Of a stretch of DNA of 62,436 bases, positions 1 through 62,436 are shown one piece after another. Origin of the DNA: a virus (taxonomy: Duplodnaviria > Caudoviricetes); IMG/VR virus record IMGVR_UViG_3300023440_000005, positions 1 to 62,436 of that record. One strand, given 5' to 3'. The notes under the pieces were generated by a model. That model saw nothing but the letters and a program-made list of their open reading frames with translations. It was not told the DNA's origin and made no database searches. Position 1 is the first letter of the stretch. Every line of letters begins with the position of its first letter. Made by a program: the position numbers and the translations under genes.

Positions 1-65
1 GTCAGATCCTTGATTGGGTAATATGAAAAAAAAAGACGCCTACATCAGCGTCTTATAAGTATAAC

Positions 66-1595
66 TTATATAGGTATTGGATAGTGCAACTCAGTTAATC
101 CCAAAATCCGGTCTTTAAAGAGTTGAATCTTATCAAGATGGTATGCTCTTTGTTTAGATATCTGATTTGAATACAAGTAAAAGAACTTAACATCTCTATC
201 TTTAAGATCTCTCAATCTACCCAATACTTGTAAGTTAGCTACAGGTGATGAAATACTATTAGTTAAAATAACAGAACGTAGGTTAGGAACGTCTATAGCA
301 ACCCCCATACTACCTAAGGTAGTCACTCGTATATCAGACTCTATAGCATTTACATATGGGTCTTTCTCCATATACCGTCTTATATCTAACGTAGGGAATT
401 TACTATGAAGATGGTCTAATATAGCATCACACATCTTCATAGTGGCCGCAAAAATAGCTAATTTATCACCATCCTTATAGTCAGTAATAAACCCAGTCTT
501 AACTACATTCTCAATAAGGGTCATAAATCCCTTTTTCACTTTGGCATTTTTAAGTATGCTTCGTTCGAATGCTATATGACTATATGATGTAGATCCCCTT
601 TCAGAGAACTTTATGTCACTATTTTTTAAATTAATGAAGTTATAAGAAATTGCTACAGTCTTAATATACTTCTCCATTTTAACTTTATTATAGCGGAGTT
701 CTTTAGGGAACATCATGTGCTGTATACTATCTAACATGCTATCGTTAGACATTAAAGTAGCGCTCAAACCTAACACCGATGGAACGTTAGCATTGGTGAC
801 TAGTTTATAAACTGCATGAAGGTGTTGATGTACCTCATCTATAAGTAATGTCCCTACTTGAAGATTCTCATACATCTCATCTATAGCTGTGGTAAATCCA
901 AGCTCTTCATAGTTACCATTATGACTTTCTATATCCTTTATAGCATTCTGGATAGTCTTAAGTGATATGATGTAAATCTTACAATTAGGTGGATTATTCT
1001 TAGCTGCATCAACTAACCCCTTTAACTGTTTACCTCCCCGTATACACATTATATCTTTAGGAGAGATATCTAATATCTCCATACAGTCACTAGCCCATTT
1101 CTCTATATAAGTAGGAAGTATAGCTATAACTATAGGATTATTTAGAGTACTGAGGGTAGCCAGTGCAGTTACAGTCTTACCAGTCCCAGTTGGCATAGAG
1201 ACCATTTTAGATCTCAACGCATCTCTATCATCTTTGAGTATATACTCCTTACAATCATTTTGATAGTCACGTAACACCCAACCATCACGTAATAACAATG
1301 AGCACTTCATAGGCGTATACAGACTTAGATATTCGATAGTATAATCACTATCGAATATACCACTATCAGACAACATGGTGATAAAAGGTTTCAATTGACC
1401 GATGTGTAATCGAAACTCTCTACTATCACCATGTATAGATACATACCGTTTTATGACTTTAAAAACCCTTCTACCTTTTACATTAACCCATCCTTTTATA
1501 GAGTAGTTATCGGATAGGGTATAGAGTACTCCACGTACTCTACTATTAACATCACAGACCCTAAAGTAGTGACTCCCTACTATTATCCTAAACAT
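66..1595 (-). CDS. SF2 (DExH, UvsW/XPB-like) helicase, phiKZ gp75-like
   Basis: Walker A MPTGTGKT, Walker B DEVH, motif III GLSAT, motif VI QVLGRLR; lies just downstream of the nvRNAP genes as in phiKZ. Confidence 0.9.
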   Translation of the reverse strand: MFRIIVGSHYFRVCDVNSRVRGVLYTLSDNYSIKGWVNVKGRRVFKVIKRYVSIHGDSREFRLHIGQLKPFITMLSDSGIFDSDYTIEYLSLYTPMKCSLLLRDGWVLRDYQNDCKEYILKDDRDALRSKMVSMPTGTGKTVTALATLSTLNNPIVIAILPTYIEKWASDCMEILDISPKDIMCIRGGKQLKGLVDAAKNNPPNCKIYIISLKTIQNAIKDIESHNGNYEELGFTTAIDEMYENLQVGTLLIDEVHQHLHAVYKLVTNANVPSVLGLSATLMSNDSMLDSIQHMMFPKELRYNKVKMEKYIKTVAISYNFINLKNSDIKFSERGSTSYSHIAFERSILKNAKVKKGFMTLIENVVKTGFITDYKDGDKLAIFAATMKMCDAILDHLHSKFPTLDIRRYMEKDPYVNAIESDIRVTTLGSMGVAIDVPNLRSVILTNSISSPVANLQVLGRLRDLKDRDVKFFYLYSNQISKQRAYHLDKIQLFKDRILGLTELHYPIPI

Positions 1596-1890
1596 ACATC
1601 AACCCTATTCCTAGATAGATGCCTACTGTTAGGGTACTCCCTATAATAGTGCCTACTAGAATTAACATAGTACGCTGTTTATCAGTAATTATAGCTTGTT
1701 TTTCTATATGCTCCTTATATAGGTTCCTCAACTGACTCACATGCAATCTATGTTTATCATCATTTTTCATAATTAAAGTAATGACGTCAGCCTTACGCAC
1801 CCACACACCATCTTTATGATTTCGCATGAGGATATTAGAATAACGATTTCCTAAAATAGGGGTATACTTCTTAATTTTCTGCCATGTCAT
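1588..1890 (-). CDS. Hypothetical protein with C-terminal transmembrane helix
   Basis: 100-aa ORF coupled to its neighbours; hydrophobic C-terminus MLILVGTIIGSTLTVGIYLGIGLMYV. Confidence 0.65.
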   Translation of the reverse strand: MTWQKIKKYTPILGNRYSNILMRNHKDGVWVRKADVITLIMKNDDKHRLHVSQLRNLYKEHIEKQAIITDKQRTMLILVGTIIGSTLTVGIYLGIGLMYV

Positions 1891-1898
1891 TTTTTCAC

Positions 1899-3905
1899 CT
1901 ATATTTTATTGTGATTTCCCTTCTTAATATCATAATGTTCCAGATAATTCTTAGGGTCTATATAAACATCAAGAATGCTATCAGGTCTATTTTCCTTAAA
2001 GAACGATCTGGGCGACGTTATTGTTTTATCAATAGTAATGTTGGTATATGCTATCCCCAATGATCTATTTCTAATAATGGCTGACCCAACTCCAAGTTTG
2101 GTAGAGTTATTCATTCTACCCATATGATAATTATCGAATCCAGGTATTGATATTGCATAGACTATAACCTCTAATAGTGATAAGTTAATATTTATTTTAC
2201 TATTAACTAGTGAGAAAAGTTCCAATAAGACTATCTGACTAGCCTTATCTGTACATCTAGACTTTATATGCTTAATTGAGGATTCCACTAGCGAACCTAT
2301 ATTATTACTATGATCACTATAACTATACTCTATAGCTGGTAAACTAAAAATAGGTTCGCTAAAATCCCACTTTGATAAATCAAATATAAAGTCATTTCTG
2401 TTATTAGACTTCCAACCATTTATTTTCAGATACCATAAGAACTTCTTAGTTAAAACGACTCGTTTGTTATCTTGTGCTAAATAGACAGTCTCCTCTGTTA
2501 TAATGCCATTATTAGAATATGATATATTTATATACTCTATAGCGGATATTCTAGATGGTATAATACCATCTTTGGTATCAATATTCTTAATATCCTCTAG
2601 GCCTGGTAACTGGCCCATGGTTATAGATATCTTAGTGTCTAGCATACTAAGATGACTATTGAGTATGTATACAGTCTTCTCTTTATCAGTCTTAAAGTAT
2701 TTTCTAGTAAGGTCATTCAATACTATTGAAGCGCCCAAGCTACTGAAGTCCAAATGCTTAGTGCATAGTATGCTTTGGGTTAAGATCTGGGTTAACGTTA
2801 CCACACTTAGATGTCCTAAGTTAGCGAATCTAGACTTATTATAACCCAACTCACCAAAACAATATATACATACGTTATGGGGATTACTACACTTACAATA
2901 TAATACAGATCTAACCTTTATAGTCTTATTATAAAGGTTAGGATCTTCACCAGTTATAGCAGTCAGAGTACCCTCATCATTAAGATAATACTTACCTATC
3001 ATAAAAGTAAGATCGCCTTTATAGGATATATTACCATTCTCATCGTATCTAGGTCCTTGCACAGTCCAGTCTAGATATTCTTGAGTCCCACAATCATGAT
3101 ATTCTAAATCCTCTACAACAATCCCTAAATGCTGTAACTTCCTAGCTATATTCTCACTATCACTAATCTTACTATCTGAGAAGTAAAGACTTTTAGCAGC
3201 AGATCTAGACTCCGCTACAAAATCATAAAGATTAGTTAGCCCATTGGTTAGATTACTCATAACCGCATTAGGTAGAATGCTACCATCAACTTCAGTGACC
3301 TTACCACGTACTGCTACAGCCTGTAACACTTGGTTAATACTAACTAACTTAGCATTAACTGCTACAACTACAGAATTATGTCTAAAATTACAATCATTAT
3401 AAACCACATCCCTGACAACATCATAACATTCATTGATAGACTTATAAGTATTTATAGTTTTATCTATCTGTTCTGATATGACCGGATGATCCACTAACTC
3501 TATAAAATCCAATATGTCTATAGTTGTTACATGCGTAGATGTATATTTAGGTAGTTCATTTTGTAGTCTAACTGTAAGGGTATAGAAATCCTCTAAAATA
3601 CCTTCCTTTTCTATAGGGTCGGTAACATTATAAGCTTCTAAAAACGCTACATATATCTTATCAATAAGAGCCGTATGCGTGGAACCTGTTAAGGGGTCGC
3701 CACCTAGTACCTCATCCACATAAAAGTCTTTACTTATAGGAATCAGAGGGTATTTACGTAGAACATCCCAAAAGAAGTTCGTATATATCATCTTATTTTT
3801 AGTAGCTTTGACTATAGAGTTATCTGGGAATCTTAGGGTGAATTGATTAGGTAGGCTATCTACCTCTATTTTCATATTATATATATCTAACGCTGATATT
3901 AACAT
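1899..3905 (-). CDS. Non-virion RNA polymerase beta' subunit, C-terminal part (phiKZ gp74-like)
   Basis: Bridge-helix-like ESRSAAKSL...ARKLQ, Zn-site cysteines DCGT/RSVLYC/VCIYCFG, trigger-loop-like TQSILCTKH; synteny. Confidence 0.88.
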   Translation of the reverse strand: MLISALDIYNMKIEVDSLPNQFTLRFPDNSIVKATKNKMIYTNFFWDVLRKYPLIPISKDFYVDEVLGGDPLTGSTHTALIDKIYVAFLEAYNVTDPIEKEGILEDFYTLTVRLQNELPKYTSTHVTTIDILDFIELVDHPVISEQIDKTINTYKSINECYDVVRDVVYNDCNFRHNSVVVAVNAKLVSINQVLQAVAVRGKVTEVDGSILPNAVMSNLTNGLTNLYDFVAESRSAAKSLYFSDSKISDSENIARKLQHLGIVVEDLEYHDCGTQEYLDWTVQGPRYDENGNISYKGDLTFMIGKYYLNDEGTLTAITGEDPNLYNKTIKVRSVLYCKCSNPHNVCIYCFGELGYNKSRFANLGHLSVVTLTQILTQSILCTKHLDFSSLGASIVLNDLTRKYFKTDKEKTVYILNSHLSMLDTKISITMGQLPGLEDIKNIDTKDGIIPSRISAIEYINISYSNNGIITEETVYLAQDNKRVVLTKKFLWYLKINGWKSNNRNDFIFDLSKWDFSEPIFSLPAIEYSYSDHSNNIGSLVESSIKHIKSRCTDKASQIVLLELFSLVNSKININLSLLEVIVYAISIPGFDNYHMGRMNNSTKLGVGSAIIRNRSLGIAYTNITIDKTITSPRSFFKENRPDSILDVYIDPKNYLEHYDIKKGNHNKI

Positions 3906-3926
3906 TTCTCTATTATCCTTTTATCA

Positions 3927-6035
3927 TTATTTATCTTCTGGCTCGTATTTAGGTATGAATCCTGCGCAAGACATTATATGTCTAACTAAAGCCATAGGTT
4001 TAGTATTCCCAAATGGGATCGTATCCCTATCTACTAGATTATCAATAGACGTTGGGTTATCACTTCGTAGTATATTGAAAAACATATTACGAGTTGTCTG
4101 CGGGTTATTAGATCTATCCATTATTTCTGCAGCTAACCTTGGATGTGCGTAGCTTGCTATAATTCTAGATTCTGATTCCCCGCAAGTTCTGGGACTTTGA
4201 TTCTTATAAGGTAATCTAAACTTCTCATGTTTTGTTAATGGGGTTATAATTCCAAAATGGTGTAATTTGCCACTATCACATGCTGCCCAATCATCAGCTA
4301 TTTTATCCAGTAACATATGGTAAATTGGAGCTATGCGAACATTCTTTACAGTTGTGACCTTATTACCATCATCATCCACATATGTGACTTTTCCAAAGGT
4401 AGGTTTGAACTCAGCCTCTAACTCTTTTACTATACACTTAGTCATCTTATCATTATTGACCGGGATATAGCTATAAATCATTTCATTGATAACAGTTACT
4501 AAGGTAGTTAACTTTTGCTCATCACCCAATGCTACATAAAACTTGTACTGCGTAGAGTTTATTATCTTAAAATACTTTAATAGTAAACTATAAGCATCCC
4601 TCCACTTATCTGAATAACTAAGTAGTTCTAAGTTAGCCTCTCCCTTTTTGAGATTAACCAAATTTCGTATTTTAATAGCTACGTCTCTACTAGCCCCATT
4701 TATATAGTGTTCATATAAAACACCTATATTGATTCTAGATACTATAGATGTGGGATCCATAATAACATCAGCTCTATTACCGGCTTCATCTACAGGCATA
4801 TCTTCATCTTCCCGTATTTGACAGACTACTCCTTTAGTCCCTTGTTTATTAGCCATCTTAGCCCCTTCATGTAATCCTGGATTCATATGATACTCTACTA
4901 CAATTTCTACCATATAGGTATCTAGTGGAATCTTTTTATAAAGAAGGTTTAGCTGGTTCTTATAATAAGGGTGTTTCTCATTAGTGTATACTAATGCCTC
5001 CACTATTGTATGGTGAAGTTTAGGGGAAAGGTTAAGACTCTCTTCGCCATACATACGTTTACGTTCATATCGTAACCTACTCTCAACTTCTAATATCTTC
5101 TTATTATAATTTAGAAATGCTTTCTGATACTTAACTAACTGTTCAGTCATGCCGCATGGTAGATTAGTACGTGATGCATTACTACCAATAACCTTTATAT
5201 CTACAACCCTACCGTTTGGACCTCGTAGATATACTGAGTTATCAAAAATATGATCTACTTCCATAGTGTCATATATAGACATCATGGATGGGGATAGTTT
5301 ACTGTCATATTTACGTAACGCCATCAATAAACCATCTCCCGTTAAACTTTCTCCTATATCAGGGAATATTTTATAGTTATCTACACTACCATGGATATTA
5401 AGAGGGAACTCCTTACTACCAAACTCCACTATTCTAGTATCATAAATAGTATAGTTAAACCTTTTAGCTGCAGATTTGGAAACTACAAACCCGTCTTCGG
5501 CAACACCTGGTACAGACATTAATGCTGTATTAAGATTAAGACCGTATGCATATCCACCATTAGCAGTAGCTGCTGGAGTATCTGCAAAAACAGTATCCTT
5601 AGCTATACTAGCCCCTGGAGTTAGTCTACCCATACCATCCTTAGCCTTATACTTAAATCCGAAGTATTGATCATTGCATAGATGATCTTTTATAGTAAAA
5701 CAATCTAGTTGCTTGGTAGACTCTTTCTCATATATCACTAAAGTTTCGGGATTATACCCCAAGACATCCTTACCAACACCCTTGGGATATCTTTCAATGA
5801 CGGCTTTAATGACACCATCCTCTGGCATCTTTATTGTAAAATTATATTTAGCTAACTCTTTTTCTATACCAGATACCATCATGGGTTCGTCGGGCTCATT
5901 TAAAACCAAATGCTGAGACAAATGGGTCGATGACATCACGCTTCTACTACTAGCTACATGGTAGCAAAATTGATTATAACTAGTAAGCCCAACTAATCTT
6001 GGGTCTATTTCATTAATAAATTCTTTCTTACTCAT
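3927..6035 (-). CDS. Non-virion RNA polymerase beta subunit, C-terminal part (phiKZ gp71-73-like), uninterrupted
   Basis: RpoB-like motifs SRSVM..HLSQ, G.NLNTA, AEDGFVVS, GAKMANKQGTKGVV, DVIMDPTSIVSRINIG, RTCGESE. Confidence 0.92.
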   Translation of the reverse strand: MSKKEFINEIDPRLVGLTSYNQFCYHVASSRSVMSSTHLSQHLVLNEPDEPMMVSGIEKELAKYNFTIKMPEDGVIKAVIERYPKGVGKDVLGYNPETLVIYEKESTKQLDCFTIKDHLCNDQYFGFKYKAKDGMGRLTPGASIAKDTVFADTPAATANGGYAYGLNLNTALMSVPGVAEDGFVVSKSAAKRFNYTIYDTRIVEFGSKEFPLNIHGSVDNYKIFPDIGESLTGDGLLMALRKYDSKLSPSMMSIYDTMEVDHIFDNSVYLRGPNGRVVDIKVIGSNASRTNLPCGMTEQLVKYQKAFLNYNKKILEVESRLRYERKRMYGEESLNLSPKLHHTIVEALVYTNEKHPYYKNQLNLLYKKIPLDTYMVEIVVEYHMNPGLHEGAKMANKQGTKGVVCQIREDEDMPVDEAGNRADVIMDPTSIVSRINIGVLYEHYINGASRDVAIKIRNLVNLKKGEANLELLSYSDKWRDAYSLLLKYFKIINSTQYKFYVALGDEQKLTTLVTVINEMIYSYIPVNNDKMTKCIVKELEAEFKPTFGKVTYVDDDGNKVTTVKNVRIAPIYHMLLDKIADDWAACDSGKLHHFGIITPLTKHEKFRLPYKNQSPRTCGESESRIIASYAHPRLAAEIMDRSNNPQTTRNMFFNILRSDNPTSIDNLVDRDTIPFGNTKPMALVRHIMSCAGFIPKYEPEDK

Positions 6036-6053
6036 AGTTGTATCTCCTGTTGT

Positions 6054-6090
6054 TTGATAGTCAACATGCTATCAATTATAGTATATATAC
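6054..6090 (-). promoter_or_regulatory. Putative early promoter (ATATATACTATA on the - strand) followed by a GATAG/CTATC hairpin
   Basis: ttgatag-N8-ctatcaa-ttatagtatatatac upstream of the nvRNAP beta gene; the same module recurs before five other genes. Confidence 0.65.
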
Positions 6091-6127
6091 CTGATTCTTT
6101 TACAATACACTCTTAGATATCTAAATC

Positions 6128-6460
6128 ATGTTAATAAATTCTTTAGAAACTAACTCACCAGATATATCATTTATGACTAGTAGCACTTTACAGATACTAG
6201 AGGATAATTTATTCTTATTTAAAAATGATCCCCTTAATAGAATTCTTCAAGTCAGTAACTTTCAGAATATTAAATACCTAGGGGATTTCTACGGTCTTTT
6301 AACAGATCTTCGTATAAATAAATCATTCCATTATCTAACATTAAGGGTAAACGATCTTAAAAATAGTACTTTATATATGGGAGATAAAGATATAATCATC
6401 CACCCTAATGTTGAAGAATTTAGACTACTAATCCAGATGGATAACGTTACAATTTTATAA
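6128..6460 (+). CDS. Small counter-oriented protein, possibly a LysM/T4 gp53-like baseplate component
   Basis: 110-aa ORF fills the gap; pattern KYLGDFYGLL...HYLTLRVN...IIHP recalls LysM-like wedge proteins (recall only). Confidence 0.5.
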   Translation: MLINSLETNSPDISFMTSSTLQILEDNLFLFKNDPLNRILQVSNFQNIKYLGDFYGLLTDLRINKSFHYLTLRVNDLKNSTLYMGDKDIIIHPNVEEFRLLIQMDNVTIL

Positions 6461-6508
6461 AAAAACTAACTGGTGCTCTTTACGAGTTACCAGTTAGCAT
6501 AGTTTAGT

Positions 6509-7789
6509 TTAATATAAGAATGACCTTGATTGTGAACCATCTGGATTAGTATACATAAATCTAGATGGCGGTTGTGGATATTGACCCTGGGGGTACGGTT
6601 GTTGCGGTTGTTGTCCTTGAGGGTACGGTGGTTGCGGATATTGACCTTGAGGTGGTTGCAGATATTGACCTTGAGGTGGTTGCGGATACGGTCCTTGAGG
6701 TGGTTGCGGATACGGTCCTTGAGGTCTATATGGATATTGACCTTGAGGCTGTTGTGGATATTGACCTTGAGGCTGTTGTGGATATTGACCATTCATAGCT
6801 CTAAAGTTCAAACTGCCATCAGGATTCTTACATCTCGATATAATATCAGCATTAGACTCAACTGGTTGAGGTACTGCATTAGCAACTACTGGCTGAGTTT
6901 GAATCGGGGTAGGTTCTGCAACTACTGGCTGAGTTTGAATCGGGGTAGGTTCTGCAGATGTATGTGAAGGTAGCTTACGTATTTCACCTACTATACTTTC
7001 AAGATCGCTAAATACCTCTACCCAATCACCATTAAATATAAGCTTATCACCATCATCAATGAAGTCCATATATTTATATAAAAGATCATTAATTTTAGAA
7101 GCTATCAGCATAGACCCATTAAAAGTAGCTTCTAATGTTGGTGCAACCCTACATATACCACCATAGTTATACTCCCCATCAACATCTATACCGGGGAACA
7201 TTAACTCAAATAACGCTTTATAAGTGGCTTTATCTTTTTTACGACATTTAAGATTATCGATATTCTTATAGAATGTGAAATCTACTACTGATAATCTAGA
7301 TACCCGTTTACCATTGATAACCCCAGATCTTTTAATATAGATGTCTACAAACACATTAGGGTTCTTCTTCATACTACTCACCATATGAGATATAAAGAAC
7401 TCTAGGGTTTTGTGATCGGCATTACTACTAATCGATAAAATATCTGATTGGGTAGAATCTAATCGTTTATGATATTCTGGACTTACTAGAATATTCAAAA
7501 GATTTTGAGCCACAACTCCTATACGCTGATTAAGTACAATATTTATTGTACTTTTCAGTTTCTTAATGACAGCACTATCCCCTCTTTCTAAAATGTTTTC
7601 AGATAACGGGTGAAATATCTCATTAGCTGGATTATAATTCCTCAAATGAGTATTGGTGGGCAATACCACCATCTTACCATTTACTTTCCACATTGGTTTT
7701 TCTTCAGATATATCTATATGAATATATCCATCCTCATCTACACTTAATCCACAATATTCAACTATGGATTTATATGTCTTTAAAATCAT
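6509..7789 (-). CDS. Conserved jumbo-phage protein (phiKZ gp70 position) with a Pro/Gln/Gly/Tyr low-complexity tail
   Basis: 426-aa ORF between the PicA-like and nvRNAP beta genes; GGAG RBS; PQGQYPQ repeats. Confidence 0.7.
   Translation of the reverse strand: MILKTYKSIVEYCGLSVDEDGYIHIDISEEKPMWKVNGKMVVLPTNTHLRNYNPANEIFHPLSENILERGDSAVIKKLKSTINIVLNQRIGVVAQNLLNILVSPEYHKRLDSTQSDILSISSNADHKTLEFFISHMVSSMKKNPNVFVDIYIKRSGVINGKRVSRLSVVDFTFYKNIDNLKCRKKDKATYKALFELMFPGIDVDGEYNYGGICRVAPTLEATFNGSMLIASKINDLLYKYMDFIDDGDKLIFNGDWVEVFSDLESIVGEIRKLPSHTSAEPTPIQTQPVVAEPTPIQTQPVVANAVPQPVESNADIISRCKNPDGSLNFRAMNGQYPQQPQGQYPQQPQGQYPYRPQGPYPQPPQGPYPQPPQGQYLQPPQGQYPQPPYPQGQQPQQPYPQGQYPQPPSRFMYTNPDGSQSRSFLY
6570..6790 (-). 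repeat. Imperfect 24-nt coding tandem repeat (PQGQYPQP-like units)
   Basis: Repeated ggatattgaccttgagg.tg on the + strand. Confidence 0.9.
6882..6956 (-). repeat. Exact 36-nt tandem duplication (AEPTPIQTQPVV x2)
   Basis: gcaactactggctgagtttgaatcggggtaggttct at 6882 and 6918. Confidence 0.95.
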
Positions 7790-7808
7790 TTCATCTCCAA
7801 ATTACCAG

Positions 7809-9221
7809 TTAAACTAAAAAGTCCTTAGTAGATTCCAGTAAGGTCTCTATATCGGATACTAAATTATTATATGTAGCTTTATTCTTATTTAAGATAGGTG
7901 TTAACATAGAATCGCAAAATGTAGGCACTACATATTCCACGGGACTACACCCACCTATCTGTATAGCTATCCTTACCTCCAGATAAATAGAGCAGTTAAT
8001 AGTTAGCATATAAGTATCTTGTATGTTAACCAACAGTTTATGAATAACTCCTGTTATGAATCTGTTAAGATTACCGACATTAAACCCCATGGTTAGACCA
8101 TGACATTCTAGTATCGTAACTTCTGAAGTCATATCACTAGTACAATTAGTAGCTGTAAAACTAATATCAGCTATAAAGTTTTCTATCAATATCCCAGGTA
8201 ATGCACTAGCAATAGTACTAGCTATCTGTGCATCTAGAGTAGCCGTATTCCACGACTCTGAATCTCTACTATGCATTAGATGATCACTATTAGTTAATAG
8301 ACAATCTGTTACAGACGTCACACCCGGATCTATAGTTTCTAGGTCATTGAAATTAAATGAGATGCCCGAACCATACCCTTTTATATTGGAAATGCTTCTA
8401 AATAGAGGATTACCCCTTAACGTACCCTCTTTTAATAGAGATACATCTTTAGAGCGATCATATATTTCGGAGTCGTACTGTCCATAATCCACTAATGACA
8501 GCCCTCTTTTATAATCTGAGACTATAGAAGAAATATACGAGGCTGGATTACTATTACGCCTACTTGACGTAATGTTATCATTTAAGATGTTCCTACTATC
8601 TGTAAATGGTATATTAACTTGATCCTCTGATGCATATCCGGCTTGTAGATATGCTGATTGTATTGCGCTGAACATGTCAGTAGGTCTTGATGTGTATATT
8701 GTAAGTGGTTCATAGCCATTCGCATAGTCTACAACTAACTCATTATTTATAACTTGAGCAGACTCTACCACTGAATCGTTATAAATCTCTCCGGTATTAG
8801 ATTGTAAAACCCCTCTTACTACTTTTATGTAACTGTTTATGTAGAATGTCATCTCAGGATCTATGTTACCCTGCAGGGTAACACCAGGCCTATCTGTAAA
8901 TCCTTGATAGTAATATATACCACCAGTGCCATTAACCGGATTCCATTCCACCACCATAAAAAACCTATTCCTCTTGGTATCCCAACCATTGGGAATTTGA
9001 ATCTGACTACCGGGGATTGCTGATGGGGATAGTGTATTATTAGCAATACCACTAAATAGACCTTCACCTATGGTATCATTCTTGCTGTTATACAGCCGTT
9101 CTGATATCTGATCTAACATAACTCCATCTAACTTTGATTCAAACGGTCTTTCATATATTGGGTTATATGTTCCAGTTTCCTGAAGTATTAACTTAGTTAT
9201 TCTTAATTCTTGACTATACAT
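7809..9221 (-). CDS. picA: Phage-nucleus protein import factor PicA/Imp1-like (phiKZ gp69 position)
   Basis: 470 aa; directly downstream of the gp68-like gene; N-terminal ETGTYN..Y.RPF and IPNGW...R.RF pattern typical of the family; mostly synteny. Confidence 0.68.
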   Translation of the reverse strand: MYSQELRITKLILQETGTYNPIYERPFESKLDGVMLDQISERLYNSKNDTIGEGLFSGIANNTLSPSAIPGSQIQIPNGWDTKRNRFFMVVEWNPVNGTGGIYYYQGFTDRPGVTLQGNIDPEMTFYINSYIKVVRGVLQSNTGEIYNDSVVESAQVINNELVVDYANGYEPLTIYTSRPTDMFSAIQSAYLQAGYASEDQVNIPFTDSRNILNDNITSSRRNSNPASYISSIVSDYKRGLSLVDYGQYDSEIYDRSKDVSLLKEGTLRGNPLFRSISNIKGYGSGISFNFNDLETIDPGVTSVTDCLLTNSDHLMHSRDSESWNTATLDAQIASTIASALPGILIENFIADISFTATNCTSDMTSEVTILECHGLTMGFNVGNLNRFITGVIHKLLVNIQDTYMLTINCSIYLEVRIAIQIGGCSPVEYVVPTFCDSMLTPILNKNKATYNNLVSDIETLLESTKDFLV

Positions 9222-9301
9222 TTAAAAACTCTCCTTATAATAATAGTAAGATGTAGTATTACATCTCGTTAGTGAGTACCAAACTATTTGGTTAAACAGC
9301 A

Positions 9302-10834
9302 TTAGTTGGTCTCGTTATCAATTATTAATTCAACGATTTTATTCTTGATATCAGGTACTATAGGACAGCGTTTAGTATTTGAACCAAATACTTCCACAAC
9401 CCTATCAGCTCTAGCAGTAAGTATCCAAGTATATAAACTTAACTCATCAACTAGCTCATTTACTGCATTTACTGCTATATTTATTACCTTTTGCTGGGCT
9501 TTCCTTTTACTATTCAAAACCCTAGTATATGGATAGTACTTAACAAATTTTTCTGCTAATTGCCCATCTAACTTCATCCTACCATCTACTGGCGAAATTG
9601 TAAGATCGCTAGCATCCTCATGGGGATATGTTGTTAGTAGCAGTGCTAGATAGTGATGTCCTCTAGACCACAAAACCTCTTCTGCTACACATAGCATCTT
9701 GGCTATAGTAAGCTTATTGAAGTAGGGCATACTTCTAACACTTATAACTCTCTTAAACACATATGCTAGCAATACTAACTTTATATCTACTATAATAGAT
9801 TTATTTATTATAGATACAGATTTCATTGTAGTGTCCAATGATTCTAACTGAATATTATGTGATAGTTGCTGTGCTATACCTCTTAAATCACTGATACTAT
9901 GCTCCAGTTCAACCACCTCACCAGGGGATATAGATGATTTAATTTTATAAGATTCTAAAATAGATATCTTAGAGCCCCCATCGGTTATGTTTTCATCAAA
10001 TACTTTCTCCTTATAAAGATTCTCATAGTTGTTATCTCTATTCTCAGCTTTCTGGTTTATATATCTATGTAGATATGATATGGCGTTATATTGATCATCA
10101 ATTCCTCGTAGATCACAGATTACTAACTTACGAACGCATAGATTACATAACAGCCAGTTTGTGTAATCTTCAGACGATATCCCCATGAGGATGCTGTCTG
10201 GTCTAAATTTATTGCCTAATATAGCTTCTATATATCGATATAACTTCAATACAGGTTCTAGATTATCAATGTTGGTATATTTAACTAAACGGAATGCATA
10301 ATACTCTTTAAAGTTGGTACCGCTGTTCTTTCTATTATTAGCAATATACTCACCCCATATACCCATCATAGGTCTGAGCATAAGACTTATGCACATTAGA
10401 TCAGAATAATCACTTCTGATATATGTCTTATCCCTACTAGTATTAATATCCACATTACGAACATATTCTGTTGGTATGTTAGAAGGTATGCGTATATTAG
10501 ATTTAAAACTGACATAACGTTTGAGATCATCAAATTGATGAAATTCATACAAAGCTTTAACTGCAAGGGCTATATCCTCTACCATGTTATCTTGGAAGAT
10601 TATATTAGTTAATAGCTCATGAAGTCTAACATAGATACTATATATAGCATCTTGAGTTTCTTCAGGCAATCCTGACCAGTATTTGTTAATTTCCTCAAAG
10701 ATATCATACTCAGCTTGAAAGGTCCTCCTCCCAAATACACTAACGCTAAATACTACAGACATACCCTTATGTTCTATTGATACCTCTGGGGGCTCAATAG
10801 CTAAATGTAAGTTGGTGCTTATAAACATCCTCAT
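9302..10834 (-). CDS. Non-virion RNAP promoter-specificity (sigma-like) subunit, phiKZ gp68-like
   Basis: 510 aa; DIFEEINKYW, TY.RSDY..L, PMMGIWGEYI, SILESYKI motifs; position in the core block. Confidence 0.75.
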   Translation of the reverse strand: MRMFISTNLHLAIEPPEVSIEHKGMSVVFSVSVFGRRTFQAEYDIFEEINKYWSGLPEETQDAIYSIYVRLHELLTNIIFQDNMVEDIALAVKALYEFHQFDDLKRYVSFKSNIRIPSNIPTEYVRNVDINTSRDKTYIRSDYSDLMCISLMLRPMMGIWGEYIANNRKNSGTNFKEYYAFRLVKYTNIDNLEPVLKLYRYIEAILGNKFRPDSILMGISSEDYTNWLLCNLCVRKLVICDLRGIDDQYNAISYLHRYINQKAENRDNNYENLYKEKVFDENITDGGSKISILESYKIKSSISPGEVVELEHSISDLRGIAQQLSHNIQLESLDTTMKSVSIINKSIIVDIKLVLLAYVFKRVISVRSMPYFNKLTIAKMLCVAEEVLWSRGHHYLALLLTTYPHEDASDLTISPVDGRMKLDGQLAEKFVKYYPYTRVLNSKRKAQQKVINIAVNAVNELVDELSLYTWILTARADRVVEVFGSNTKRCPIVPDIKNKIVELIIDNETN

Positions 10835-10854
10835 AACAACGTCTCCGGTTATTC

Positions 10855-10888
10855 GATAGCAACATTACTATCAATTATAGTATATATG
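10855..10888 (-). promoter_or_regulatory. Putative early promoter plus 5' hairpin module
   Basis: gatag-caacatta-ctatc-aattatagtatatatg upstream of the gp68-like start. Confidence 0.65.
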
Positions 10889-10921
10889 AGTCAATATATC
10901 TAACTACCTATTTTTTATTAG

Positions 10922-10951
10922 CTACAACTACTAGGATCCTAGTAGTTGTAG
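10922..10951. terminator. Perfect 30-bp palindrome, probable terminator
   Basis: CTACAACTACTAGGA/TCCTAGTAGTTGTAG right after the stop of 10964..11608. Confidence 0.65.
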
Positions 10952-10963
10952 TGAAATGTTATG

Positions 10964-11608
10964 TTAGAAGGGTATGTCATCATCAAACGTCACTTCTGTT
11001 TTTGCATTGTTTGCAATAGGCGTATTAGGCTTAGTCCTATTATACACCCCTTTCTCTCTAAATGCCGCACATAATCCTCCATAAACTCTATCTAGGAATG
11101 TTATTAGTGCCAAGGTATGTCGTTTTGAACCTTCAGTTTTAGACATCTGGGACCCATCCGCCATAGTAACAGCATGAAAGAACGATAGTGTAGATTCAAA
11201 TTTGAGTTTAGGTCTGTTACCATCATTAGATAATAGACTTATCCAACAAATTCCCTCAGCATCTTTACCTAATAACACTGAGGTCATAACTGTAAGATCA
11301 CCTTTCACACCATCTACAGTAGGTCTAAACTTACATTCGACCTTGACTTTATTATCATTAGGACCATTTACAATTTCTCTCCATATATCTAGTAATACAA
11401 AAAAGGACTCCGGATCAAATGCTGCATAAATAATACCATATCGTTCCGTATCATCTGGATCGTTAGTGTATACTGTAATCCTAGGACAACTATCCCTAAT
11501 GCAAAAACATAATTTAGCAGCTTTTGCATTAGGTTTATTTTTAGGTCTAGTCCACATCGTAAATCTAGATAGTTCTTTTATTTCAACTGCTTTATTATCA
11601 TCTGCCAT
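10964..11608 (-). CDS. chmC: ChmC/Imp6-like nucleic-acid-binding protein (phiKZ gp67 position) with SSB-type acidic tail
   Basis: Immediately upstream of the gp68-like gene; PRITVYTN motif; ends TFDDDIPF. Confidence 0.6.
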   Translation of the reverse strand: MADDNKAVEIKELSRFTMWTRPKNKPNAKAAKLCFCIRDSCPRITVYTNDPDDTERYGIIYAAFDPESFFVLLDIWREIVNGPNDNKVKVECKFRPTVDGVKGDLTVMTSVLLGKDAEGICWISLLSNDGNRPKLKFESTLSFFHAVTMADGSQMSKTEGSKRHTLALITFLDRVYGGLCAAFREKGVYNRTKPNTPIANNAKTEVTFDDDIPF

Positions 11609-11612
11609 TATT

Positions 11613-12467
11613 CTATATTCTCATTAAAGTGGTGATTAAAAAAGGATCTTGCAATTTAACTTTTAAATCTAATCGTATTTTAGCCTCTGTTGTAGCTGCA
11701 GTCCAGTTTGAGTCTTTAGCTATTTTTAATATCTCATTCCGTATAACATTAGGATACGGGTTTATTATGACTCTATCCCCAAAGACCACCAGCAACATCT
11801 TATTAAAGGGTATATTATTTATATACTCACCATTGACTTTAGCATATTTTGTACTCCAGGTATTTGGTGTTTTAAGCCTACCAGTATTGGACTCCAATAG
11901 ATCCATACTCTTATATTTCCCATAGTCAATTAAGTCTATTGGCATATGAGTGTGTATAAGAACTGAACCACGGGTTTTCTCATTTAAGGTGCTATTATAC
12001 CTATTAATAGATAGATCGTCTAGCTTTTTAATAAGTTTTCTATATCTATTATAAAAATCCTGTTGTAAAATAGTTTTGGGATGTTTAACTATGGCACTCT
12101 TACACCAACTCCCGACCCAAACATCCTGATATGTCATAGTGTAAAAGATCGGTTTGATAATATCATTACCTTCTTGATCAAATAAACTATATATTACATC
12201 TATCTCTTGTCTTAAGGTATCGGCTAAATCTTCTATACTAGTTGATTGTACATCAATACTTTTCATACTACCAACTAGATTACGATAAAGTGTAAAAACG
12301 TTAATGAAAACATCATTGTACTTTTTGAGATTCACTTTGTTAGGTACCATCCTACTGGAATCATATGGTGCCTCTCTAGGACTAAATAAACTCTCGAAAG
12401 CTAAACCCGTGCCAATGCTTAAGGGAAATGATGAGGTGTTACGATCCGATAAAGCGTTATATTTCAT
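11613..12467 (-). CDS. Conserved jumbo-phage protein (phiKZ gp66 position), possibly a 5'-3' nuclease-like fold
   Basis: 284 aa; FPLSIGT.LA.ES, INVFTLYRN, LLESNTG, VFGD; overlaps the SbcD stop. Confidence 0.6.
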   Translation of the reverse strand: MKYNALSDRNTSSFPLSIGTGLAFESLFSPREAPYDSSRMVPNKVNLKKYNDVFINVFTLYRNLVGSMKSIDVQSTSIEDLADTLRQEIDVIYSLFDQEGNDIIKPIFYTMTYQDVWVGSWCKSAIVKHPKTILQQDFYNRYRKLIKKLDDLSINRYNSTLNEKTRGSVLIHTHMPIDLIDYGKYKSMDLLESNTGRLKTPNTWSTKYAKVNGEYINNIPFNKMLLVVFGDRVIINPYPNVIRNEILKIAKDSNWTAATTEAKIRLDLKVKLQDPFLITTLMRI

Positions 12468-13584
12468 TATGTACCTCCTTAAGCTCCTGTTCTATAATTG
12501 AGACTTCACTATCGTTTAAATCATACTTATCTACCATACTCCCTTTAAGAAGTTTAAGTATGTTATCGGATGTTATGGTTATGGGTTTATATTCTAAGGT
12601 AGTTAATGTAGTCTTTACAACATCACCTGTCTCCACCAACACCTTAGAAAATGTATACATTGGATACTTTAATCGTATCTCATCTAACGAACTATATATA
12701 TGATTATCTCTAGTAGCTTTTATTCTCACATAACTATTATGAGGTATATTAGCTAACTGTTTCTTTAACGACCTGAGAGCTTTATCAGTATCTTTAAATC
12801 TTATATTAATAGTCTTATAGATCTTACTATTTTTATTATGTATGAAGTAGTATCTAGGATTAGGTCCTATGTGTACTAAGATAGCACCCTTATCCTCCTC
12901 CTCCCCATGGGAAAGTCTATCAAAACTACCTTGGGCTAATATACGTTTATACGTACTAAAAGTATGAAAATGTCCTATATTTATGAAGTATTTAACTATA
13001 TTAAGATATGCAGCTTCACTATGGGTATCTATTCTATCATGGAGATTGCCTACTTGATATTTAAAACATCCATGCATAATAGCTATATCTACCTCTTCTA
13101 TACCAACTTTATTTAAGGCTTCCTTAACATGTTCAAAAGTAAGTTCTGTTTTAGCAGTCCACTCATCAGGGACATATAAAACAGTTAGACTTATATCTTC
13201 AATAACCTCTATATGTAACGTATCTATATAGCGTATATCGACATCTTTAAATGATAACTCCGCCATTGTAGTCACAATCCTAGACTGTTTCCAATCATGA
13301 CTAGGAGTGCCCTCTAAAACCCGTAGTTTTATATTATACCGTTTACAGAATGACATAAGTCTAAATAACCATATAGTAACTGCGTGGCTATCATAACTAT
13401 TGAAATCTAAAAGTCTATCAAACATATCTCCGGCTATAAATATAAGATCCAGTGTGGTATATGGTGAACTTTCTGTAAAGTTATTAAAGAAGTCATTGAA
13501 GTGATTTATTATCTCCTCAGTACTAGTTTTCTTATGTCCAAAATGTATATCTGATACTACCAAGTACGATAGATCCTTAGTCAT
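12457..13584 (-). CDS. sbcD: SbcD/Mre11-like metallophosphoesterase nuclease
   Basis: SDIHFG, AGDMFDR, GTPSHD, IMHG, IGHFH, QGSFDRL motifs. Confidence 0.9.
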   Translation of the reverse strand: MTKDLSYLVVSDIHFGHKKTSTEEIINHFNDFFNNFTESSPYTTLDLIFIAGDMFDRLLDFNSYDSHAVTIWLFRLMSFCKRYNIKLRVLEGTPSHDWKQSRIVTTMAELSFKDVDIRYIDTLHIEVIEDISLTVLYVPDEWTAKTELTFEHVKEALNKVGIEEVDIAIMHGCFKYQVGNLHDRIDTHSEAAYLNIVKYFINIGHFHTFSTYKRILAQGSFDRLSHGEEEDKGAILVHIGPNPRYYFIHNKNSKIYKTINIRFKDTDKALRSLKKQLANIPHNSYVRIKATRDNHIYSSLDEIRLKYPMYTFSKVLVETGDVVKTTLTTLEYKPITITSDNILKLLKGSMVDKYDLNDSEVSIIEQELKEVHNEI

Positions 13585-14146
13585 ACTCGATATCCAAATC
13601 TATACTAGGTATGTCTTTGGTATTATTAGGACTAAGATATCCATAACGGTCTAATATAGTATTCCATGTAAGTATGCTATTGACCCCTATAGCATCATGC
13701 TCACCTATAGCTTGTATCTTTTTATTCAACTCCCCATTAAGATATTTATCAGCTATTATAGGTAATGCTTTAAGCTGTAGCTCATATTGGGAGATTATAT
13801 CACTGAATGATTCGCCTGGTTCACGTTTTGACGTGTCGATTATCCCAGTATGATATAGGGATGGCGTAATAAAGAGAACTTCGGAAGTAATATCATCCAA
13901 TATCTCTATTTCGGAAGTGGGCGAGCCGGCTATGGTCACCCACTCTGATAATACCTCAATACCTTCTGGGATAGGTGTCATCCCGGTTAGGTATGGGAGA
14001 AAATAATTTATAAATAAATTCTCAGACATTTTACCCCTAGGTCTATTAACTACTAGCTGGTTATAAAAATCATCAGCTTCAGACTTGAGTTTAACTATAA
14101 GTTGTTTTCTTATAACGTTGTCATTCATATCAGTTTCTTCACTCAT
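13577..14146 (-). CDS. Conserved hypothetical protein
   Basis: 189-aa ORF coupled to both neighbours. Confidence 0.65.
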   Translation of the reverse strand: MSEETDMNDNVIRKQLIVKLKSEADDFYNQLVVNRPRGKMSENLFINYFLPYLTGMTPIPEGIEVLSEWVTIAGSPTSEIEILDDITSEVLFITPSLYHTGIIDTSKREPGESFSDIISQYELQLKALPIIADKYLNGELNKKIQAIGEHDAIGVNSILTWNTILDRYGYLSPNNTKDIPSIDLDIEYD

Positions 14147-14556
14147 TTTGCACCATTATTTAAAGAAATAATCTTATTTATTTTACTATCTGTTATATCT
14201 ATTAATTTAGATATATCGTAGGAAACTCCAGACTTATCTACAAATGATAGGTAAATACTTATACTAGCATGTGAAATATCTTCATTATTAGATACTTCGC
14301 TAACCTCTACTACTACATTATCAAAGTATCTATTAAAATAGATACTTAACGTTGATTGGACTAATTGTATTGTATCATTTATATTCTTTTGTGTATGTTG
14401 TATGATCCAAGGTAATGATGAAATATTATCTTGATATATATACGATTGACTATAATCTGATGTAAAAAAATGACTAAGTAGGTAATCTGCTAATCGCATA
14501 CTATTATCTATCCACCCATCATCACTTAATGATGGTAATGGTTTATTGGTTATCAT
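14143..14556 (-). CDS. Conserved protein, possibly a T4 gp25-like baseplate/sheath initiator; start probably MITNK (14556)
   Basis: GGAG precedes the ATG at 14556, whereas the longer start at 14580 lies inside a palindrome; LPSLS..GW, SDYSQS, YFNRYFD.V.V pattern. Confidence 0.5.
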   Translation of the reverse strand: MITNKPLPSLSDDGWIDNSMRLADYLLSHFFTSDYSQSYIYQDNISSLPWIIQHTQKNINDTIQLVQSTLSIYFNRYFDNVVVEVSEVSNNEDISHASISIYLSFVDKSGVSYDISKLIDITDSKINKIISLNNGAK

Positions 14557-14571
14557 AATAACTCCTAAATA

Positions 14572-14601
14572 CCCACACAACTTTAATTAAAGTTGTGTGG
14601 G
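14572..14601. terminator. Perfect 30-bp palindrome
   Basis: CCCACACAACTTTAA/TTAAAGTTGTGTGGG just after the stop of 14611..15225. Confidence 0.6.
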
Positions 14602-14610
14602 ATGCTACTT

Positions 14611-15225
14611 TTAAGCTAGTATATCAGTAGGATCTTCCCCTGCCTCTAAACATATTCTAGCCAGTTCCCAAGTGTTAATAATGTCAACTTTATTATCTAG
14701 AGTTAACTCATCAACCTCCCCATCTAACGTATCGTGAATATAACTATTCATAACCCAATGATCATTATTAATTACTATCATACCATCCATAACACGCCTA
14801 TAGTCATAATGACTATCTGCGAATGCTAGTGGAAAGTTATCAATATAGGAATCGCTATAACCATCTATTCGTTGATTATGATATGCCTTACGAATAGATG
14901 GTTCGGCCATCATATATCTTTGCATTATACCTTGAGCATTTCGTACCTCCTCTATTGTATCCATTTCATAAATGGCATTAGGCTGTCTCTTACCCACAGT
15001 CTTCCTTAACACCATACGAGCTGCATTTATTGCAGCACTATTATTAATCAATGCATACTGCTCTGATGCAGACTGCATGAAACTCCTACCCGCATCAGTT
15101 AATCTCGTGGATATGTTAGCAATATTATCGTTAATATATCCTACTACACTAGAGGGTACTTCCGGTAGTGCCAGATAATTAAATGATCTAGGATCATCTG
15201 CAAGTATAACATTTACTATAGCCAT
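14611..15225 (-). CDS. Conserved core protein (phiKZ gp59/Imp3-like position)
   Basis: 204 aa; MQRYMMAEP.IR..Y....DGYS, YDYRRVMDG, C-terminal DPT; follows the beta' gene. Confidence 0.6.
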   Translation of the reverse strand: MAIVNVILADDPRSFNYLALPEVPSSVVGYINDNIANISTRLTDAGRSFMQSASEQYALINNSAAINAARMVLRKTVGKRQPNAIYEMDTIEEVRNAQGIMQRYMMAEPSIRKAYHNQRIDGYSDSYIDNFPLAFADSHYDYRRVMDGMIVINNDHWVMNSYIHDTLDGEVDELTLDNKVDIINTWELARICLEAGEDPTDILA

Positions 15226-15243
15226 TTTTAACCACCTTTTTAT

Positions 15244-16656
15244 CTAAAAATTTAACCATTGAGAGGTAGATGCAACTACCGATTTTGACAGGTTTAGATT
15301 GTTACTTGCTTTGTGCGGTTTGTCCATTAGTAACATATTAAACTTAGGATCAAATGGGTACATCAGATCTTTCATTATCTTATCTGGACAAAGTGAGAAG
15401 TAAATGGCGTCTCCATCATAATCAGCATTCAAGGATCTTGTATTAAGTATATTAAGTGATAAGGTTGGATCCCTAGGATCTGTTTTAATTTTACCTAACT
15501 TCATCCTTAAAATGGACCCTTGTAATAATGATGGATTCCTACCTATCAGAAAATATAATGGTTCTCCAGGTATGGAATATAAACTCTTAAGTATGCCATC
15601 TAATACCTCATCATATATATTTATAGCAGTGAAAATCTTATTTAAAGCCCCATTATGACTATATCCTAACCTCATCAATTTATTAATTAAATAAGGTCTG
15701 AATATAACTAAAGATACACCCCATGGTAAATGTATATCATTGTAGTCGTGGTGACCCACCAAGTTAGTCACCACGGCTCTCCCGGATAAATTGGTGCGTG
15801 TACCATATACATGCCCTCTAAAAATCCGTCGTTTTTGATTAAGCTTCTCCTTAAAAAATAGACTATAATATCCACATAATAGATCTAACGATCTAAATGT
15901 TCGATTCTGCTTTACCATCGGTTTAATGGTATCTAGGTTATCTATGCCAGTTAACATCTGAATGGCATCAATAGCCATGATTACTATCTTATCGGTAGAT
16001 ACTCCAAATGGGGTCTTTTCTATAATAAGAACGTTTCTATTAGGCAAGGGTAAATGGTTAGTAAATATCTTATCACGATCCCTAAGTATTAACTCCTTAA
16101 GACTATCTTTAACACCATACTTAAGTCTAAATTCCTTCATGCCTAATAATACTTCTATAATAGAATCAAAATTAGTTATGAAATTATTATAACCCCTGTC
16201 AAAATTTTGTTCCCTTACCTTAGTTAGTAATTCTCTAGCAGCTTTACTATTAGACTTAACCCTATATGACGTATCCATCAAATAGTTCATTACACTAAAG
16301 CCTGATTTTGTAAACCTCTCCTTTAACATAATGAGTATTATAGGAGATATTAACTTATCTATTCCCTCTGGCTTATTAACCCATAATAGGGAATAGATAT
16401 TAGATTCTATGGGAGATAAGACTTCCATATTACAATTGGGGCATATGGTATTAACTGAGAATACCCCTTTCGTAGACCCACACCCACAAGTGGGTATAAG
16501 CGATACATTATCACTAGTATAATACGTTGATACTATATTACTTATTTGCTCTCTCTCCTCATTATCTTTACCCTCTAAATTGTTAATTATAACTGGGGGA
16601 TATGGGAGGTTTTCAAAAACCTCCTCTAAATTAATCAATTTTTGGAATATGGGCAT
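15244..16656 (-). CDS. Non-virion RNA polymerase beta' subunit, N-terminal/catalytic part (phiKZ gp55-56.1-like), uninterrupted
   Basis: Zn finger CGCG...CPNC, FRGHVYGTR, GRAVV, GRNPSL, catalytic NADYDGD. Confidence 0.93.
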   Translation of the reverse strand: MPIFQKLINLEEVFENLPYPPVIINNLEGKDNEEREQISNIVSTYYTSDNVSLIPTCGCGSTKGVFSVNTICPNCNMEVLSPIESNIYSLLWVNKPEGIDKLISPIILIMLKERFTKSGFSVMNYLMDTSYRVKSNSKAARELLTKVREQNFDRGYNNFITNFDSIIEVLLGMKEFRLKYGVKDSLKELILRDRDKIFTNHLPLPNRNVLIIEKTPFGVSTDKIVIMAIDAIQMLTGIDNLDTIKPMVKQNRTFRSLDLLCGYYSLFFKEKLNQKRRIFRGHVYGTRTNLSGRAVVTNLVGHHDYNDIHLPWGVSLVIFRPYLINKLMRLGYSHNGALNKIFTAINIYDEVLDGILKSLYSIPGEPLYFLIGRNPSLLQGSILRMKLGKIKTDPRDPTLSLNILNTRSLNADYDGDAIYFSLCPDKIMKDLMYPFDPKFNMLLMDKPHKASNNLNLSKSVVASTSQWLNF

Positions 16657-16658
16657 AA

Positions 16659-16814
16659 CTACTGCCCTCTTAAGGGTTCTGAAGATATCTTCAGAAGTCC
16701 TTCATCCCAGAATTCCTTAGCTACTGACATAATAGCCTTAGACGACGCCTCTGACTTAACTATAACCTCACGCTCACCTTTCTTGGTGACTACTACTACT
16801 TTAAAATTTAACAT
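16659..16814 (-). CDS. Small 51-aa protein missing from the ORF track (MLNFKVVVVTKKGEREV...PLRGQ)
   Basis: Hand translation; GGAG RBS at 16821-16824; promoter module upstream; stop lies 2 nt before the beta' ATG. Confidence 0.7.
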   Translation of the reverse strand: MLNFKVVVVTKKGEREVIVKSEASSKAIMSVAKEFWDEGLLKISSEPLRGQ

Positions 16815-16843
16815 ATTTCTCTCCTTTTTTTTATTTAAATGGT

Positions 16844-16875
16844 TGATAATACTACTATCATATACAGTATATATG
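16844..16875 (-). promoter_or_regulatory. Putative early promoter plus 5' hairpin module
   Basis: tgata-atactac-tatca-tatacagtatatatg. Confidence 0.55.
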
Positions 16876-16974
16876 ACTGTATAATAATGATCATATCCTA
16901 AACCATTACGTTACGGCGATTGTAAAAGTTAGGTATAACTATTTAATAAACCCCTACATTAAAAAAAAGATAGT

Positions 16975-17009
16975 ATACACCTCAACATCATAAAGATGTT
17001 GAGGTGTAT
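16975..17009 (-). terminator. Intrinsic terminator after chmA
   Basis: 15-bp stem ATACACCTCAACATC/GATGTTGAGGTGTAT, followed closely by a T-run on the - strand. Confidence 0.75.
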
Positions 17010-17027
17010 GTTAGTTATAACAATATA

Positions 17028-18980
17028 TTAGTATCGGTTATGATAGTTAGCACCTTGGTAATAGGGGTGGTTATTACCGTACACTGGGGGTGCTTTAAAA
17101 TGAGCTCCAGGTTGTACTAGTGCTGAATTAATAAACTCAGCAGATACATGTCTATTTGACAATCCTTCAATACCTACAGAACTATTCACCTTAAAAGGTA
17201 CCCCAGTTTCACGAATACTATTAGACATTGCATTTATAAACTCTGCAGTGAACGTTATACGCTGAGAGTAGCCGGTATACACCGCCGTTTCATTAGTAAA
17301 TGCAGATATCATTCTACGTCTGGCATCTAACTTTATCGATGACGTTACATCATTATCGATATCACCTTCATTAATAAATGTATCTGACCATTCATGTATG
17401 AAATTAGGTTCCTTAGCCATAACTAGATTACACACTGCTAAATAATCAATATCCCGTATATCTCTAACATCACCATCCTTATCAGTCCAATAACCGTTAT
17501 GGATTCGATTATTACTATCTAGAAACATATTAGAACCTCTGGGGAAATACTTGGCAAAACTCCCATTGGTAAGTTCCAACATACTGTCATAGATAATGTT
17601 GTAAGCTATATTACTACCATTACTGGCAGCTGAGAAAACCGAGGTGTACCAAGTCTGCGCTGCAGCTTCTGGACAATCCATAGAAATAATTAACCCTTGA
17701 CAGATTAAAGATGAAACCAATCCACCTAAATCCTCCAACTTAAAATCATTGGCATTGGTATCAATTCGGGTTCCCCACATACCAGGTTCGTTATAAACAT
17801 TACCCGGTATGTTTAAAGCTCCAATATCACCCAGATTGATTTTATTCTCGCCTACTGACATATTAGGTTTAAATACCTGCATCCAATTATTATCATAACT
17901 TAATGATAGCGCAGTATATATATTTAGCAACATGGAACCTACAGTATAACTGTAGTTAGATCCTAGATTAGTAATTACTAATCTAGCCGCAAACTTCTGG
18001 GTATTAGGATTACCCATACCAGACTGCTGATACTGTTGCTGATACCTATTAACTCTAGTCTCTTGAGTGGGGACCAAATCGATATAGGCTGATAATTCAG
18101 ACACCTTAACCTCATTATCAGAACTATTTACTGAGGTTTGAGTATTACGTGCATTCAAATTATTGTATCGTTTTGATTCAAATGATACTAAGACATCAGA
18201 TCTCATCTTACTACCAACAGCATCTTCTACCTGTAGCTTGTTAAATATAGTGTTTACTAGTAGTGTACTATCCTTATCTATAAAGGCTAGGTTGATATCC
18301 GTAAACCCACTACGAGTAGACTCCAATTCCGTGCCTAAAGCTAATCCAGCATTTAATGCTAATCTATGTATTGCAAATTTATCTTCTACCTGACCTCTTG
18401 GAACTACACAACCATCAGTCAGCAGGCGTCTACTGTTAGGGAAAGCTTTCCCTACCTTAGCATCGGCTTTATTGATTAGGATATCATCCATAGCATCGCC
18501 TGTAACTCGAATCACCTCAACTGGATGATCCCCCATATGTCTAACTATAGGCTTTAATACCTCACCAGTTGACTCTATAATTAAAATATGATATGCTACA
18601 GGACCGTTAGGTCCATCTTCTTTATTACGCATCGCTACAATAATGCTTGAAAAAGCTAATGCCTTATCATTGTTATTGTCTAAATCTAACAGGGCTATTT
18701 CAATATGTGGATCTACCACATCCTTATATAGTTCAGCAAGACCGTCTTTTAATTTGGAATATGCCTCGGATCCTATTGATCTACTAATGGGTGCTGCGAA
18801 TAAACCCCCATTATGGAATGAGGTTCTATCTCTAACTGGAGCATCATATGTATCTTGACGTTGCTGGTTAGATTGCTGGTTAGATTGCTGGTTAGATTGC
18901 TGATTAGATTGCTGGTTAGATTGCTGGTTAGATTGCTGGTTAGATTGCTGGTTAGATGTACCTTCTTTAATTATGGCCAT
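17028..18980 (-). CDS. chmA: Chimallin, the major phage nuclear shell protein (phiKZ gp54-like)
   Basis: 650 aa upstream of the nvRNAP beta' N-terminal gene; family-like segments LAFSSIIV, VEDAVG..MRSDV, DIGALN, RIHNGYW.D..G..RDIRDIDYLAV, YTGYSQRITF. Confidence 0.85.
   Translation of the reverse strand: MAIIKEGTSNQQSNQQSNQQSNQQSNQQSNQQSNQQSNQQRQDTYDAPVRDRTSFHNGGLFAAPISRSIGSEAYSKLKDGLAELYKDVVDPHIEIALLDLDNNNDKALAFSSIIVAMRNKEDGPNGPVAYHILIIESTGEVLKPIVRHMGDHPVEVIRVTGDAMDDILINKADAKVGKAFPNSRRLLTDGCVVPRGQVEDKFAIHRLALNAGLALGTELESTRSGFTDINLAFIDKDSTLLVNTIFNKLQVEDAVGSKMRSDVLVSFESKRYNNLNARNTQTSVNSSDNEVKVSELSAYIDLVPTQETRVNRYQQQYQQSGMGNPNTQKFAARLVITNLGSNYSYTVGSMLLNIYTALSLSYDNNWMQVFKPNMSVGENKINLGDIGALNIPGNVYNEPGMWGTRIDTNANDFKLEDLGGLVSSLICQGLIISMDCPEAAAQTWYTSVFSAASNGSNIAYNIIYDSMLELTNGSFAKYFPRGSNMFLDSNNRIHNGYWTDKDGDVRDIRDIDYLAVCNLVMAKEPNFIHEWSDTFINEGDIDNDVTSSIKLDARRRMISAFTNETAVYTGYSQRITFTAEFINAMSNSIRETGVPFKVNSSVGIEGLSNRHVSAEFINSALVQPGAHFKAPPVYGNNHPYYQGANYHNRY
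18861..18956 (-). repeat. 12-nt tandem repeat x8 encoding (SNQQ)8 at the chimallin N-terminus
   Basis: ttgctggttaga x8 with one substitution. Confidence 0.95.
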
Positions 18981-19069
18981 TGTTTTTTTCCTTACTGTAT
19001 TTTACAGCATTATTAGTTATCAGTTATTTCAAAATAAGACGTATAGTTATATATACCTAGCTAGATATA

Positions 19070-19106
19070 CGATAGTATCACTACTATCGAGTATAGTATA
19101 TATAAC
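19070..19106 (-). promoter_or_regulatory. Putative early promoter plus 5' hairpin module for chmA
   Basis: cgatagta-tcac-tactatcg-agtatagtatatataac; a second promoter-like copy lies at 19041-19056. Confidence 0.65.
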
Positions 19107-19188
19107 TATAATTTTTTAACTATACCCTATCGTTAAGTCTACAACGTGTTTCACGTTGTAATATTCTTTACATATCATAAAGGTATAA

Positions 19189-19653
19189 TTATTTTTTTAT
19201 GTATTTAACTACTTTAGTGTCAAATAGATAAAGTATTTCAGATATCATTGGAATTATCTTTTTTGGGTTACCTCCCGCTAAACCACATCCTATAAAAGGT
19301 AAGCCTATTCTGCTACCCATAGGTATGACATCAGCAATCTTATCTAAAGCTTCATGTATGTAGTTGAAGTTGGCTTCAACACCTCCTCGTTTTGACCCAT
19401 ATCCATATTGGGTATATGCATTGAAGACCTGAACATTCTGATTATTAATACTTATATTGGTAGTTGAATACCCTCCTAACTTTGTAATATCCCCTGGTTT
19501 GGTAGTCATGTCAGCTTTCAATATACTAGGGTATTTAGTAGCTAGCCTTAAAGCTACACCAGCACCCATAGTACAAAAGCAATTACAACCGTGTATAACA
19601 ACGTCAAATTCATTCATTTGCATCATTTCAATTAGATCACCTTTAACAATCAT
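19189..19653 (-). CDS. Macro domain (ADP-ribose-binding/hydrolase, T4 Tk.4-like) protein
   Basis: KGDL, HGCNCFCTMGAGVA, NAYTQY, PFIGCGLAGG motifs. Confidence 0.9.
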   Translation of the reverse strand: MIVKGDLIEMMQMNEFDVVIHGCNCFCTMGAGVALRLATKYPSILKADMTTKPGDITKLGGYSTTNISINNQNVQVFNAYTQYGYGSKRGGVEANFNYIHEALDKIADVIPMGSRIGLPFIGCGLAGGNPKKIIPMISEILYLFDTKVVKYIKK

Positions 19654-19698
19654 CCTATACCCTCATCATATAGCTACGTTACCGTTAATTAGGAATAA

Positions 19699-20784
19699 AT
19701 GTATATGTATAAAATATTTACTGAGGTGATTACCTCTAATAACTCTATCTCACAACACCCTTCCACATCTTATATCAAAACTAATTATAATAGTGCAATA
19801 TTAACAATTATAGACTATTTCAATCAAGGTAATCATAGAGTTAAAAGTAACCACTTACTATCCAGAATTCTTACTGATGCATATATTCCTTTAGACTACG
19901 ATTTCGATAAGTATATTAACATAGCCTATGCTAGGTCTCCATATGTAGCTAAACTCCATGATATAACATCTGATATAAACTATGGTAAGATACATCATGG
20001 AGTTTTTTATCATAATACTGATGAAATATTGATATATACTGAGAGTTATATATCTACAACTATAGACCTCAATAACTGGTCTAAACTACAGCCTATAACA
20101 GTTATCAAACATAACATATCTGATTTAGGTATGGGTATTCCCGATGGGTCGGATAATACTACAGGCGGTGATGTGGCAGTTCTTTGTATAGATATACCCT
20201 TACTACTGGTCATGTTTAGAGGTTATGGACTATCTCGCATACTTTTGAATAACCCAGTTCAAATATCTAATTTCATAGCATCTTATGTTTTACCCAATAT
20301 ACTTTATAGTCAATCTGAAATAGCCATACTTAATAGGCTTATATATACATATAAAGGCATCCCTCATACCGAAACTACTAAAACCATACCAATCGTACAC
20401 CAAGCTACATTAACATTACAAGATAAGTTAGATAGATTAATTAAGTTTACTTTAAACCATATAGTTAACTCACCTATACGGTATGAGAGTCTTTTAAGCA
20501 ACATAATAAGTTTAAATCATATAGATATGCAAGATGCTTTAATAATGCCTGATATAGTTAGAACTAGACAGGTATGGTGGGCTTTATATCTAAGTAAATT
20601 ATGGTATATTAAATCTATCATAGATATCGGTGGTGTTAGGGGTATGCGTAAAAATAGGGATCTTATAGCCGATATGCGAATAAACCTCAATCGTATACGT
20701 AATGATAATATATACTCTGCGGTATTAGGTGAGGATCTAGCATATGACGTTAATGAACTTATTAGTGCATTATTAGTTTACTGA
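19699..20784 (+). CDS. Conserved jumbo-phage protein, probably virion structural
   Basis: 361 aa; VKSNHLL.RIL, VLPNIL, TRQVWWAL; counter-oriented between chmA and DNA pol as in phiKZ relatives. Confidence 0.6.
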   Translation: MYMYKIFTEVITSNNSISQHPSTSYIKTNYNSAILTIIDYFNQGNHRVKSNHLLSRILTDAYIPLDYDFDKYINIAYARSPYVAKLHDITSDINYGKIHHGVFYHNTDEILIYTESYISTTIDLNNWSKLQPITVIKHNISDLGMGIPDGSDNTTGGDVAVLCIDIPLLLVMFRGYGLSRILLNNPVQISNFIASYVLPNILYSQSEIAILNRLIYTYKGIPHTETTKTIPIVHQATLTLQDKLDRLIKFTLNHIVNSPIRYESLLSNIISLNHIDMQDALIMPDIVRTRQVWWALYLSKLWYIKSIIDIGGVRGMRKNRDLIADMRINLNRIRNDNIYSAVLGEDLAYDVNELISALLVY

Positions 20785-21016
20785 TCCTATCTAACCTTGC
20801 ATAAATAGCATCTTTACTTAACGTTTCTACATTTGAAATTACGCCAATTAGCCTTTCTTCAGTATTAAGATGTATATAGAATCTACCACCATTTTTATAG
20901 AAGGCTTCATACCAATCAATATCCATGGTAGCTTTATGAAATAAGTATATTATCTGATCTTTACTTATCCCAAGTTCTGTAATTAGTTTAAGGAATGCTG
21001 CATCTTTTTCAATCAT
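20762..21016 (-). CDS. Hypothetical protein
   Basis: 84-aa ORF filling the gap, protein-like composition. Confidence 0.5.
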   Translation of the reverse strand: MIEKDAAFLKLITELGISKDQIIYLFHKATMDIDWYEAFYKNGGRFYIHLNTEERLIGVISNVETLSKDAIYARLDRISKLIMH

Positions 21017-21030
21017 TTTAAATCTCTCTT

Positions 21031-21849
21031 ATGAATATTATTATTAAAGCACTAGATACTATCGGATTTACAATACCTACTGATCTACTTAAGGTTTGTT
21101 TTATTGACCCTCTAAAAGGATTTAGAGGGTCACCCCTCAATCTGAATGAGATTATCCTAAACAAAGTCATGAGACCTAGGGTTCTTATAGATGCCAATCT
21201 AGTAGGTGGTGAGGAAATAATCATCAATCTAGATGGTATACCACATAGAACGATAGATAACTATAGCGTTATCTATGAAATACCTACTGCAACCGTTAAC
21301 TATAGAACGATACTTAATGTTCTTAGTGTAGGTTATGGTCAAGCTACTACTATTAACTACGCGCCATATCTAGGGGCGTATGATAATAGTAGCTATGGTT
21401 CTAATGAAGTGCTTAAAACTGCTAGTAGGGTTGGAGATAGCTTAAGTAGTGTCCCCAACGTTAGTACAGCTAAAGCTGACATTGTTGGTCATAACACTAT
21501 AGTCATATACGATCAGGCTGGTATTGCTGGATTTTACATGCTCAGATGTCTAGTAGCTAATGAAGAGAATCTTAACAATATTTCACCTAGATCGTACTTA
21601 GCATTTAGTGAGTTATGTGTATTAGCTGTAAAAGCCTATATATATAATAGTATGATAATTAAGATAGATAAATCATATCTATTAGGGGGTCAGGATCTAG
21701 GTTCTATTAAGAATATTATAGATTCTTATAGTGATTCTGAAGAGATGTATAATACATATCTACATGAAGTATGGTCCAAAGTAGCATATATGAACGATAC
21801 TCCTAGACATGATAGGTTTATTAAAATGCAACTTAATAGTGCTCTCTAG
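21031..21849 (+). CDS. Conserved virion protein (phiKZ gp52-like)
   Basis: 272 aa; MN.I.KALD.I.FTIP..LL, RPRVLIDANLVGG, LAVKAYIYN pattern. Confidence 0.6.
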   Translation: MNIIIKALDTIGFTIPTDLLKVCFIDPLKGFRGSPLNLNEIILNKVMRPRVLIDANLVGGEEIIINLDGIPHRTIDNYSVIYEIPTATVNYRTILNVLSVGYGQATTINYAPYLGAYDNSSYGSNEVLKTASRVGDSLSSVPNVSTAKADIVGHNTIVIYDQAGIAGFYMLRCLVANEENLNNISPRSYLAFSELCVLAVKAYIYNSMIIKIDKSYLLGGQDLGSIKNIIDSYSDSEEMYNTYLHEVWSKVAYMNDTPRHDRFIKMQLNSAL

Positions 21850-22191
21850 TTAGTATTTTTTATATACAGCTAAACCTCTAGTAACTAAATCATCATTGAT
21901 AGATGTCCCATCTTGATAAAATAACTCTGCTATATATCTACCGTATTTACCCTTTTTATCTCGTATTGTTTTTATTTTTATAGTCTTGCCTAGAATTTGA
22001 CTCCTAAGAAAATCCCTTGATATAATACCTTTAGATCGCTCAACACCTCTCATCTCAGGGGCGTTTATACGAGATAGTCTTAATGTCACCCTTGTAAATG
22101 TTAGACTAAATCCAAGGTCTATATCTACCTTAACCGTATCACCATCGTATACAGATATAACTTTACCAATATAATTATATAATTCACTCAT
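21850..22191 (-). CDS. Staphylococcal nuclease (thermonuclease) family protein
   Basis: VYDGDT, RL.RINAPE, GKYGRYIA, NDDLV..GLA; no signal peptide. Confidence 0.9.
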   Translation of the reverse strand: MSELYNYIGKVISVYDGDTVKVDIDLGFSLTFTRVTLRLSRINAPEMRGVERSKGIISRDFLRSQILGKTIKIKTIRDKKGKYGRYIAELFYQDGTSINDDLVTRGLAVYKKY

Positions 22192-22206
22192 TTGAAGGAT
22201 ACTCCT

Positions 22207-23406
22207 ATGTTAAAAGAAATTGAAGAACACAGCTATGCATTAGAATGCGCACTATCAGACTATAATGTCAGCTCTGTATGTCTAGAACAGTTACTAGTCT
22301 CAGATAGTAATATAGTGTTAGAGACTAGTGATATCGTTATGGCGCCTATAATCCATAGATATAATATTTCTATGGAGGATGGCGTTTTATCCACAATATA
22401 TGAAACTATTAAAAAGATAGTCTCAACTATCTTTAACACATTAATGACTATGTTTAAAAAGATAGCGCACTGGTTAGGTATAACACATGAGGATAATATC
22501 TACCCACTATCAGGAAGTGATGATGATCAAGGTGGAGAAAAGGTAACTGGCAATTCTTCAAAATCCCAAACTGATCCATTCAAGAGTATAACATTTGAAG
22601 CTAAACGATTAATGCTCAATATGGATAAAGGAGATTCTGATAAGTTTGGAGAGTATATGTTAAAACGTAATCAGACTTCACATCTTTACAGACAGCATCT
22701 TCTAGAAATTAAACAATCCCTGTTTATCATTAATAATGCTATTAATGATTACGTTAATACTTGGAGTACCATTGATATTGATTCAGATATTAAAGATTTC
22801 AAGATGCCAGATGAATTAGAGATTCTAGTTATTAAACAATCAGAAGATCTCATTGCCAACCTCCCTATTGCTTCCCAATATAGCGATTTTGTTCTTACTA
22901 ACGATTTTAGTAACTTCGGCGGTACTAAAGATTTATTCGGTGGTGAGATATCTATATTACAATTGGTAGATATCGATGGCAATTATATGCCACTAATATC
23001 CAATGGTAAAGCAGATAGTGAATTATCTAGTAAGTCACAGTTAGTAGATACGAAGGATTTAAAATCAATAGTAAAACAACTAGAACAAGCAAAAAAAGAT
23101 GTTAATTCATTTGATAATCATATTGAGGCTATTTCTAGACATATAGATACAACACGAAAGAATATGACTAAATCATTAATCCGTCAGAAGTCTTTTCTAG
23201 GTAGTAAGTATAAAGGAAACGCTGATTTAAAGAAGGTTCAAGAATCTTTAGATGCCATAGGTGCTAATGTAAGATATACCTTAAAAAGTTTAAGTTCGAT
23301 TAGTAAGATTGTTGCTACTGGTTTTGTAGTAGCTAAGAATGATACTGATGCCCTAAGTGACTATGTGGCAAGTTGTAACGCTCAATTAAACCCCACAAGT
23401 AAATAA
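22207..23406 (+). CDS. Putative internal head protein with protease-cleaved propeptide; start probably MLKEI
   Basis: AAGGA RBS before the ATG at 22207; ALE and SME|DG motifs followed by amphipathic IYETIKKIVSTIF, typical of phiKZ inner-head paralogs. Confidence 0.6.
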   Translation: MLKEIEEHSYALECALSDYNVSSVCLEQLLVSDSNIVLETSDIVMAPIIHRYNISMEDGVLSTIYETIKKIVSTIFNTLMTMFKKIAHWLGITHEDNIYPLSGSDDDQGGEKVTGNSSKSQTDPFKSITFEAKRLMLNMDKGDSDKFGEYMLKRNQTSHLYRQHLLEIKQSLFIINNAINDYVNTWSTIDIDSDIKDFKMPDELEILVIKQSEDLIANLPIASQYSDFVLTNDFSNFGGTKDLFGGEISILQLVDIDGNYMPLISNGKADSELSSKSQLVDTKDLKSIVKQLEQAKKDVNSFDNHIEAISRHIDTTRKNMTKSLIRQKSFLGSKYKGNADLKKVQESLDAIGANVRYTLKSLSSISKIVATGFVVAKNDTDALSDYVASCNAQLNPTSK

Positions 23407-23417
23407 CTCCCACCTAC

Positions 23418-23449
23418 TATAAGGTATCCAAGATCTTGGATACCTTATA
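23418..23449. terminator. Perfect 32-bp palindrome
   Basis: TATAAGGTATCCAAGA/TCTTGGATACCTTATA. Confidence 0.6.
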
Positions 23450-23468
23450 ATATCTCTAGGATAAAAAA

Positions 23469-24653
23469 ATGATAGAAGCTATAAACTACTCCTTAGAATC
23501 AGCAATTGCTGATATTAACATCATGATGGTAACGCAGAGGCGGTTATTAAATAATGATGGTATCAACACCACATCTAAGATGGGTGAAGTCGTACTAAAC
23601 TCTATGAATCATACATATAGACTATCACTAGAAGATGGCGATGATGGCATCATAAGCAGAATATGGAAAGGTATACTCAAAATGTTATCGGTTATTGGGG
23701 GAACCTTTAGTAAGTTCTTTAAATATATGCTAGGTGGGTTTAATAATGAATCCATAACTGATAAAATAGATTCTGCAGCTAACATATCCCATCCGAACAA
23801 AACTGCTGATCGTAAACTAGATCTGAGTGTAAAATTAAATGTGAAACTAAAACCTATAGGTTCCACTACTCTATTTAGTCGTGCATTAATAAGTAACTAC
23901 CAATCGCTTCTATATGATATTTCAGATCTCCTAAATGATATATGTACGAATGCTATACTAGATTCCATGCAGCTGATGAAAGATATCAGACACGCTATGA
24001 AGGGAGATTTCGTCATATCGGATAATGCTAAAGAGGGACTTGATAACCTATTAAATATTCCAACGGGTGAAATAGAAAAGGTCTTTATGCTAGGTCTAGC
24101 TGCTGGATTTGACGGTCCTAAAAGTAGTATGTCTTATTTAGGAGTGGATGGTATAGCCGAGGGTAAAATAGTAAAAGTAGAGAAATATGAGGATTTAGAA
24201 AATATAAATTTGCCTGATGAAAAGAGTATAGCAGCACTTATTGATGTTATTTCATCTATTATGGACAATAAAGATCCTATTGAACTAGCCCTTAACAATC
24301 TTGATAAGGTTATAAAACTAGATCTAAAATCAAGGGCTGTCCAGGCTAAAAAGATACTTGAGTTAAATAAACTTATAGCTAATACCAAAACATCGGATAA
24401 TAATTTAGATGATATAAATAAACATATGATGATACTGTCTGAAAGAACAAGATTGTTATCTAAGGTATTTTTTAGTATAGAGAGGGTGTCTATAGATGCT
24501 TCTAACATATATAATGATATTAAAAATTTAGCCCCTAAGGTATATGAGGAAGCTATAAAAGAATATACCAAACAAGGCTTCATGTTATCTAAAGATATGA
24601 AAATAGTACCTTATGAGGAAGGGATAAAACCATTCATGTTTAGAGACATGTAG
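23469..24653 (+). CDS. Putative internal head protein, paralog-like to the upstream gene
   Basis: SLES and SLE|DG motifs followed by IISRIWKGILKML...FFK. Confidence 0.6.
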   Translation: MIEAINYSLESAIADINIMMVTQRRLLNNDGINTTSKMGEVVLNSMNHTYRLSLEDGDDGIISRIWKGILKMLSVIGGTFSKFFKYMLGGFNNESITDKIDSAANISHPNKTADRKLDLSVKLNVKLKPIGSTTLFSRALISNYQSLLYDISDLLNDICTNAILDSMQLMKDIRHAMKGDFVISDNAKEGLDNLLNIPTGEIEKVFMLGLAAGFDGPKSSMSYLGVDGIAEGKIVKVEKYEDLENINLPDEKSIAALIDVISSIMDNKDPIELALNNLDKVIKLDLKSRAVQAKKILELNKLIANTKTSDNNLDDINKHMMILSERTRLLSKVFFSIERVSIDASNIYNDIKNLAPKVYEEAIKEYTKQGFMLSKDMKIVPYEEGIKPFMFRDM

Positions 24654-24657
24654 TCAA

Positions 24658-24702
24658 TAACTAACACCCTACTACCTATGATAGGTAGTAGGGTGTTAGT
24701 TA
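24658..24702. terminator. Bidirectional terminator-like hairpin between convergent genes
   Basis: 22-bp arms TAACTAACACCCTACTACCTAT-G-ATAGGTAGTAGGGTGTTAGTTA. Confidence 0.7.
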
Positions 24703-24708
24703 GGTTGT

Positions 24709-24933
24709 TTAAATCCTTAACCCTTCAAATTTTATACAACTACCACATAGAAATCTATGACATTCAGTAATGACTTCGCCATTTCTAACATAGAAGGTTA
24801 TTTGATTTACGGTCTTATTAAGCTGTATTTTATTACGTCTCATTAGTATATATTTATGTGATATTAAACATCCGCAATTTCTGCAATATTTATCGCGTAT
24901 AACTTTTTTTATTTTAAAATTATCTAAATTCAT
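24709..24933 (-). CDS. Small putative zinc-binding protein
   Basis: CRNC...CGSC pairs in 74 aa; directly after the DNA polymerase. Confidence 0.55.
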   Translation of the reverse strand: MNLDNFKIKKVIRDKYCRNCGCLISHKYILMRRNKIQLNKTVNQITFYVRNGEVITECHRFLCGSCIKFEGLRI

Positions 24934-24937
24934 TACA

Positions 24938-27055
24938 TTAACTATTTAAATCCTTCAGTAGTATATTAGGTTTAACGAAATAACCCAATGTTTCTAACAG
25001 CATTCGGTTAGCTCGTGTTATATCTAGGATGATCTTAGTAGTATTTATGATATTGAGTATCTCAATAGGGATGTTGAATGCATTAATGAAATCTACATTA
25101 ATATAAATAGTAGGTAAGGTGGTCTTTTTATGTTTAGTTAGCCATCCAATAACCCTATTCCTAAACTCACTATCCTCTATACTCGCTACCCATTTACTTA
25201 AACTAGTCTTGTTAATTAAAATAGTTGGTATTTTAACACACCCATATGGTGGTGGATCTATAGTACCGTATTTATCTTGAAAAACATCCATCCATAACAT
25301 GTGTTGTAAATAAGGTGTCTTAGCTGGATTATCATCACTATATCCCTCAGGCGACTTAATTTTACTTAGACTAAAGTATGTACTCTTACCCTTAATAAGT
25401 TCATCATATATCTTGGTTTCAATAGATATCAGATGGTCTAACTCATCTTGAATGGATATTTTTTTACCTTTAATAACTGTATTTAATATATTACTCATCT
25501 GTTTATGAGTATCTGCAGTTATATTCTTAGGGGCCATTGAAGCTTTGAGTAGAGATCCTTTAATCTCTAACGTAGGTTCATTCCAAACATTACCTTCTTG
25601 TATAAGTATACTAGTATAATAGTGCTTAGAAACTAACGCCTGTGCAAAAACTGGAAAGTTATACTCTGGCTTCATAGATAAAATATCCTTCTTATCATTA
25701 GGCACGCCTACATTAGCAGAAAAGATTCTTATAGAATGCTTAATAATCATCGTAGTTAAGAAACCTAATGTATTGGCTATAGCAAACCCTTTAGGTGTGA
25801 AGTCCAAGTTACCAAAATACCATAGTATCCAATTATCTGTACTGAATACCGTACTATCAGTATCTGATAGTACTACACATCTGCGTATCATATGTTTTAT
25901 TCTACTGACATTATTAGGTATGGATGGGGTTGTAAAAAATGCATGTAAAAGGTTATTATATTTCTGTAAGGATTCCTTTATATGTATAATAGTCCCGTAG
26001 AGACACCTTATTGTATCTAAATCCATATCCTTATGATTCATACCCTTACCTCTAACTTCATCCATACATATAACATGAGCTAGTGATATCATCAACTCAT
26101 CACTACCATCTATCACATCTAACATAGTAGGGATATCCACACCATCCAATGCATACTTACAAGATATCTCAGTTAACATATTACGTACTAAGAGATCGTT
26201 ATATAATCGTAAATGGTAAAGGTCTCCTAGGTATACAATAGCAGCTCTCTCAATAGGGTCAAGTTTAGAAACAAACTCTCTAATAGTTTTACTACCGACC
26301 TCATCTTTCCAATATAATTTAGTACTCCTATGTATACATTCCATAGTTTCATCTACAGTAGGGTGGTGTATATTATACTCCGCCATAATAGTAGTCAACT
26401 CTTCATTAGCTATACTAGAAAGATATATCACATTAGCTAAAGTCACATCTATATTATAATAATGCCTATTACCCTCTATGAACTTTTCATTATTAGCATT
26501 AGAGATTGATGACATAACCCTTACGGTTGATGTAAGGGTACTATGAGCTGTAGGATTAAGTAGGGTAGTGCCATCACTACAGAATGTACCAGATAAACTA
26601 TTGTTATAAAGTTTATAATTAGCTTGTTCGTTATGTTTAATACCGAAATCTTTATGTCTACCTTCAGACTTATATTTGAAAGCTAGCTTCTTGGCTTTAG
26701 ATCTTAGGGATATGTTCTGTTCAAGAAACCCCACCAGCATGGAAACCTCTTTCTTAGGGTTCATGTAACTGGTAAATGTAGGGGCTAGTATTTCTTCATT
26801 AGTTACTACATTATCTATATATTGTTTTAATCCTATTTTGGACTTTTCTACATCTTTATTTTCTTTGCGATGATAATACTCTACCGTGGGATTCTTTATA
26901 TTTTCGTTATTTTTATCCCTCACATAGACTCTAGCCTCCTCTAAAGATAGGTCAAGCATTTTAGATACATAAAAGGCACTTTGGTTTAGATATCCTTCTA
27001 GTGGATCTATATCTCTTTTATAGCTCTCAATTGGGTTTATAAATAAATTTGTCAT
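24938..27055 (-). CDS. Family B DNA polymerase, polymerase-domain subunit (phiKZ gp50-like)
   Basis: Motif B-like KLYNNSLSG, motif C SDTDS, KHYY, LEIKG; no recognisable exonuclease domain, as expected for the split enzyme of this group. Confidence 0.88.
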   Translation of the reverse strand: MTNLFINPIESYKRDIDPLEGYLNQSAFYVSKMLDLSLEEARVYVRDKNNENIKNPTVEYYHRKENKDVEKSKIGLKQYIDNVVTNEEILAPTFTSYMNPKKEVSMLVGFLEQNISLRSKAKKLAFKYKSEGRHKDFGIKHNEQANYKLYNNSLSGTFCSDGTTLLNPTAHSTLTSTVRVMSSISNANNEKFIEGNRHYYNIDVTLANVIYLSSIANEELTTIMAEYNIHHPTVDETMECIHRSTKLYWKDEVGSKTIREFVSKLDPIERAAIVYLGDLYHLRLYNDLLVRNMLTEISCKYALDGVDIPTMLDVIDGSDELMISLAHVICMDEVRGKGMNHKDMDLDTIRCLYGTIIHIKESLQKYNNLLHAFFTTPSIPNNVSRIKHMIRRCVVLSDTDSTVFSTDNWILWYFGNLDFTPKGFAIANTLGFLTTMIIKHSIRIFSANVGVPNDKKDILSMKPEYNFPVFAQALVSKHYYTSILIQEGNVWNEPTLEIKGSLLKASMAPKNITADTHKQMSNILNTVIKGKKISIQDELDHLISIETKIYDELIKGKSTYFSLSKIKSPEGYSDDNPAKTPYLQHMLWMDVFQDKYGTIDPPPYGCVKIPTILINKTSLSKWVASIEDSEFRNRVIGWLTKHKKTTLPTIYINVDFINAFNIPIEILNIINTTKIILDITRANRMLLETLGYFVKPNILLKDLNS

Positions 27056-27099
27056 TTTAAATATCCATGGTTAGCTCAGCTAATTAAGGTCTTGAATAA

Positions 27100-27137
27100 A
27101 AAAATACCTACAGGCCGTTAAGCCTGTAGGTATTTTT
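27100..27137 (-). terminator. Intrinsic terminator closing the tRNA transcript
   Basis: AAAAATACCTACAGGC-N6-GCCTGTAGGTATTTTT with T-runs on both strands. Confidence 0.8.
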
Positions 27138-27145
27138 ACAACAAG

Positions 27146-27238
27146 GAGTGGTCTTAGTACCGTAGTACTCAACCTTCGCATAAATTGATCTTACCAGGAT
27201 CTACGAGAGGTCTTTAGAATGTGTGACCAGCACATTCT
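27146..27238 (-). ncRNA. Candidate structured RNA between tRNA and terminator
   Basis: Three consecutive stem-loops on the - strand, one with a C(UACG)G tetraloop; possible UGGUC/GACCA pseudoknot. Confidence 0.4.
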
Positions 27239-27245
27239 TAAAAAA

Positions 27246-27321
27246 TGGTAAGCCCTATCAGTTTCGAACTGATACTCTTCCTATTATGAGTAGGATGCAT
27301 TAACCGTTATGCTAAGGGCTT
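27246..27321 (-). tRNA. tRNA with CAT anticodon (likely Ile2/lysidine type; elongator Met not excluded)
   Basis: 76-nt cloverleaf: acceptor AAGCCCT/AGGGCTT, D stem GCAT/ATGC, anticodon arm TCCTA-CTCATAA-TAGGA, T arm ATCAG-TTCGAAA-CTGAT, encoded ACCA. Confidence 0.93.
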
Positions 27322-27432
27322 GGAATTATATAACTACCATCATATATAGCATATATGATTGAATAACAGGATTATCTCAACTTAACCGTCCTTATCCCAT
27401 TCTATATACACTATATATATTTATTTATTACA

Positions 27433-28080
27433 TTATAATGCATATAGGTGTGAATAGTTTGATTCAAAGTATACCCTCTTTTCTAAAACGTATGGTAAGT
27501 CTTCATCTAATATAGGGTATTTAGCAATTTTTATTCCGGATTCTTTAAATGGTAAGATGGCACCGTTATTAAATTGCTCATCTAGTTTAACTGAACTATG
27601 TAGATGGTGTTTATATTGTACCTCAGTAATATCATTACACATAAGCAATGTTCGCAGTGTAGTTATAAAGGGCCCATTTTCAGTATCAATAGCTAATATT
27701 TTATTGATAACTTCATTACTTATAGTAGAGCTACTATTGTATAAAACACTATTGTGACATTTTACAAAACTACTATCTGATATATTAAGCGTCCCAACTA
27801 TCCAATGTCGTAGATATAGTTGTAAGTTTTTAACCTTTAACCCATCTAATGTTGGTGGTTTATTATTTATCATAATAAGCCTATGAGTTATGATTAAACT
27901 TCTAATCCTTTTGAATAGGATTGTTGGTAATTCTTCATTTATAGTCTCCGATACACTTGGGTAGTTATCCTTAAAGCATTTAATATATTTTTTTATGTTC
28001 ATTTTATACCCCATCTTTATTATGTTGGTTATAGTAATAATATTTACTATCCCATAATGATTAGATCCTATCCACGCCAC
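27433..28080 (-). CDS. Hypothetical protein; true start probably near 28002-28014
   Basis: ORF; the listed start lies inside a hairpin at 28065-28096. Confidence 0.55.
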   Translation of the reverse strand: MAWIGSNHYGIVNIITITNIIKMGYKMNIKKYIKCFKDNYPSVSETINEELPTILFKRIRSLIITHRLIMINNKPPTLDGLKVKNLQLYLRHWIVGTLNISDSSFVKCHNSVLYNSSSTISNEVINKILAIDTENGPFITTLRTLLMCNDITEVQYKHHLHSSVKLDEQFNNGAILPFKESGIKIAKYPILDEDLPYVLEKRVYFESNYSHLYAL

Positions 28081-28101
28081 TTAGTATGGATAGGATAAAT
28101 T

Positions 28102-28503
28102 CTAAAGCTGCTTTATATCAAAATTGGTATAACCCATGCCAGTTAGTACATCTCTTATCTTACTCATATCTTGTACTCCAACATTATGGATATTAACTTG
28201 AAAACTAATATCTGCGACTTGGGTTATACTTGGAACGTCTATCCATTGCTCTGCTAGGATTTCGGATGTTCCAGATAGTGTCTTAAACTGATAATAAACA
28301 TTAGATTTAGAATTATTAATAGTCCCTGAAGGTAGTACTGGATAGATGGCATTGTACAAAATATCAATATTACGAATCGCCATAGCTGATTCGTAATCCA
28401 TTATCCCAATTAACTTTACATTAGTGAACGCTGCGCCTAGTATGCCAGGCGACAGGGTGTTAAAGGTATAGTTATACCCTATACTTAATTTACTTATACT
28501 CAT
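28102..28503 (-). CDS. Conserved SH3-like jumbo-phage protein (phiKZ gp49 position)
   Basis: 133 aa; YTFNT.SP.ILG..F.NVK..GI.DY..A...WI pattern. Confidence 0.6.
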   Translation of the reverse strand: MSISKLSIGYNYTFNTLSPGILGAAFTNVKLIGIMDYESAMAIRNIDILYNAIYPVLPSGTINNSKSNVYYQFKTLSGTSEILAEQWIDVPSITQVADISFQVNIHNVGVQDMSKIRDVLTGMGYTNFDIKQL

Positions 28504-28508
28504 TTATT

Positions 28509-28925
28509 TTACTCCAAATACTGACTAATAACTATATAATCATGACTATATGCATCTAAAAGTATATAGCCCTTTTCATACAGGATTACTGCTTTAAAAA
28601 TATTAGTTATCACAGTGATACCAAACTCCATTAAAAGATCTATAAGTTTAGGTATATCCTCATCGATAACTACTTGTGATAACTCCTCTTCAAATTCAGG
28701 CATTAAATCTATAAGCCTGGATATAGATGATCCTATACAATCTACAACTGCAGAAGTTATGTAAGTAATACTTGTGTTGTATAGGTAATCCATAAGTATC
28801 TTAGAACTTCTATCAATAAGTACCTCCCCGGTTTCCCTATCCACAAGTCTTAAATCTTTAAGGTTATTCTTAAACGTGAGGGCGTTACTGCCAAGCCCTA
28901 CTATATACCTACCTATGATCGTCAT
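28509..28925 (-). CDS. Hypothetical protein, member of a small acidic paralog cluster
   Basis: Coupled ORF; size and terminal pattern shared with neighbours. Confidence 0.6.
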   Translation of the reverse strand: MTIIGRYIVGLGSNALTFKNNLKDLRLVDRETGEVLIDRSSKILMDYLYNTSITYITSAVVDCIGSSISRLIDLMPEFEEELSQVVIDEDIPKLIDLLMEFGITVITNIFKAVILYEKGYILLDAYSHDYIVISQYLE

Positions 28926-29269
28926 ATAACCTCCAAAACCATACTATATTCACCAACCCACTGTCTAAAGAGATATCCATCCCCATCATTAATATTAATA
29001 TTTGAGACTATTACACCATCTATGTCTGCTATCAGACATTCGATAATGAGAGTGAACGTTTCAACCTCTAATACTCCCGTAAAATGATACTCTTCTAAAA
29101 GATAGTTAATATCTTCAGAGTAATCTATAAACCGGTGTATTGATAGTACTCTTTCTAGAATTACTTTAAGGGGTATATCATCAAGGAGTTTCATAAAGTT
29201 CTCATATCCACTATATGTAATCATCACCTCTCTTAAATCAACTACCCATATAGATTTAATAGAACGCAT
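28922..29269 (-). CDS. Hypothetical protein, member of a small acidic paralog cluster
   Basis: Coupled ORF; WVVDLRE...YLFRQWVG..SMVL. Confidence 0.6.
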   Translation of the reverse strand: MRSIKSIWVVDLREVMITYSGYENFMKLLDDIPLKVILERVLSIHRFIDYSEDINYLLEEYHFTGVLEVETFTLIIECLIADIDGVIVSNININDGDGYLFRQWVGEYSMVLEVI

Positions 29270-29694
29270 TAGAAAACACCTATAAATACAGTATATTTAG
29301 TACCCCACCCTATAAATTCCGCGCTATAGTAGTCTAACGAACTATCATTACCAATAATCTGTCTATGCACCATAACTGCAACCCTTTGTATAGTTTCTAC
29401 TAAAGTTATATATATACCCTCCTCAATTGATCTAGGTCTTTCAATATGTTGGTTGATAACATCATATACGTTATCAACATAAGGGAAGGTCGATAGCAAA
29501 GTTTTCATTATGCTATCGACCTTCCCGTTGGTTAATTTATGAAATGATAGTTCTACTATACACTCTCTAATATCCACCAACTTTATATATTTTGGGGTTA
29601 TCAGACGGTAGTATTCAGCATCCAGGAAATAATCATCTATACATTTAGTTTTCATTATCTTGTAATCTATGCCAGTCATATATACGAAAGTCAA
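29269..29694 (-). CDS. Hypothetical protein, member of a small acidic paralog cluster
   Basis: Coupled ORF; LVDIRE...EFIGWG...TVFI. Confidence 0.6.
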   Translation of the reverse strand: MTFVYMTGIDYKIMKTKCIDDYFLDAEYYRLITPKYIKLVDIRECIVELSFHKLTNGKVDSIMKTLLSTFPYVDNVYDVINQHIERPRSIEEGIYITLVETIQRVAVMVHRQIIGNDSSLDYYSAEFIGWGTKYTVFIGVF

Positions 29695-30268
29695 TACTCT
29701 TCTCTATAATAAGAGAGTTATATTCAATTTTCTTAAAGAAAATATTCCAAGCACTATCCTGTATAAAGTTATAAGTCATTTCTATAAGAGTACTTATATG
29801 ATCTTCGATATAGTCTGTAGTCTCTACAGTTCCATAATATCCTTCGAATGTATTAACTATACTACCAAATCTACTATAACTACACCTTTGTTCTATAGTT
29901 GTTAGTATGATAACAACTATAGTCATGGCTATCATAGCTTGATAACTTGGTCCTATTGTTAAATTATTTCCGTAATATAAAATAGAGCTAGCCTTTAATA
30001 CCAATACTTCCACACCGCCTTTTATTTCATATACGTCTACCCTTTTATCTATTACTTCATGTAGATTATGAAATTGTACAAATCCTGATGGTGTTAAATA
30101 CCAATATTTAACAGTATCCTTAAGTATTGGGGTTATTTTATCTCCATTAAAAAGAGATTTACTATCATTTTTAATGAGGTGTTTAATAGGCTCTATATCT
30201 ATAGTAGAAGCTGCAACATTTACGTCTAACATTAATACACCTTTGGTTATCAAAAGTAATTTACTCAT
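29645..30268 (-). CDS. Conserved hypothetical protein
   Basis: 207-aa ORF; C-terminal FI...WNIF...LIIE...DFRIYDW. Confidence 0.6.
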   Translation of the reverse strand: MSKLLLITKGVLMLDVNVAASTIDIEPIKHLIKNDSKSLFNGDKITPILKDTVKYWYLTPSGFVQFHNLHEVIDKRVDVYEIKGGVEVLVLKASSILYYGNNLTIGPSYQAMIAMTIVVIILTTIEQRCSYSRFGSIVNTFEGYYGTVETTDYIEDHISTLIEMTYNFIQDSAWNIFFKKIEYNSLIIEKSIDFRIYDWHRLQDNEN

Positions 30269-30467
30269 ATCCGTTTCTATTTTTCTTACAACTATAGTCT
30301 TTGTTAATATTCTTTAATTTATTTTTCTTATGCCTTATCTTTTCTCTGACCTTAAACCACTTATTAGAATTTTCTTTTTTTTCTAGTAATACCACTTCTA
30401 GTTTAATGATAGCATTCTTAAGATTGCGGACTTTCGTTATAGGGTATTTGTGTTTATTATTCTGCAT
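30261..30467 (-). CDS. Small basic hypothetical protein
   Basis: 68 aa, Lys-rich; GGAGG RBS. Confidence 0.55.
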   Translation of the reverse strand: MQNNKHKYPITKVRNLKNAIIKLEVVLLEKKENSNKWFKVREKIRHKKNKLKNINKDYSCKKNRNGYE

Positions 30468-30488
30468 GATCTAACCTCCATAAAGGTA

Positions 30489-30515
30489 CATGGAAGAGCG
30501 GTAAGCTCTTCCATG
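30489..30515. terminator. Hairpin terminator
   Basis: CATGGAAGAGC-GGTAA-GCTCTTCCATG. Confidence 0.55.
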
Positions 30516-30547
30516 CAATTAACCTTAGTATTATTTTTTATTGGCTC

Positions 30548-30982
30548 TTAGAAACGATTTAAGAGTTTATATTCCATATCAGCTAAACCTATAATGACTC
30601 TATTCCCATCTAGTTTTTCTAGTAGATAGACCTGCTCTTTATATCGATTTTTAATAATCTTATTTATTTTATCTAACAGAATATTCGATAGGTCTAAAAT
30701 TTTAACTATAAAAGTATCATCTAGATCCTCATCAGGGTCAAAATTAATCATAACTTTTATTTCATACACTAGATCTGGAAGGGCATCAAAAAACGAATCC
30801 ACAATCTCGATATCCGAATCAGGTATTGAGATTATAATGCTGTCTAAAACCCTAGTACATATACTATCTACAAACTCAGTAGTACATTCTAAGGGTTTAT
30901 GTTCCATGACAAACTTTTCCAAATCTTTCCTGAAATCATTAATTTCATCCAACTCTATTAAATATCTATGTAAAATCTTCAT
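30548..30982 (-). CDS. Acidic hypothetical protein downstream of phuZ
   Basis: 144-aa ORF coupled to phuZ; resembles the paralog cluster at 28509-29694. Confidence 0.6.
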   Translation of the reverse strand: MKILHRYLIELDEINDFRKDLEKFVMEHKPLECTTEFVDSICTRVLDSIIISIPDSDIEIVDSFFDALPDLVYEIKVMINFDPDEDLDDTFIVKILDLSNILLDKINKIIKNRYKEQVYLLEKLDGNRVIIGLADMEYKLLNRF

Positions 30983-30986
30983 GTGG

Positions 30987-31958
30987 TTAAAGTATCAATC
31001 CCTCTTGGGTTCCCTCGTCATTATCATTGAGTATACTTTTAGATATAACTACAGTTCTAGCTTCATCATACACTTCTAATGTAGACTCCAAGGATTCTAC
31101 AATCTTATTAAAGTAGCCAGCGTTTATAGTGTAATGAATAGGAATATCCATCCCGATATCGGATTTAACTTTATCAGGCATATATCCTACACACTGGTAT
31201 TCTACAGACTCACCTAGTTCTGAATTAGTATCAGAACTAGTTAAGGTCGCTACTGTTATTATAGTCTGCCCTCTTACAGACTCTATATTAGATTCATGAA
31301 ATTCTAGTAGGGCTAGTTGTGGTGGGTATGATGTAACATTATTATAGTTAATAAAGTTAGTTAAGTCTGATAGATCTAATTCTTTATTATCCGATGAAAA
31401 TAATGTAGCTAGCAGAACTATCGCTGTTGAGATATTTGTATCTACATGAGATCTAGGCGTTGCTACACCGTTCTCTCTATAAAACATACATACTGGGTTA
31501 CCTTTTTTATTAGCTATCATCTCGTATGATTTGAGGGTCTTAAGTGTATTCTCAGCCTCTATACGAGAGTTAGAGCTACCTATAGCTAAAACTACTACAT
31601 TTTTACCCCTACTTAACAATTCGCTAACGATGATGGGTCCCAACGTGGATCCAGTCCCTCCGCTGAGACTGTGTACTACTATATTTATATCAGATGGTTT
31701 AAACTGATGTAGGATATCTTTACTACATTCTAATAAGGCCTTATAGTTAGATTTACGTACCTTACCTGAACCATCTAACCCTTCAACTAGATATATTTTT
31801 TCACTATCTATTTCAGAATGTATGTTAGATGACGATGTATCAATATAGTAGGCTTCTATCTCAGCATAACCATACTCTTTATTCCCAATATACTTTCCCA
31901 TTTCAGAGGTTACATTTAAAGCGGCTCCGCCAGCTGCATATATTGTTAATTTACTCAT
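30987..31958 (-). CDS. phuZ: PhuZ phage tubulin
   Basis: AAGGAALN, YIDTS.SN, DGSGK.R, tubulin signature SLSGGTGS, DLSDL, acidic tail ending EGLIL. Confidence 0.95.
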   Translation of the reverse strand: MSKLTIYAAGGAALNVTSEMGKYIGNKEYGYAEIEAYYIDTSSSNIHSEIDSEKIYLVEGLDGSGKVRKSNYKALLECSKDILHQFKPSDINIVVHSLSGGTGSTLGPIIVSELLSRGKNVVVLAIGSSNSRIEAENTLKTLKSYEMIANKKGNPVCMFYRENGVATPRSHVDTNISTAIVLLATLFSSDNKELDLSDLTNFINYNNVTSYPPQLALLEFHESNIESVRGQTIITVATLTSSDTNSELGESVEYQCVGYMPDKVKSDIGMDIPIHYTINAGYFNKIVESLESTLEVYDEARTVVISKSILNDNDEGTQEGLIL

Positions 31959-32029
31959 AGTATTTTCTCCAATTGTTATTTACGTTTTAAATCTTTAAGT
32001 CTTTTTTATCTTAATGGTTTTATTAGAAG

Positions 32030-32070
32030 TATATGATAGTATCTTAGCTATCATATATAGTATATACTAC
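32030..32070 (-). promoter_or_regulatory. Putative early promoter plus 5' hairpin module for phuZ
   Basis: tatatgatag-tatcttag-ctatcatata-tagtatatac. Confidence 0.6.
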
Positions 32071-32128
32071 TAGAATCTTTCGAATACCATTACCTCTAGA
32101 CACCTAATTAACTTTCATATTAAAAAAA

Positions 32129-32171
32129 GATAGGATCTCATACAGCCATAGTAGCTGTATGAGATCCTATC
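32129..32171 (-). terminator. Intrinsic terminator
   Basis: 18-bp stem GATAGGATCTCATACAGC/GCTGTATGAGATCCTATC followed by T7 on the - strand. Confidence 0.8.
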
Positions 32172-32188
32172 CCTTATTAAGTTTGTAT

Positions 32189-32797
32189 CTAGCATAACTC
32201 CATTATCATGGGACTACTTACGGATAGATCGTCTATTTGTATCCATACCTCTTTTAATGCATCTTCATATACAGTTATATAATCTTCATCATAAGAGGTA
32301 TAACCATTCCTTCCAAACTTATCTTTCATATGTTTCACAACTTCTAATTGAGGATTCTCAGTAGCTTTAGCAGTAGTGAACGCATACGATCTTTTAACCA
32401 TATCTTTCAATATGGGTTTACCCCTATCCGCTAATCTCACTAATCTAGCTACTCCATGCAATCGCTCTTTAGGTCTAAGAGAAGCTCTATGCCAATATAC
32501 AGCATCTGCTATACTCTCTATAGACTCATGGGATAAAGATGTTAACCAGATATTAGATCGTGCCATCACATAATCTCTAGCTAACTTGTGATGCATAGCT
32601 CTATTTAGACTACTAAATATATCATGTGTTAGAGCCGCTATTATGATTTCAGATTCTGGAACTCCTACTCCTAAGGTTTTATTCAATAATAAAGCTTCAT
32701 TTTTGACTATTAACACATGGTCTATTTGATGTGCTTTATCGTTATATCGATAAAACTCTCTATTGTAAAAGTTTTCTAACCCCTTATAACTATTCAT
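32189..32797 (-). CDS. HD-domain phosphohydrolase; start probably MNSYK (32797)
   Basis: AHQIDH, LTHDI, HH, WHRAS, LADRG; GGAG RBS and ATATATACTATA motif (32819-32837) upstream of 32797. Confidence 0.85.
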   Translation of the reverse strand: MNSYKGLENFYNREFYRYNDKAHQIDHVLIVKNEALLLNKTLGVGVPESEIIIAALTHDIFSSLNRAMHHKLARDYVMARSNIWLTSLSHESIESIADAVYWHRASLRPKERLHGVARLVRLADRGKPILKDMVKRSYAFTTAKATENPQLEVVKHMKDKFGRNGYTSYDEDYITVYEDALKEVWIQIDDLSVSSPMIMELC

Positions 32798-32879
32798 ATA
32801 CACTCCCAGTTGGTTATACATATATAGTATATATAACTGAATAAAGCCCATCATTTTATCAACACATCTACTCAATAGC

Positions 32880-33411
32880 TAAGTAAGGTTTCTTCCTTAA
32901 CGTAAATATCTGATATTTAGTTGTCAGTTAATACTCTCCTAGTTAATATAAAAAAGTGTAATCTTAGAGATGCTTAAAATCTAACTAGAGTAGTCATATT
33001 AGGATATAAATTACTATAGGACTGTTTCAGTATTTCATATTTTCTTGGGAAAATATTCCATCCGGTTAAAAACACTGGGTAGCTAGTATCATTATTTGTA
33101 AAATACTAGCCCGCAAGGTAATTTAGCATCCTGTGAAAAAACGTGGGGCTCCGCCCCCCTCCAGTACCCGTTTTTCTAGTAGCCTCCCTCGTCTTTGACT
33201 CGTGTTTCTTTTTTTAACCCTTTCACTCGCTTCGCTCACAGTTTTCCCATTATATATTTCACACTCAGGTCCCTGCATAATATATACATAATATAATTAT
33301 TTTTTTTCATTCAATGTCAGATAGAAAATGTATATATGACCTAGATAAGACGTTAATAGATTATAATAGACTAGTTAATATAATGGGACTTATACTATTG
33401 GAGATAAATAC
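32880..33411. other. Long divergent non-coding region with a GC-rich island; candidate origin or packaging region
   Basis: No ORF of 60 aa or more; strand switch; GGGGCTCCGCCCC and CACTCGCTTCGCTCAC motifs flanked by T/AT tracts. Confidence 0.4.
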
Positions 33412-33897
33412 ATGCCTATTTTTAAACTTAACGATATTAAGAGTGGTGGTAAAAACGAAGTAGAGGGAGATGATGTTGATGGTAAAAACGAAGTAGAGGG
33501 AGATGATGTTGATGGTAAAGAAAAGGGTGAGGTGGATAAGTCTGTTAAGCTGGTTAAGTTAGAAGGGTCATTGAGCTCTATATATACGGAAGCTCTACTT
33601 AAAGAATATTCATTAGAGGGACTATCAGCTTCAGGAATGGTTGATAATGATTATGATGACGTTAAAGTAGATAAAAGTTACCTTTATGCTACTAGTGGTG
33701 ATGATTTATCGATAGCAGATGCTAATATGATTATAAAAGATATTAGTGCTACTTTAGATGAAGACTATGATAAAAGAACTATCAGTATCTCTAAGGTTAA
33801 AAGAACCACTCCTGCATTACAGTTAGTAGATGACTATGCTAGAGATATTGGGTTTGACGTTGTATATGGAGATCGTAAAATGAGCACCATGATATGA
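33412..33897 (+). CDS. Acidic hypothetical protein (SLE motif, possible head protein)
   Basis: GGAG RBS; LEGSLS.IYTEAL...YSLEG. Confidence 0.65.
   Translation: MPIFKLNDIKSGGKNEVEGDDVDGKNEVEGDDVDGKEKGEVDKSVKLVKLEGSLSSIYTEALLKEYSLEGLSASGMVDNDYDDVKVDKSYLYATSGDDLSIADANMIIKDISATLDEDYDKRTISISKVKRTTPALQLVDDYARDIGFDVVYGDRKMSTMI
33448..33519 (+). repeat. Exact 33-nt tandem duplication (GKNEVEGDDVD x2)
   Basis: Copies start at 33448 and 33481. Confidence 0.95.
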
Positions 33898-35117
33898 TTA
33901 CTATTAAAATGGTACTTGACCCATTCTTTAAAGATGTCAAGTTTAATAAAAGTCTGGGTAAAAAATTTAGTAGGTATATATTAGATTATACACATAGTGA
34001 TAAGGGTAACTTGGAGTTCTTTAGTAGTAACTTATTAGGGATACATCCAGCTAGGTATACAGATAGACAGATACTTATGCTATTCAGTGATATATTAGAT
34101 GTTGATTTTCTAGATATAAAGGATGGGCTGACCACTGTTGATGAGATTAATCAAAACTTTAAGATATCTAGTGATGTATTTAATATAGTTATTGTATATT
34201 GCACACATAGATTTCTCACATCGTCTCTTTTAAAAGATAGGGAACGGATAGAGTATGCTAAAATCACTATAAGTATATTCTACTATAGAACCCTAGCTGT
34301 ATTAGTAGCCCATGGGTTTAAATTCAACGCTAATAAAGCTATAGTAGAGGCTGCTTATTCTAACCTTAATAATAAATACCTTATCAAGAAACTAGGTAGT
34401 TGGAATAAGGTTGTACAGTATAGGGTCGATAATATCATAGATGGTAAAAGTAAACATTTTAGAACTCTTACTAACTTCGATGATGATAGTCGAATTCTAT
34501 ACATAATAACTGATAGTCAGGGTTCTATTAAAACCCTTTTCCAAAGTTATTATAGTGAGATAGTTAAAGCTAAGGATAATAATGAGATGTTAATATCAGC
34601 TAGTAATACCATCGATGATGTCGATGGAAATGAGATATTACGTGATAAGGTAGGGGGTGTAGAGAGTGACATCTTGAAACTACTACATCTCATACCTGAA
34701 GAACGGGCTTTCATTAGGGTTGAATTATTATCTGTTATAGGAGATCTCAATAAGAATGCTAACATAACTACTGTAAGAGAGTTCCTAGTTTGGATATCAA
34801 CTAATTATAGTAGTGGTTATGGTAGTAAGATAGAGGAGTTTATACGAGGTATATTAGTATACTCTAATGAGTATCTTACTACTCAAAGATCTGATATTAA
34901 ATTTAATGATCTATCTACTATGCTAATAACACTACGAAATGTACTAGTATCTAGTCGTAATCAAGATGTTCTATTTTTAAATAATAAGAAGTTATATGAC
35001 AAATTAATTAAGGGGTCTAAAATCAAAATAAATAATAAAAATATATATTCAGCTAATCGTACCTCGGTAGCATTATATATAATACTACTAAATTTCATGG
35101 TGAATAAAAGTGTCTAA
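33894..35117 (+). CDS. Conserved jumbo-phage virion protein
   Basis: 407 aa; EFFSSNLLG.H, FKISSDVFN, L.NKYLIKKLGSW, RT.V.LYI pattern. Confidence 0.65.
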   Translation: MITIKMVLDPFFKDVKFNKSLGKKFSRYILDYTHSDKGNLEFFSSNLLGIHPARYTDRQILMLFSDILDVDFLDIKDGLTTVDEINQNFKISSDVFNIVIVYCTHRFLTSSLLKDRERIEYAKITISIFYYRTLAVLVAHGFKFNANKAIVEAAYSNLNNKYLIKKLGSWNKVVQYRVDNIIDGKSKHFRTLTNFDDDSRILYIITDSQGSIKTLFQSYYSEIVKAKDNNEMLISASNTIDDVDGNEILRDKVGGVESDILKLLHLIPEERAFIRVELLSVIGDLNKNANITTVREFLVWISTNYSSGYGSKIEEFIRGILVYSNEYLTTQRSDIKFNDLSTMLITLRNVLVSSRNQDVLFLNNKKLYDKLIKGSKIKINNKNIYSANRTSVALYIILLNFMVNKSV

Positions 35118-35592
35118 CAAAATACTACAATTATATTATTCTTGGAAGTATCGTAAGTACTTAAAACTTATGCCTATTTTAGAGGCCTATGCAGATACCT
35201 TCAGTAAAAGTCATACAACTAAGGTTGGCGCTTATATAGTAAATAGTGATCTTAATGTTATATCTCACGGGTATAATGGGGCTCCTAGAGGATGTAGTGC
35301 AGATGAGGTTGGTGATGCCAGGAGTAAAGGTCAGGATAAGCTTAAATGGGTTGTTCATGCCGAGGTTAATAGTATAACTAATATGGTCAGATTAGGTAGT
35401 AGCGCATTAGATACTACTATATTAACCACACATTACCCCTGTTTAGATTGTGCTAAAATTATAACTCAAGTTGGTATATCTGCGGTTATAACCTATAAAC
35501 CTACTGGTAAATTTGCTATTAAATGGGGTGAAAGTATAATTGAGTCTAGAAAGCTTTTTAAAGAAGTGGGTATCGTAGTAGTAGAAATATAA
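35110..35592 (+). CDS. dCMP deaminase (ComEB-like)
   Basis: KVGAYIV, GYNG.PRG, HAE.N, PCLDC zinc motifs. Confidence 0.92.
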   Translation: MSNKILQLYYSWKYRKYLKLMPILEAYADTFSKSHTTKVGAYIVNSDLNVISHGYNGAPRGCSADEVGDARSKGQDKLKWVVHAEVNSITNMVRLGSSALDTTILTTHYPCLDCAKIITQVGISAVITYKPTGKFAIKWGESIIESRKLFKEVGIVVVEI

Positions 35593-35597
35593 ATAAC

Positions 35598-35639
35598 ATC
35601 TATATGCCACACTACCTATAGGTAGTGTGGCATATAGAT
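35598..35639. terminator. Perfect 42-bp palindrome
   Basis: ATCTATATGCCACACTACCTA/TAGGTAGTGTGGCATATAGAT. Confidence 0.6.
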
Positions 35640-35717
35640 ATAACTCAATAACTAACCTATATTGTAAAAAGAGATTGGTGGGTATATGATATAACTACAC
35701 TTACTATAGGTTAACTT

Positions 35718-37856
35718 ATGACTATACTTTTCAAAAATGACTGGAACAGCTATCCTAATGCCATTATAGATGCTACTACTACAAATCAATCATTTATAGA
35801 TATGGCTAGCAAGTATAAGATGATGGGGATAGATAATCACACGTTTCCATTACAATTACATAACCCTGATTTAAAGGGGGTTAACCCATTTGATCCAGAC
35901 CTAACACAAGAGCTTAAAATATTAATAGCTGTAGAATGTAAGAATAATTTTTTTTATTACATTAGGGAATGTGTAAGGGTTCCTGGTGGAGCGTATGATG
36001 ATCCGATAAAGTTTAAAGCTAATCGTGGTAATATGGCTTTGTTTTGGGTATTTTTCAATCACTGTACGTTATTTCTAATACAACCTAGACAAACCGGTAA
36101 AAGCTTTTCTACTGATGTGTTAATGAGGTACTTACTTAATATAAGATGTACTAACACCCAAATAAACTTACTTACTAAGGATGATAAGTTAAGAGCCGCC
36201 AACTTAGAGAGACTTAAAAATTTAGAATTAGAACTACCTATTTATTTACAACAGAGGGTTAGGACTGATCTAGCTAATAGTGAAGAGTTAACTATAAAAT
36301 CACTAGGTAATAAATATATAGGCCACCTACCTAATAGATCTCCTAAACTAGCTGCTAATGTAGGACGTGGTTTAACGTCTCCTATATTTCAAATAGATGA
36401 AGCTGCATATTTTTATAATATTAAATTAACGCTCCCTGCAGCCCTTGCTGCTGGAACTGCAGCAAGGGAAATGGCCTTACGTAAGAACGAACCGTATGGT
36501 ACAATCTTAACATCTACCGCAGGTAAAAAGGATGATAGTGATGGAAGTTACGCTTACAATATTATTTCAGATGCAATGATTTGGACTGAACGACTATTGG
36601 ATAGTTCTGATATAGTTAAGCTACATGACACTATAAGGACTAATAGTCCCAAAGGCACATTAAGACTAAACTGCACATTCAGCCACACACAACTTGGATA
36701 TAGTGATGTTTGGTTACTAGATGCTTTAGAGAGTTCCATGTCACAGGGTGAGGAAGCAGATAGAGATTTTTTTAATAGATGGACATCAGGTAGTCAATCA
36801 TCACCACTATCGGTAGCACAATCTGAAAAAATAAGATCATCAGAAGTTCTAGATTCATATCCATATATGATGGATTCATATAACTATGTAACTAGATGTT
36901 ATGTAGAATTTATAGAGATCTACCTTAGATCTGGTAAATTTATCATGGCTATAGATACATCTGAAGCATTAGGTGGTGAAAATGATGAGATCTCATTTAT
37001 CATTAGAGATGTATATACTGGTAGTATAGTAGCAGCAGGTAACTATAATGAGACTAACCTTATAACATTTTCTGCATGGGTATTCGAATGGATTCTAAAA
37101 TTCCCTACTATAACTCTTATTATCGAGAGGAGATCTACTGGCATCATGGTTATAGATTATATTACTATGATGCTAATATCTAAAGGTATAGATCCATTTA
37201 CTAGGCTGTACAATACAATAGTTCAGAATCATTTAGATGAGCCTGCTAAGTTTAGGGAGATTAGTAAACAGAGTATGAGTATGAGTCTAGAAACAGTTAC
37301 CAAATATAAAAGATATTTTGGGTTTGCTACATCTTCTACTGGATTAACTTCCAGATCTGAATTATACGGTTCTACATTCATGAGTGCTATTAAACTAACT
37401 GGTGATAGGGTTAATGATAGTAAAACTATAGATCAGCTTTTAGGACTTATCATTAAGAATGGTCGTATAGATCATTCATCAGGTGGTCACGATGATATGG
37501 TTATAGCATGGTTATTATCATTTTGGATGTTAACACATGGTAAAGGTCTAGAGTATTATGGTATACAACCTCGTAATGTACTTAAAGATAATAGTGTGCA
37601 TAAGATTGATAATAACCCCATTGATCTATATGAAACCAGACGGGAAGAGGGTGTCAGGGTAGAGATAGAACATATTGTAGAAAAGCTTAAAAATACTAAT
37701 GATCCATTTATGCTGATTAAGCTAGAGAATAAACTTAGACATCTTTCTAGTAAACTTAATGATAGGGATCGTGATATACTTTCAGTAGATAGTCTGATTG
37801 AATTGCTTAAAGATGAACGGTCGAACTTTAAGAGTAGGTGGAAAAATAGATACTGA
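35718..37856 (+). CDS. terL: Terminase large subunit (phiKZ gp25-like)
   Basis: Walker A QPRQTGKS, Walker B FQIDEAA, nuclease motifs AIDTSE, IIERRSTG, GHDDMVIAW. Confidence 0.93.
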   Translation: MTILFKNDWNSYPNAIIDATTTNQSFIDMASKYKMMGIDNHTFPLQLHNPDLKGVNPFDPDLTQELKILIAVECKNNFFYYIRECVRVPGGAYDDPIKFKANRGNMALFWVFFNHCTLFLIQPRQTGKSFSTDVLMRYLLNIRCTNTQINLLTKDDKLRAANLERLKNLELELPIYLQQRVRTDLANSEELTIKSLGNKYIGHLPNRSPKLAANVGRGLTSPIFQIDEAAYFYNIKLTLPAALAAGTAAREMALRKNEPYGTILTSTAGKKDDSDGSYAYNIISDAMIWTERLLDSSDIVKLHDTIRTNSPKGTLRLNCTFSHTQLGYSDVWLLDALESSMSQGEEADRDFFNRWTSGSQSSPLSVAQSEKIRSSEVLDSYPYMMDSYNYVTRCYVEFIEIYLRSGKFIMAIDTSEALGGENDEISFIIRDVYTGSIVAAGNYNETNLITFSAWVFEWILKFPTITLIIERRSTGIMVIDYITMMLISKGIDPFTRLYNTIVQNHLDEPAKFREISKQSMSMSLETVTKYKRYFGFATSSTGLTSRSELYGSTFMSAIKLTGDRVNDSKTIDQLLGLIIKNGRIDHSSGGHDDMVIAWLLSFWMLTHGKGLEYYGIQPRNVLKDNSVHKIDNNPIDLYETRREEGVRVEIEHIVEKLKNTNDPFMLIKLENKLRHLSSKLNDRDRDILSVDSLIELLKDERSNFKSRWKNRY

Positions 37857-37902
37857 TGTATAGTCTGTAGAATTGAGTAGTTAGTAGATTTCATACTAGA
37901 CA

Positions 37903-37946
37903 TATAGTGCTAGGTCAGTCCTTATAAGGACTGACCTAGCACTATA
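37903..37946. terminator. Perfect 44-bp palindrome between convergent genes
   Basis: TATAGTGCTAGGTCAGTCCTTA/TAAGGACTGACCTAGCACTATA. Confidence 0.7.
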
Positions 37947-37956
37947 GGGATATCTT

Positions 37957-38937
37957 TTAAACTAAGGTAAAATCTAAATCATCTAACGACTCCGTTGATA
38001 TATTAGACGTAGACTCATCTATTAAACCTTTAAATGATTTTACAAATTCATCACCTTTATTACGCCTACCTAATAGATCCGTAAACTTTGCAATTGTGCT
38101 ATTTTTATAATTACGTTCGGTTAAAGCTGTAAATACCAGAGCCATCCATGTAGGCGGTAGTTCCAGTGCTACACCTAGAATATCTTTAGAGTTATTACCA
38201 AACCAACTATTACGTATAAGTGTTAGTAATATAGTTAGATCAAAACCCTTTAGACGTAACGATCCTGTTATCTCAGGCAACGCTTTAGCAAAAAGATCAA
38301 TACTATAGATGTCTTCCATTTGGTCTACTATCTTAAAAACTAAGTCACTATTCACTTTCGTAGTCTTTATGGTATGAGCAACTATCATCTGTTTATCATT
38401 TTCACTTAGAGATTTACCTTCTAAGAATAAGGATTGGTAGAATATATTAGATGCTACAGTTAGTGATTCTTTAGCATTAAAGTCTAACACATATGCTTTA
38501 GCTATAACGTCTGATAACCAAGCTGAATATATAATACCTGCAAATGGTAATGTTAGTTTTAACTCACCTATATTACCTGCAAGCCATTGTAAGTTTAAGA
38601 TCGATCGAGCTTTGATGAAGTTATATTCGGTAACATTTCTAATACTCTTACTTATATTACCAATATCAACAGCACCTTTAACGACTAGTCTAAGATCTGT
38701 AGCTAGAAATTTCTTTTCACCGTCAGTAAATGACATAGGGTGGTTGAATACTTTTACATCACTTTCAGCCGGTCCATAGTTGGTTAAGTAAATTGGTACT
38801 ATCCCATCCATACTGATAACGTTTAGATTAACGGTATCTAAGGATGAAATAATAACAGCTTTTTTTATAGCTAGTTTAATATCATCAATATCATAAATAC
38901 TACCTAGTGTAGTATGATAACTATCTTTATAAATCAT
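37957..38937 (-). CDS. Conserved virion protein divergent from the sheath gene (phiKZ gp28-like position)
   Basis: 326 aa; Y.TT.G, FNHP, VALE.PPTW.ALV motifs. Confidence 0.65.
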   Translation of the reverse strand: MIYKDSYHTTLGSIYDIDDIKLAIKKAVIISSLDTVNLNVISMDGIVPIYLTNYGPAESDVKVFNHPMSFTDGEKKFLATDLRLVVKGAVDIGNISKSIRNVTEYNFIKARSILNLQWLAGNIGELKLTLPFAGIIYSAWLSDVIAKAYVLDFNAKESLTVASNIFYQSLFLEGKSLSENDKQMIVAHTIKTTKVNSDLVFKIVDQMEDIYSIDLFAKALPEITGSLRLKGFDLTILLTLIRNSWFGNNSKDILGVALELPPTWMALVFTALTERNYKNSTIAKFTDLLGRRNKGDEFVKSFKGLIDESTSNISTESLDDLDFTLV

Positions 38938-38967
38938 TTTTTTTCACCTAATTGAGGGAAGTAAGAT

Positions 38968-41079
38968 ATGGCTAATCAAATTGTTAATGCCGCCCCTATG
39001 ACTATAGATAGAGGTACTCAAGATTTAAGTACCCGTCTGGTCCCAAGAACGCCCGAGGCTATTCCACAACATTTACCTAAATTCTTTTTATTCACAGAAA
39101 AAGGACCTTCAGAACCTCAGTTAGTAGTAGGGGCTGAAAGAGATAAGGTTTTCGGATCTAAGACATTTGACCCATTAGGAAAGTATTCTAACCATAGTAC
39201 TGTATATGCTAATTTAGCTAATGCTAATGCTAATGCATGTATGATACAACGGGTAATACCTACTGATGCTGGTCCTGAAGGTAATATGATTCTATGGTTA
39301 GATGTGTTAGAATCAGATGTAGATACATATGCTAGAGATGCTTCTGGTAAAATTATTTTAGATGCTTTGGGGTTACCTACCATAACTGGTACTATCATCG
39401 GTTATAAGTTTAAATGGGTTCTAACTAGTAATAGTACGACTGTTACAGCTCAAGCATTTGGTACATTAGCTAGCATGGCGGGAGATCAAACTGGGGTAAT
39501 TACTACATTAAGTGCTACTGGGACACCTGTGATAACACCATCCCAGTCTATTAGATATCCTATAATGGAAATCAAAGCAGCTAATGTTGGTGAATATGGT
39601 AACCGTATTGGTATACGTTTAAGCGCCCCTACCATAGATTCACTAAGTCAGATGCCTACTAAGTTAATGGCTAATGAGAAGGTATATCCTTATCATATCA
39701 GCGTAATTAAAAGACCTGACTTGAATACTACGCCTCATTTAGTGAAAACTCTATTTGGTGAAAGTTTTACCACTGTTACATTTAAACCAGATAGCTTTGA
39801 CCCTTTAACTAGTAAACCACTGTTTATAGGCGATACATTTATAGACGCATATCAAAATATATCAGATCCAAGATATGCTAAAGTTTATGGTGATTTTGGA
39901 ACTACTTTTATATATAATAATAATATTTCCACTATACTAAATAATTTTCATACTAAAGAATCTCTATATTTAACAGCATTTAGTGATATAACTACAAATA
40001 TTGATAGCAAATATCTAATTAACCTAGTATCAGGAGTATCCTCTTTTAATTCGCCATATGAGTCATTACAAATGGTGTCAGATTCAAATAGTGTATTATT
40101 TTCTGAATTTACCAATGTTTATGCAGCTGGCGGTAGTGATGGTACTATTAATAATACTATACACGCTGATTTAGTTACAGCTGAGATGGCTAGATATTTA
40201 GATGCTAATGATAGTATCCAAGATATTGCAGTGAATGTAGAGTCCATCGTTTACGATACTGGATTCCCATTAGCCACTAAATATGCATTGATTAATGCTA
40301 TTGGTATACGTAAAGATATGTTTGTAGTATTGGGAGTACATGAAGTAGATAGTCCCATATTGACTGCTAGTGAAGAACATAGTCTAGCTATCGCATTACG
40401 TACTAGATTACAATCCTTTCCAGAATCTGATTATTTTGGTACTCCAGTTATGCGTGGTATGATAGTTGGTAGATCTGGTAAGATACGTAATAACGTATAT
40501 ACAAAGAATCTCCCATTAACAGCCGAAGTATTAGTTAAATCAGCTATCTATATGGGATCTAGTAATGGTCGGTGGAAAAATGGTAGTCATTTTGATGGGG
40601 CACCAGGGAGTATAATTGATAGTATGTATGATATCAATATCACATGGGTTCCTACTGATATACGTAATCGTAATTGGGATGTTGGTCTAAATTGGGTACA
40701 AGCATATGATCGCACCTCGTATTTCTTCCCAGCTCTTAAAACTATCTATAATAACGACACTTCAGTATTAAATAGTTATTTGACCGCATTAGCTATAGGA
40801 CAGTTGAATAAAATCTCACATAGCGCATGGAGAGAGTTTTCGGGGGTAGCCCATTTGACTAATGGGCAGTTGGTATCTAGAGTTAATGATTTCGTTTCTA
40901 ATGCAGTAAAAGATATCTTCGATGGTAGATTTGTTATTCAGCCGAATGCATACTTTTCTGATTTAGATATCACTAGAGGGTATAGTTGGACATTACCCAT
41001 TCGCATATATGCTGCTAATATGAAGACTGTTATGACAACTTACGTCCAAGCCTATAGACTTGATACACTTCAACCTTAG
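38968..41079 (+). CDS. Contractile tail sheath protein (phiKZ gp29-like)
   Basis: 703 aa; NAAP...RGTQDLS, PQHLP.F, YDTGFPLATK, PESDYFGTPVMRG, ANMKTVMT. Confidence 0.88.
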   Translation: MANQIVNAAPMTIDRGTQDLSTRLVPRTPEAIPQHLPKFFLFTEKGPSEPQLVVGAERDKVFGSKTFDPLGKYSNHSTVYANLANANANACMIQRVIPTDAGPEGNMILWLDVLESDVDTYARDASGKIILDALGLPTITGTIIGYKFKWVLTSNSTTVTAQAFGTLASMAGDQTGVITTLSATGTPVITPSQSIRYPIMEIKAANVGEYGNRIGIRLSAPTIDSLSQMPTKLMANEKVYPYHISVIKRPDLNTTPHLVKTLFGESFTTVTFKPDSFDPLTSKPLFIGDTFIDAYQNISDPRYAKVYGDFGTTFIYNNNISTILNNFHTKESLYLTAFSDITTNIDSKYLINLVSGVSSFNSPYESLQMVSDSNSVLFSEFTNVYAAGGSDGTINNTIHADLVTAEMARYLDANDSIQDIAVNVESIVYDTGFPLATKYALINAIGIRKDMFVVLGVHEVDSPILTASEEHSLAIALRTRLQSFPESDYFGTPVMRGMIVGRSGKIRNNVYTKNLPLTAEVLVKSAIYMGSSNGRWKNGSHFDGAPGSIIDSMYDINITWVPTDIRNRNWDVGLNWVQAYDRTSYFFPALKTIYNNDTSVLNSYLTALAIGQLNKISHSAWREFSGVAHLTNGQLVSRVNDFVSNAVKDIFDGRFVIQPNAYFSDLDITRGYSWTLPIRIYAANMKTVMTTYVQAYRLDTLQP

Positions 41080-41156
41080 TTTAATATGTAAGGGGTTAGT
41101 GTTAGCTAATCCCTTTATTCCTTTTATTTAAAATTATAAATCTTTAGGAGTCAGAA

Positions 41157-42020
41157 ATGGCAAAATCCACAGAAACTCTATTAGACCAGAAGGCGTTTGG
41201 TAGAGGTACTCAAGCCCCGATGGTAGATCCTTCAAAAGGGGGTCAGTTTGGGTGGTCTAATAACATTGGAGCATTCGTATCTAATGCTGCATATGTTAGA
41301 CGTAATCTAGTATGTATACTACTAGAAGCACCACTTTTCTTTTCTAGTATGCCAGAATCTGAAAAGTGGGTAGCTACTTTAAAATCGCTAGTTGAATTAC
41401 ACGCTAAAACTGTAGATGGGTTTAATGCAGGATTATCTGTAGAATTTAATGATCATGCTGTAGGCGGAGCTGGCGAGTTACAAGATGAGGTAGTCAACGT
41501 AACTAGGGCACGTACTGAGCCTGTATTTACATTTGATGAAAAGTTCGGTAGACCTATACAAACATTCTTAGAAAACTGGATAGTTTATGGTATGATGGAT
41601 CCAGATACTAAGTATGCTATGGTTAATACTTTAAGCGGGACTAAAGTTGATAATATGTTACCTGATCAATATACTGGTACAATTTTAGCATTTGAAGCTG
41701 ATCCTAGTTTCCGCTGGATTACTAAAAGTTGGGTAACTACAAACTTTATGCCTAAATCCAATGGGGATGTTATAGGTAAGAGGGATCTTACTTCACCCTC
41801 TGAAACATTGGAGTTATCTATAGAGTTTACTGGAGTATCTACCAGTTCTTTAGGCACTAATATATTTGCACAGAAGATACTAGATAATATTAATTTAACT
41901 AATGCTAATCCTAATTTAAAACCATCATTTATACAAAGTATTAGTGATGATGTACAAGCTGTTACTACTGGATTTAAATCTGGTTTAGAAGGTTTAGGAT
42001 CAAAAGCGGTTAAAGTATAA
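41157..42020 (+). CDS. Tail tube protein (phiKZ gp30-like)
   Basis: 287 aa directly after the sheath; GGQFG, YVRRNL..ILLEAP, LKSLVELH, YGMMDP.TK. Confidence 0.82.
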   Translation: MAKSTETLLDQKAFGRGTQAPMVDPSKGGQFGWSNNIGAFVSNAAYVRRNLVCILLEAPLFFSSMPESEKWVATLKSLVELHAKTVDGFNAGLSVEFNDHAVGGAGELQDEVVNVTRARTEPVFTFDEKFGRPIQTFLENWIVYGMMDPDTKYAMVNTLSGTKVDNMLPDQYTGTILAFEADPSFRWITKSWVTTNFMPKSNGDVIGKRDLTSPSETLELSIEFTGVSTSSLGTNIFAQKILDNINLTNANPNLKPSFIQSISDDVQAVTTGFKSGLEGLGSKAVKV

Positions 42021-42028
42021 TCTTAGAG

Positions 42029-42058
42029 TCTACGTAAGCACCTAGGTGCTTACGTAGA
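42029..42058. terminator. Perfect 30-bp palindrome after the tube gene
   Basis: TCTACGTAAGCACCT/AGGTGCTTACGTAGA. Confidence 0.6.
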
Positions 42059-42087
42059 TAATTTACATTTATTAAGAGGATGGGTGA

Positions 42088-44094
42088 ATGGCATTTATGA
42101 ATATAATACTCTCGGTTGAGTCTAAAAAAGATAAGGTTAAAATAATGGGTTTAAGCATAAGAACCTTAAATAAACGTATAACTAAATATATGAACACTAC
42201 CACATTTAGTAAATATGCTCTCAATATAGACGCCAAGAGACCGGGTAGAAGTTGTACATTTAGCGACTATTGGTTACCTGATCTACTTTCAATTCTTCAA
42301 GGTATGACAAAAGTGGAAACTAACTTACAATATAGTAATTTTCTTAAAAAATTAACTAGGTTACTTATAGAAAATTCATGGTTATCCACTGCTAGACACC
42401 ATCCATCTAAAAACCTAGATTTTAAGGCCCTTAGATTCCTTAATTACAAACCACTAGTACATCAACAGGAGTTTTTAGACGATTATAATGATACGGTAGC
42501 AGCTTTTAAATTAAGGGGTAAGCTATTAGCAGCTGCTCCAGGGACTGGTAAGACTGCAACTGCCATCATGCTAGGCGAGCTTTTACATGCCGATAGAATC
42601 ATCATCATCTCACCTTTACCAGCAATGGGTAGGGTTTGGGAAAATCATATTCATGATGTATATAAAAATACTCCTACATATTGGCTATCAACATCTAAAG
42701 TACCTTATGGTAAACAGCGTATAGCAGTTTATCATTATGAGGCATTAAAACAAGCTATTAATGACATATCTTCATTACGTAGTGATAAAATGTTACTAAT
42801 ATTAGATGAATCACATAACTTTAATAACCATAAATCACTAAGATCCCAGTTACTTATAGAGCTAATTAATAGATTGAATATCCCTGATGTGGTATTTGCA
42901 TCCGGAACTCCTATAAAAGCATTAGGGTCTGAGATGATCGTGTTATTACAAGCGATAGATCCATTATTTAAAGAAAGTGAAGTGAAAGCTTTTAATAAAA
43001 TATTCGGCCAATCTGCTAGACTCCAATCCATAGAATTATTAAAAGTCAGATTGGGTAAACTATCCTTTAAAGTAGAGAAGACTGCTATAAAGTTAGATGC
43101 TCCTAACCTTATCGAGACTGTGGTAAAGTCAGCTAATAGTAAAGAATATACTTTAGAAGTGGTTAGTGCTAAAATGAAGGAGTATGTAGAGGAAAGAACC
43201 AAATATTATAAGTCTAGATCTAGAGAAGATACTGAAGGGTTCTGGAGACTTATTGATATGTTCAAAAAAAATAATCCCGCAGAAGCTAGCAATTTAGATT
43301 TGTACTTAACAAATCTAAATACTGTTATATCTAGAAATGGTAATATGCTACATGAGATAGTAGAGATAGTATCTGCTACTAATACCTATGAGAAAGTGAT
43401 AGCTTCTAGTTTTAACACAAAGGATAGAGATTCATTTAGACATCTTAAAACCTTGGTTAAATACCCATCCCTTAAAGTTCAAGGAGAGGCTCTAGGTAGA
43501 ATATTAAGTAAAGAACGTATAGCTGCATTTAAAGAGATAGCCCTTAATTTAGATCTATCGGAGATTATTGAGACCTCTGAGAAGAAGACTGTTATTTTCA
43601 GCACTAATATAGAGGTATGTGAAGTAGTTTATGATAGACTCAAAGAGTACAACCCTTCTAGGGTATATGGCAACTTTACTAAAAATCTTAATAGTGAAGT
43701 CAAGGAGTTCGTAACCGGTAATACGAACCCTATGATAGCCACCTACGCTTCGTTAAGTACCGCAGTCCCCCTTATATCAGCTAATACCGTTATTCTGCTT
43801 AACCCCCCTTTTAGAGCCTATATACAGGATCAAGCAATATCCAGGGTACATAGATTAGGAGCTGATACATCTATATATGTTTATGAGTGTAGGCTAGATA
43901 CTGGTGAAGAACCCAACTTAACTACTAGGGGTATTGACATATTGAAGTGGTCTGAAGAACAAGTATTTAAAATAATGGAACTACCATCAATATACACCCC
44001 AATATCCCCAGATGGTAAATTAGCTACTGAGCAATATGACATTACCATAGATACTGAAATAAAAACAACTGGTAACATTTTAACCACTTGGTGA
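42088..44094 (+). CDS. SNF2-type SF2 helicase/ATPase (phiKZ gp203-like, probably virion-packaged)
   Basis: AAPGTGKT, ILDESHN, ASGTPI, QAISRVHRLG. Confidence 0.88.
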   Translation: MAFMNIILSVESKKDKVKIMGLSIRTLNKRITKYMNTTTFSKYALNIDAKRPGRSCTFSDYWLPDLLSILQGMTKVETNLQYSNFLKKLTRLLIENSWLSTARHHPSKNLDFKALRFLNYKPLVHQQEFLDDYNDTVAAFKLRGKLLAAAPGTGKTATAIMLGELLHADRIIIISPLPAMGRVWENHIHDVYKNTPTYWLSTSKVPYGKQRIAVYHYEALKQAINDISSLRSDKMLLILDESHNFNNHKSLRSQLLIELINRLNIPDVVFASGTPIKALGSEMIVLLQAIDPLFKESEVKAFNKIFGQSARLQSIELLKVRLGKLSFKVEKTAIKLDAPNLIETVVKSANSKEYTLEVVSAKMKEYVEERTKYYKSRSREDTEGFWRLIDMFKKNNPAEASNLDLYLTNLNTVISRNGNMLHEIVEIVSATNTYEKVIASSFNTKDRDSFRHLKTLVKYPSLKVQGEALGRILSKERIAAFKEIALNLDLSEIIETSEKKTVIFSTNIEVCEVVYDRLKEYNPSRVYGNFTKNLNSEVKEFVTGNTNPMIATYASLSTAVPLISANTVILLNPPFRAYIQDQAISRVHRLGADTSIYVYECRLDTGEEPNLTTRGIDILKWSEEQVFKIMELPSIYTPISPDGKLATEQYDITIDTEIKTTGNILTTW

Positions 44095-44250
44095 AAAATG
44101 CTAGAGTTCATACCGCTACAGACTTGGTATATCTATATCAGTATAGGTTTAGAACATACGCGATCTTTATTTAAAGCTACGATTAGCCAGAGATCCTTGA
44201 CTATGGTAATAATCACCCTATAGTAAAAAAAATAAAAAAAGATGATTAGC

Positions 44251-44288
44251 TAGAACCTACTTAGACCTTAGTGTCTAAGTAGGTTCTA
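44251..44288. terminator. Hairpin terminator between convergent genes
   Basis: 16-bp stem TAGAACCTACTTAGAC/GTCTAAGTAGGTTCTA; T-rich tract on the - strand. Confidence 0.7.
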
Positions 44289-44298
44289 TATGGTAATC

Positions 44299-44724
44299 CT
44301 AAGCGTATTTATTATACGATAGTGTAACTAAGCCCAATCCCATAATAAGTATGAACATAGACCTAGGTGTGGTTGACATCTGAATATCAGTCCTAGTAAT
44401 ATAAGTATAATTAGAATTTACTAGTGAAAAGTTTAGTAGATCAGGGCTATTAAAAAGGGGGTCTATAACGTCATTAGCATCTACATCATTAAAAGATATA
44501 GGCGCCAGTGGCATAACTGTAGTTGTACTACTTGCAAGAAATGTCAAATATGCACCAGTGTTATCACTAGACCATATATAGCCAATTACTCTAGTTTCAG
44601 GAGATAGGGGTAGATCAATATAACTATCTCCTGTAAACTTAAAATAATCAGGATTAACCCCTACAATAGCAGCACTAGCATTAAATGATCCTAAAATTAA
44701 GACTAGCATACCTATAACTTTCAT
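44299..44724 (-). CDS. Exported protein with signal peptide and C-terminal membrane anchor (PEP-CTERM-like architecture)
   Basis: MKVIGMLVLILGSFNASA|AIV; C-terminus STTPRSMFILIMGLGLVTLSYNKYA. Confidence 0.6.
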   Translation of the reverse strand: MKVIGMLVLILGSFNASAAIVGVNPDYFKFTGDSYIDLPLSPETRVIGYIWSSDNTGAYLTFLASSTTTVMPLAPISFNDVDANDVIDPLFNSPDLLNFSLVNSNYTYITRTDIQMSTTPRSMFILIMGLGLVTLSYNKYA

Positions 44725-44819
44725 AATTCATCCTTTGATCTAATATGATCAATTATGGATCTCTTTAAATGATCCAATTACCTATACATAAAGGTGTATA
44801 TAGTTAAAATATTGACACG

Positions 44820-45239
44820 TTATTTTAATTTAGTGTCTACTGCGTGTTGCATATTCTGAGCTGCAGTAACCCATTCAAGGTTGGATGGGTGGTTATTATC
44901 CCGTACCCCATCCTTATGATTTACTTGATGTCTTTTAGTAGGGGGTGCCGAAACCCATTCAATAGCTACTAGAATATGAGCCAGATAACAACATCTGTTA
45001 CCATTAGATAATGTAACCTCTATATTTCTATAGGCCTTTATTTTCTTATCTGACCTATATGGGTAAAAGAAACTACCATCGTCTTTTATTAGTCTCACTT
45101 CACCTTTAGCTGAAGCGTAGAGTGCGGTACCCTTACCATATAATGACTCCTTAATGGGTAACTTATAGCCAGCCATAAGCCTCACTCTAACCTTACGCCA
45201 TGTGATACCCTTTATAACTACCTCTTTACTTATACTCAT
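44820..45239 (-). CDS. Free-standing HNH homing endonuclease (I-HmuI/HNH_3-like)
   Basis: HILVA..W...P...VNHKDG...NNH..NLEWVT...N..HA. Confidence 0.9.
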   Translation of the reverse strand: MSISKEVVIKGITWRKVRVRLMAGYKLPIKESLYGKGTALYASAKGEVRLIKDDGSFFYPYRSDKKIKAYRNIEVTLSNGNRCCYLAHILVAIEWVSAPPTKRHQVNHKDGVRDNNHPSNLEWVTAAQNMQHAVDTKLK

Positions 45240-45736
45240 AAATTTAAAGATTGTAATCTTTGTGGGGTGGTCTCACTACCCATAGCTATTACGGTTGCTG
45301 TGAATGGTGTATTATACGTTACATATATATCAGATAAATTACAGTCTTTATATTCACAGTGTTTATACATGATATCATCTTTATCCTTAGAATAGATGAT
45401 TATCGAACCATCCTGCATAAACTTGATTAGGATAGAAAGGGTATTCATGAATGGAATACTTTCCCTTTTTGCCATTAGTCCTGACTCAGCACACTTTTCA
45501 TATCTGGTCACGCTACTACCTGAGAATTCATGAGTGTGAACACCCTTAACATTTAAAGATACAAACCCATCTCCAAACATGTTATACGTGATATCATTCA
45601 CTATAAACTCTAAGGTTTTAATATTATTATCCGGTTTTAAATCCAAGCATACTTTAGCTGTTATACTTGAAGCTCTTTCAATTTCAGAATCGTTTAAGTT
45701 AATGGTGGTAGTTTTGATAGTTGAAAAATTTAACAT
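45236..45736 (-). CDS. Hypothetical protein
   Basis: 166-aa ORF with AGGAG RBS. Confidence 0.6.
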   Translation of the reverse strand: MLNFSTIKTTTINLNDSEIERASSITAKVCLDLKPDNNIKTLEFIVNDITYNMFGDGFVSLNVKGVHTHEFSGSSVTRYEKCAESGLMAKRESIPFMNTLSILIKFMQDGSIIIYSKDKDDIMYKHCEYKDCNLSDIYVTYNTPFTATVIAMGSETTPQRLQSLNL

Positions 45737-45758
45737 TTTCTGTCTCCTAAATGGTTGG

Positions 45759-45792
45759 AGGATATCTACCAGTATATACTGGTAGATATCCT
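45759..45792. terminator. Perfect 34-bp palindrome
   Basis: AGGATATCTACCAGTAT/ATACTGGTAGATATCCT. Confidence 0.6.
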
Positions 45793-45810
45793 TACTTACT
45801 TATAATACAA

Positions 45811-46272
45811 TTAAGCCAAGGCATCGGACGCTAACTCGTTAATGAAAGCCCTAGCTGCCTTTAACTGACCGCTGTTCTTACCAGCTTTAACACAGTAGTT
45901 TACATTAGTACACCCCTTTTTGACAATATCATCACCTCCTTGAAGATGATCTTTATAGGTCTTTTGACGATCTGTAATAACATTAATCTTATTCCCCCCA
46001 GACATTTCAACGGTACTAATAACCCGTTCTAGATCAGATTCAGACTCCATTGTTTCAATAGCTAATTCACCTGATGCTAGCGTTGCGGCAGCAACAAATT
46101 GTGAGTTGTGATTGTTGATGGTGTTAACTACATCAATAGTGATATTCTCAGGTAAGGTTGCCTCATATACCCCACCCTTATCTTTTTCGCTAGTTGTACC
46201 ACTTTTAGCATCTACCACTAAAGCATCTTTTATTTTACTTGCTAATTTCTTTGTTTCATCAGATAAAGCCAT
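45811..46272 (-). CDS. Hypothetical protein, probably an early monocistronic gene
   Basis: 153 aa; own promoter module upstream and palindrome downstream. Confidence 0.65.
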   Translation of the reverse strand: MALSDETKKLASKIKDALVVDAKSGTTSEKDKGGVYEATLPENITIDVVNTINNHNSQFVAAATLASGELAIETMESESDLERVISTVEMSGGNKINVITDRQKTYKDHLQGGDDIVKKGCTNVNYCVKAGKNSGQLKAARAFINELASDALA

Positions 46273-46417
46273 TGTTATATCCTTGCTACCAATGTAGCAT
46301 TTGGTTTATAGAAAGCGATGCTGCCATCTATTATATATTTAAAATGATCGAAGGGTTAGTCGCCTAACCATATAATACGTACATTAATTTTTTTATATTA
46401 CGTAGTTATGATACATA

Positions 46418-46455
46418 TTGATAATTCTAGCATCATCAAGTATAGTATATATAAC
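46418..46455 (-). promoter_or_regulatory. Putative early promoter plus 5' hairpin module
   Basis: ttgat-N12-atcaa-gtatagtatatataac. Confidence 0.55.
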
Positions 46456-46518
46456 TATTTATAGATGATCACCTGATGACTTAAGTATGATCAGGTGATA
46501 TGTAAACAGTTATACTAG

Positions 46519-46881
46519 CTATATATTATTATAATTTCCGAATGATGAATCCTCTATTTTCTTACAAGATCTTTTAAATGATGACGGTTCTGGGATATTG
46601 GAGCTGGTAGCTAACCACCTATGTATGGTTGGATATTTAAAATTTACGGTGAGTCGTAATTCTGTGGATTCTTCTGGTTTCAATGATATCAACCTCCCAT
46701 CCACCAGTCTCCAAACCATATATCTAGTAGTACCACCCACCCACTTGGTAACCATTAGGTAGTCACCTTCGGTAAGGTTCTCTTGTTCACCATTCGATAC
46801 CGGTCTTAAATAGTACGAAGAATCAAAACTTATTTGTTTATATCCACAGTCATTGATTGTACTTTTATATATTTTAATCAT
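46519..46881 (-). CDS. Hypothetical protein
   Basis: 120-aa ORF coupled to the protease gene. Confidence 0.55.
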   Translation of the reverse strand: MIKIYKSTINDCGYKQISFDSSYYLRPVSNGEQENLTEGDYLMVTKWVGGTTRYMVWRLVDGRLISLKPEESTELRLTVNFKYPTIHRWLATSSNIPEPSSFKRSCKKIEDSSFGNYNNI

Positions 46882-46882
46882 T

Positions 46883-47623
46883 TCACCATTCTTTAAATGC
46901 TGGTTTTACACATACCGGATGCATTACTTTAAAAGTTTCATTAATATTAGATTTAGTGTCTTCAGTAGCTATAATACTAGTAGCATTCTTAATTCTATCT
47001 ATAATGCTACTAGTTATTAAAAGTGATTCTGATTCTAGTGATGGTGAATCATACTTATTTGCTACTGCTATACCTGGAGCTTCTACATAGTCAAACGTTA
47101 TGATGGTTCTTAATACCCGTATGGTTTTACCACCTTGAAAATAGTCATCAGTTAACCCTCTAACCGAGAAAGCTACATTCTCATCTGGATTATTTAGAGC
47201 TTTCTCTAAATGTTTACCTCTAGGACCACATGGTTTAAACTTACCCATAATAGCTACAAAGTTAGGGTTATCCACACTAGGAGTATTAACCCCATACTTC
47301 TCATCTAGCCAAATTTCCTTAAAGTGGGCTGCAGTGTTAGTCTCTTCTATCTGGTGTACCCTATTGACATAATCCTCCATACTCATACCAGAGAGTTTCT
47401 TAGGATGTCCTAACTCAGCTTTAAGGTACCCTCCCTTCAACCGATTCATTAACATAGATGACGATTCAAATAGATCTTTAGCTCCCTGTAAAGTATAATA
47501 TTCACCCATAGAGTTGAATGTATTTAATCCACCTATAAGCATAGTATAGTAACCGCTTTCATCTGGTTTTACCACACCCACCTTATTTTTACCAACAAGT
47601 TTAGTTACTGTAAACTTAACCAT
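46883..47623 (-). CDS. Prohead (head maturation) protease, phiKZ gp175/T4 gp21-like
   Basis: AELGHP (His), AFSVRG (Ser), ITFDYV..PG (Asp); own SLE and ATE sites near the C-terminus. Confidence 0.88.
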   Translation of the reverse strand: MVKFTVTKLVGKNKVGVVKPDESGYYTMLIGGLNTFNSMGEYYTLQGAKDLFESSSMLMNRLKGGYLKAELGHPKKLSGMSMEDYVNRVHQIEETNTAAHFKEIWLDEKYGVNTPSVDNPNFVAIMGKFKPCGPRGKHLEKALNNPDENVAFSVRGLTDDYFQGGKTIRVLRTIITFDYVEAPGIAVANKYDSPSLESESLLITSSIIDRIKNATSIIATEDTKSNINETFKVMHPVCVKPAFKEW

Positions 47624-47624
47624 T

Positions 47625-48338
47625 TTAGCTCCTAACTATACGCTCAATATCACTAGATGATTCACTTGGCGATACTATAGCGCTAGTGATACCATCGGAG
47701 AAATAGGCCCCTGATAGTTTATTAAGTGTACTTTTAACACTATATAAAACTGACATTAGGGGTACAAATGCTACATTCTTATTATCTATATAACTATAAG
47801 ATTTAATTACAGTTCTTAAATATTTAGACTTATCAATAGTAGAACGACCTATGATAGATGCTATAAACTCTATGGTTTCTTGACTATCCCCAACATTGGA
47901 ATTGGCATATTCTTTAGCCGTATCAAAAAGTTTACATACATCAGTATAATTCATATACCAGGGAACCTTACCTTGAAATATGAATTCCTTAAACATGGGG
48001 TAAATAACCTCATCACTCTTTACTATGTTGAGGTTATTTATAATACTATCACCCTCATCAAAATAAAACTCGTAATAACCAACGTCATTAATAGTTGTTG
48101 TTATAGTCTTATATGGATCCAATTCAACTATACCAGCTACTATCATGGTAGCATACGATCCGTCGTCTAGGATTATGGCTAAACACCCTAATGTTGACGT
48201 ATTCACACCAATCTGACCCAATTCTATTTGTGTAAAACGTTCAGGTATTTGCACTTTACAATGAGCTAAAGCTATAAGGGAGTCTCCATCTTCCTTGATG
48301 GATTCCTTAACTTTAGCGGGGTCTCTTTTTAAGACCAT
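47625..48338 (-). CDS. Conserved virion-region protein (phiKZ gp176 position)
   Basis: KRDP.KV, GKVPWYM.Y, KL.GAYF.DG..SA; synteny. Confidence 0.65.
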   Translation of the reverse strand: MVLKRDPAKVKESIKEDGDSLIALAHCKVQIPERFTQIELGQIGVNTSTLGCLAIILDDGSYATMIVAGIVELDPYKTITTTINDVGYYEFYFDEGDSIINNLNIVKSDEVIYPMFKEFIFQGKVPWYMNYTDVCKLFDTAKEYANSNVGDSQETIEFIASIIGRSTIDKSKYLRTVIKSYSYIDNKNVAFVPLMSVLYSVKSTLNKLSGAYFSDGITSAIVSPSESSSDIERIVRS

Positions 48339-49777
48339 TCTGTTATATTAACCTGGTCCATAGCAAAATCAGTAACATAGTTAATAGCTGCTAATAATGC
48401 AGCCTGTCTTACATCGATATTATTAGCTTGTTTAGTAGCATTTTCAATATCCTCTAAGATGTGATATGCCGATGTGAAATAAAATCTATCTTTAGCTACT
48501 ATGTGTAATGCTAGGTTATTGACGTTATCTAGATCCTTATGTTTAATACCATCTATTCTTTTAGCTATCCGTTCTCTAATATTCTGTAAATATTTAGGGT
48601 TAGATTCTATATAACCCTTTTCTAAGTCAGTTAAGTCAGAAAGCATTTGATTATGTTTTCCCTGAATAAAATCCTTAAAACCAGCAAAGACATTATTCTC
48701 AGCAGTAGTTTTATAGAACATTAAGAAACTAGACCACGCCTTCTTATATACATCACTCTTAGCATCTATAGCTGGTATGGAGGTATCTTTAGAATCAGCA
48801 GATATTAATAAGCCTAATAACACTTCAGGACTACCTCCTGATTGTAACCACTTATCGTATAACTCACCATTAACATCAATAGATCTAGTAGCATATTGTT
48901 TACGCAATACTAGCTGCTGTGTCTTAGTTAACAAGGCTACACTCTTAAGACATAGAAATAAAAGAGTACCACCATAATCTCGCATGTCAGTGATAACTTT
49001 ATTATAAATACTGAGAGACACATCCCAATTCTCATTATCTACATCGGTTAAGAGTTTTCTAGATATAAGATAGATAATAGTAGCATAATTAAGTCTGTCA
49101 AAGACCACCATTTCAGAAATAGCACCAATTGTTAGAGGGTTATTAACATCAGTTATAGTGAATAGTGAATTATAGATGAATTCAATAACCCCTGTACCCA
49201 TTTGACTGGATAATGCAACTATATCCTTATCTATATTACTATCACCTGTCAGTAATAGCAGTAGTATATCATCATACGACTTACTAGATAGTTTAGGAGT
49301 AGTCTCCGGATATAAAAGTGTTTTATTATTATAGTAATCTAACTCATTCAATAGATTAGATTGTACTAAGACCCTAGGGATCTTATGTGGGATGATTTTA
49401 AAACCACTAGCTACATTCATATTAGTCCAATTAGTATGAATGTATTCATTCAACGCATCTCCCATTTCAATGACTAGAGGGGCAACTACATTTTTAGTTG
49501 TTGATATATGGCTTTTAACTAAGTCAGATACTTGATCTACGGTATCACCTAAGACTCTATCATGTAAAGAAATAGAATCGGAAGTTGACATGGTAGATTT
49601 AGCAACTAATATTGGAATATCCTTATCATTCACATCTTGCATAGTTGATAATAGCCCCTTCATGGTAGATGAGAGCGTGGCTACTATAGTATCGTCTATT
49701 GGAACTAGCTCAATATGATTGCTAGTCAAATCATCACTTATAGTTAGTGACTTATTAAAAGTTTTTTCAGATATCAT
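48329..49777 (-). CDS. Conserved virion-region protein (phiKZ gp177 position)
   Basis: 482 aa; VNG.LY.KWL..GGSPEVLLG; synteny. Confidence 0.65.
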   Translation of the reverse strand: MISEKTFNKSLTISDDLTSNHIELVPIDDTIVATLSSTMKGLLSTMQDVNDKDIPILVAKSTMSTSDSISLHDRVLGDTVDQVSDLVKSHISTTKNVVAPLVIEMGDALNEYIHTNWTNMNVASGFKIIPHKIPRVLVQSNLLNELDYYNNKTLLYPETTPKLSSKSYDDILLLLLTGDSNIDKDIVALSSQMGTGVIEFIYNSLFTITDVNNPLTIGAISEMVVFDRLNYATIIYLISRKLLTDVDNENWDVSLSIYNKVITDMRDYGGTLLFLCLKSVALLTKTQQLVLRKQYATRSIDVNGELYDKWLQSGGSPEVLLGLLISADSKDTSIPAIDAKSDVYKKAWSSFLMFYKTTAENNVFAGFKDFIQGKHNQMLSDLTDLEKGYIESNPKYLQNIRERIAKRIDGIKHKDLDNVNNLALHIVAKDRFYFTSAYHILEDIENATKQANNIDVRQAALLAAINYVTDFAMDQVNITEWS

Positions 49778-49977
49778 TATACAGCTCCTTTATTACTTTG
49801 TTTCGCGATATTCATTTTAATCCGCTGGATAATTAAAGTTTCCACTACATCTTTAGTAAGTTTATTACCACTAATGTTATTGGAAATGTCATTACCAGAT
49901 ATGTTTATAATAACGCTACTAACCAATTCTAAAATATTAGCTATAACGGTAGCGGTGTTAATATTTCTTGTATTCAT
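49777..49977 (-). CDS. Small hypothetical protein
   Basis: 66-aa ORF whose stop overlaps the next ATG. Confidence 0.5.
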   Translation of the reverse strand: MNTRNINTATVIANILELVSSVIINISGNDISNNISGNKLTKDVVETLIIQRIKMNIAKQSNKGAV

Positions 49978-49985
49978 ACTTGATC

Positions 49986-50621
49986 CTATTTATGGGTATT
50001 TAAAAAATCTTTAAAAACTTTATCTAATTTCTTCTTTAAACTATTTAGTGTAGAGTTATTAGTTATGTAAATTACATTAAAGTCGTTATTAGCATAGAAG
50101 GAGCGATATCCTTTATTAAGTGTATCTATACCAGCTATAGCTTTTTTATCTAGGTTATTAAATTCACAATCTCGATTTGTAAGTCTATGACTAATATTAG
50201 AGATATCTGAGTCCAAATGGATAATGATATCTGGACGTATGGGCATGATGCTAGGATTATTTAATATAAGATTAAATATATCCTTGGCATTATCATCATT
50301 TAACAAATTTATATTATACGCATAAAAGCAACCTATATATCTATCTGAGATTACACAATAGTTATCATTTAGGTACCTTACTACTTCAGTATAGTGACTA
50401 GAATGTGCTATGGCAGATACTGAAGCATTTAATGAGAGGGGTAGTTCGTTAGATAGTAACGATTCCCTCAATGTGACTCCTACAGTTCCAGATCCTACAG
50501 CTTTAAGTTTTACAGTGGGTTTATATACACTCATAAGCTGTTGCAAATACCCTACTACAATACTCTTACCAACACCATCAGGACCCTGTACCGCCACCCA
50601 TATTGGGGTTTGAACTTTCAT
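49986..50621 (-). CDS. tmk: Thymidylate (dTMP) kinase
   Basis: P-loop QGPDGVGKS, ISDRY, RPDIIIHLD. Confidence 0.88.
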   Translation of the reverse strand: MKVQTPIWVAVQGPDGVGKSIVVGYLQQLMSVYKPTVKLKAVGSGTVGVTLRESLLSNELPLSLNASVSAIAHSSHYTEVVRYLNDNYCVISDRYIGCFYAYNINLLNDDNAKDIFNLILNNPSIMPIRPDIIIHLDSDISNISHRLTNRDCEFNNLDKKAIAGIDTLNKGYRSFYANNDFNVIYITNNSTLNSLKKKLDKVFKDFLNTHK

Positions 50622-53600
50622 GATTTATAAACCTCTATAGCTCTTTTAGCTATTATTTTAAGTAAAGTTATAGTTGTCCCAATTAAAATGGGACTATTAA
50701 CTATTCTAGCAGATATGCTTCTATAGCCAAATACTGCATTGATGGTCTTACCTGACTCGGTAGCCATATCATAATCCATAACTTCACCAATCACACTTTT
50801 AAGTTGGTTAGCAAATATAGCTTTATCCCCAACTCCCATATCCTCTACTATATCAGTATAGATATAAATGGCTATGGTATTAGGCTGTAATGGTTTACCA
50901 CCAACATTAAGATCGCTAGTAACTCTATTATTAGTCAGATTCCCACCAGAAGATTTAGAGTAAGAACTTATTTTCCTATCATACTTATCAGCTATCTTAC
51001 GCAGCGTATCTGACATCTCAGCTTTATCACCATTATAAAATATCTCTATTTTACCTATAGTTCCATTATAGTGGGACTTAGGAGTTTGGCTGGCTATTTT
51101 TTTTAGTGCAGATAAAGAGTCGCTACTAAAAATACCTAGGGAACTAGTGATATCATCTTCTATAACTAGTAATATGTCATGAGGTTTTACCTTACTACCT
51201 ACTTTTATAAGGTCATATACATTCTGATCGAAAGTCAAAGTTATAATTTTAGGTTTGCTAACAGTTGTTTTAAAAGAGTCGGTTACCATCTTACTCACAG
51301 CAGAACTATCTTCGAATGTTTGATTAGATTCATATATAGCCGTTGTAACTGGAAAACTAGTCTTATATACTATTTCAGTAGGATCTAGAATGTCAGGCTC
51401 AAAAAAGTTCTCATTATAAGCAATAACGTCCCCTTTCTTAAACTTAACCCCCTCTTTTATATTAGGTATAATGTTATGCGGATAGTAAGTCCCTTCAGCT
51501 GCACCATAGATAGGTCCTAATTTAATACCTTTTTTCTTACCATCACTATACTCGATGATAATGCCATCGGTATCTATGGATTTAACTACACCATCTAACC
51601 GAGCGCTATATGAGAACTCCTCAGATGTACGCTTACCGATAACATACTCATAACCAGTTCTAACATAAGGTTGACGATATGCTTCAGCCGCAATGGTATG
51701 GGTATTTTGAATGTTAACAAAGTTTACCCTCTTACCATCATCTTTATCAGAACTAGGAGCTAACAGCATACTGGTACTAAATAAACTAGAGTTGGTCAAT
51801 TGTTTATTCTTACTCATTATACCTCTAAGAGAACCGATGTTAGGATTAGCTGATAGATATGAATTTACACCTACTGCTGAACTATCTACAGTAGCCTCAG
51901 ATACTACCCCTAAATCAGATTTATGGAAAGCTCTAGAAGCCCTATTTAGCGTTTCAGTACTACGCCCACCCTCACCCGTGTAGGTAAGAACCTCAACTTC
52001 TTTTAAATTCTGTATGGGGTTAGTCTGCTCGATTAATTTAGTGCTATTATCTTTAACGATTTTATTCCAGATATCATAATTACCTACATTTACTTTAGCA
52101 CGACCCGCTATATTACGATTTCTGAAAGAGCGTATGGATTGAACCATCTGACTATAAATCATACCAGCCATACGTTCATACCCTCTTATACGCATATATT
52201 GGAGATCTTGACTATCTGGAGTGTTAAAATCTAAGAGTAGTTTGTTGGAGTATAGTAGCATACCTATGAAAGTAGTAGGCTCATTACGAGCTTCTAATAT
52301 AGTAAGGGTTATGCTATCAATGAACATATCTTTAAGCAGATCTAATTCACGTATATAGATAGGTCCTAACTTCATAGATGTTAGGAGGTTAAAATAAACA
52401 TCAGAATTATCCATTTCATCATCTTTAAACCCTATTAGAATTTTCTTATATTTATTAAATCCAGCTAATATAAGACTGACCTCCACATCATCTTTAGAAA
52501 ATATATAAGTTATATTTTGAAATTTTATAATATATTCATTTTCACTAGGTCTATATCTTAACTCAGCACTAGTCTTATATGTCACACTTAACAATTTAAG
52601 TAATCCGGTAAATCCAAAATAGTATGCTAACACAATCCCTAAAGGTATGTGTTTACGGAAAACTCTTAATTCCGTAATATCCATAGGTGCTTTTTTCTTA
52701 TCTACACCAACTACATCATAGAGTGAACCTAGTTCAGTAAATACACCTTTTGAATAAGAATGTAGATTATCGTCATAGTCCATAATTATAATACTACCAT
52801 CAGTACTACTACCTATAACCCTACCATTAGCTTCTACTTTAGCTAAAGGAGTGGTATTTGCAATATCACTCCTATCCACATGGTCTAAGTTAAAGGTTAT
52901 ATCACCACTAACAAAACTCTTGAAGTGTTTAGCTAAAGAGTTATAAAGATAAGGTGCTTCAAAAGTATTGGTATATACATCTGCTGGAGCTACTTTAGAT
53001 ATATTACTAGATTCATCTAAACCCAATAGTCGTATACGTTTAACTAGCCACTCAGTACTACTATCATTTTTTCTACTAGATCTAGTTATAAAGATCTTAC
53101 CATAATAGGATGTTAGGGCTACTACATTAGGTTGTATCTTACGTATAGGTAGATCTATACGTTGAATACGCATAACCACCTCTTTACCATTAACCATCAT
53201 TATACCATGATCATTGACCTTGGGTAGTTTAAACTTAATAGTTGATTGGGCCCCATCTATAGGTTTAATAGTGAGAGTATGCATGTCATAAGAACCCAAT
53301 TTATCTTCTATAGGTAATATTTCATGTTTCTTTATTACGATGCCTGCATTCTGGATATCATTAATAGATCTCATGATATCCTTATCAAGAACTTCAGTAA
53401 CATATTTTGTGTTAAATGATAGTAAGGATGATTCCAACATAGATTTATCTTGGACTAAATCACTAGCTACTATTTTAACTACATCAGTATCTAAAGTCAA
53501 ATCATCACTACTTAGCTTAATAAAATCTGATATGGCAGTACCGGTATAAGGATTATCTGACCTACTAAACTCATCTATGGCAGTTAGATATGATTTAGCA

Positions 53601-54772
53601 CTACTAGCTGGAATGTTAACATCCCTAATCGACTTTAAAATCTTACCCTTAAGAATATCTTTTGGGTTAACATAGGTCATGACGGCATTAACATCAATAT
53701 CCCCCACCACGATTTTCTTTTTATGTACACTACCATCATTAGATACAATAACCCCCATATCACTTAGAGTGCTAGAAGTTACCGCATTAAGTATGGTCAT
53801 ATCTTTATCTACATCTAATATCTCAAGACCGGTATTGTCAGATGTGTTAACCTCATCTTCTGACTCTACATCAGAAATAGTTAAAGGTTCATCATTAACG
53901 GCTATATCGATGGCAGCTTGTAGACTCATAAGTGCTTTTATAAAGAATTTACCAAGTTGAATACTAGATATATTGGAGTTAGTTTTGACATCAGATAGGT
54001 CATGACCTTTAATCCAACTACGCAAGTAACCTAAATTCATGATAATACTTTTATCACTTTCATTAGTGAAAATAATACTTATCTTAGATAGACCCTTTTC
54101 ATCTAGAACCGCCATGCTACTAAGGGGGGATTCTACTACTAACCATCTCCATAGATCAAGTATATTAAGCATACTTTGATCAGTAAAGACCTCAGATATA
54201 TGCAGAGTAGTATTACTCTCATATATCTTTAGTAACTTTATACTAGGTAATAACTTAGGTAGATAATAATGGACATATTGATGTCTAGAATATATGCTAG
54301 CTTCATTAACATAGAGCCATAGACGTTTTCTTACATTGAACCATTTGAAGTATTCATGATATCCTGAATTAGTATATTTATAACTTTTATTGATATAACT
54401 AAAGTTAGCCATTGTCAATAAAAGAGGATTATCTGTACTTATGTAAGGTAGCTCCTTAGGTTTAAACTGTTTATTATCAGTAAAGAATTTTCTACTTAAA
54501 GCTTTAACATTAGAATGGACTTTTGTATACCTACCTTCAGGATTTATTAAATCTGTAACTATATCCGTATAAACAACACGATTGTAGTTTGATAACACTC
54601 CAATATTGCTAGATAGATCTACACTATGATTTTCATCAGCAATATAGTTATATGATGCCGATTTAGGTAATTCTTTAAGTATGAAAATTGGAGGATTAAG
54701 TAACTGTGCTAGTTTTCTTATCCCATTCTTTTTATAAAATATTTCTTGTGTTAGCATATTACCATTCTCCAA
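50618..54772 (-). CDS. Virion RNA polymerase beta subunit (phiKZ gp178-like)
   Basis: 1384 aa; QRIDLPIRKI, ALTSYYGK, RIRGYER, TY.GEGGRS, DDGKRVNFVNIQ, FEDSSA, GVGDKAIFANQLKS. Confidence 0.92.
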   Translation of the reverse strand: MENGNMLTQEIFYKKNGIRKLAQLLNPPIFILKELPKSASYNYIADENHSVDLSSNIGVLSNYNRVVYTDIVTDLINPEGRYTKVHSNVKALSRKFFTDNKQFKPKELPYISTDNPLLLTMANFSYINKSYKYTNSGYHEYFKWFNVRKRLWLYVNEASIYSRHQYVHYYLPKLLPSIKLLKIYESNTTLHISEVFTDQSMLNILDLWRWLVVESPLSSMAVLDEKGLSKISIIFTNESDKSIIMNLGYLRSWIKGHDLSDVKTNSNISSIQLGKFFIKALMSLQAAIDIAVNDEPLTISDVESEDEVNTSDNTGLEILDVDKDMTILNAVTSSTLSDMGVIVSNDGSVHKKKIVVGDIDVNAVMTYVNPKDILKGKILKSIRDVNIPASSAKSYLTAIDEFSRSDNPYTGTAISDFIKLSSDDLTLDTDVVKIVASDLVQDKSMLESSLLSFNTKYVTEVLDKDIMRSINDIQNAGIVIKKHEILPIEDKLGSYDMHTLTIKPIDGAQSTIKFKLPKVNDHGIMMVNGKEVVMRIQRIDLPIRKIQPNVVALTSYYGKIFITRSSRKNDSSTEWLVKRIRLLGLDESSNISKVAPADVYTNTFEAPYLYNSLAKHFKSFVSGDITFNLDHVDRSDIANTTPLAKVEANGRVIGSSTDGSIIIMDYDDNLHSYSKGVFTELGSLYDVVGVDKKKAPMDITELRVFRKHIPLGIVLAYYFGFTGLLKLLSVTYKTSAELRYRPSENEYIIKFQNITYIFSKDDVEVSLILAGFNKYKKILIGFKDDEMDNSDVYFNLLTSMKLGPIYIRELDLLKDMFIDSITLTILEARNEPTTFIGMLLYSNKLLLDFNTPDSQDLQYMRIRGYERMAGMIYSQMVQSIRSFRNRNIAGRAKVNVGNYDIWNKIVKDNSTKLIEQTNPIQNLKEVEVLTYTGEGGRSTETLNRASRAFHKSDLGVVSEATVDSSAVGVNSYLSANPNIGSLRGIMSKNKQLTNSSLFSTSMLLAPSSDKDDGKRVNFVNIQNTHTIAAEAYRQPYVRTGYEYVIGKRTSEEFSYSARLDGVVKSIDTDGIIIEYSDGKKKGIKLGPIYGAAEGTYYPHNIIPNIKEGVKFKKGDVIAYNENFFEPDILDPTEIVYKTSFPVTTAIYESNQTFEDSSAVSKMVTDSFKTTVSKPKIITLTFDQNVYDLIKVGSKVKPHDILLVIEDDITSSLGIFSSDSLSALKKIASQTPKSHYNGTIGKIEIFYNGDKAEMSDTLRKIADKYDRKISSYSKSSGGNLTNNRVTSDLNVGGKPLQPNTIAIYIYTDIVEDMGVGDKAIFANQLKSVIGEVMDYDMATESGKTINAVFGYRSISARIVNSPILIGTTITLLKIIAKRAIEVYKS

Positions 54773-55445
54773 AAGAAGGGGTTAGAGATTCTAACCCTAA
54801 CGAATCCAATTTCACATGTCTATATTCATCTTCAGGTATAGGGGAAAGTTCTATAGTATTATTCAACCTTAAATCCCCAATAAGTTTATAGTATCCTTTA
54901 CCTATCACACCCCCTTTGTTAGATACTTTTATATCATATTTATCTTTAATGTGCAGATAGGCTTCTATAACAGCTGTAAGTTTATGACCCCCATTACGCT
55001 CATGGATTATTTTTTGTATGAGTATTTGACCTATCGTTTTGGGGGCATATCTATATGTAGATTTATTGTAAGTTACTAACCACACTTCTTTAGTTAAATT
55101 AGCATCAAATACTAGTTTATTAGTAGGCTTCAATCCCTCTACGAAGGGTAAGATATTTATGTCATATATTGCGCCATAAGAACCATTATTTTTATAGTAA
55201 ATATGATCCCCCGTTACATCCCCATACCCGATAAGACAACCCATGATTGACGGAGCAACTGTTATACGAGGTATGGTACGATCCTCTTGACTTGCAGCTC
55301 TAGGGGATATTCTAGGATAATACCATCTTGGAGTTTTAGGATCAATGTGTAACATGTAATCTTGATTTTCGGTAGTAGAAGTAACTACTTTAATATTGCG
55401 TTGTACTAAAGGAGATTGTAATTCTAGATATTCTGTTATATTCAT
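54759..55445 (-). CDS. Conserved hypothetical (probable head) protein between the vRNAP subunits
   Basis: PRI...A...EDRTIPRITVAP...GC..G; C-terminal GLESLTPSFGEW. Confidence 0.65.
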   Translation of the reverse strand: MNITEYLELQSPLVQRNIKVVTSTTENQDYMLHIDPKTPRWYYPRISPRAASQEDRTIPRITVAPSIMGCLIGYGDVTGDHIYYKNNGSYGAIYDINILPFVEGLKPTNKLVFDANLTKEVWLVTYNKSTYRYAPKTIGQILIQKIIHERNGGHKLTAVIEAYLHIKDKYDIKVSNKGGVIGKGYYKLIGDLRLNNTIELSPIPEDEYRHVKLDSLGLESLTPSFGEW

Positions 55446-55448
55446 TAG

Positions 55449-55604
55449 TTAACTCGTCATATTCGTAACCACCAATTCACTGGTGTCATCATATAAATTA
55501 AAAAACATTTTACCATTAATATTGATGTATAGATCCCTGTTATACATCTTGCGCTTAGCTTCTAGCTTAGCTTCTTCTGTTAATAGTAGTGTAAAGGATA
55601 TTGT
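55449..55604 (-). CDS. Virion RNAP beta' (gp180-like), exon 3 (TISFTLLLTEEAK...VVTNMTS*)
   Basis: 51-codon frame starting right after the intron's terminal G (55605); supplies the expected sequence after DFDGD; stop lies 3 nt before the next ATG. Confidence 0.8.
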   Translation of the reverse strand, partial: TISFTLLLTEEAKLEAKRKMYNRDLYININGKMFFNLYDDTSELVVTNMTS

Positions 55605-56032
55605 CAGTTTCTTCGGATAACCTCGTTACGATTATCCCGCAGCATTATCTGCAGCTTATACAGTTAGTATAATGTAGAGACCATATCACCACCCCCGTGA
55701 ATACGGTAGGGTGCTTCCCGTTTCCCTATCACTGATAGGTACACCGTGGTTAGCGGTTGGTCGTTGATCACATCCCACTGAATAACATAGAGGGACTTCG
55801 AGGCTGATTGCACATTGTTAATAACACTTAGACTTACTATCATCATATGTCATATACATGATTGTTTCTACTTTCGTAGCCGTAATAGTCTGCCATTTCT
55901 AGCTATCTATGGTGGCTCATGTATCTTTAGCACGTTCCAGCAGTTAGAGAAGTAACTACTCGACTATTACTAGCCGGTAGGACAGTGTAACGATTAGTAC
56001 GTTACCAAGTACAATAAATTGTACTAATCGTT
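55605..56032 (-). mobile_element. Group I intron (IA2-like, 428 nt, no endonuclease ORF)
   Basis: P AACTGCTGGAA (55935-55945), Q AATCAGC, R TCAACGACCA, S GATATGGTC; P7 GACCA/TGGTC; P3 CTTCTC/GGGAAG; P7.1/P7.2, P8 and P9 hairpins; GNRA loops; preceded by exon T and ends in G. Confidence 0.88.
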
Positions 56033-56038
56033 ATCACC
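56033..56038 (-). CDS. Putative 6-nt micro-exon GGTGAT (Gly-Asp) of the DFDGD motif
   Basis: Best-placed source of the missing GD, upstream of the ribozyme core; preceded by G and ends in T, as group I splice sites require. Confidence 0.62.
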
Positions 56039-56084
56039 CTAAATAGGTGAATCTGCTAGTAGGTATAACATAGCAGATACATTA
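56039..56084 (-). other. 46-nt mini-intron-like insert
   Basis: TAATGTATCTGCTATGTTATACCTACTAGCAGATTCACCTATTTAG; follows exon T, ends in G, contains an 8-bp hairpin ATCTGCTA/TAGCAGAT; no catalytic core. Confidence 0.55.
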
Positions 56085-57533
56085 ATCAAAGTCAGCACCC
56101 ATCCTTCCTAGGTACCTATGTGGAATATTAAGAGTATCAAAAAAACCAGTATCTTTTATAGGGAATTCCTTAGCTATAAATGGGGTAGGTTGTAGATCGC
56201 TATCTAACTCATAGAGCACTAGTGATTTATTGGTAGTTCTTAAATAAGCATAAATTAAATTAATACTACCATATCCAGTTATAGGGTATCGTGTTATAAG
56301 ACCGGGTATCTCATCAGACCCCTTATATACGGATAGATATAATAACTCTGATAACGTTATTGGATTGAGATTAACTCTAAGATCTTCAGGTATAGTATTT
56401 TTATCATATACTACCCTATACCCTTTGCCATCATTATATAAGAGCGCTAGATAATGATCTTCTATTTCAATAACATCATGACGGATATCGCTTATACCAA
56501 ATTTAGCTACAGTCTTTTCTATACCGTCGTAAGTCATCCATTCATCATAGGTTTCAGGGGCAATATCAACACTTACCCGTTCTAATGTTTTCTTATCTAT
56601 AAGAAATGCGGCACTATCAGAACCTACAAATATATTAGATAAATATGTATCACGTATATTTTTAACCGTTAGAGGTAAAGTAGATCTCAGATATTCATGC
56701 ATACCTACTATACACTGTTTAGAAGTTACATTGTTAGGATCTCCTAAGCGCTTCATACTCCGTATACTACTACTTAAAACATTTCTAGTGCTATTGAATA
56801 TATTCCTAGATATCCACTTACCTTGTATAAGCTTACCCTTTCCTTTTAAGAGATCCTCTATATATAAGTAGAGATCCAGTATAACTGTTTGTAGAGTATA
56901 TCTACTAGAGTCTAGAAGTTCTAAGTTTTGTTTAACCGTTATACCCTCTATGGAATTACTTATGCCTAAAATACGTTTATAGAAACCATTGACCTCATCT
57001 TCGGAAGGGGTTCCGGTGCTATCCACGAAGTAATCCCTTATACCAGCTGGCATGACTACTAGTTTATCAATAATGTGGTTATCTATATACTTTTCAATAA
57101 GAGCTATATTATACTCTCTTTGTGAACTATCAGTTTTAACTAATTTAAGTTCTTTTATATGCGATAAGAAAAAACTATAACCAGTATCGCCATCAACTGG
57201 TGATGCTGGCTCAAAGTCTAGAGTCTCCGTATTAAAGGTAGCGAATTTCTTACCACTCAATATATCCCCATAGAATGCTTTTAGTTTAACTATGAGTTTA
57301 AAAAATAAAGGATGCATAACTGTTATATTTAAATTAATATAACTAAATATACGATTACGACTCTCTTCTCCTACCTTACCAAAAATCTCAGTACTAAAGA
57401 GACCTTCTGGATGGAAATTCTTAGTAGATCCTATAAACGTGTCTAATACCTTAACTGGCGATATCCCTTTCACATCACGATCTTTAGGAATAAGAAGTTC
57501 AATATTAAATGGTACTTGGGTCATATTTAACAC
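56085..57533 (-). CDS. Virion RNAP beta' (phiKZ gp180-like), exon 1
   Basis: FHPEGLFSTEIFG, VMPAGIRD, KGK...IQGKW.SR, TRYPITG; stops abruptly at MGADFD within the catalytic motif. Confidence 0.92.
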
Positions 57534-57652
57534 CTATTGTTATTTGAATGAACGTATCATATGATGAGGTAGACTATTTATATACCACAATAGTAACATT
57601 TACATAAGTTCAATCTAATAGATAGTCGAACTTAACATATTAGGAGAAAATA

Positions 57653-60600
57653 ATGGCTAGTGAATTTGACCTAGATGATTTCAGTATGGATGATATGGAC
57701 AGTAGTTTTGGAGGGGAAAGTTTAGATATAAATCCAGAGATCGGAACTAATGATAGAAGACCTATATCACAAGCAGTAAAAGGTAGCATATCATCAGCTA
57801 AGAGCATACTAACCGATTCCAATACTATAAAGAATTTTATATTAAAAGCTTTACCTAAGGAATACGGAGAAGTACACTCAGATCTTGATAGTGGAGTAAG
57901 TGATTTAGCTGAACTTTATGATGAAAGTATCAAATCTATTAGACCCAAGATTAAGGGTATATCTACTAAGATTAATAGACTGATACCGGAACGTCATAAG
58001 AAGTTGAAGGGTATGTTAAAGGAAGTAGAGGAAGCTACTTCCGAATATCAGGGTAGAAACACTACTTCGGAAAGGGATATTCAGGAGAGGTCCATCAAAA
58101 CCGCTACCGAAAACATATTTAATACTCAAAAGGTAGCTGATAAGGAGAAGCTGTTAGATCAGGAAGTTGAAAGTAAGAAATTTAAAGCTACTACTGATAT
58201 ATCAACATCTATACGAGATGGTATACTTAAACTATCTACATATACCACCACTGTAACTCAGGCCTATCAGAAGAAATCGTTAGAGTTACAATACCGATCA
58301 TATTTCGTACAAAATAAATTACTAGAGATCTCTAATAAGTATTTTGAAGTATTTAACGTTCAAAATAAAGCTATAGTTGGAAATACGGCATTACCAGAAT
58401 ATGTTAAGATAACCAATAGTGAGAAGTTCAAAGAAGCTTCTAAAAATAGAGTCATTGGCAGTATTCAAGATAAGCTATTTTCAGATAAAGGTCTTATAAG
58501 TACTGTAACATCTAACATAAAAACACAACTTAAGTCAGTAATGGATGGAGTAGGTGCTGCTTTAGACGGTGTTGATATGGGTGCCGATATGGCAGATACT
58601 ATCGGTAGTATGGAGGACCCCGATGAGATGATGGGGGGTTCATCTAAGTCAGGTGCTTATAAGTTAGGGAGAATGGCTACTGCACACGGTGTAGGTTATT
58701 TTAATAATAAGCTTAGTAGTAGACTTAGATCTAGAGGTAACAGAAATAATAAACTAGTTAGCACTGGTAGAAATCTTAAAGATATCATTGCCGATCCCAC
58801 TTTACTAAGAGAATATATTAAAGATACTGGTGATTCAGATAATGAATTAGTTAACAATGCTAAGAGTATGTTATCTGATATACTAAATCCCAAAGGTGGG
58901 AATTTTTCAGGCAGTATAACCTCAGTATCGGATAAACTATTTGAGCCTGGTATTTACACTAATAGAACCAATAAGGCTATAGTAGAGGTTATACCGGGAT
59001 ATCTTAGTCGTATACTAAGAGAAGTCACCATATTAAGAACTGGAGATACTAGTACTGAATTAACTACCTTTGATTATAAGGGAAGTAATTTTCTTTCTAG
59101 ATCTAAATTTACAAAGGTTTTACAAAATAGACTAGTCGGAGATCTATCTGGCGATAACGTAGCCGAAAAGACTGATAAGATACTAAGTGGTATATTGGGT
59201 GACGTTACTCTTAGCAGTTCAGATAACGTAGATGCTTCAAAGCTATTACAGAATTCCATATTACAAGGAAATGTAACTAATACGAAATCATTAGCTAGAG
59301 TGCTTAAATCTGATAAGAGTGATATGGGGAAACTTCTATATAAAAGACTTATCACCAATGTGAATTCCGATACTTCTGGTAAGAAAATCTCAAAGTTCAA
59401 CAGTGAAGCGTTGAATCTACGAACAAGTATGAGTGGCTTAACCCCGACTATATCAGAGATTATGGATAATGGTCAAGGGGACATTCTTAGGGAGATGGGG
59501 GTGGTGACGGAAAATGATCAAGGTAAATATAGTTTAAATAAAGATAAGTATCTGGAACTTGCTAATGGTAAAACTACCCCCACTACTCATACCTCTGGTA
59601 CATCACGATTTAACCCATTAAGGAGATCGACTATACCAGATGTATCCAATCCTAACAATATAGATTCTCAGACCACTCATAGTCCTAGTAGTAGTTCTAA
59701 TGGCATCGGTCTAGAACCTGCATTCTTAGACCCAATCGTAAGTAATACTAGAGGTATACCAGTAATAGAATCCAATACTACTGATATATTGAAACTATTA
59801 AAAGAGGGTATACGATTTAATGCTACTGATGGTGATACGGGTACATCCCAAAATACTGAGGGTAGAAGTTCATTTTTTAGTTCAGTATTAGGAGCTGGTG
59901 GTAGTTTATTATCCAAACTATCAAGTGGGTTAAACTCAGCTAAAGATAATGTTGTAAAACCATTAGCTGGAGGTCTTGGGTCCTTACTTACATCAGATAC
60001 TACTAAAGAAGCCCTCAAATCGCTATTCTCGAAATCGATAAACCTTAGTAGTAAGATGTTAGATACTACTTTAGGATATATGGATACAGTTATGAGTAAG
60101 GGTAAGGGATTGTCCCAATATCTTTATAAGCAAGTCAAAGCTGGGGTTAATAAACTACTAGAGTATACTGGTGATATATACGTTAAAGGTAAGAACTCGC
60201 CAGTTATTAATGCTAGACTTCTCAAAGCTGGATTATATTTAGATGAGAAGAGTGGTGAGGTTATTAAATCATTCAAGGATATAAAGGGACCTATAGTAGA
60301 CTCTGCTGGTAGGGTTATTTTAACATTGGAGGATATAGCTTCAGGACTGTTAGATTATAAAGGTAAGGAAATTAAAGTACCTTTAGAGAAGATAGTAGCT
60401 TATACTAAAGGTAAAATTAAAGCTGGATTCAATAGACTTTCTAATACAGCTAACGTTATAAAAGGTATAGGGGGTAGTTTATTTAAGAAAGGGGATACTG
60501 CTGAAATAAGTGGCGGTAAAAGCTATAATGTATTAGTAGAAATACGGAACCTTATACAACAGTATATGGGGATATCTAGCACCTCTGGACTAACTAATAA

Positions 60601-62436
60601 GCTATCAGAATTTAAGGGCAAAGGTACATCTAGCACATCTGGTTTACTTAATAAGTTTATCAATATGGGTAAACGTAAATTTAATGATAGTGACGGAGAT
60701 GGCATACGTGATAATTCTGCTAGTTCTAGGTTTAAAACTGAGAGTCTTAGAGAACTAGCTAATAAAGGTAAGGATAAGGCTGCCGATCTAACTGAAAAAT
60801 ATCGTAACGCAAACGTCATTGATACAATGATGGAAAAGTTAGGAGGGTTATTTGGTAGCGATGGTTCAGATATAGATCTATCAGGCGGTAATCGAAGTAG
60901 AAGTCGTAGAAGAGGTCGTAGTCGGTTTAATTTACGGAATCTCGGTAGAAATATAAGGAATGTTCCAGGTAATATATTAAGAAGTGGGAGCTCTCTTTTA
61001 AGTGGTACTGCCACTATAGGTAGGACCGCAATGATGCTAGGGGGGTCTATTTTAGGAGGTGCTAGCACGTTCCTTTCAGGTATTGCTACTGCAGCAGGTA
61101 CTGTTTTTTCTGCACCAGTTTTATTAGGGGCTGCAGTTACAGCGGGTTTAGCCTATGGTGGTTATAAACTATATCAATATTACAGTAAGCGGGCTTTAGA
61201 TGATTATAGAAAGATTAGATTATACCAATATGGTATTATAGAGAAGGGGGATAATTCTACTAAACTACTTTTATTAGAAGATTATTTAAAAGATAAGGTT
61301 GGTTATGATAGAGGTAAAGCCTATTTACTTACTCGTAAGTTAGATATTAAAGAAATAATGAAGATATTCGGTATAGAAGATAATGATACCGAACATGCTG
61401 AGGGGTTAATAGAGTGGTTTGGCCAGAGATTTAAGCCTTTCTACTTGACTCATATGACAGCATTATTTAAAATCAATAATAAGGTCAAACTTGCGGATGT
61501 AGATAAGCTACCAGACGATCAGCGACTAAATTATCTAAGTGATATTTCATTTGATAATGGACCATATGGTATTTCTATATCGCCTTTCAAATCAATAACT
61601 AGTTTACCAAATACTAAAGATCTAACTATCTCACTCATACAGAAATTAATAACTGGCAAAAGTGTAGTTGTAGAGGCTAAAAAGGCTGGTGTTGTACATA
61701 ATGACTTAAAGAAAGATATAGCTAAACTAAAATCTGGGAATACTAAGATTAAAGATGTTACTGGGGATGTTACTATTAAAAATAAGGATGGTAAATCTCT
61801 AGTAAAAGTAAAGGTCTATAAACCCACTAAAGTTAATATCTCTAGAGGTAATCTTAATGATTTAAAATCGGGAGTTACTTCTACTATGGGGTTACCTCCT
61901 AATGTAGATGCAGCTGGTTATATATTACCTATTGATGACGAGTATGGTTATAGCATAACCCCAGATGGTAAACCTAAAAAGGTTACCACTTTTATAGCCC
62001 AGAATATAAATAAACTAAACCATTCTGCAATCAATCATTTACGTGATAAACGATATATGCGTAAGTATGCATTCGTTGAAGGTAAGTTTATTAAGCGTAA
62101 CGAGTTAACTTCTGAACAACTTAATGGTCATGTTGATAGCAAGTCTACTACCAGTGGTGATAGACTAGTTAAAGATAAAGACGGTAACCCACTGTATACT
62201 GTTAAGGGTCTTGGTAAACCTAAACCGGCTATAAATAGTAAGTCTACTACCAGTGGTGATAGACTAGTTAAAGATAAAGACGGTAACCCACTGTATACTG
62301 TTAAGGGTCTTGGTAAACCCAAACCTAAACCTAAACCGGCTATAAATAGTAAGTCTACTACCAGTGGTGATAGACTAGTTAAAGATAAAGACGGTAACCC
62401 ACTGTATACTGTTAAGGGTCTTGGTAAACCCAAACC
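57653..62436 (+). CDS. Giant tail protein, phiKZ gp181-like (tape-measure/lysin type); partial, runs off the window
   Basis: Not in the ORF track; AGGAG RBS then MASEFDLDDF; frame spot-checked open at 58.0, 61.0 and 62.1 kb; YQKKSLELQYR, TALPEYVKI, EVIPGYLSRILRE, Gly/Ala-rich hydrophobic stretch near 61.0-61.2 kb; divergent from gp180-like gene. Confidence 0.8.
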   Translation, partial: MASEFDLDDFSMDDMDSSFGGESLDINPEIGTNDRRPISQAVKGSISSAKSILTDSNTIKNFILKALPKEYGEVHSDLDSGVSDLAELYDESIKSIRPKIKGISTKINRLIPERHKKLKGMLKEVEEATSEYQGRNTTSERDIQERSIKTATENIFNTQKVADKEKLLDQEVESKKFKATTDISTSIRDGILKLSTYTTTVTQAYQKKSLELQYRSYFVQNKLLEISNKYFEVFNVQNKAIVGNTALPEYVKITNSEKFKEASKNRVIGSIQDKLFSDKGLISTVTSNIKTQLKSVMDGVGAALDGVDMGADMADTIGSMEDPDEMMGGSSKSGAYKLGRMATAHGVGYFNNKLSSRLRSRGNRNNKLVSTGRNLKDIIADPTLLREYIKDTGDSDNELVNNAKSMLSDILNPKGGNFSGSITSVSDKLFEPGIYTNRTNKAIVEVIPGYLSRILREVTILRTGDTSTELTTFDYKGSNFLSRSKFTKVLQNRLVGDLSGDNVAEKTDKILSGILGDVTLSSSDNVDASKLLQNSILQGNVTNTKSLARVLKSDKSDMGKLLYKRLITNVNSDTSGKKISKFNSEALNLRTSMSGLTPTISEIMDNGQGDILREMGVVTENDQGKYSLNKDKYLELANGKTTPTTHTSGTSRFNPLRRSTIPDVSNPNNIDSQTTHSPSSSSNGIGLEPAFLDPIVSNTRGIPVIESNTTDILKLLKEGIRFNATDGDTGTSQNTEGRSSFFSSVLGAGGSLLSKLSSGLNSAKDNVVKPLAGGLGSLLTSDTTKEALKSLFSKSINLSSKMLDTTLGYMDTVMSKGKGLSQYLYKQVKAGVNKLLEYTGDIYVKGKNSPVINARLLKAGLYLDEKSGEVIKSFKDIKGPIVDSAGRVILTLEDIASGLLDYKGKEIKVPLEKIVAYTKGKIKAGFNRLSNTANVIKGIGGSLFKKGDTAEISGGKSYNVLVEIRNLIQQYMGISSTSGLTNKLSEFKGKGTSSTSGLLNKFINMGKRKFNDSDGDGIRDNSASSRFKTESLRELANKGKDKAADLTEKYRNANVIDTMMEKLGGLFGSDGSDIDLSGGNRSRSRRRGRSRFNLRNLGRNIRNVPGNILRSGSSLLSGTATIGRTAMMLGGSILGGASTFLSGIATAAGTVFSAPVLLGAAVTAGLAYGGYKLYQYYSKRALDDYRKIRLYQYGIIEKGDNSTKLLLLEDYLKDKVGYDRGKAYLLTRKLDIKEIMKIFGIEDNDTEHAEGLIEWFGQRFKPFYLTHMTALFKINNKVKLADVDKLPDDQRLNYLSDISFDNGPYGISISPFKSITSLPNTKDLTISLIQKLITGKSVVVEAKKAGVVHNDLKKDIAKLKSGNTKIKDVTGDVTIKNKDGKSLVKVKVYKPTKVNISRGNLNDLKSGVTSTMGLPPNVDAAGYILPIDDEYGYSITPDGKPKKVTTFIAQNINKLNHSAINHLRDKRYMRKYAFVEGKFIKRNELTSEQLNGHVDSKSTTSGDRLVKDKDGNPLYTVKGLGKPKPAINSKSTTSGDRLVKDKDGNPLYTVKGLGKPKPKPKPAINSKSTTSGDRLVKDKDGNPLYTVKGLGKPK
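62141..62436 (+). repeat. Near-identical coding tandem repeat, at least 3 copies, periods 99 and 111 nt (KSTTSGDRLVKDKDGNPLYTVKGLGKPKP..)
   Basis: Copies start at 62141, 62240 and 62351; truncated by the window end. Confidence 0.95.

Follow-up and report, generated by a model that had tools for sequence, protein, structure and literature searches.

Two inserts around a 6-nt micro-exon in the catalytic motif of a phage virion RNA polymerase gene, and their possible removal by one group I ribozyme

How could a phage gene restore a catalytic motif broken by two inserts, when one of them is only 46 nt long? This question was raised by the window, the whole 62,436-nt stretch of viral DNA analysed here (IMG/VR record IMGVR_UViG_3300023440_000005), in which a gene for an RNA polymerase beta' subunit (minus strand, 57533-55449) was arranged as exon 1, 46 nt, 6 nt, 428 nt and exon 2. 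All features below lie on the minus strand.

The interrupted beta' gene and its motif

Exon 1 (56085..57533; 483 codons from GTG) ended in ...GADFD with U as its last base and was followed by TAA. This in-frame stop opened the 46-nt mini-intron (56039..56084), which ended in G and had no ribozyme core. Then came the micro-exon GGUGAU (56033..56038; 6 nt), source of the Gly-Asp otherwise missing from DFDGD, the ORF-free group I intron (55605..56032; 428 nt, terminal G 55605) and exon 2 (55449..55604; 51 codons plus stop), starting with TISFTLLL. The junctions read GCT GAC TTT GAT / TAA...TTTAG / GGT GAT / AACG...AAACTG / ACA ATA TCC. The initial annotation had proposed this three-piece layout with group I rules at both junction pairs; on rechecking of lengths and coordinates the layout was correct to the base, and U indeed preceded both inserts and G was the last base of both. 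Excision as a single intron lost GD, as had been pointed out, and the DFDGD motif was complete only once both inserts were removed, giving a 536-aa product with DFDGD-TISF.

Exon 1 matched the PHROG profile phrog_2986 (E 9.4e-159) at positions 4-486 of 539 and exon 2 at positions 489-539, with exactly two profile positions unfilled between them. On a custom profile of 58 full-length relatives the exons aligned at 2-484 and 487-537, DFDGD being 482-486. Because the family profile positions skip two, the residues missing between the exons are exactly two, GD. By tblastn, exon 1 found matches in 309 phage records (best, Bacillus phage AgentSmith, 41.3%); 201phi2-1 gp275 (“similar to phiKZ gp180”), which adjoins the beta gene, was 38.7% identical. 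Family profile and tblastn matches thus agreed with the annotated identity, and by full-length profile match, motif and synteny with a gp178-type beta gene (phrog_2986, phrog_3148) the gene is assigned as a phiKZ gp180-type virion RNAP beta' (N-terminal half of beta'). Searched as DNA, the gene had 0 matches among GenBank phages, and no close relatives of its protein were found in IMG/VR. The closest homolog (P0004, 66% identical) was uninterrupted and read GDTVSFTLLLTDEAK at the start of exon 2.

Among the best 120 homologs, 59 were full length (at least 520 aa) with D-[FYW]-DGD; six further long proteins outside this pattern were left out of the 59. The motif was present in all four intact reference proteins, and alignment of gp180 homologs, a check suggested earlier, found DFDGD-T-x-S kept in every intact relative inspected. 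DFD joined directly to the following residues was seen in no homolog inspected. The mature beta' protein is therefore expected, from its homologs, to read DFDGD-T-x-S.

The 428-nt group I intron and its split relatives

The 428-nt intron matched the full RF00028 model (positions 1-253) at 36.5 bits (E 9.9e-8), below the curated gathering cut-off of 50 bits, and searches of 3 kb or 62 kb failed to pick up the match at all. It was the one group I match among 11 candidates in the 62-kb contig. By Infernal alignment, P3, P4, P6, P7, P8 and P9 were placed in the intron, whose parts were a P1 extension, P2, P3-P9.2 with an enlarged P5, P7.1 and P7.2. The 3' half of the catalytic core (55679..55762; Infernal, RNAalifold) held P7 (GACCA/UGGUC), P7.1, P7.2, P3', P8 and J8/7. 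The P1-extension hairpin (55988..56033) had 13 bp, was 100% complementary and used the last U of the micro-exon in its first pair; the P2 hairpin (55956..55980), capped by a GUAA tetraloop, lay directly 3' of the guide sequence, and P2 with the same GUAA-capped element was also found in the introns L122, L119A, L124 and L141.

When 13 introns including that of the window were compared by RNAalifold, double changes were found in 17 of the 22 pairs of P7, P7.1, P7.2, P8 and P9. The L122 intron had 75% column identity with the 428-nt intron, and the differences between the two in P3, P7 and P8 were paired changes. With all core helices (P3-P9) present, compensatory changes in relatives, the pair U56033.G55983 at the splice site and G55605 at the end, the 428 nt is, on this comparative evidence, a real group I intron, as had been annotated.

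Its P5 extension could be aligned with that of a group I intron of Clostridium phage D-1873. A P7/P3/P8 core at 55830-55890 was ruled out, this stretch being the P5 extension common to the D-1873 intron. Two patterns were used for finding intron relatives: TACGAAAGTAGAAAMAAT returned 110 stretches, with at least 80 loci alike only in the P5 extension, and TGGTGATATGGTCT returned 117 stretches, taken to be mostly chance matches, with one weak match as the result.

Among 80 related viral loci, 17 were split at the DFDGD motif, where at least five insertion points fell in a 15-nt stretch; DFDGD was restored in every split locus whose boundaries were resolved (the U...G boundaries of L122, L138 and L187 were set by hand). 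The clustering of introns at this motif, claimed in the initial annotation, was thereby borne out, and by these counts the Mg-binding DFDGD motif of jumbo-phage virion RNAP is a crowded homing site and intron hot spot. A metagenome scan yielded one distant locus (L004), which was uninterrupted; a scan of genome contigs yielded one intact locus (L314) and one with a single intron after the first Asp (L315).

In four of the related loci (L119, L188, L120 and L142), two full-size group I introns of 339-635 nt each, with core motifs present, surrounded a 6-nt or 12-nt micro-exon, the analogous micro-exons being TTCGAT and TTCGACGGAGAT. In L119, L188 and L120, TTCGAT stood between two introns that each scored above the Rfam cut-off. 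L142 had the 12-nt micro-exon and a downstream intron above the cut-off; the core motifs of its upstream intron were recognised by eye only. These four loci, of which no published account was found in the literature searched, bore out the micro-exon idea and give strong support to micro-exons in the DFDGD motif being real in relatives.

Removal of the 46-nt insert

A group I intron is generally assumed to require a folded core of at least about 200 nt. The 46 nt contained stops in all three frames and one hairpin, H1 (56048..56081; 11-nt arms with one mismatch, 12-nt loop), which was found by repeat search and kept in minimum-energy folds. No Rfam family was found in it at E<=10 and it had no catalytic core of its own (P3-P8, G-binding P7), in agreement with the earlier view that it lacks a ribozyme. 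Other copies of the 46 nt with its flanks were sought in the window and in about 1.5 Mb of fetched loci, and no credible match was obtained. Its ends were of group I type (U56085 before it, G56039 last), and a P1 (GAU/GUC) and a P10 (GGUG/CACU) were available to it, both requiring the guide that the neighbouring intron carries. The 46 nt appears far too small to splice alone, and the adjacent ribozyme probably removes it; for the helper suggested in the initial annotation, the guide sequence of this ribozyme is put forward as a specific candidate.

The guide sequence (55981..55987) comprised CACU (55987-55984) and GUC (55983-55981), and was assigned from its position and from covariation among the 17 introns, of 21 in the family, that a script could parse (in this comparison the 3' boundary of L138 was one base off). 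In the 17 introns the guide lay directly 5' of a GNRA-capped P2, and exon tail and guide covaried (..GAU/GUC, ..CGAU/GUCG, ..GACU/GGUC, ..GAUU/GAUC and ..GACUU/GAGUCCC). GUUAC, considered as the guide, was replaced by the GUC beside P2 after the family comparison. GUC could pair with either GAU, that of exon 1 or that of the micro-exon, placing U.G at the splice site in both cases, and CACU could pair with the micro-exon GGUG. The CACU flank formed four of four pairs with GGUG versus one of four with the intron's own 3' exon ACAA, a fit with an estimated chance of about 0.02 (0.375 to the fourth power); the L119 and L188 introns at the DFD/GD site also gave four of four pairs with GGUG.

We infer from these pairings that the 46 nt is spliced, that the 428-nt ribozyme is the agent, and that the 46 nt goes first. 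In round 1, GUC (55983-55981) would pair with the GAU ending exon 1 to form P1, with U.G at the splice site, and the adjoining CACU (55987-55984) would pair with the micro-exon GGUG to form P10. The two pairings would put G56039 exactly at the P1/P10 junction; since CACU-GGUG stands beside P1, the terminal G of the 46 nt sits where a 3' splice site belongs. Guanosine would attack at exon 1, G56039 would serve as the terminal G, the 46 nt would be released and exon 1 would be joined to GGUGAU. In round 2 the guide would switch to the GAU in the micro-exon, and self-excision of the 428-nt intron would ligate GGUGAU to ACAAUA, making DFDGD complete.

With GGUG/CACU added, the 13-bp hairpin grew to 17 bp with a single bulge, which was 5.0 kcal/mol more favourable than the hairpin by itself. 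The intron's own P1, formed with the micro-exon, came out 1.8 kcal/mol less favourable than that same 13-bp hairpin. This gain, set against this cost, would favour round 1 as the first event. From exon 1 to the guide the distance was 104 nt, the family range being 10 to more than 1000 nt. Taken together, we put the probability that two consecutive group I splicing events by one ribozyme, in the 428-nt intron, make the beta' mRNA at roughly 0.55. That one core and one guide excise the core-less 46 nt and then the intron itself, as a “two-for-one” group I ribozyme, is a tentative proposal, held at slightly worse than even odds. To our knowledge, one ribozyme handling two splice-site pairs has so far been engineered only. 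After round 1, the ligated GAU-GGUG in a continuous helix would resemble the family's usual 5' splice site, so re-cleavage could skip the micro-exon; the yield of correct mRNA would then be uncertain, which counts against this reading.

Several further observations were counted against the two-round reading. A rival hairpin, UCACCU/GGGUGA (end of the 46 nt and micro-exon), was predicted to exceed the P10-like helix in stability by 2.2 kcal/mol. P10 of at least 3 bp was found in four of 17 family introns, two of them near-identical, and was weak or absent in most. The Rfam score below the cut-off and the finding of no second core-less mini-intron among the 17 split relatives were counted likewise.

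The alternative that survives best, though we consider it unlikely, is that the 46 nt is a true intron removed by some route other than cis action of the adjacent ribozyme. A group I ribozyme could act in trans, either the excised 428-nt intron or a different one encoded by the phage; a protein endonuclease with an RNA ligase could do the work; or the insert could be capable of minimal self-splicing, which has been claimed for fungal mini group I introns. The need for DFDGD would be equally satisfied, and because the window represents 23% of the genome, other ribozymes or enzymes may be encoded elsewhere. Putative group I introns of 56-81 nt with P1, P7 and P10 only have been reported to splice in vitro, and pairing with the 3' exon, as in UCACCU/GGGUGA, is a feature of these too, according to the portion of PMC3160393 available to us. 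But the 46 nt matched no ribozyme family and the 62-kb contig held no further group I match; binding in trans would depend on 3+4 base pairs only, and the fit of the adjacent guide flank to GGUG would be left unexplained.

Less probable again is a single 480-nt group I intron with its 5' splice site after exon 1, in which GGUGAU is the intron-side strand of an extended P1 and the 46 nt an insertion in it. Stacking of exon 1 GAU/GUC on GGUG/CACU corresponds to the P1 geometry usual in the family; tandem group I introns show exon skipping via a distal 5' splice site, as stated in the part of PMC10136302 that was accessible; and the L122 intron, which holds a degenerate copy of the exon end, indicates that exon-like sequence can turn intronic in this lineage. 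The product would be DFD-TISF without the third catalytic Asp, leaving the gene dead or in another role. Such a join is found in none of the homologs described above, 59 of the best 120 being full length with the motif, and every resolvable split locus restores DFDGD. A dead virion polymerase is also unlikely in a phage with a k-mer depth of 40 in one sample and present in a second. GGNGAY occurred twice in the 480 nt, which is not rare by chance, and it is the position of the micro-exon, in view of the guide-sequence pairing, that counts. For the six bases directly beside the hairpin to read GGNGAY in frame, the estimated chance is roughly 1 in 512, rising to roughly 1 in 8 when GGUG is allowed as a 3'-exon mimic. 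The second copy (55690-55685) was rejected as an exon; it falls where P8 meets J8-7 in the ribozyme core, with U before it.

In bacteriophage T4 gene 60, where a stop follows the take-off codon and the codons for take-off and landing match, ribosomes bypass a gap of about 50 nt with a hairpin. A similar bypass of the 46 nt after splicing of the 428-nt intron, with take-off at the GAU before UAA, is very improbable. As in gene 60, the take-off codon in the window is immediately followed by a stop, with a hairpin 3 nt further on; the gap is again about 50 nt, and a matching GAU lies 52 nt downstream, preceded by a purine-rich AGGGUG. But bypassing here could not yield DFDGD: from GAU to GAU, translation would resume at ACA and give DFD-TISF with GD absent, and all other landings meet a stop, including the earlier GAU (in AGCAGAUUC). 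Reading GGU GAU would need landing on UAG, which that peptidyl-tRNA could not pair with.

An assembly or sequencing artefact could be suspected in the 46 nt, the contig being metagenomic and both samples with the insert coming from one study, but is hardly credible: in the misassembly check the insert was unchanged in contigs of two microbial-mat samples, the first being possibly the source, with no gaps or insertions reported (in the second sample, 55929-56418 matched with 0 differences and 0 gaps), and no contig without it was seen.

Relation to known systems

The initial annotation knew of no described case with this layout in a phage gene. That stands for the 46-nt core-less intron, no published example of which was found in a phage gene in the literature searched (the 2513 introns of jumbo gut phages in PMC12880540 might hold similar ones), but not for short exons or small degenerate introns, which are already in print. 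The novelty lies in the upstream intron, which has only 46 nt and no ribozyme core; the micro-exon layout itself recurs. The L119, L188, L120 and L142 loci share with the window the gene, motif, intron family and U...G rules, their micro-exons encoding two or four residues, but have full-size introns on both sides, whereas the upstream intron of the window is a 46-nt remnant or insert.

In the sections of PMC10136302 that could be obtained, tandem group I introns surround a 23-nt exon in orf142 of Staphylococcus phage Twort and a 34-nt exon in the 23S rRNA of Coxiella burnetii. As in the window, two group I-type inserts flank a very short exon, with a risk of skipping; in the cases described there each intron is a full ribozyme and the exons measure 23-34 nt, in contrast to a 6-nt exon and a 46-nt core-less intron. 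Harris and Rogers (2011; PMC3160393, partial text) reported 56-81-nt “degenerate” group I introns from nuclear rRNA genes of fungi and lichens. These resemble the 46 nt in their group I-type ends, the loss of most of the core and the pairing with the 3' exon; they lie in eukaryotic rDNA and, as the partial text has it, splice alone, with no neighbouring ribozyme. The 46 nt is shorter, is in a phage protein gene and stands 6 nt from a full ribozyme with a fitting guide.

Engineered group I ribozymes excise internal RNA segments (trans-excision-splicing and “spliceozymes”; PMC2532722 and PMC4094466, as far as their available text goes). A core-less segment is removed there under P1/P10-type guidance with G at the segment end, as proposed here; those systems are laboratory ones acting in trans, and the arrangement in the window would be natural and in cis. 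In PhiPA3, the vRNAP beta gene has an intron with the homing endonuclease gp210 (Birkholz et al. 2024, PMC11620839, seen in excerpt). In PhiPA3 as in the window, a group I intron interrupts the gene for a jumbo-phage virion RNAP subunit where conserved catalytic Asp residues are encoded; judging from that excerpt, it concerns the beta subunit (gp178 type) and a single intron with an HNH endonuclease, unlike the window intron, in which no recognisable ORF was found.

If the two-round reading is true, this locus would be a natural cis counterpart of the engineered excision ribozymes and a natural case of one ribozyme serving two splice-site pairs. A group I intron could then decay to a few dozen bases with its host gene still functional, a route for mobile introns to degenerate without killing an essential phage gene.

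An IMG/VR search for relatives of the database proteins P0035 and P0006 found none; these and P0005 also end right after DFD, and 20 further proteins were cut after D-x-D. About half of the database proteins of the beta' family were truncated at the DFDGD motif, and micro-exons of 6 and 12 nt escape gene callers.

Coding pieces of the beta' gene

The first coding piece of the gene (exon 1, 57533–56085, minus strand) is an ORF of 483 codons ending in ...GADFD followed by TAA, and matched the jumbo-phage RNA polymerase family phrog_2986 (E 9.4e-159, profile positions 4–486 of 539). Exon 2 (51 codons, 55604–55452, minus strand) covered positions 489–539. By tblastn, relatives were found in 309 phage records, with Bacillus phage AgentSmith the best (41.3% identity). 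gp275 of Pseudomonas phage 201phi2-1, a virion protein whose annotation notes similarity to phiKZ gp180, adjoins a gp178-type beta gene; a gene of the latter type (phrog_3148, 54772–50618) lies downstream of beta' in the window. The phrog_2986 match, the gp180-type relatives and the neighbouring gp178-type gene thus identify the gene as that of the N-terminal beta' subunit of the virion RNA polymerase. The polymerase genes are directly adjacent in 201phi2-1 and FLC9, unlike in the window, where a 228-aa ORF (54759–55445, minus strand; phrog_5043, function unknown) without a Pfam match lies between them. As listed, the beta' ORF starts at a GTG (57509–57533, minus strand; MLNMTQVPF...); the alternative ATG, three codons further on (MTQVPF), suits homolog starts equally well.

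Between the coding pieces, the layout in the initial annotation proved exact on re-reading the sequence: 46 nt (56084–56039), GGTGAT (56038–56033) and 428 nt (56032–55605). Joining the three pieces reproduced the 536-residue product with DFDGD-TISF claimed there. At the motif, ADFDGDT[ITA]S is found in intact relatives, and the closest homolog P0004 (66% identical, uninterrupted) has GDFDGDTVSFTLLLTDEAK.

The 46-nt element contained a single 11-bp hairpin, gave no Rfam match (E ≤ 10) and had no other copy in the window or in about 1.5 Mb of further loci. The window is one viral contig (62,436 bp, 33.7% G+C, estimated completeness 23%) from a microbial-mat metagenome, and misassembly had been raised as a source of the 46 nt. 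Contigs from two sequencing runs (two samples, one study) matched the stretch and none among them lacked the 46 nt, although one run may be the window's own source and the single study supplies all data. In the second sample (record 8), 55929–56418 was covered with 0 differences and 0 gaps.

The 428-nt group I intron

The group I model RF00028 (Rfam) gave no match when 3 kb or the whole 62-kb window was searched; on the region alone (571 bases) or via a genome-level search it reached 36.5 bits at an E of about 1e-7, short of the curated 50-bit cut-off. Routine scans easily miss such sub-threshold phage introns. The match spanned 55605–56035. The alignment covered the model end to end (positions 1–253) and placed P3, P4, P6, P7, P8, J8/7 and P9, with two hairpins (P7.1 and P7.2) between P7 and P3' and two more 3' of P9. 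P5 was enlarged by an insertion of about 125 nt, alignable with the P5 extension of an annotated group I intron of Clostridium phage D-1873 (61.9 bits). RNAalifold on the P7–P9 half of 13 beta' gene introns, including the window's, predicted 22 pairs, 17 of them kept by compensatory double-sided changes. P3, P7 and P8 of the window's intron carry paired changes relative to its closest relative, the intron of the related beta' locus L122 (75% column identity). No ORF with a Pfam match was found inside the 428 nt. Despite the sub-threshold score, the placed core and the compensated pairs uphold the initial reading of this piece as a group I intron.

A second GGTGAT (55690–55685) was considered as the exon and rejected; it sits where P8 meets J8-7 within the core. 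Other contigs of the two runs matched 55559–55605 plus 55733–55767, and 55803–55878 (parts of the intron plus the start of exon 2), with ~10–20% differences; one joined 55605 to 55733, omitting 127 nt of the P8–P9.2 region. The same community holds related introns or phages.

Introns and micro-exons at the motif in relatives

Pattern classing of the best 120 database homologs gave 59 full-length proteins with D-[FYW]-DGD; the numbers ending directly behind D-x-D, D-x-DG and D-x-DGD were 23, 2 and 3, respectively. The other 33 made up a mixed class, cut behind the first Asp or otherwise, in which six long proteins still sit alongside at least one further D-x-DG case. About half of these 120 closest proteins (P0004–P0123) end within ADFDGD. 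The truncated ones carry short unrelated tails (e.g. RQHCRL or KQHCRF), whose recurrence suggests a few widespread intron lineages.

As the initial annotation had stated for phiKZ relatives, introns occur at or near the motif, which proved to be a hot spot for them: 17 of 80 related IMG/VR loci were split at profile positions 480–487. Twelve of the 17 held 15 group I introns above the Rfam cut-off, and none above it was found in L122, L125, L138, L187 and L169. By the U...G rule, the junction reading used to set intron borders, a 15-nt span holds at least five insertion points, namely directly behind the first Asp, behind DFD, DFDG and DFDGD, and inside the Phe codon following its first base. 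The window combines two of these sites, DFD/GD and DFDGD/T.

The micro-exon idea also found parallels, since four loci carried two full-size introns in tandem around micro-exons of 6 or 12 nt (L119:3947–4700, L188:3947–4702, L120:3950–4845 and L142:3950–4956). In L119, L120 and L188 (whose sequence here is nearly that of L119), exon 1 ending in GAT is followed by an intron, TTCGAT, a second intron and GGTGAY, and both introns were above the Rfam cut-off; the L142 micro-exon is 12 nt (TTCGACGGAGAT). The three-piece assembly of the initial annotation is thus a recurring outcome of several introns homing into one motif. Gene callers cut beta' short at all four. Whereas these micro-exons have full-size introns on both sides, the window has a core-less 46-nt insert upstream, and no counterpart of it was found among the 17 split loci.

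The L122 intron opens with a degenerate exon-end duplicate (GAC-TTT-GAT-GGG-GCA-like, L122:3959–3980), starting 4 nt past the real exon end ...GAT GGT; the lineage apparently takes pieces of exon with it or duplicates its target.

Published work describes jumbo-phage RNAP genes with group I introns at catalytic residues, in the beta subunit (PMC11620839), tandem phage introns flanking a 23-nt exon (PMC10136302) and degenerate group I introns of 56–81 nt in fungal rDNA (PMC3160393). Searches of openly available article texts turned up neither 6-nt micro-exons in a phage RNAP gene nor a core-less mini-intron next to a group I ribozyme.

Proposed removal of both inserts

The guide of this intron family lies directly 5' of a GNRA-capped P2 and co-varies with the 5'-exon end (17 of 21 introns parsed): GUC with ...GAU, GUCG with ...CGAU, GGUC with ...GACU, GAUC with ...GAUU and GAGUCCC with ...GGGGACUU; in L142B, GUCUCC pairs by eye with ...GGAGAU. 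The window's guide GUC (55983–55981, minus strand) adjoins P2 (55980–55956). It fits exon 1 and the micro-exon alike, since each ends in UGAU. CACU, the four bases immediately 5' of the guide, forms 4/4 pairs with the micro-exon GGUG but 1/4 with the intron's own 3' exon. The L119 and L188 introns at DFD/GD likewise form 4/4 pairs with GGUG, whereas across most of the family P10 is minimal or missing. Continued by GGUG/CACU, a perfect 13-bp hairpin becomes a 17-bp helix with one bulged A, with a predicted gain of 5.0 kcal/mol over the unextended hairpin; against the same hairpin, pairing of the intron's own P1 with the micro-exon comes out 1.8 kcal/mol less favourable in the prediction. In the modelled pairing, exon 1 GAU on GUC puts G56039 on one strand of the helix junction, and GAU/GUC, GGUG/CACU and G56039 would then be arranged like P1, P10 and the terminal G during step two of group I splicing.

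The anatomy of the three-piece locus is solid. For the 46 nt we infer a splicing mechanism, because the guide fits either exon end, CACU fits GGUG and G56039 lies at the helix junction: one core would act in two rounds, excising the 46 nt first, with the proximal G/GGUG taken as the 3' splice site as for an intron at DFD/GD, and the 428 nt second. Excision of internal segments by engineered ribozymes (PMC2532722 and PMC4094466) shows such chemistry to be possible.

That all of the insert is one intron, with the exon-like GGUGAU intronic and the gene dead, is improbable since it would mean that a phage observed at a depth of 40 has an essential gene that is dead. This reading builds on the degenerate copy in the 5' part of the L122 intron, which shows that in this lineage sequence resembling an exon can become part of an intron. 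Ribosomal bypass of the 46 nt is a tempting parallel, as GAU precedes a stop and a hairpin and recurs 52 nt downstream, but its only possible product is DFD-TISF.

Under two-round splicing, the P10-like helix has a predicted competitor of slightly higher stability, a hairpin that the end of the 46 nt forms with the micro-exon. The junction GAU-GGUG left by the first round would lie in a helix resembling the family's normal 5' splice site, where the ribozyme might conceivably cleave again and leave out the micro-exon; tandem introns are known to skip an exon through a distal site (PMC10136302).

Follow-up and report, generated by a model that had tools for sequence, protein, structure and literature searches.

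A putative six-nucleotide micro-exon between a coreless 46-nt insert and a group I intron in a jumbo phage virion RNA polymerase gene

An interrupted virion RNA polymerase gene

The window – the whole stretch of DNA analysed here, a 62,436-base IMG/VR record estimated to hold 23% of a viral genome – carries on its minus strand an interrupted gene for the N-terminal subunit of a virion RNA polymerase beta'. The order along that strand is exon 1, a 46-nt piece, the putative micro-exon GGUGAU, a 428-nt group I intron and exon 3. Exon 1 (56085 to 57533) is a 483-codon open reading frame whose last residues are GRMGADFD, directly followed by a TAA stop; its 3′ end is GCUGACUUUGAU (UUUGAU), with the last base at 56085. 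The product matches the profile phrog_2986 (‘RNA polymerase beta subunit’) with an E-value of 9.4e-159, residues 5-483 aligning with positions 4-486 of 539, and has 680 homologues. The best cultured relative is that of Bacillus phage AgentSmith (41% identity), the remaining matches are to phiKZ-like jumbo phages, and several records name the protein as a virion-associated beta' subunit. Exon 3 (55449 to 55604, minus strand) opens with ACAAUA at 55604 and is translated as TISFTLLLTEEAKLE... (TISF...), comprising 51 codons and a stop; its product covers phrog_2986 positions 489-539 and is 68% identical to the homologue P0003. The interrupted gene encodes the catalytic half of a phiKZ-like jumbo phage virion RNA polymerase beta' and is essential.

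Both intervening sequences fall inside the codons of a D-F-D-G-D motif, the catalytic site of the polymerase. The AgentSmith protein reads GRLGADFDGDTISVTP across this motif, which in multisubunit RNA polymerases (NADFDGD in E. coli beta') holds the three Mg-binding Asp residues. Among the 120 homologues listed, all 65 that extend past the motif have D-x-D-G-D.

The putative micro-exon GGUGAU (56033 to 56038, minus strand) would encode Gly-Asp and with it the third catalytic Asp. Exactly two phrog_2986 positions are left uncovered between the exon 1 and exon 3 matches. The closest uninterrupted relative (locus L062, 66% identical) reads AGG ATG GGT GGG GAT TTT GAT GGT GAT ACT GTA, and this intronless gene (TTTGAT-GGTGAT-ACT) aligns collinearly with the three coding pieces of the window. 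Removal of 56084-56039 is the sole deletion that restores an L062-like reading, the flanking bases being what fixes it to exactly these positions. The profile gap, the collinearity with L062 and the single restoring deletion thus make the micro-exon reading well supported, and an active enzyme would require the removal of exactly these 46 nt. The first-pass annotation had proposed the same anatomy of exon 1, 46-nt piece, 6-nt micro-exon, group I intron and exon 3, with which the profile gap, L062 and the micro-exons of other relatives (below) agree; every string it quoted is found letter for letter where it had been placed on the minus strand.

[quoted passage not shown]

The 428-nt intron (55605 to 56032, minus strand; last base G55605) has a complete group I core, recognized both by RF00028 and by a profile of its own family. 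RF00028 aligns over its full model (1-253) with 56035-55655 at 36.5 bits (E 1.9e-7), which falls short of the Rfam gathering score of 50 because of large insertions in the intron; at the gathering threshold the listing for the window is empty. The family set comprises 17 introns delimited at the D-x-D-G-D motif once relatives had been fetched, and the family alignment 15 sequences, the window's intron included. Of the 48 consensus pairs in this alignment, 33 show compensatory changes (in P2, P3, P4, P6, P8, P9 and P9.1), so that the core helices P3, P4, P6, P8 and P9 all covary, and the two P7 strands are conserved as the blocks TCAACGAC and GATATGGTCT. A search with the family alignment (nhmmer) gives one match in the whole 62-kb window, at 56034-55605 (E 2.7e-60).

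Its splice sites are those of a group I intron, with U56033 able to form a wobble pair with G55983 of the internal guide just 5′ of P2, and G55605 as the last base, the start of exon 3 being set by the profile match and by the comparison with P0003. The P2 hairpin (55956 to 55980, minus strand) has a GUAA loop and shows compensatory changes relative to locus L007, and there are two P7.1/P7.2-type hairpins (55757-55743 and 55739-55725), which we take to be associated with subgroup IA phage introns. There is no endonuclease reading frame in the intron. The core looks intact, and the intron is predicted to splice itself with a guanosine cofactor. A whole-window E-value scan found no other ribozymes, although it also missed this known intron and is therefore of low sensitivity.

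In this polymerase, the codons for D-x-D-G-D form an intense hot spot for introns. Among the 120 listed homologues, 55 end inside the motif: 25 at the first Asp, 24 at the second, three at D-x-D-G and three at the third Asp; one of those counted at the second Asp (P0115) proves at the DNA level (locus L070) to be a first-Asp intron that is read through. Three of the proteins (P0004, P0005 and P0034) end in GADFD-stop, as does the window's. The gene is interrupted at 23 of the 57 IMG/VR loci with a readable gene end, and the downstream exon could be located for 22. A U precedes every insertion resolved in DNA with the sole exception of L007, where it is C; in genes with GAC as the first Asp codon it lies one base further on, after U, and at one locus (L047) the guide has changed from UGUC to GGUC. 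Members of the intron family are also present in genes neighbouring the polymerase in relatives.

Full introns after the second Asp are found at four loci (L044, L063, L005 and L006), and the second-Asp introns have GUCG, which pairs with CGAU. At L005 and L006 two full introns surround TTCGAT, each with its own profile match (E 1e-72 to 1e-83), and at L030 two cores flank the micro-exon ATGACGGT. Micro-exons of 6-8 nt at the motif thus occur in these three relatives, and every intron flanking them has its own core; the window has one nhmmer match versus two in each of the three, and so does not contain a pair of complete introns. Neither the 23 interrupted loci from IMG/VR nor the other loci fetched, which include five from a scan of metagenomes and three from a scan of genomes, yielded a second coreless piece. 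A single-protein scan of IMG/VR yielded no relative with the same layout, a pattern search with the P2 region matched solely the contig of L007, and blastn against phage records gave no match.

The 46-nt piece and the pairings of the guide

The 46-nt piece (56039 to 56084, minus strand) lies exactly where relatives have introns after the second Asp. It has the boundaries of an autonomous intron – U56085 before it and G56039 as its last base – although both would be expected by chance about one time in 16, which makes them weak evidence by themselves. It has no ribozyme core: a single 8-bp hairpin with a 12-nt loop (AUCUGCUA, 56078-56071, and UAGCAGAU, 56058-56051) is all that was found, with no Rfam match. 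The piece folds at -10.9 kcal/mol (z -3.44), which none of 200 shuffles equals. Near its end, the tail CACCUAUUU (56041 to 56049) pairs in the minimum free energy (MFE) fold with GGAUGGGUG in exon 1 (56104-56096); the energy of this duplex, -10.5 kcal/mol, is matched by 101 of 2000 tail shuffles and by one of 140 other exon 1 windows. As modelled, this pairing could be a tether for the freed 5′ exon.

Several other roles or origins of the piece were considered. Comparison with the 17 introns of the D-x-D-G-D family gave no significant similarity (shuffle p 0.05-0.99), which speaks against a relic of a family intron, and neither the window nor any of 70 loci contains a further copy, which speaks against a repeated mobile element; an exact 46-mer search of IMG/VR found no match. 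The best complementarity with the intron core is unexceptional (p 0.27), so a kissing interaction was set aside, and nothing relevant to a terminator or promoter role was found.

The internal guide CACUGUC (55981 to 55987, minus strand) lies directly 5′ of P2, within ACACUGUC (55988-55981). Upstream of it is a P1 extension hairpin (55989 to 56032), with a perfect 12-bp stem formed by AACGAUUAGUAC (56032-56021) and GUACUAAUCGUU (56000-55989) and a loop that holds UAUUGU (56016-56011). GUC pairs with GAU, the U-G wobble included, and CACU is able to pair with GGUG. The first-pass annotation had emphasized that one guide fits both splice sites. It does, but the fit is trivial, since each site is an Asp codon GAU and the whole family reads GAU or GAC: GUC stands directly 5′ of P2 in all 16 tabulated family introns, and each of the three Asp codons in the motif can read GAU. 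CACUGUC is complementary to all 7 nt of the ligated junction of exon 1 and micro-exon, with two G-U pairs. Only three heptamers in the intron can pair with the full junction, the other two mostly through G-U wobbles. The guide thus pairs with both flanks of a segment that ends in G, as in the laboratory reactions discussed below, a likeness of low statistical weight.

The two further pairings proposed earlier are both present in the sequence. The P10 between CACU and GGUG has four contiguous pairs, but at least four pairs with GGUG can also be drawn in two of 11 family introns that have no need of them; there the pairs are mostly G-U, because the flank is U-rich. The ACU-GUC flank of the window is that of two of the four second-Asp introns, and a third has GCU-GUC. 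The four second-Asp introns have an adjacent P10 of 2-4 bp, and the first-Asp introns have 0 bp, with one exception of 2 bp. Likewise, UAUUGU in the loop is an exact 6-nt complement of ACAAUA at the start of exon 3, but exact UAUUGU arises in 699 of 20000 shuffles. An exon 3 complement at least this long and anchored at +1 occurs in 67 of 2000 shuffles (the other 15 introns have 0-4 nt), and the energy of the duplex is equalled in 396 of 2000. These short supporting pairings were noticed post hoc, have chance levels from a few percent to about 18%, and are only suggestive.

Folding of the 156-nt region gives -50.7 kcal/mol (z -4.41), and none of 200 shuffles is as good. In the MFE fold, GGUG and CACU lengthen the 12-bp stem to a 17-bp hairpin with one bulged A, and there is no P1. 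The registers for the first and the second junction are mutually exclusive. Their conformers are isoenergetic (-43.8 versus -43.6 kcal/mol), so that energy ranks neither register first, and each is less stable than the MFE fold by about 7 kcal/mol.

One core proposed for two excisions

We regard removal of the 46-nt piece by the single core of the 428-nt intron, which would also remove itself, as the best available explanation of this locus, with a probability of roughly 0.45. The guide CACUGUC would bind the end of exon 1, with GAU on GUC through the U-G wobble, and the start of the micro-exon, with GGUG on CACU. The 46-nt piece would loop out, its last G would replace the terminal G of the intron in the G-binding site, and the micro-exon would be ligated to exon 1. 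The guide would then shift register to the micro-exon's own GAU, and the intron would splice itself out onto exon 3. The alternative order, in which the intron splices first and the free ribozyme then acts on the mRNA, is equally possible; the catalytic steps and their order are all proposed from the sequence. The excision of both pieces by one core is consistent with the presence of a single core in 62 kb, with the U before and the G at the end of the piece, and with the junction-complementary heptamer, and the strongest argument for it is one of necessity and position: an essential enzyme, a genuine intron site, and the sole catalytic RNA nearby, with a guide able to bind both flanks.

A more specific version, held slightly more tentatively, is that of a natural ‘spliceozyme’, in which the core serially excises a mini-intron and then itself, with CACU as the guide for the micro-exon and UAUUGU in the loop as the guide for exon 3. 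The 46-nt mini-intron could be the remnant of a tandem-intron pair in which one core had become redundant, and may persist by occupying the ‘after second Asp’ homing site at minimal cost. Against double splicing stand the GAU/GUC pairing, which is only 3 bp and common to the whole intron family, and the position of the proposed second 3′ splice site upstream of the core; we know of no natural group I intron described with such an arrangement. The chance levels of the short pairings, the fold energies of the two registers and the failure to find a second coreless piece among the loci surveyed count against it as well. Moreover, if exon 1 were joined directly at the distal 3′ site, the micro-exon would be skipped, and the product would be in frame and lack Gly-Asp.

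Elements of the proposed reaction are known from other systems. In the laboratory, a group I ribozyme is able to cut out a segment that lacks a core and is bounded by U and G, by means of P1 and P10; this trans excision-splicing (TES) is known for Pneumocystis, Tetrahymena and Candida ribozymes, and a Tetrahymena ‘spliceozyme’ has been engineered (PMC2532722; PMC4094466). The likeness lies in the coreless segment, the U before it and the G at its end, and the alignment of both flanks by P1 and P10 on one guide strand. However, those systems are laboratory trans constructs, and the first nucleophile of TES is the ribozyme's own 3′-terminal G, whereas the core proposed from the window's sequence would be linked in cis, lie downstream of the segment and excise itself.

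Natural precedents are partial. In placozoan cox1 a 1-nt exon lies between tandem group I introns, each with a complete core (PMC5436844). This gene and the three relatives with micro-exons (L005, L006 and L030, which share the gene and the motif with the window) resemble the window in having a micro-exon of a few nucleotides between intervening sequences at a codon-critical site, and differ in that one of the window's intervening pieces is 46 nt long and coreless. In phage Twort, exon skipping occurs among three similar introns of one gene (Landthaler and Shub 1999, as cited in PMC3073962), so that phage group I ribozymes combine one intron's 5′ site with the 3′ site of a different intron, and a core can therefore act on a neighbouring intron's splice site; that cross-use is a side reaction in which an exon is lost, whereas in the window it would be obligatory and the micro-exon kept. 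The virion RNA polymerase beta gene of PhiPA3 contains a homing-endonuclease intron with an HNH gene (PMC11620839). It too is a group I intron that immediately follows conserved Asp codons, in the gene for a virion polymerase subunit of a chimallivirus, but it lies in a different subunit and at another site, as a single HNH intron with no micro-exon, and the window's intron has no endonuclease reading frame.

Four other explanations bear on the 46 nt. An assembly or sequencing artefact has in its favour that the sequence was assembled from a metagenome. A 16-kb contig of run X1, possibly the source sample, nevertheless spans the region with 0 differences at a word depth of about 40, and a 490-nt contig of run X2 spans 55929-56418, also with 0 differences; the piece also holds a non-random hairpin. 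No RNA run was listed among those containing the stretch. X2, in which a diverged relative was also seen, is a different microbial-mat sample of the same study, so the two are not fully independent, but an identical region in a second sample, together with the depth, argues for a propagating genotype, and we consider an artefact very improbable. No contig without the 46-nt piece was found in X1 or X2, and contigs can hide rare variants. The same data bear on the reading that the piece is real and simply stays in, as a defective allele giving a truncated 483-aa protein, an exon-skipped product or both, and dependent on another copy or a helper phage. The piece lacks a core and resembles no intron detectably, the fetched relatives offer no other coreless case, the window covers only about 23% of the genome, and rare variants are dropped from contigs, all of which suits a defective allele. 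Such an allele would, however, have kept exons 1 and 3 intact and well conserved while losing a catalytic triad that is invariant in 65 of 65 homologues, would have its insert exactly at an intron site with U before and G last, and would have reached two samples with identical sequence; we judge it unlikely.

Removal of the piece by another agent – a related intron elsewhere in the genome that works in trans, such as one in the same motif of the non-virion polymerase gene, or a protein endonuclease with an RNA ligase – seems to us about as unlikely. Second-Asp introns are common (24 of the 120 listed homologues), their guides match GAU|GGUG, family introns occur in neighbouring genes of relatives, and the window's genome is incomplete. 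But no such element lies within the 62 kb, no bulge-helix-bulge or small-ribozyme match was found around the 46-nt piece, and a cis-linked core would be kinetically favoured over one in trans. Finally, ribosomes might hop over the piece in the style of T4 gene 60, since the take-off codon GAU is followed by a UAA stop, an 8-bp hairpin comes 6 nt later, and the gap is about 50 nt. A properly matched landing site was not found: a GAU in frame for landing exists only within GGUGAU, and its use would give GADFD-TISF and delete the invariant Gly-Asp, a UAG precedes GGU, and the other GAU reaches a UAG after four codons. We rejected translational bypass as scarcely credible. Double splicing by the one core keeps its place as the preferred reading at the odds given above.

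In the textbook view, group I introns are strictly self-contained, with one core per intron, and to our knowledge the only group I cores shown to remove a segment lacking its own core are engineered ribozymes (TES and spliceozymes). Should the locus not behave as proposed, it would represent a degenerate insertion at a site favoured by introns. Confirmation would add a new natural variant to the known forms of group I splicing: in an essential phage gene, group I cores would be seen to act for degenerate introns next to them, and tandem introns to decay to helper-dependent mini-introns. Inserts of 40-50 nt at intron hot spots in metagenomic genes should then no longer be called frameshifts or pseudogenes as a matter of course.

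Tandem introns and the third-Asp position

Tandem complete group I introns lie inside the D-x-D-G-D codons of three relatives carrying the beta' gene, at L005:4947-5700, L006:4950-5845 and L030:4927-5745, each with two profile matches; the micro-exon between the two introns is TTCGAT (6 nt) in the first two and ATGACGGT (8 nt) in L030. Besides that of the window, the sole further intron found after the third Asp is in an IMG/VR relative (L007:4944-5030), where the 5′ exon ends in GGTGAC, so that the base before the predicted splice site is C, not U. Directly after this splice site the L007 intron repeats 11 nt of the exon junction as it reads when uninterrupted (GACTTTGATGG) and, farther in, 8 nt of its own 3′ exon (GTTTCAGT). 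The L007 guide (UUUGUC) is predicted to pair better with an internal GAU|GGG than with the annotated site, and the copies may represent a duplicated exon end remaining after a shift of the splice site.

Guide pairing and the 3′ tail

In the family alignment (A4), RNAalifold pairs the guide GUC (columns 115-117) with a conserved GAC (columns 634-636) that is located within a 3′ tail, GGACAAnAG, present in most family introns. This predicted pairing could be a competitor of P1, the helix formed by the guide with GAU at the 5′ exon end. The window's intron does not have the tail and carries GAAGAAACUG in its place.

A related strain and other features of the window

Record 5 among the contigs of run X2, from a second sample of the same study, is a diverged relative of window positions 55559-55767 (the 3′ part of the intron and exon 3), showing that a related phage strain co-occurs in that sample. 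It resembles the window in its flanks; in the middle, 127 nt are swapped for dissimilar sequence of equal length.

Elsewhere, the window contains a tRNA-Met gene (anticodon CAT) at 27246-27321 on the minus strand, which accounts for a sub-threshold plus-strand Rfam match to 'Plastid-ycf2' at the same coordinates. A very large plus-strand ORF (57653-62434; >1594 aa) runs past the window end and ends in three or more near-identical ~30-aa repeats (…STTSGDRLVKDKDGNPLYTVKGLGKPKP…).

Family introns in neighbouring genes and isolates

In relatives, the beta' gene is followed 3-4 kb downstream by additional intron-family matches (L004:8371-8436, L011/L022:8190-8439, L026:7975-8149 and L067:8628-9011), and neighbouring genes – probably that of the beta subunit – thus also hold family introns. 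Among phage records matched by the window's beta' protein, the match ends at query residue 481-488, the D-x-D-G-D motif, in H73, H80, H89, H87 and H88, which belong to cultured jumbo phages (Xanthomonas RTH11, Pseudomonas U1B, Escherichia Goslar, and Aeromonas LAh10 and D3). Together with a 2-kb intron after the first Asp in another relative (L040), these end-points indicate that isolates, too, have these introns.
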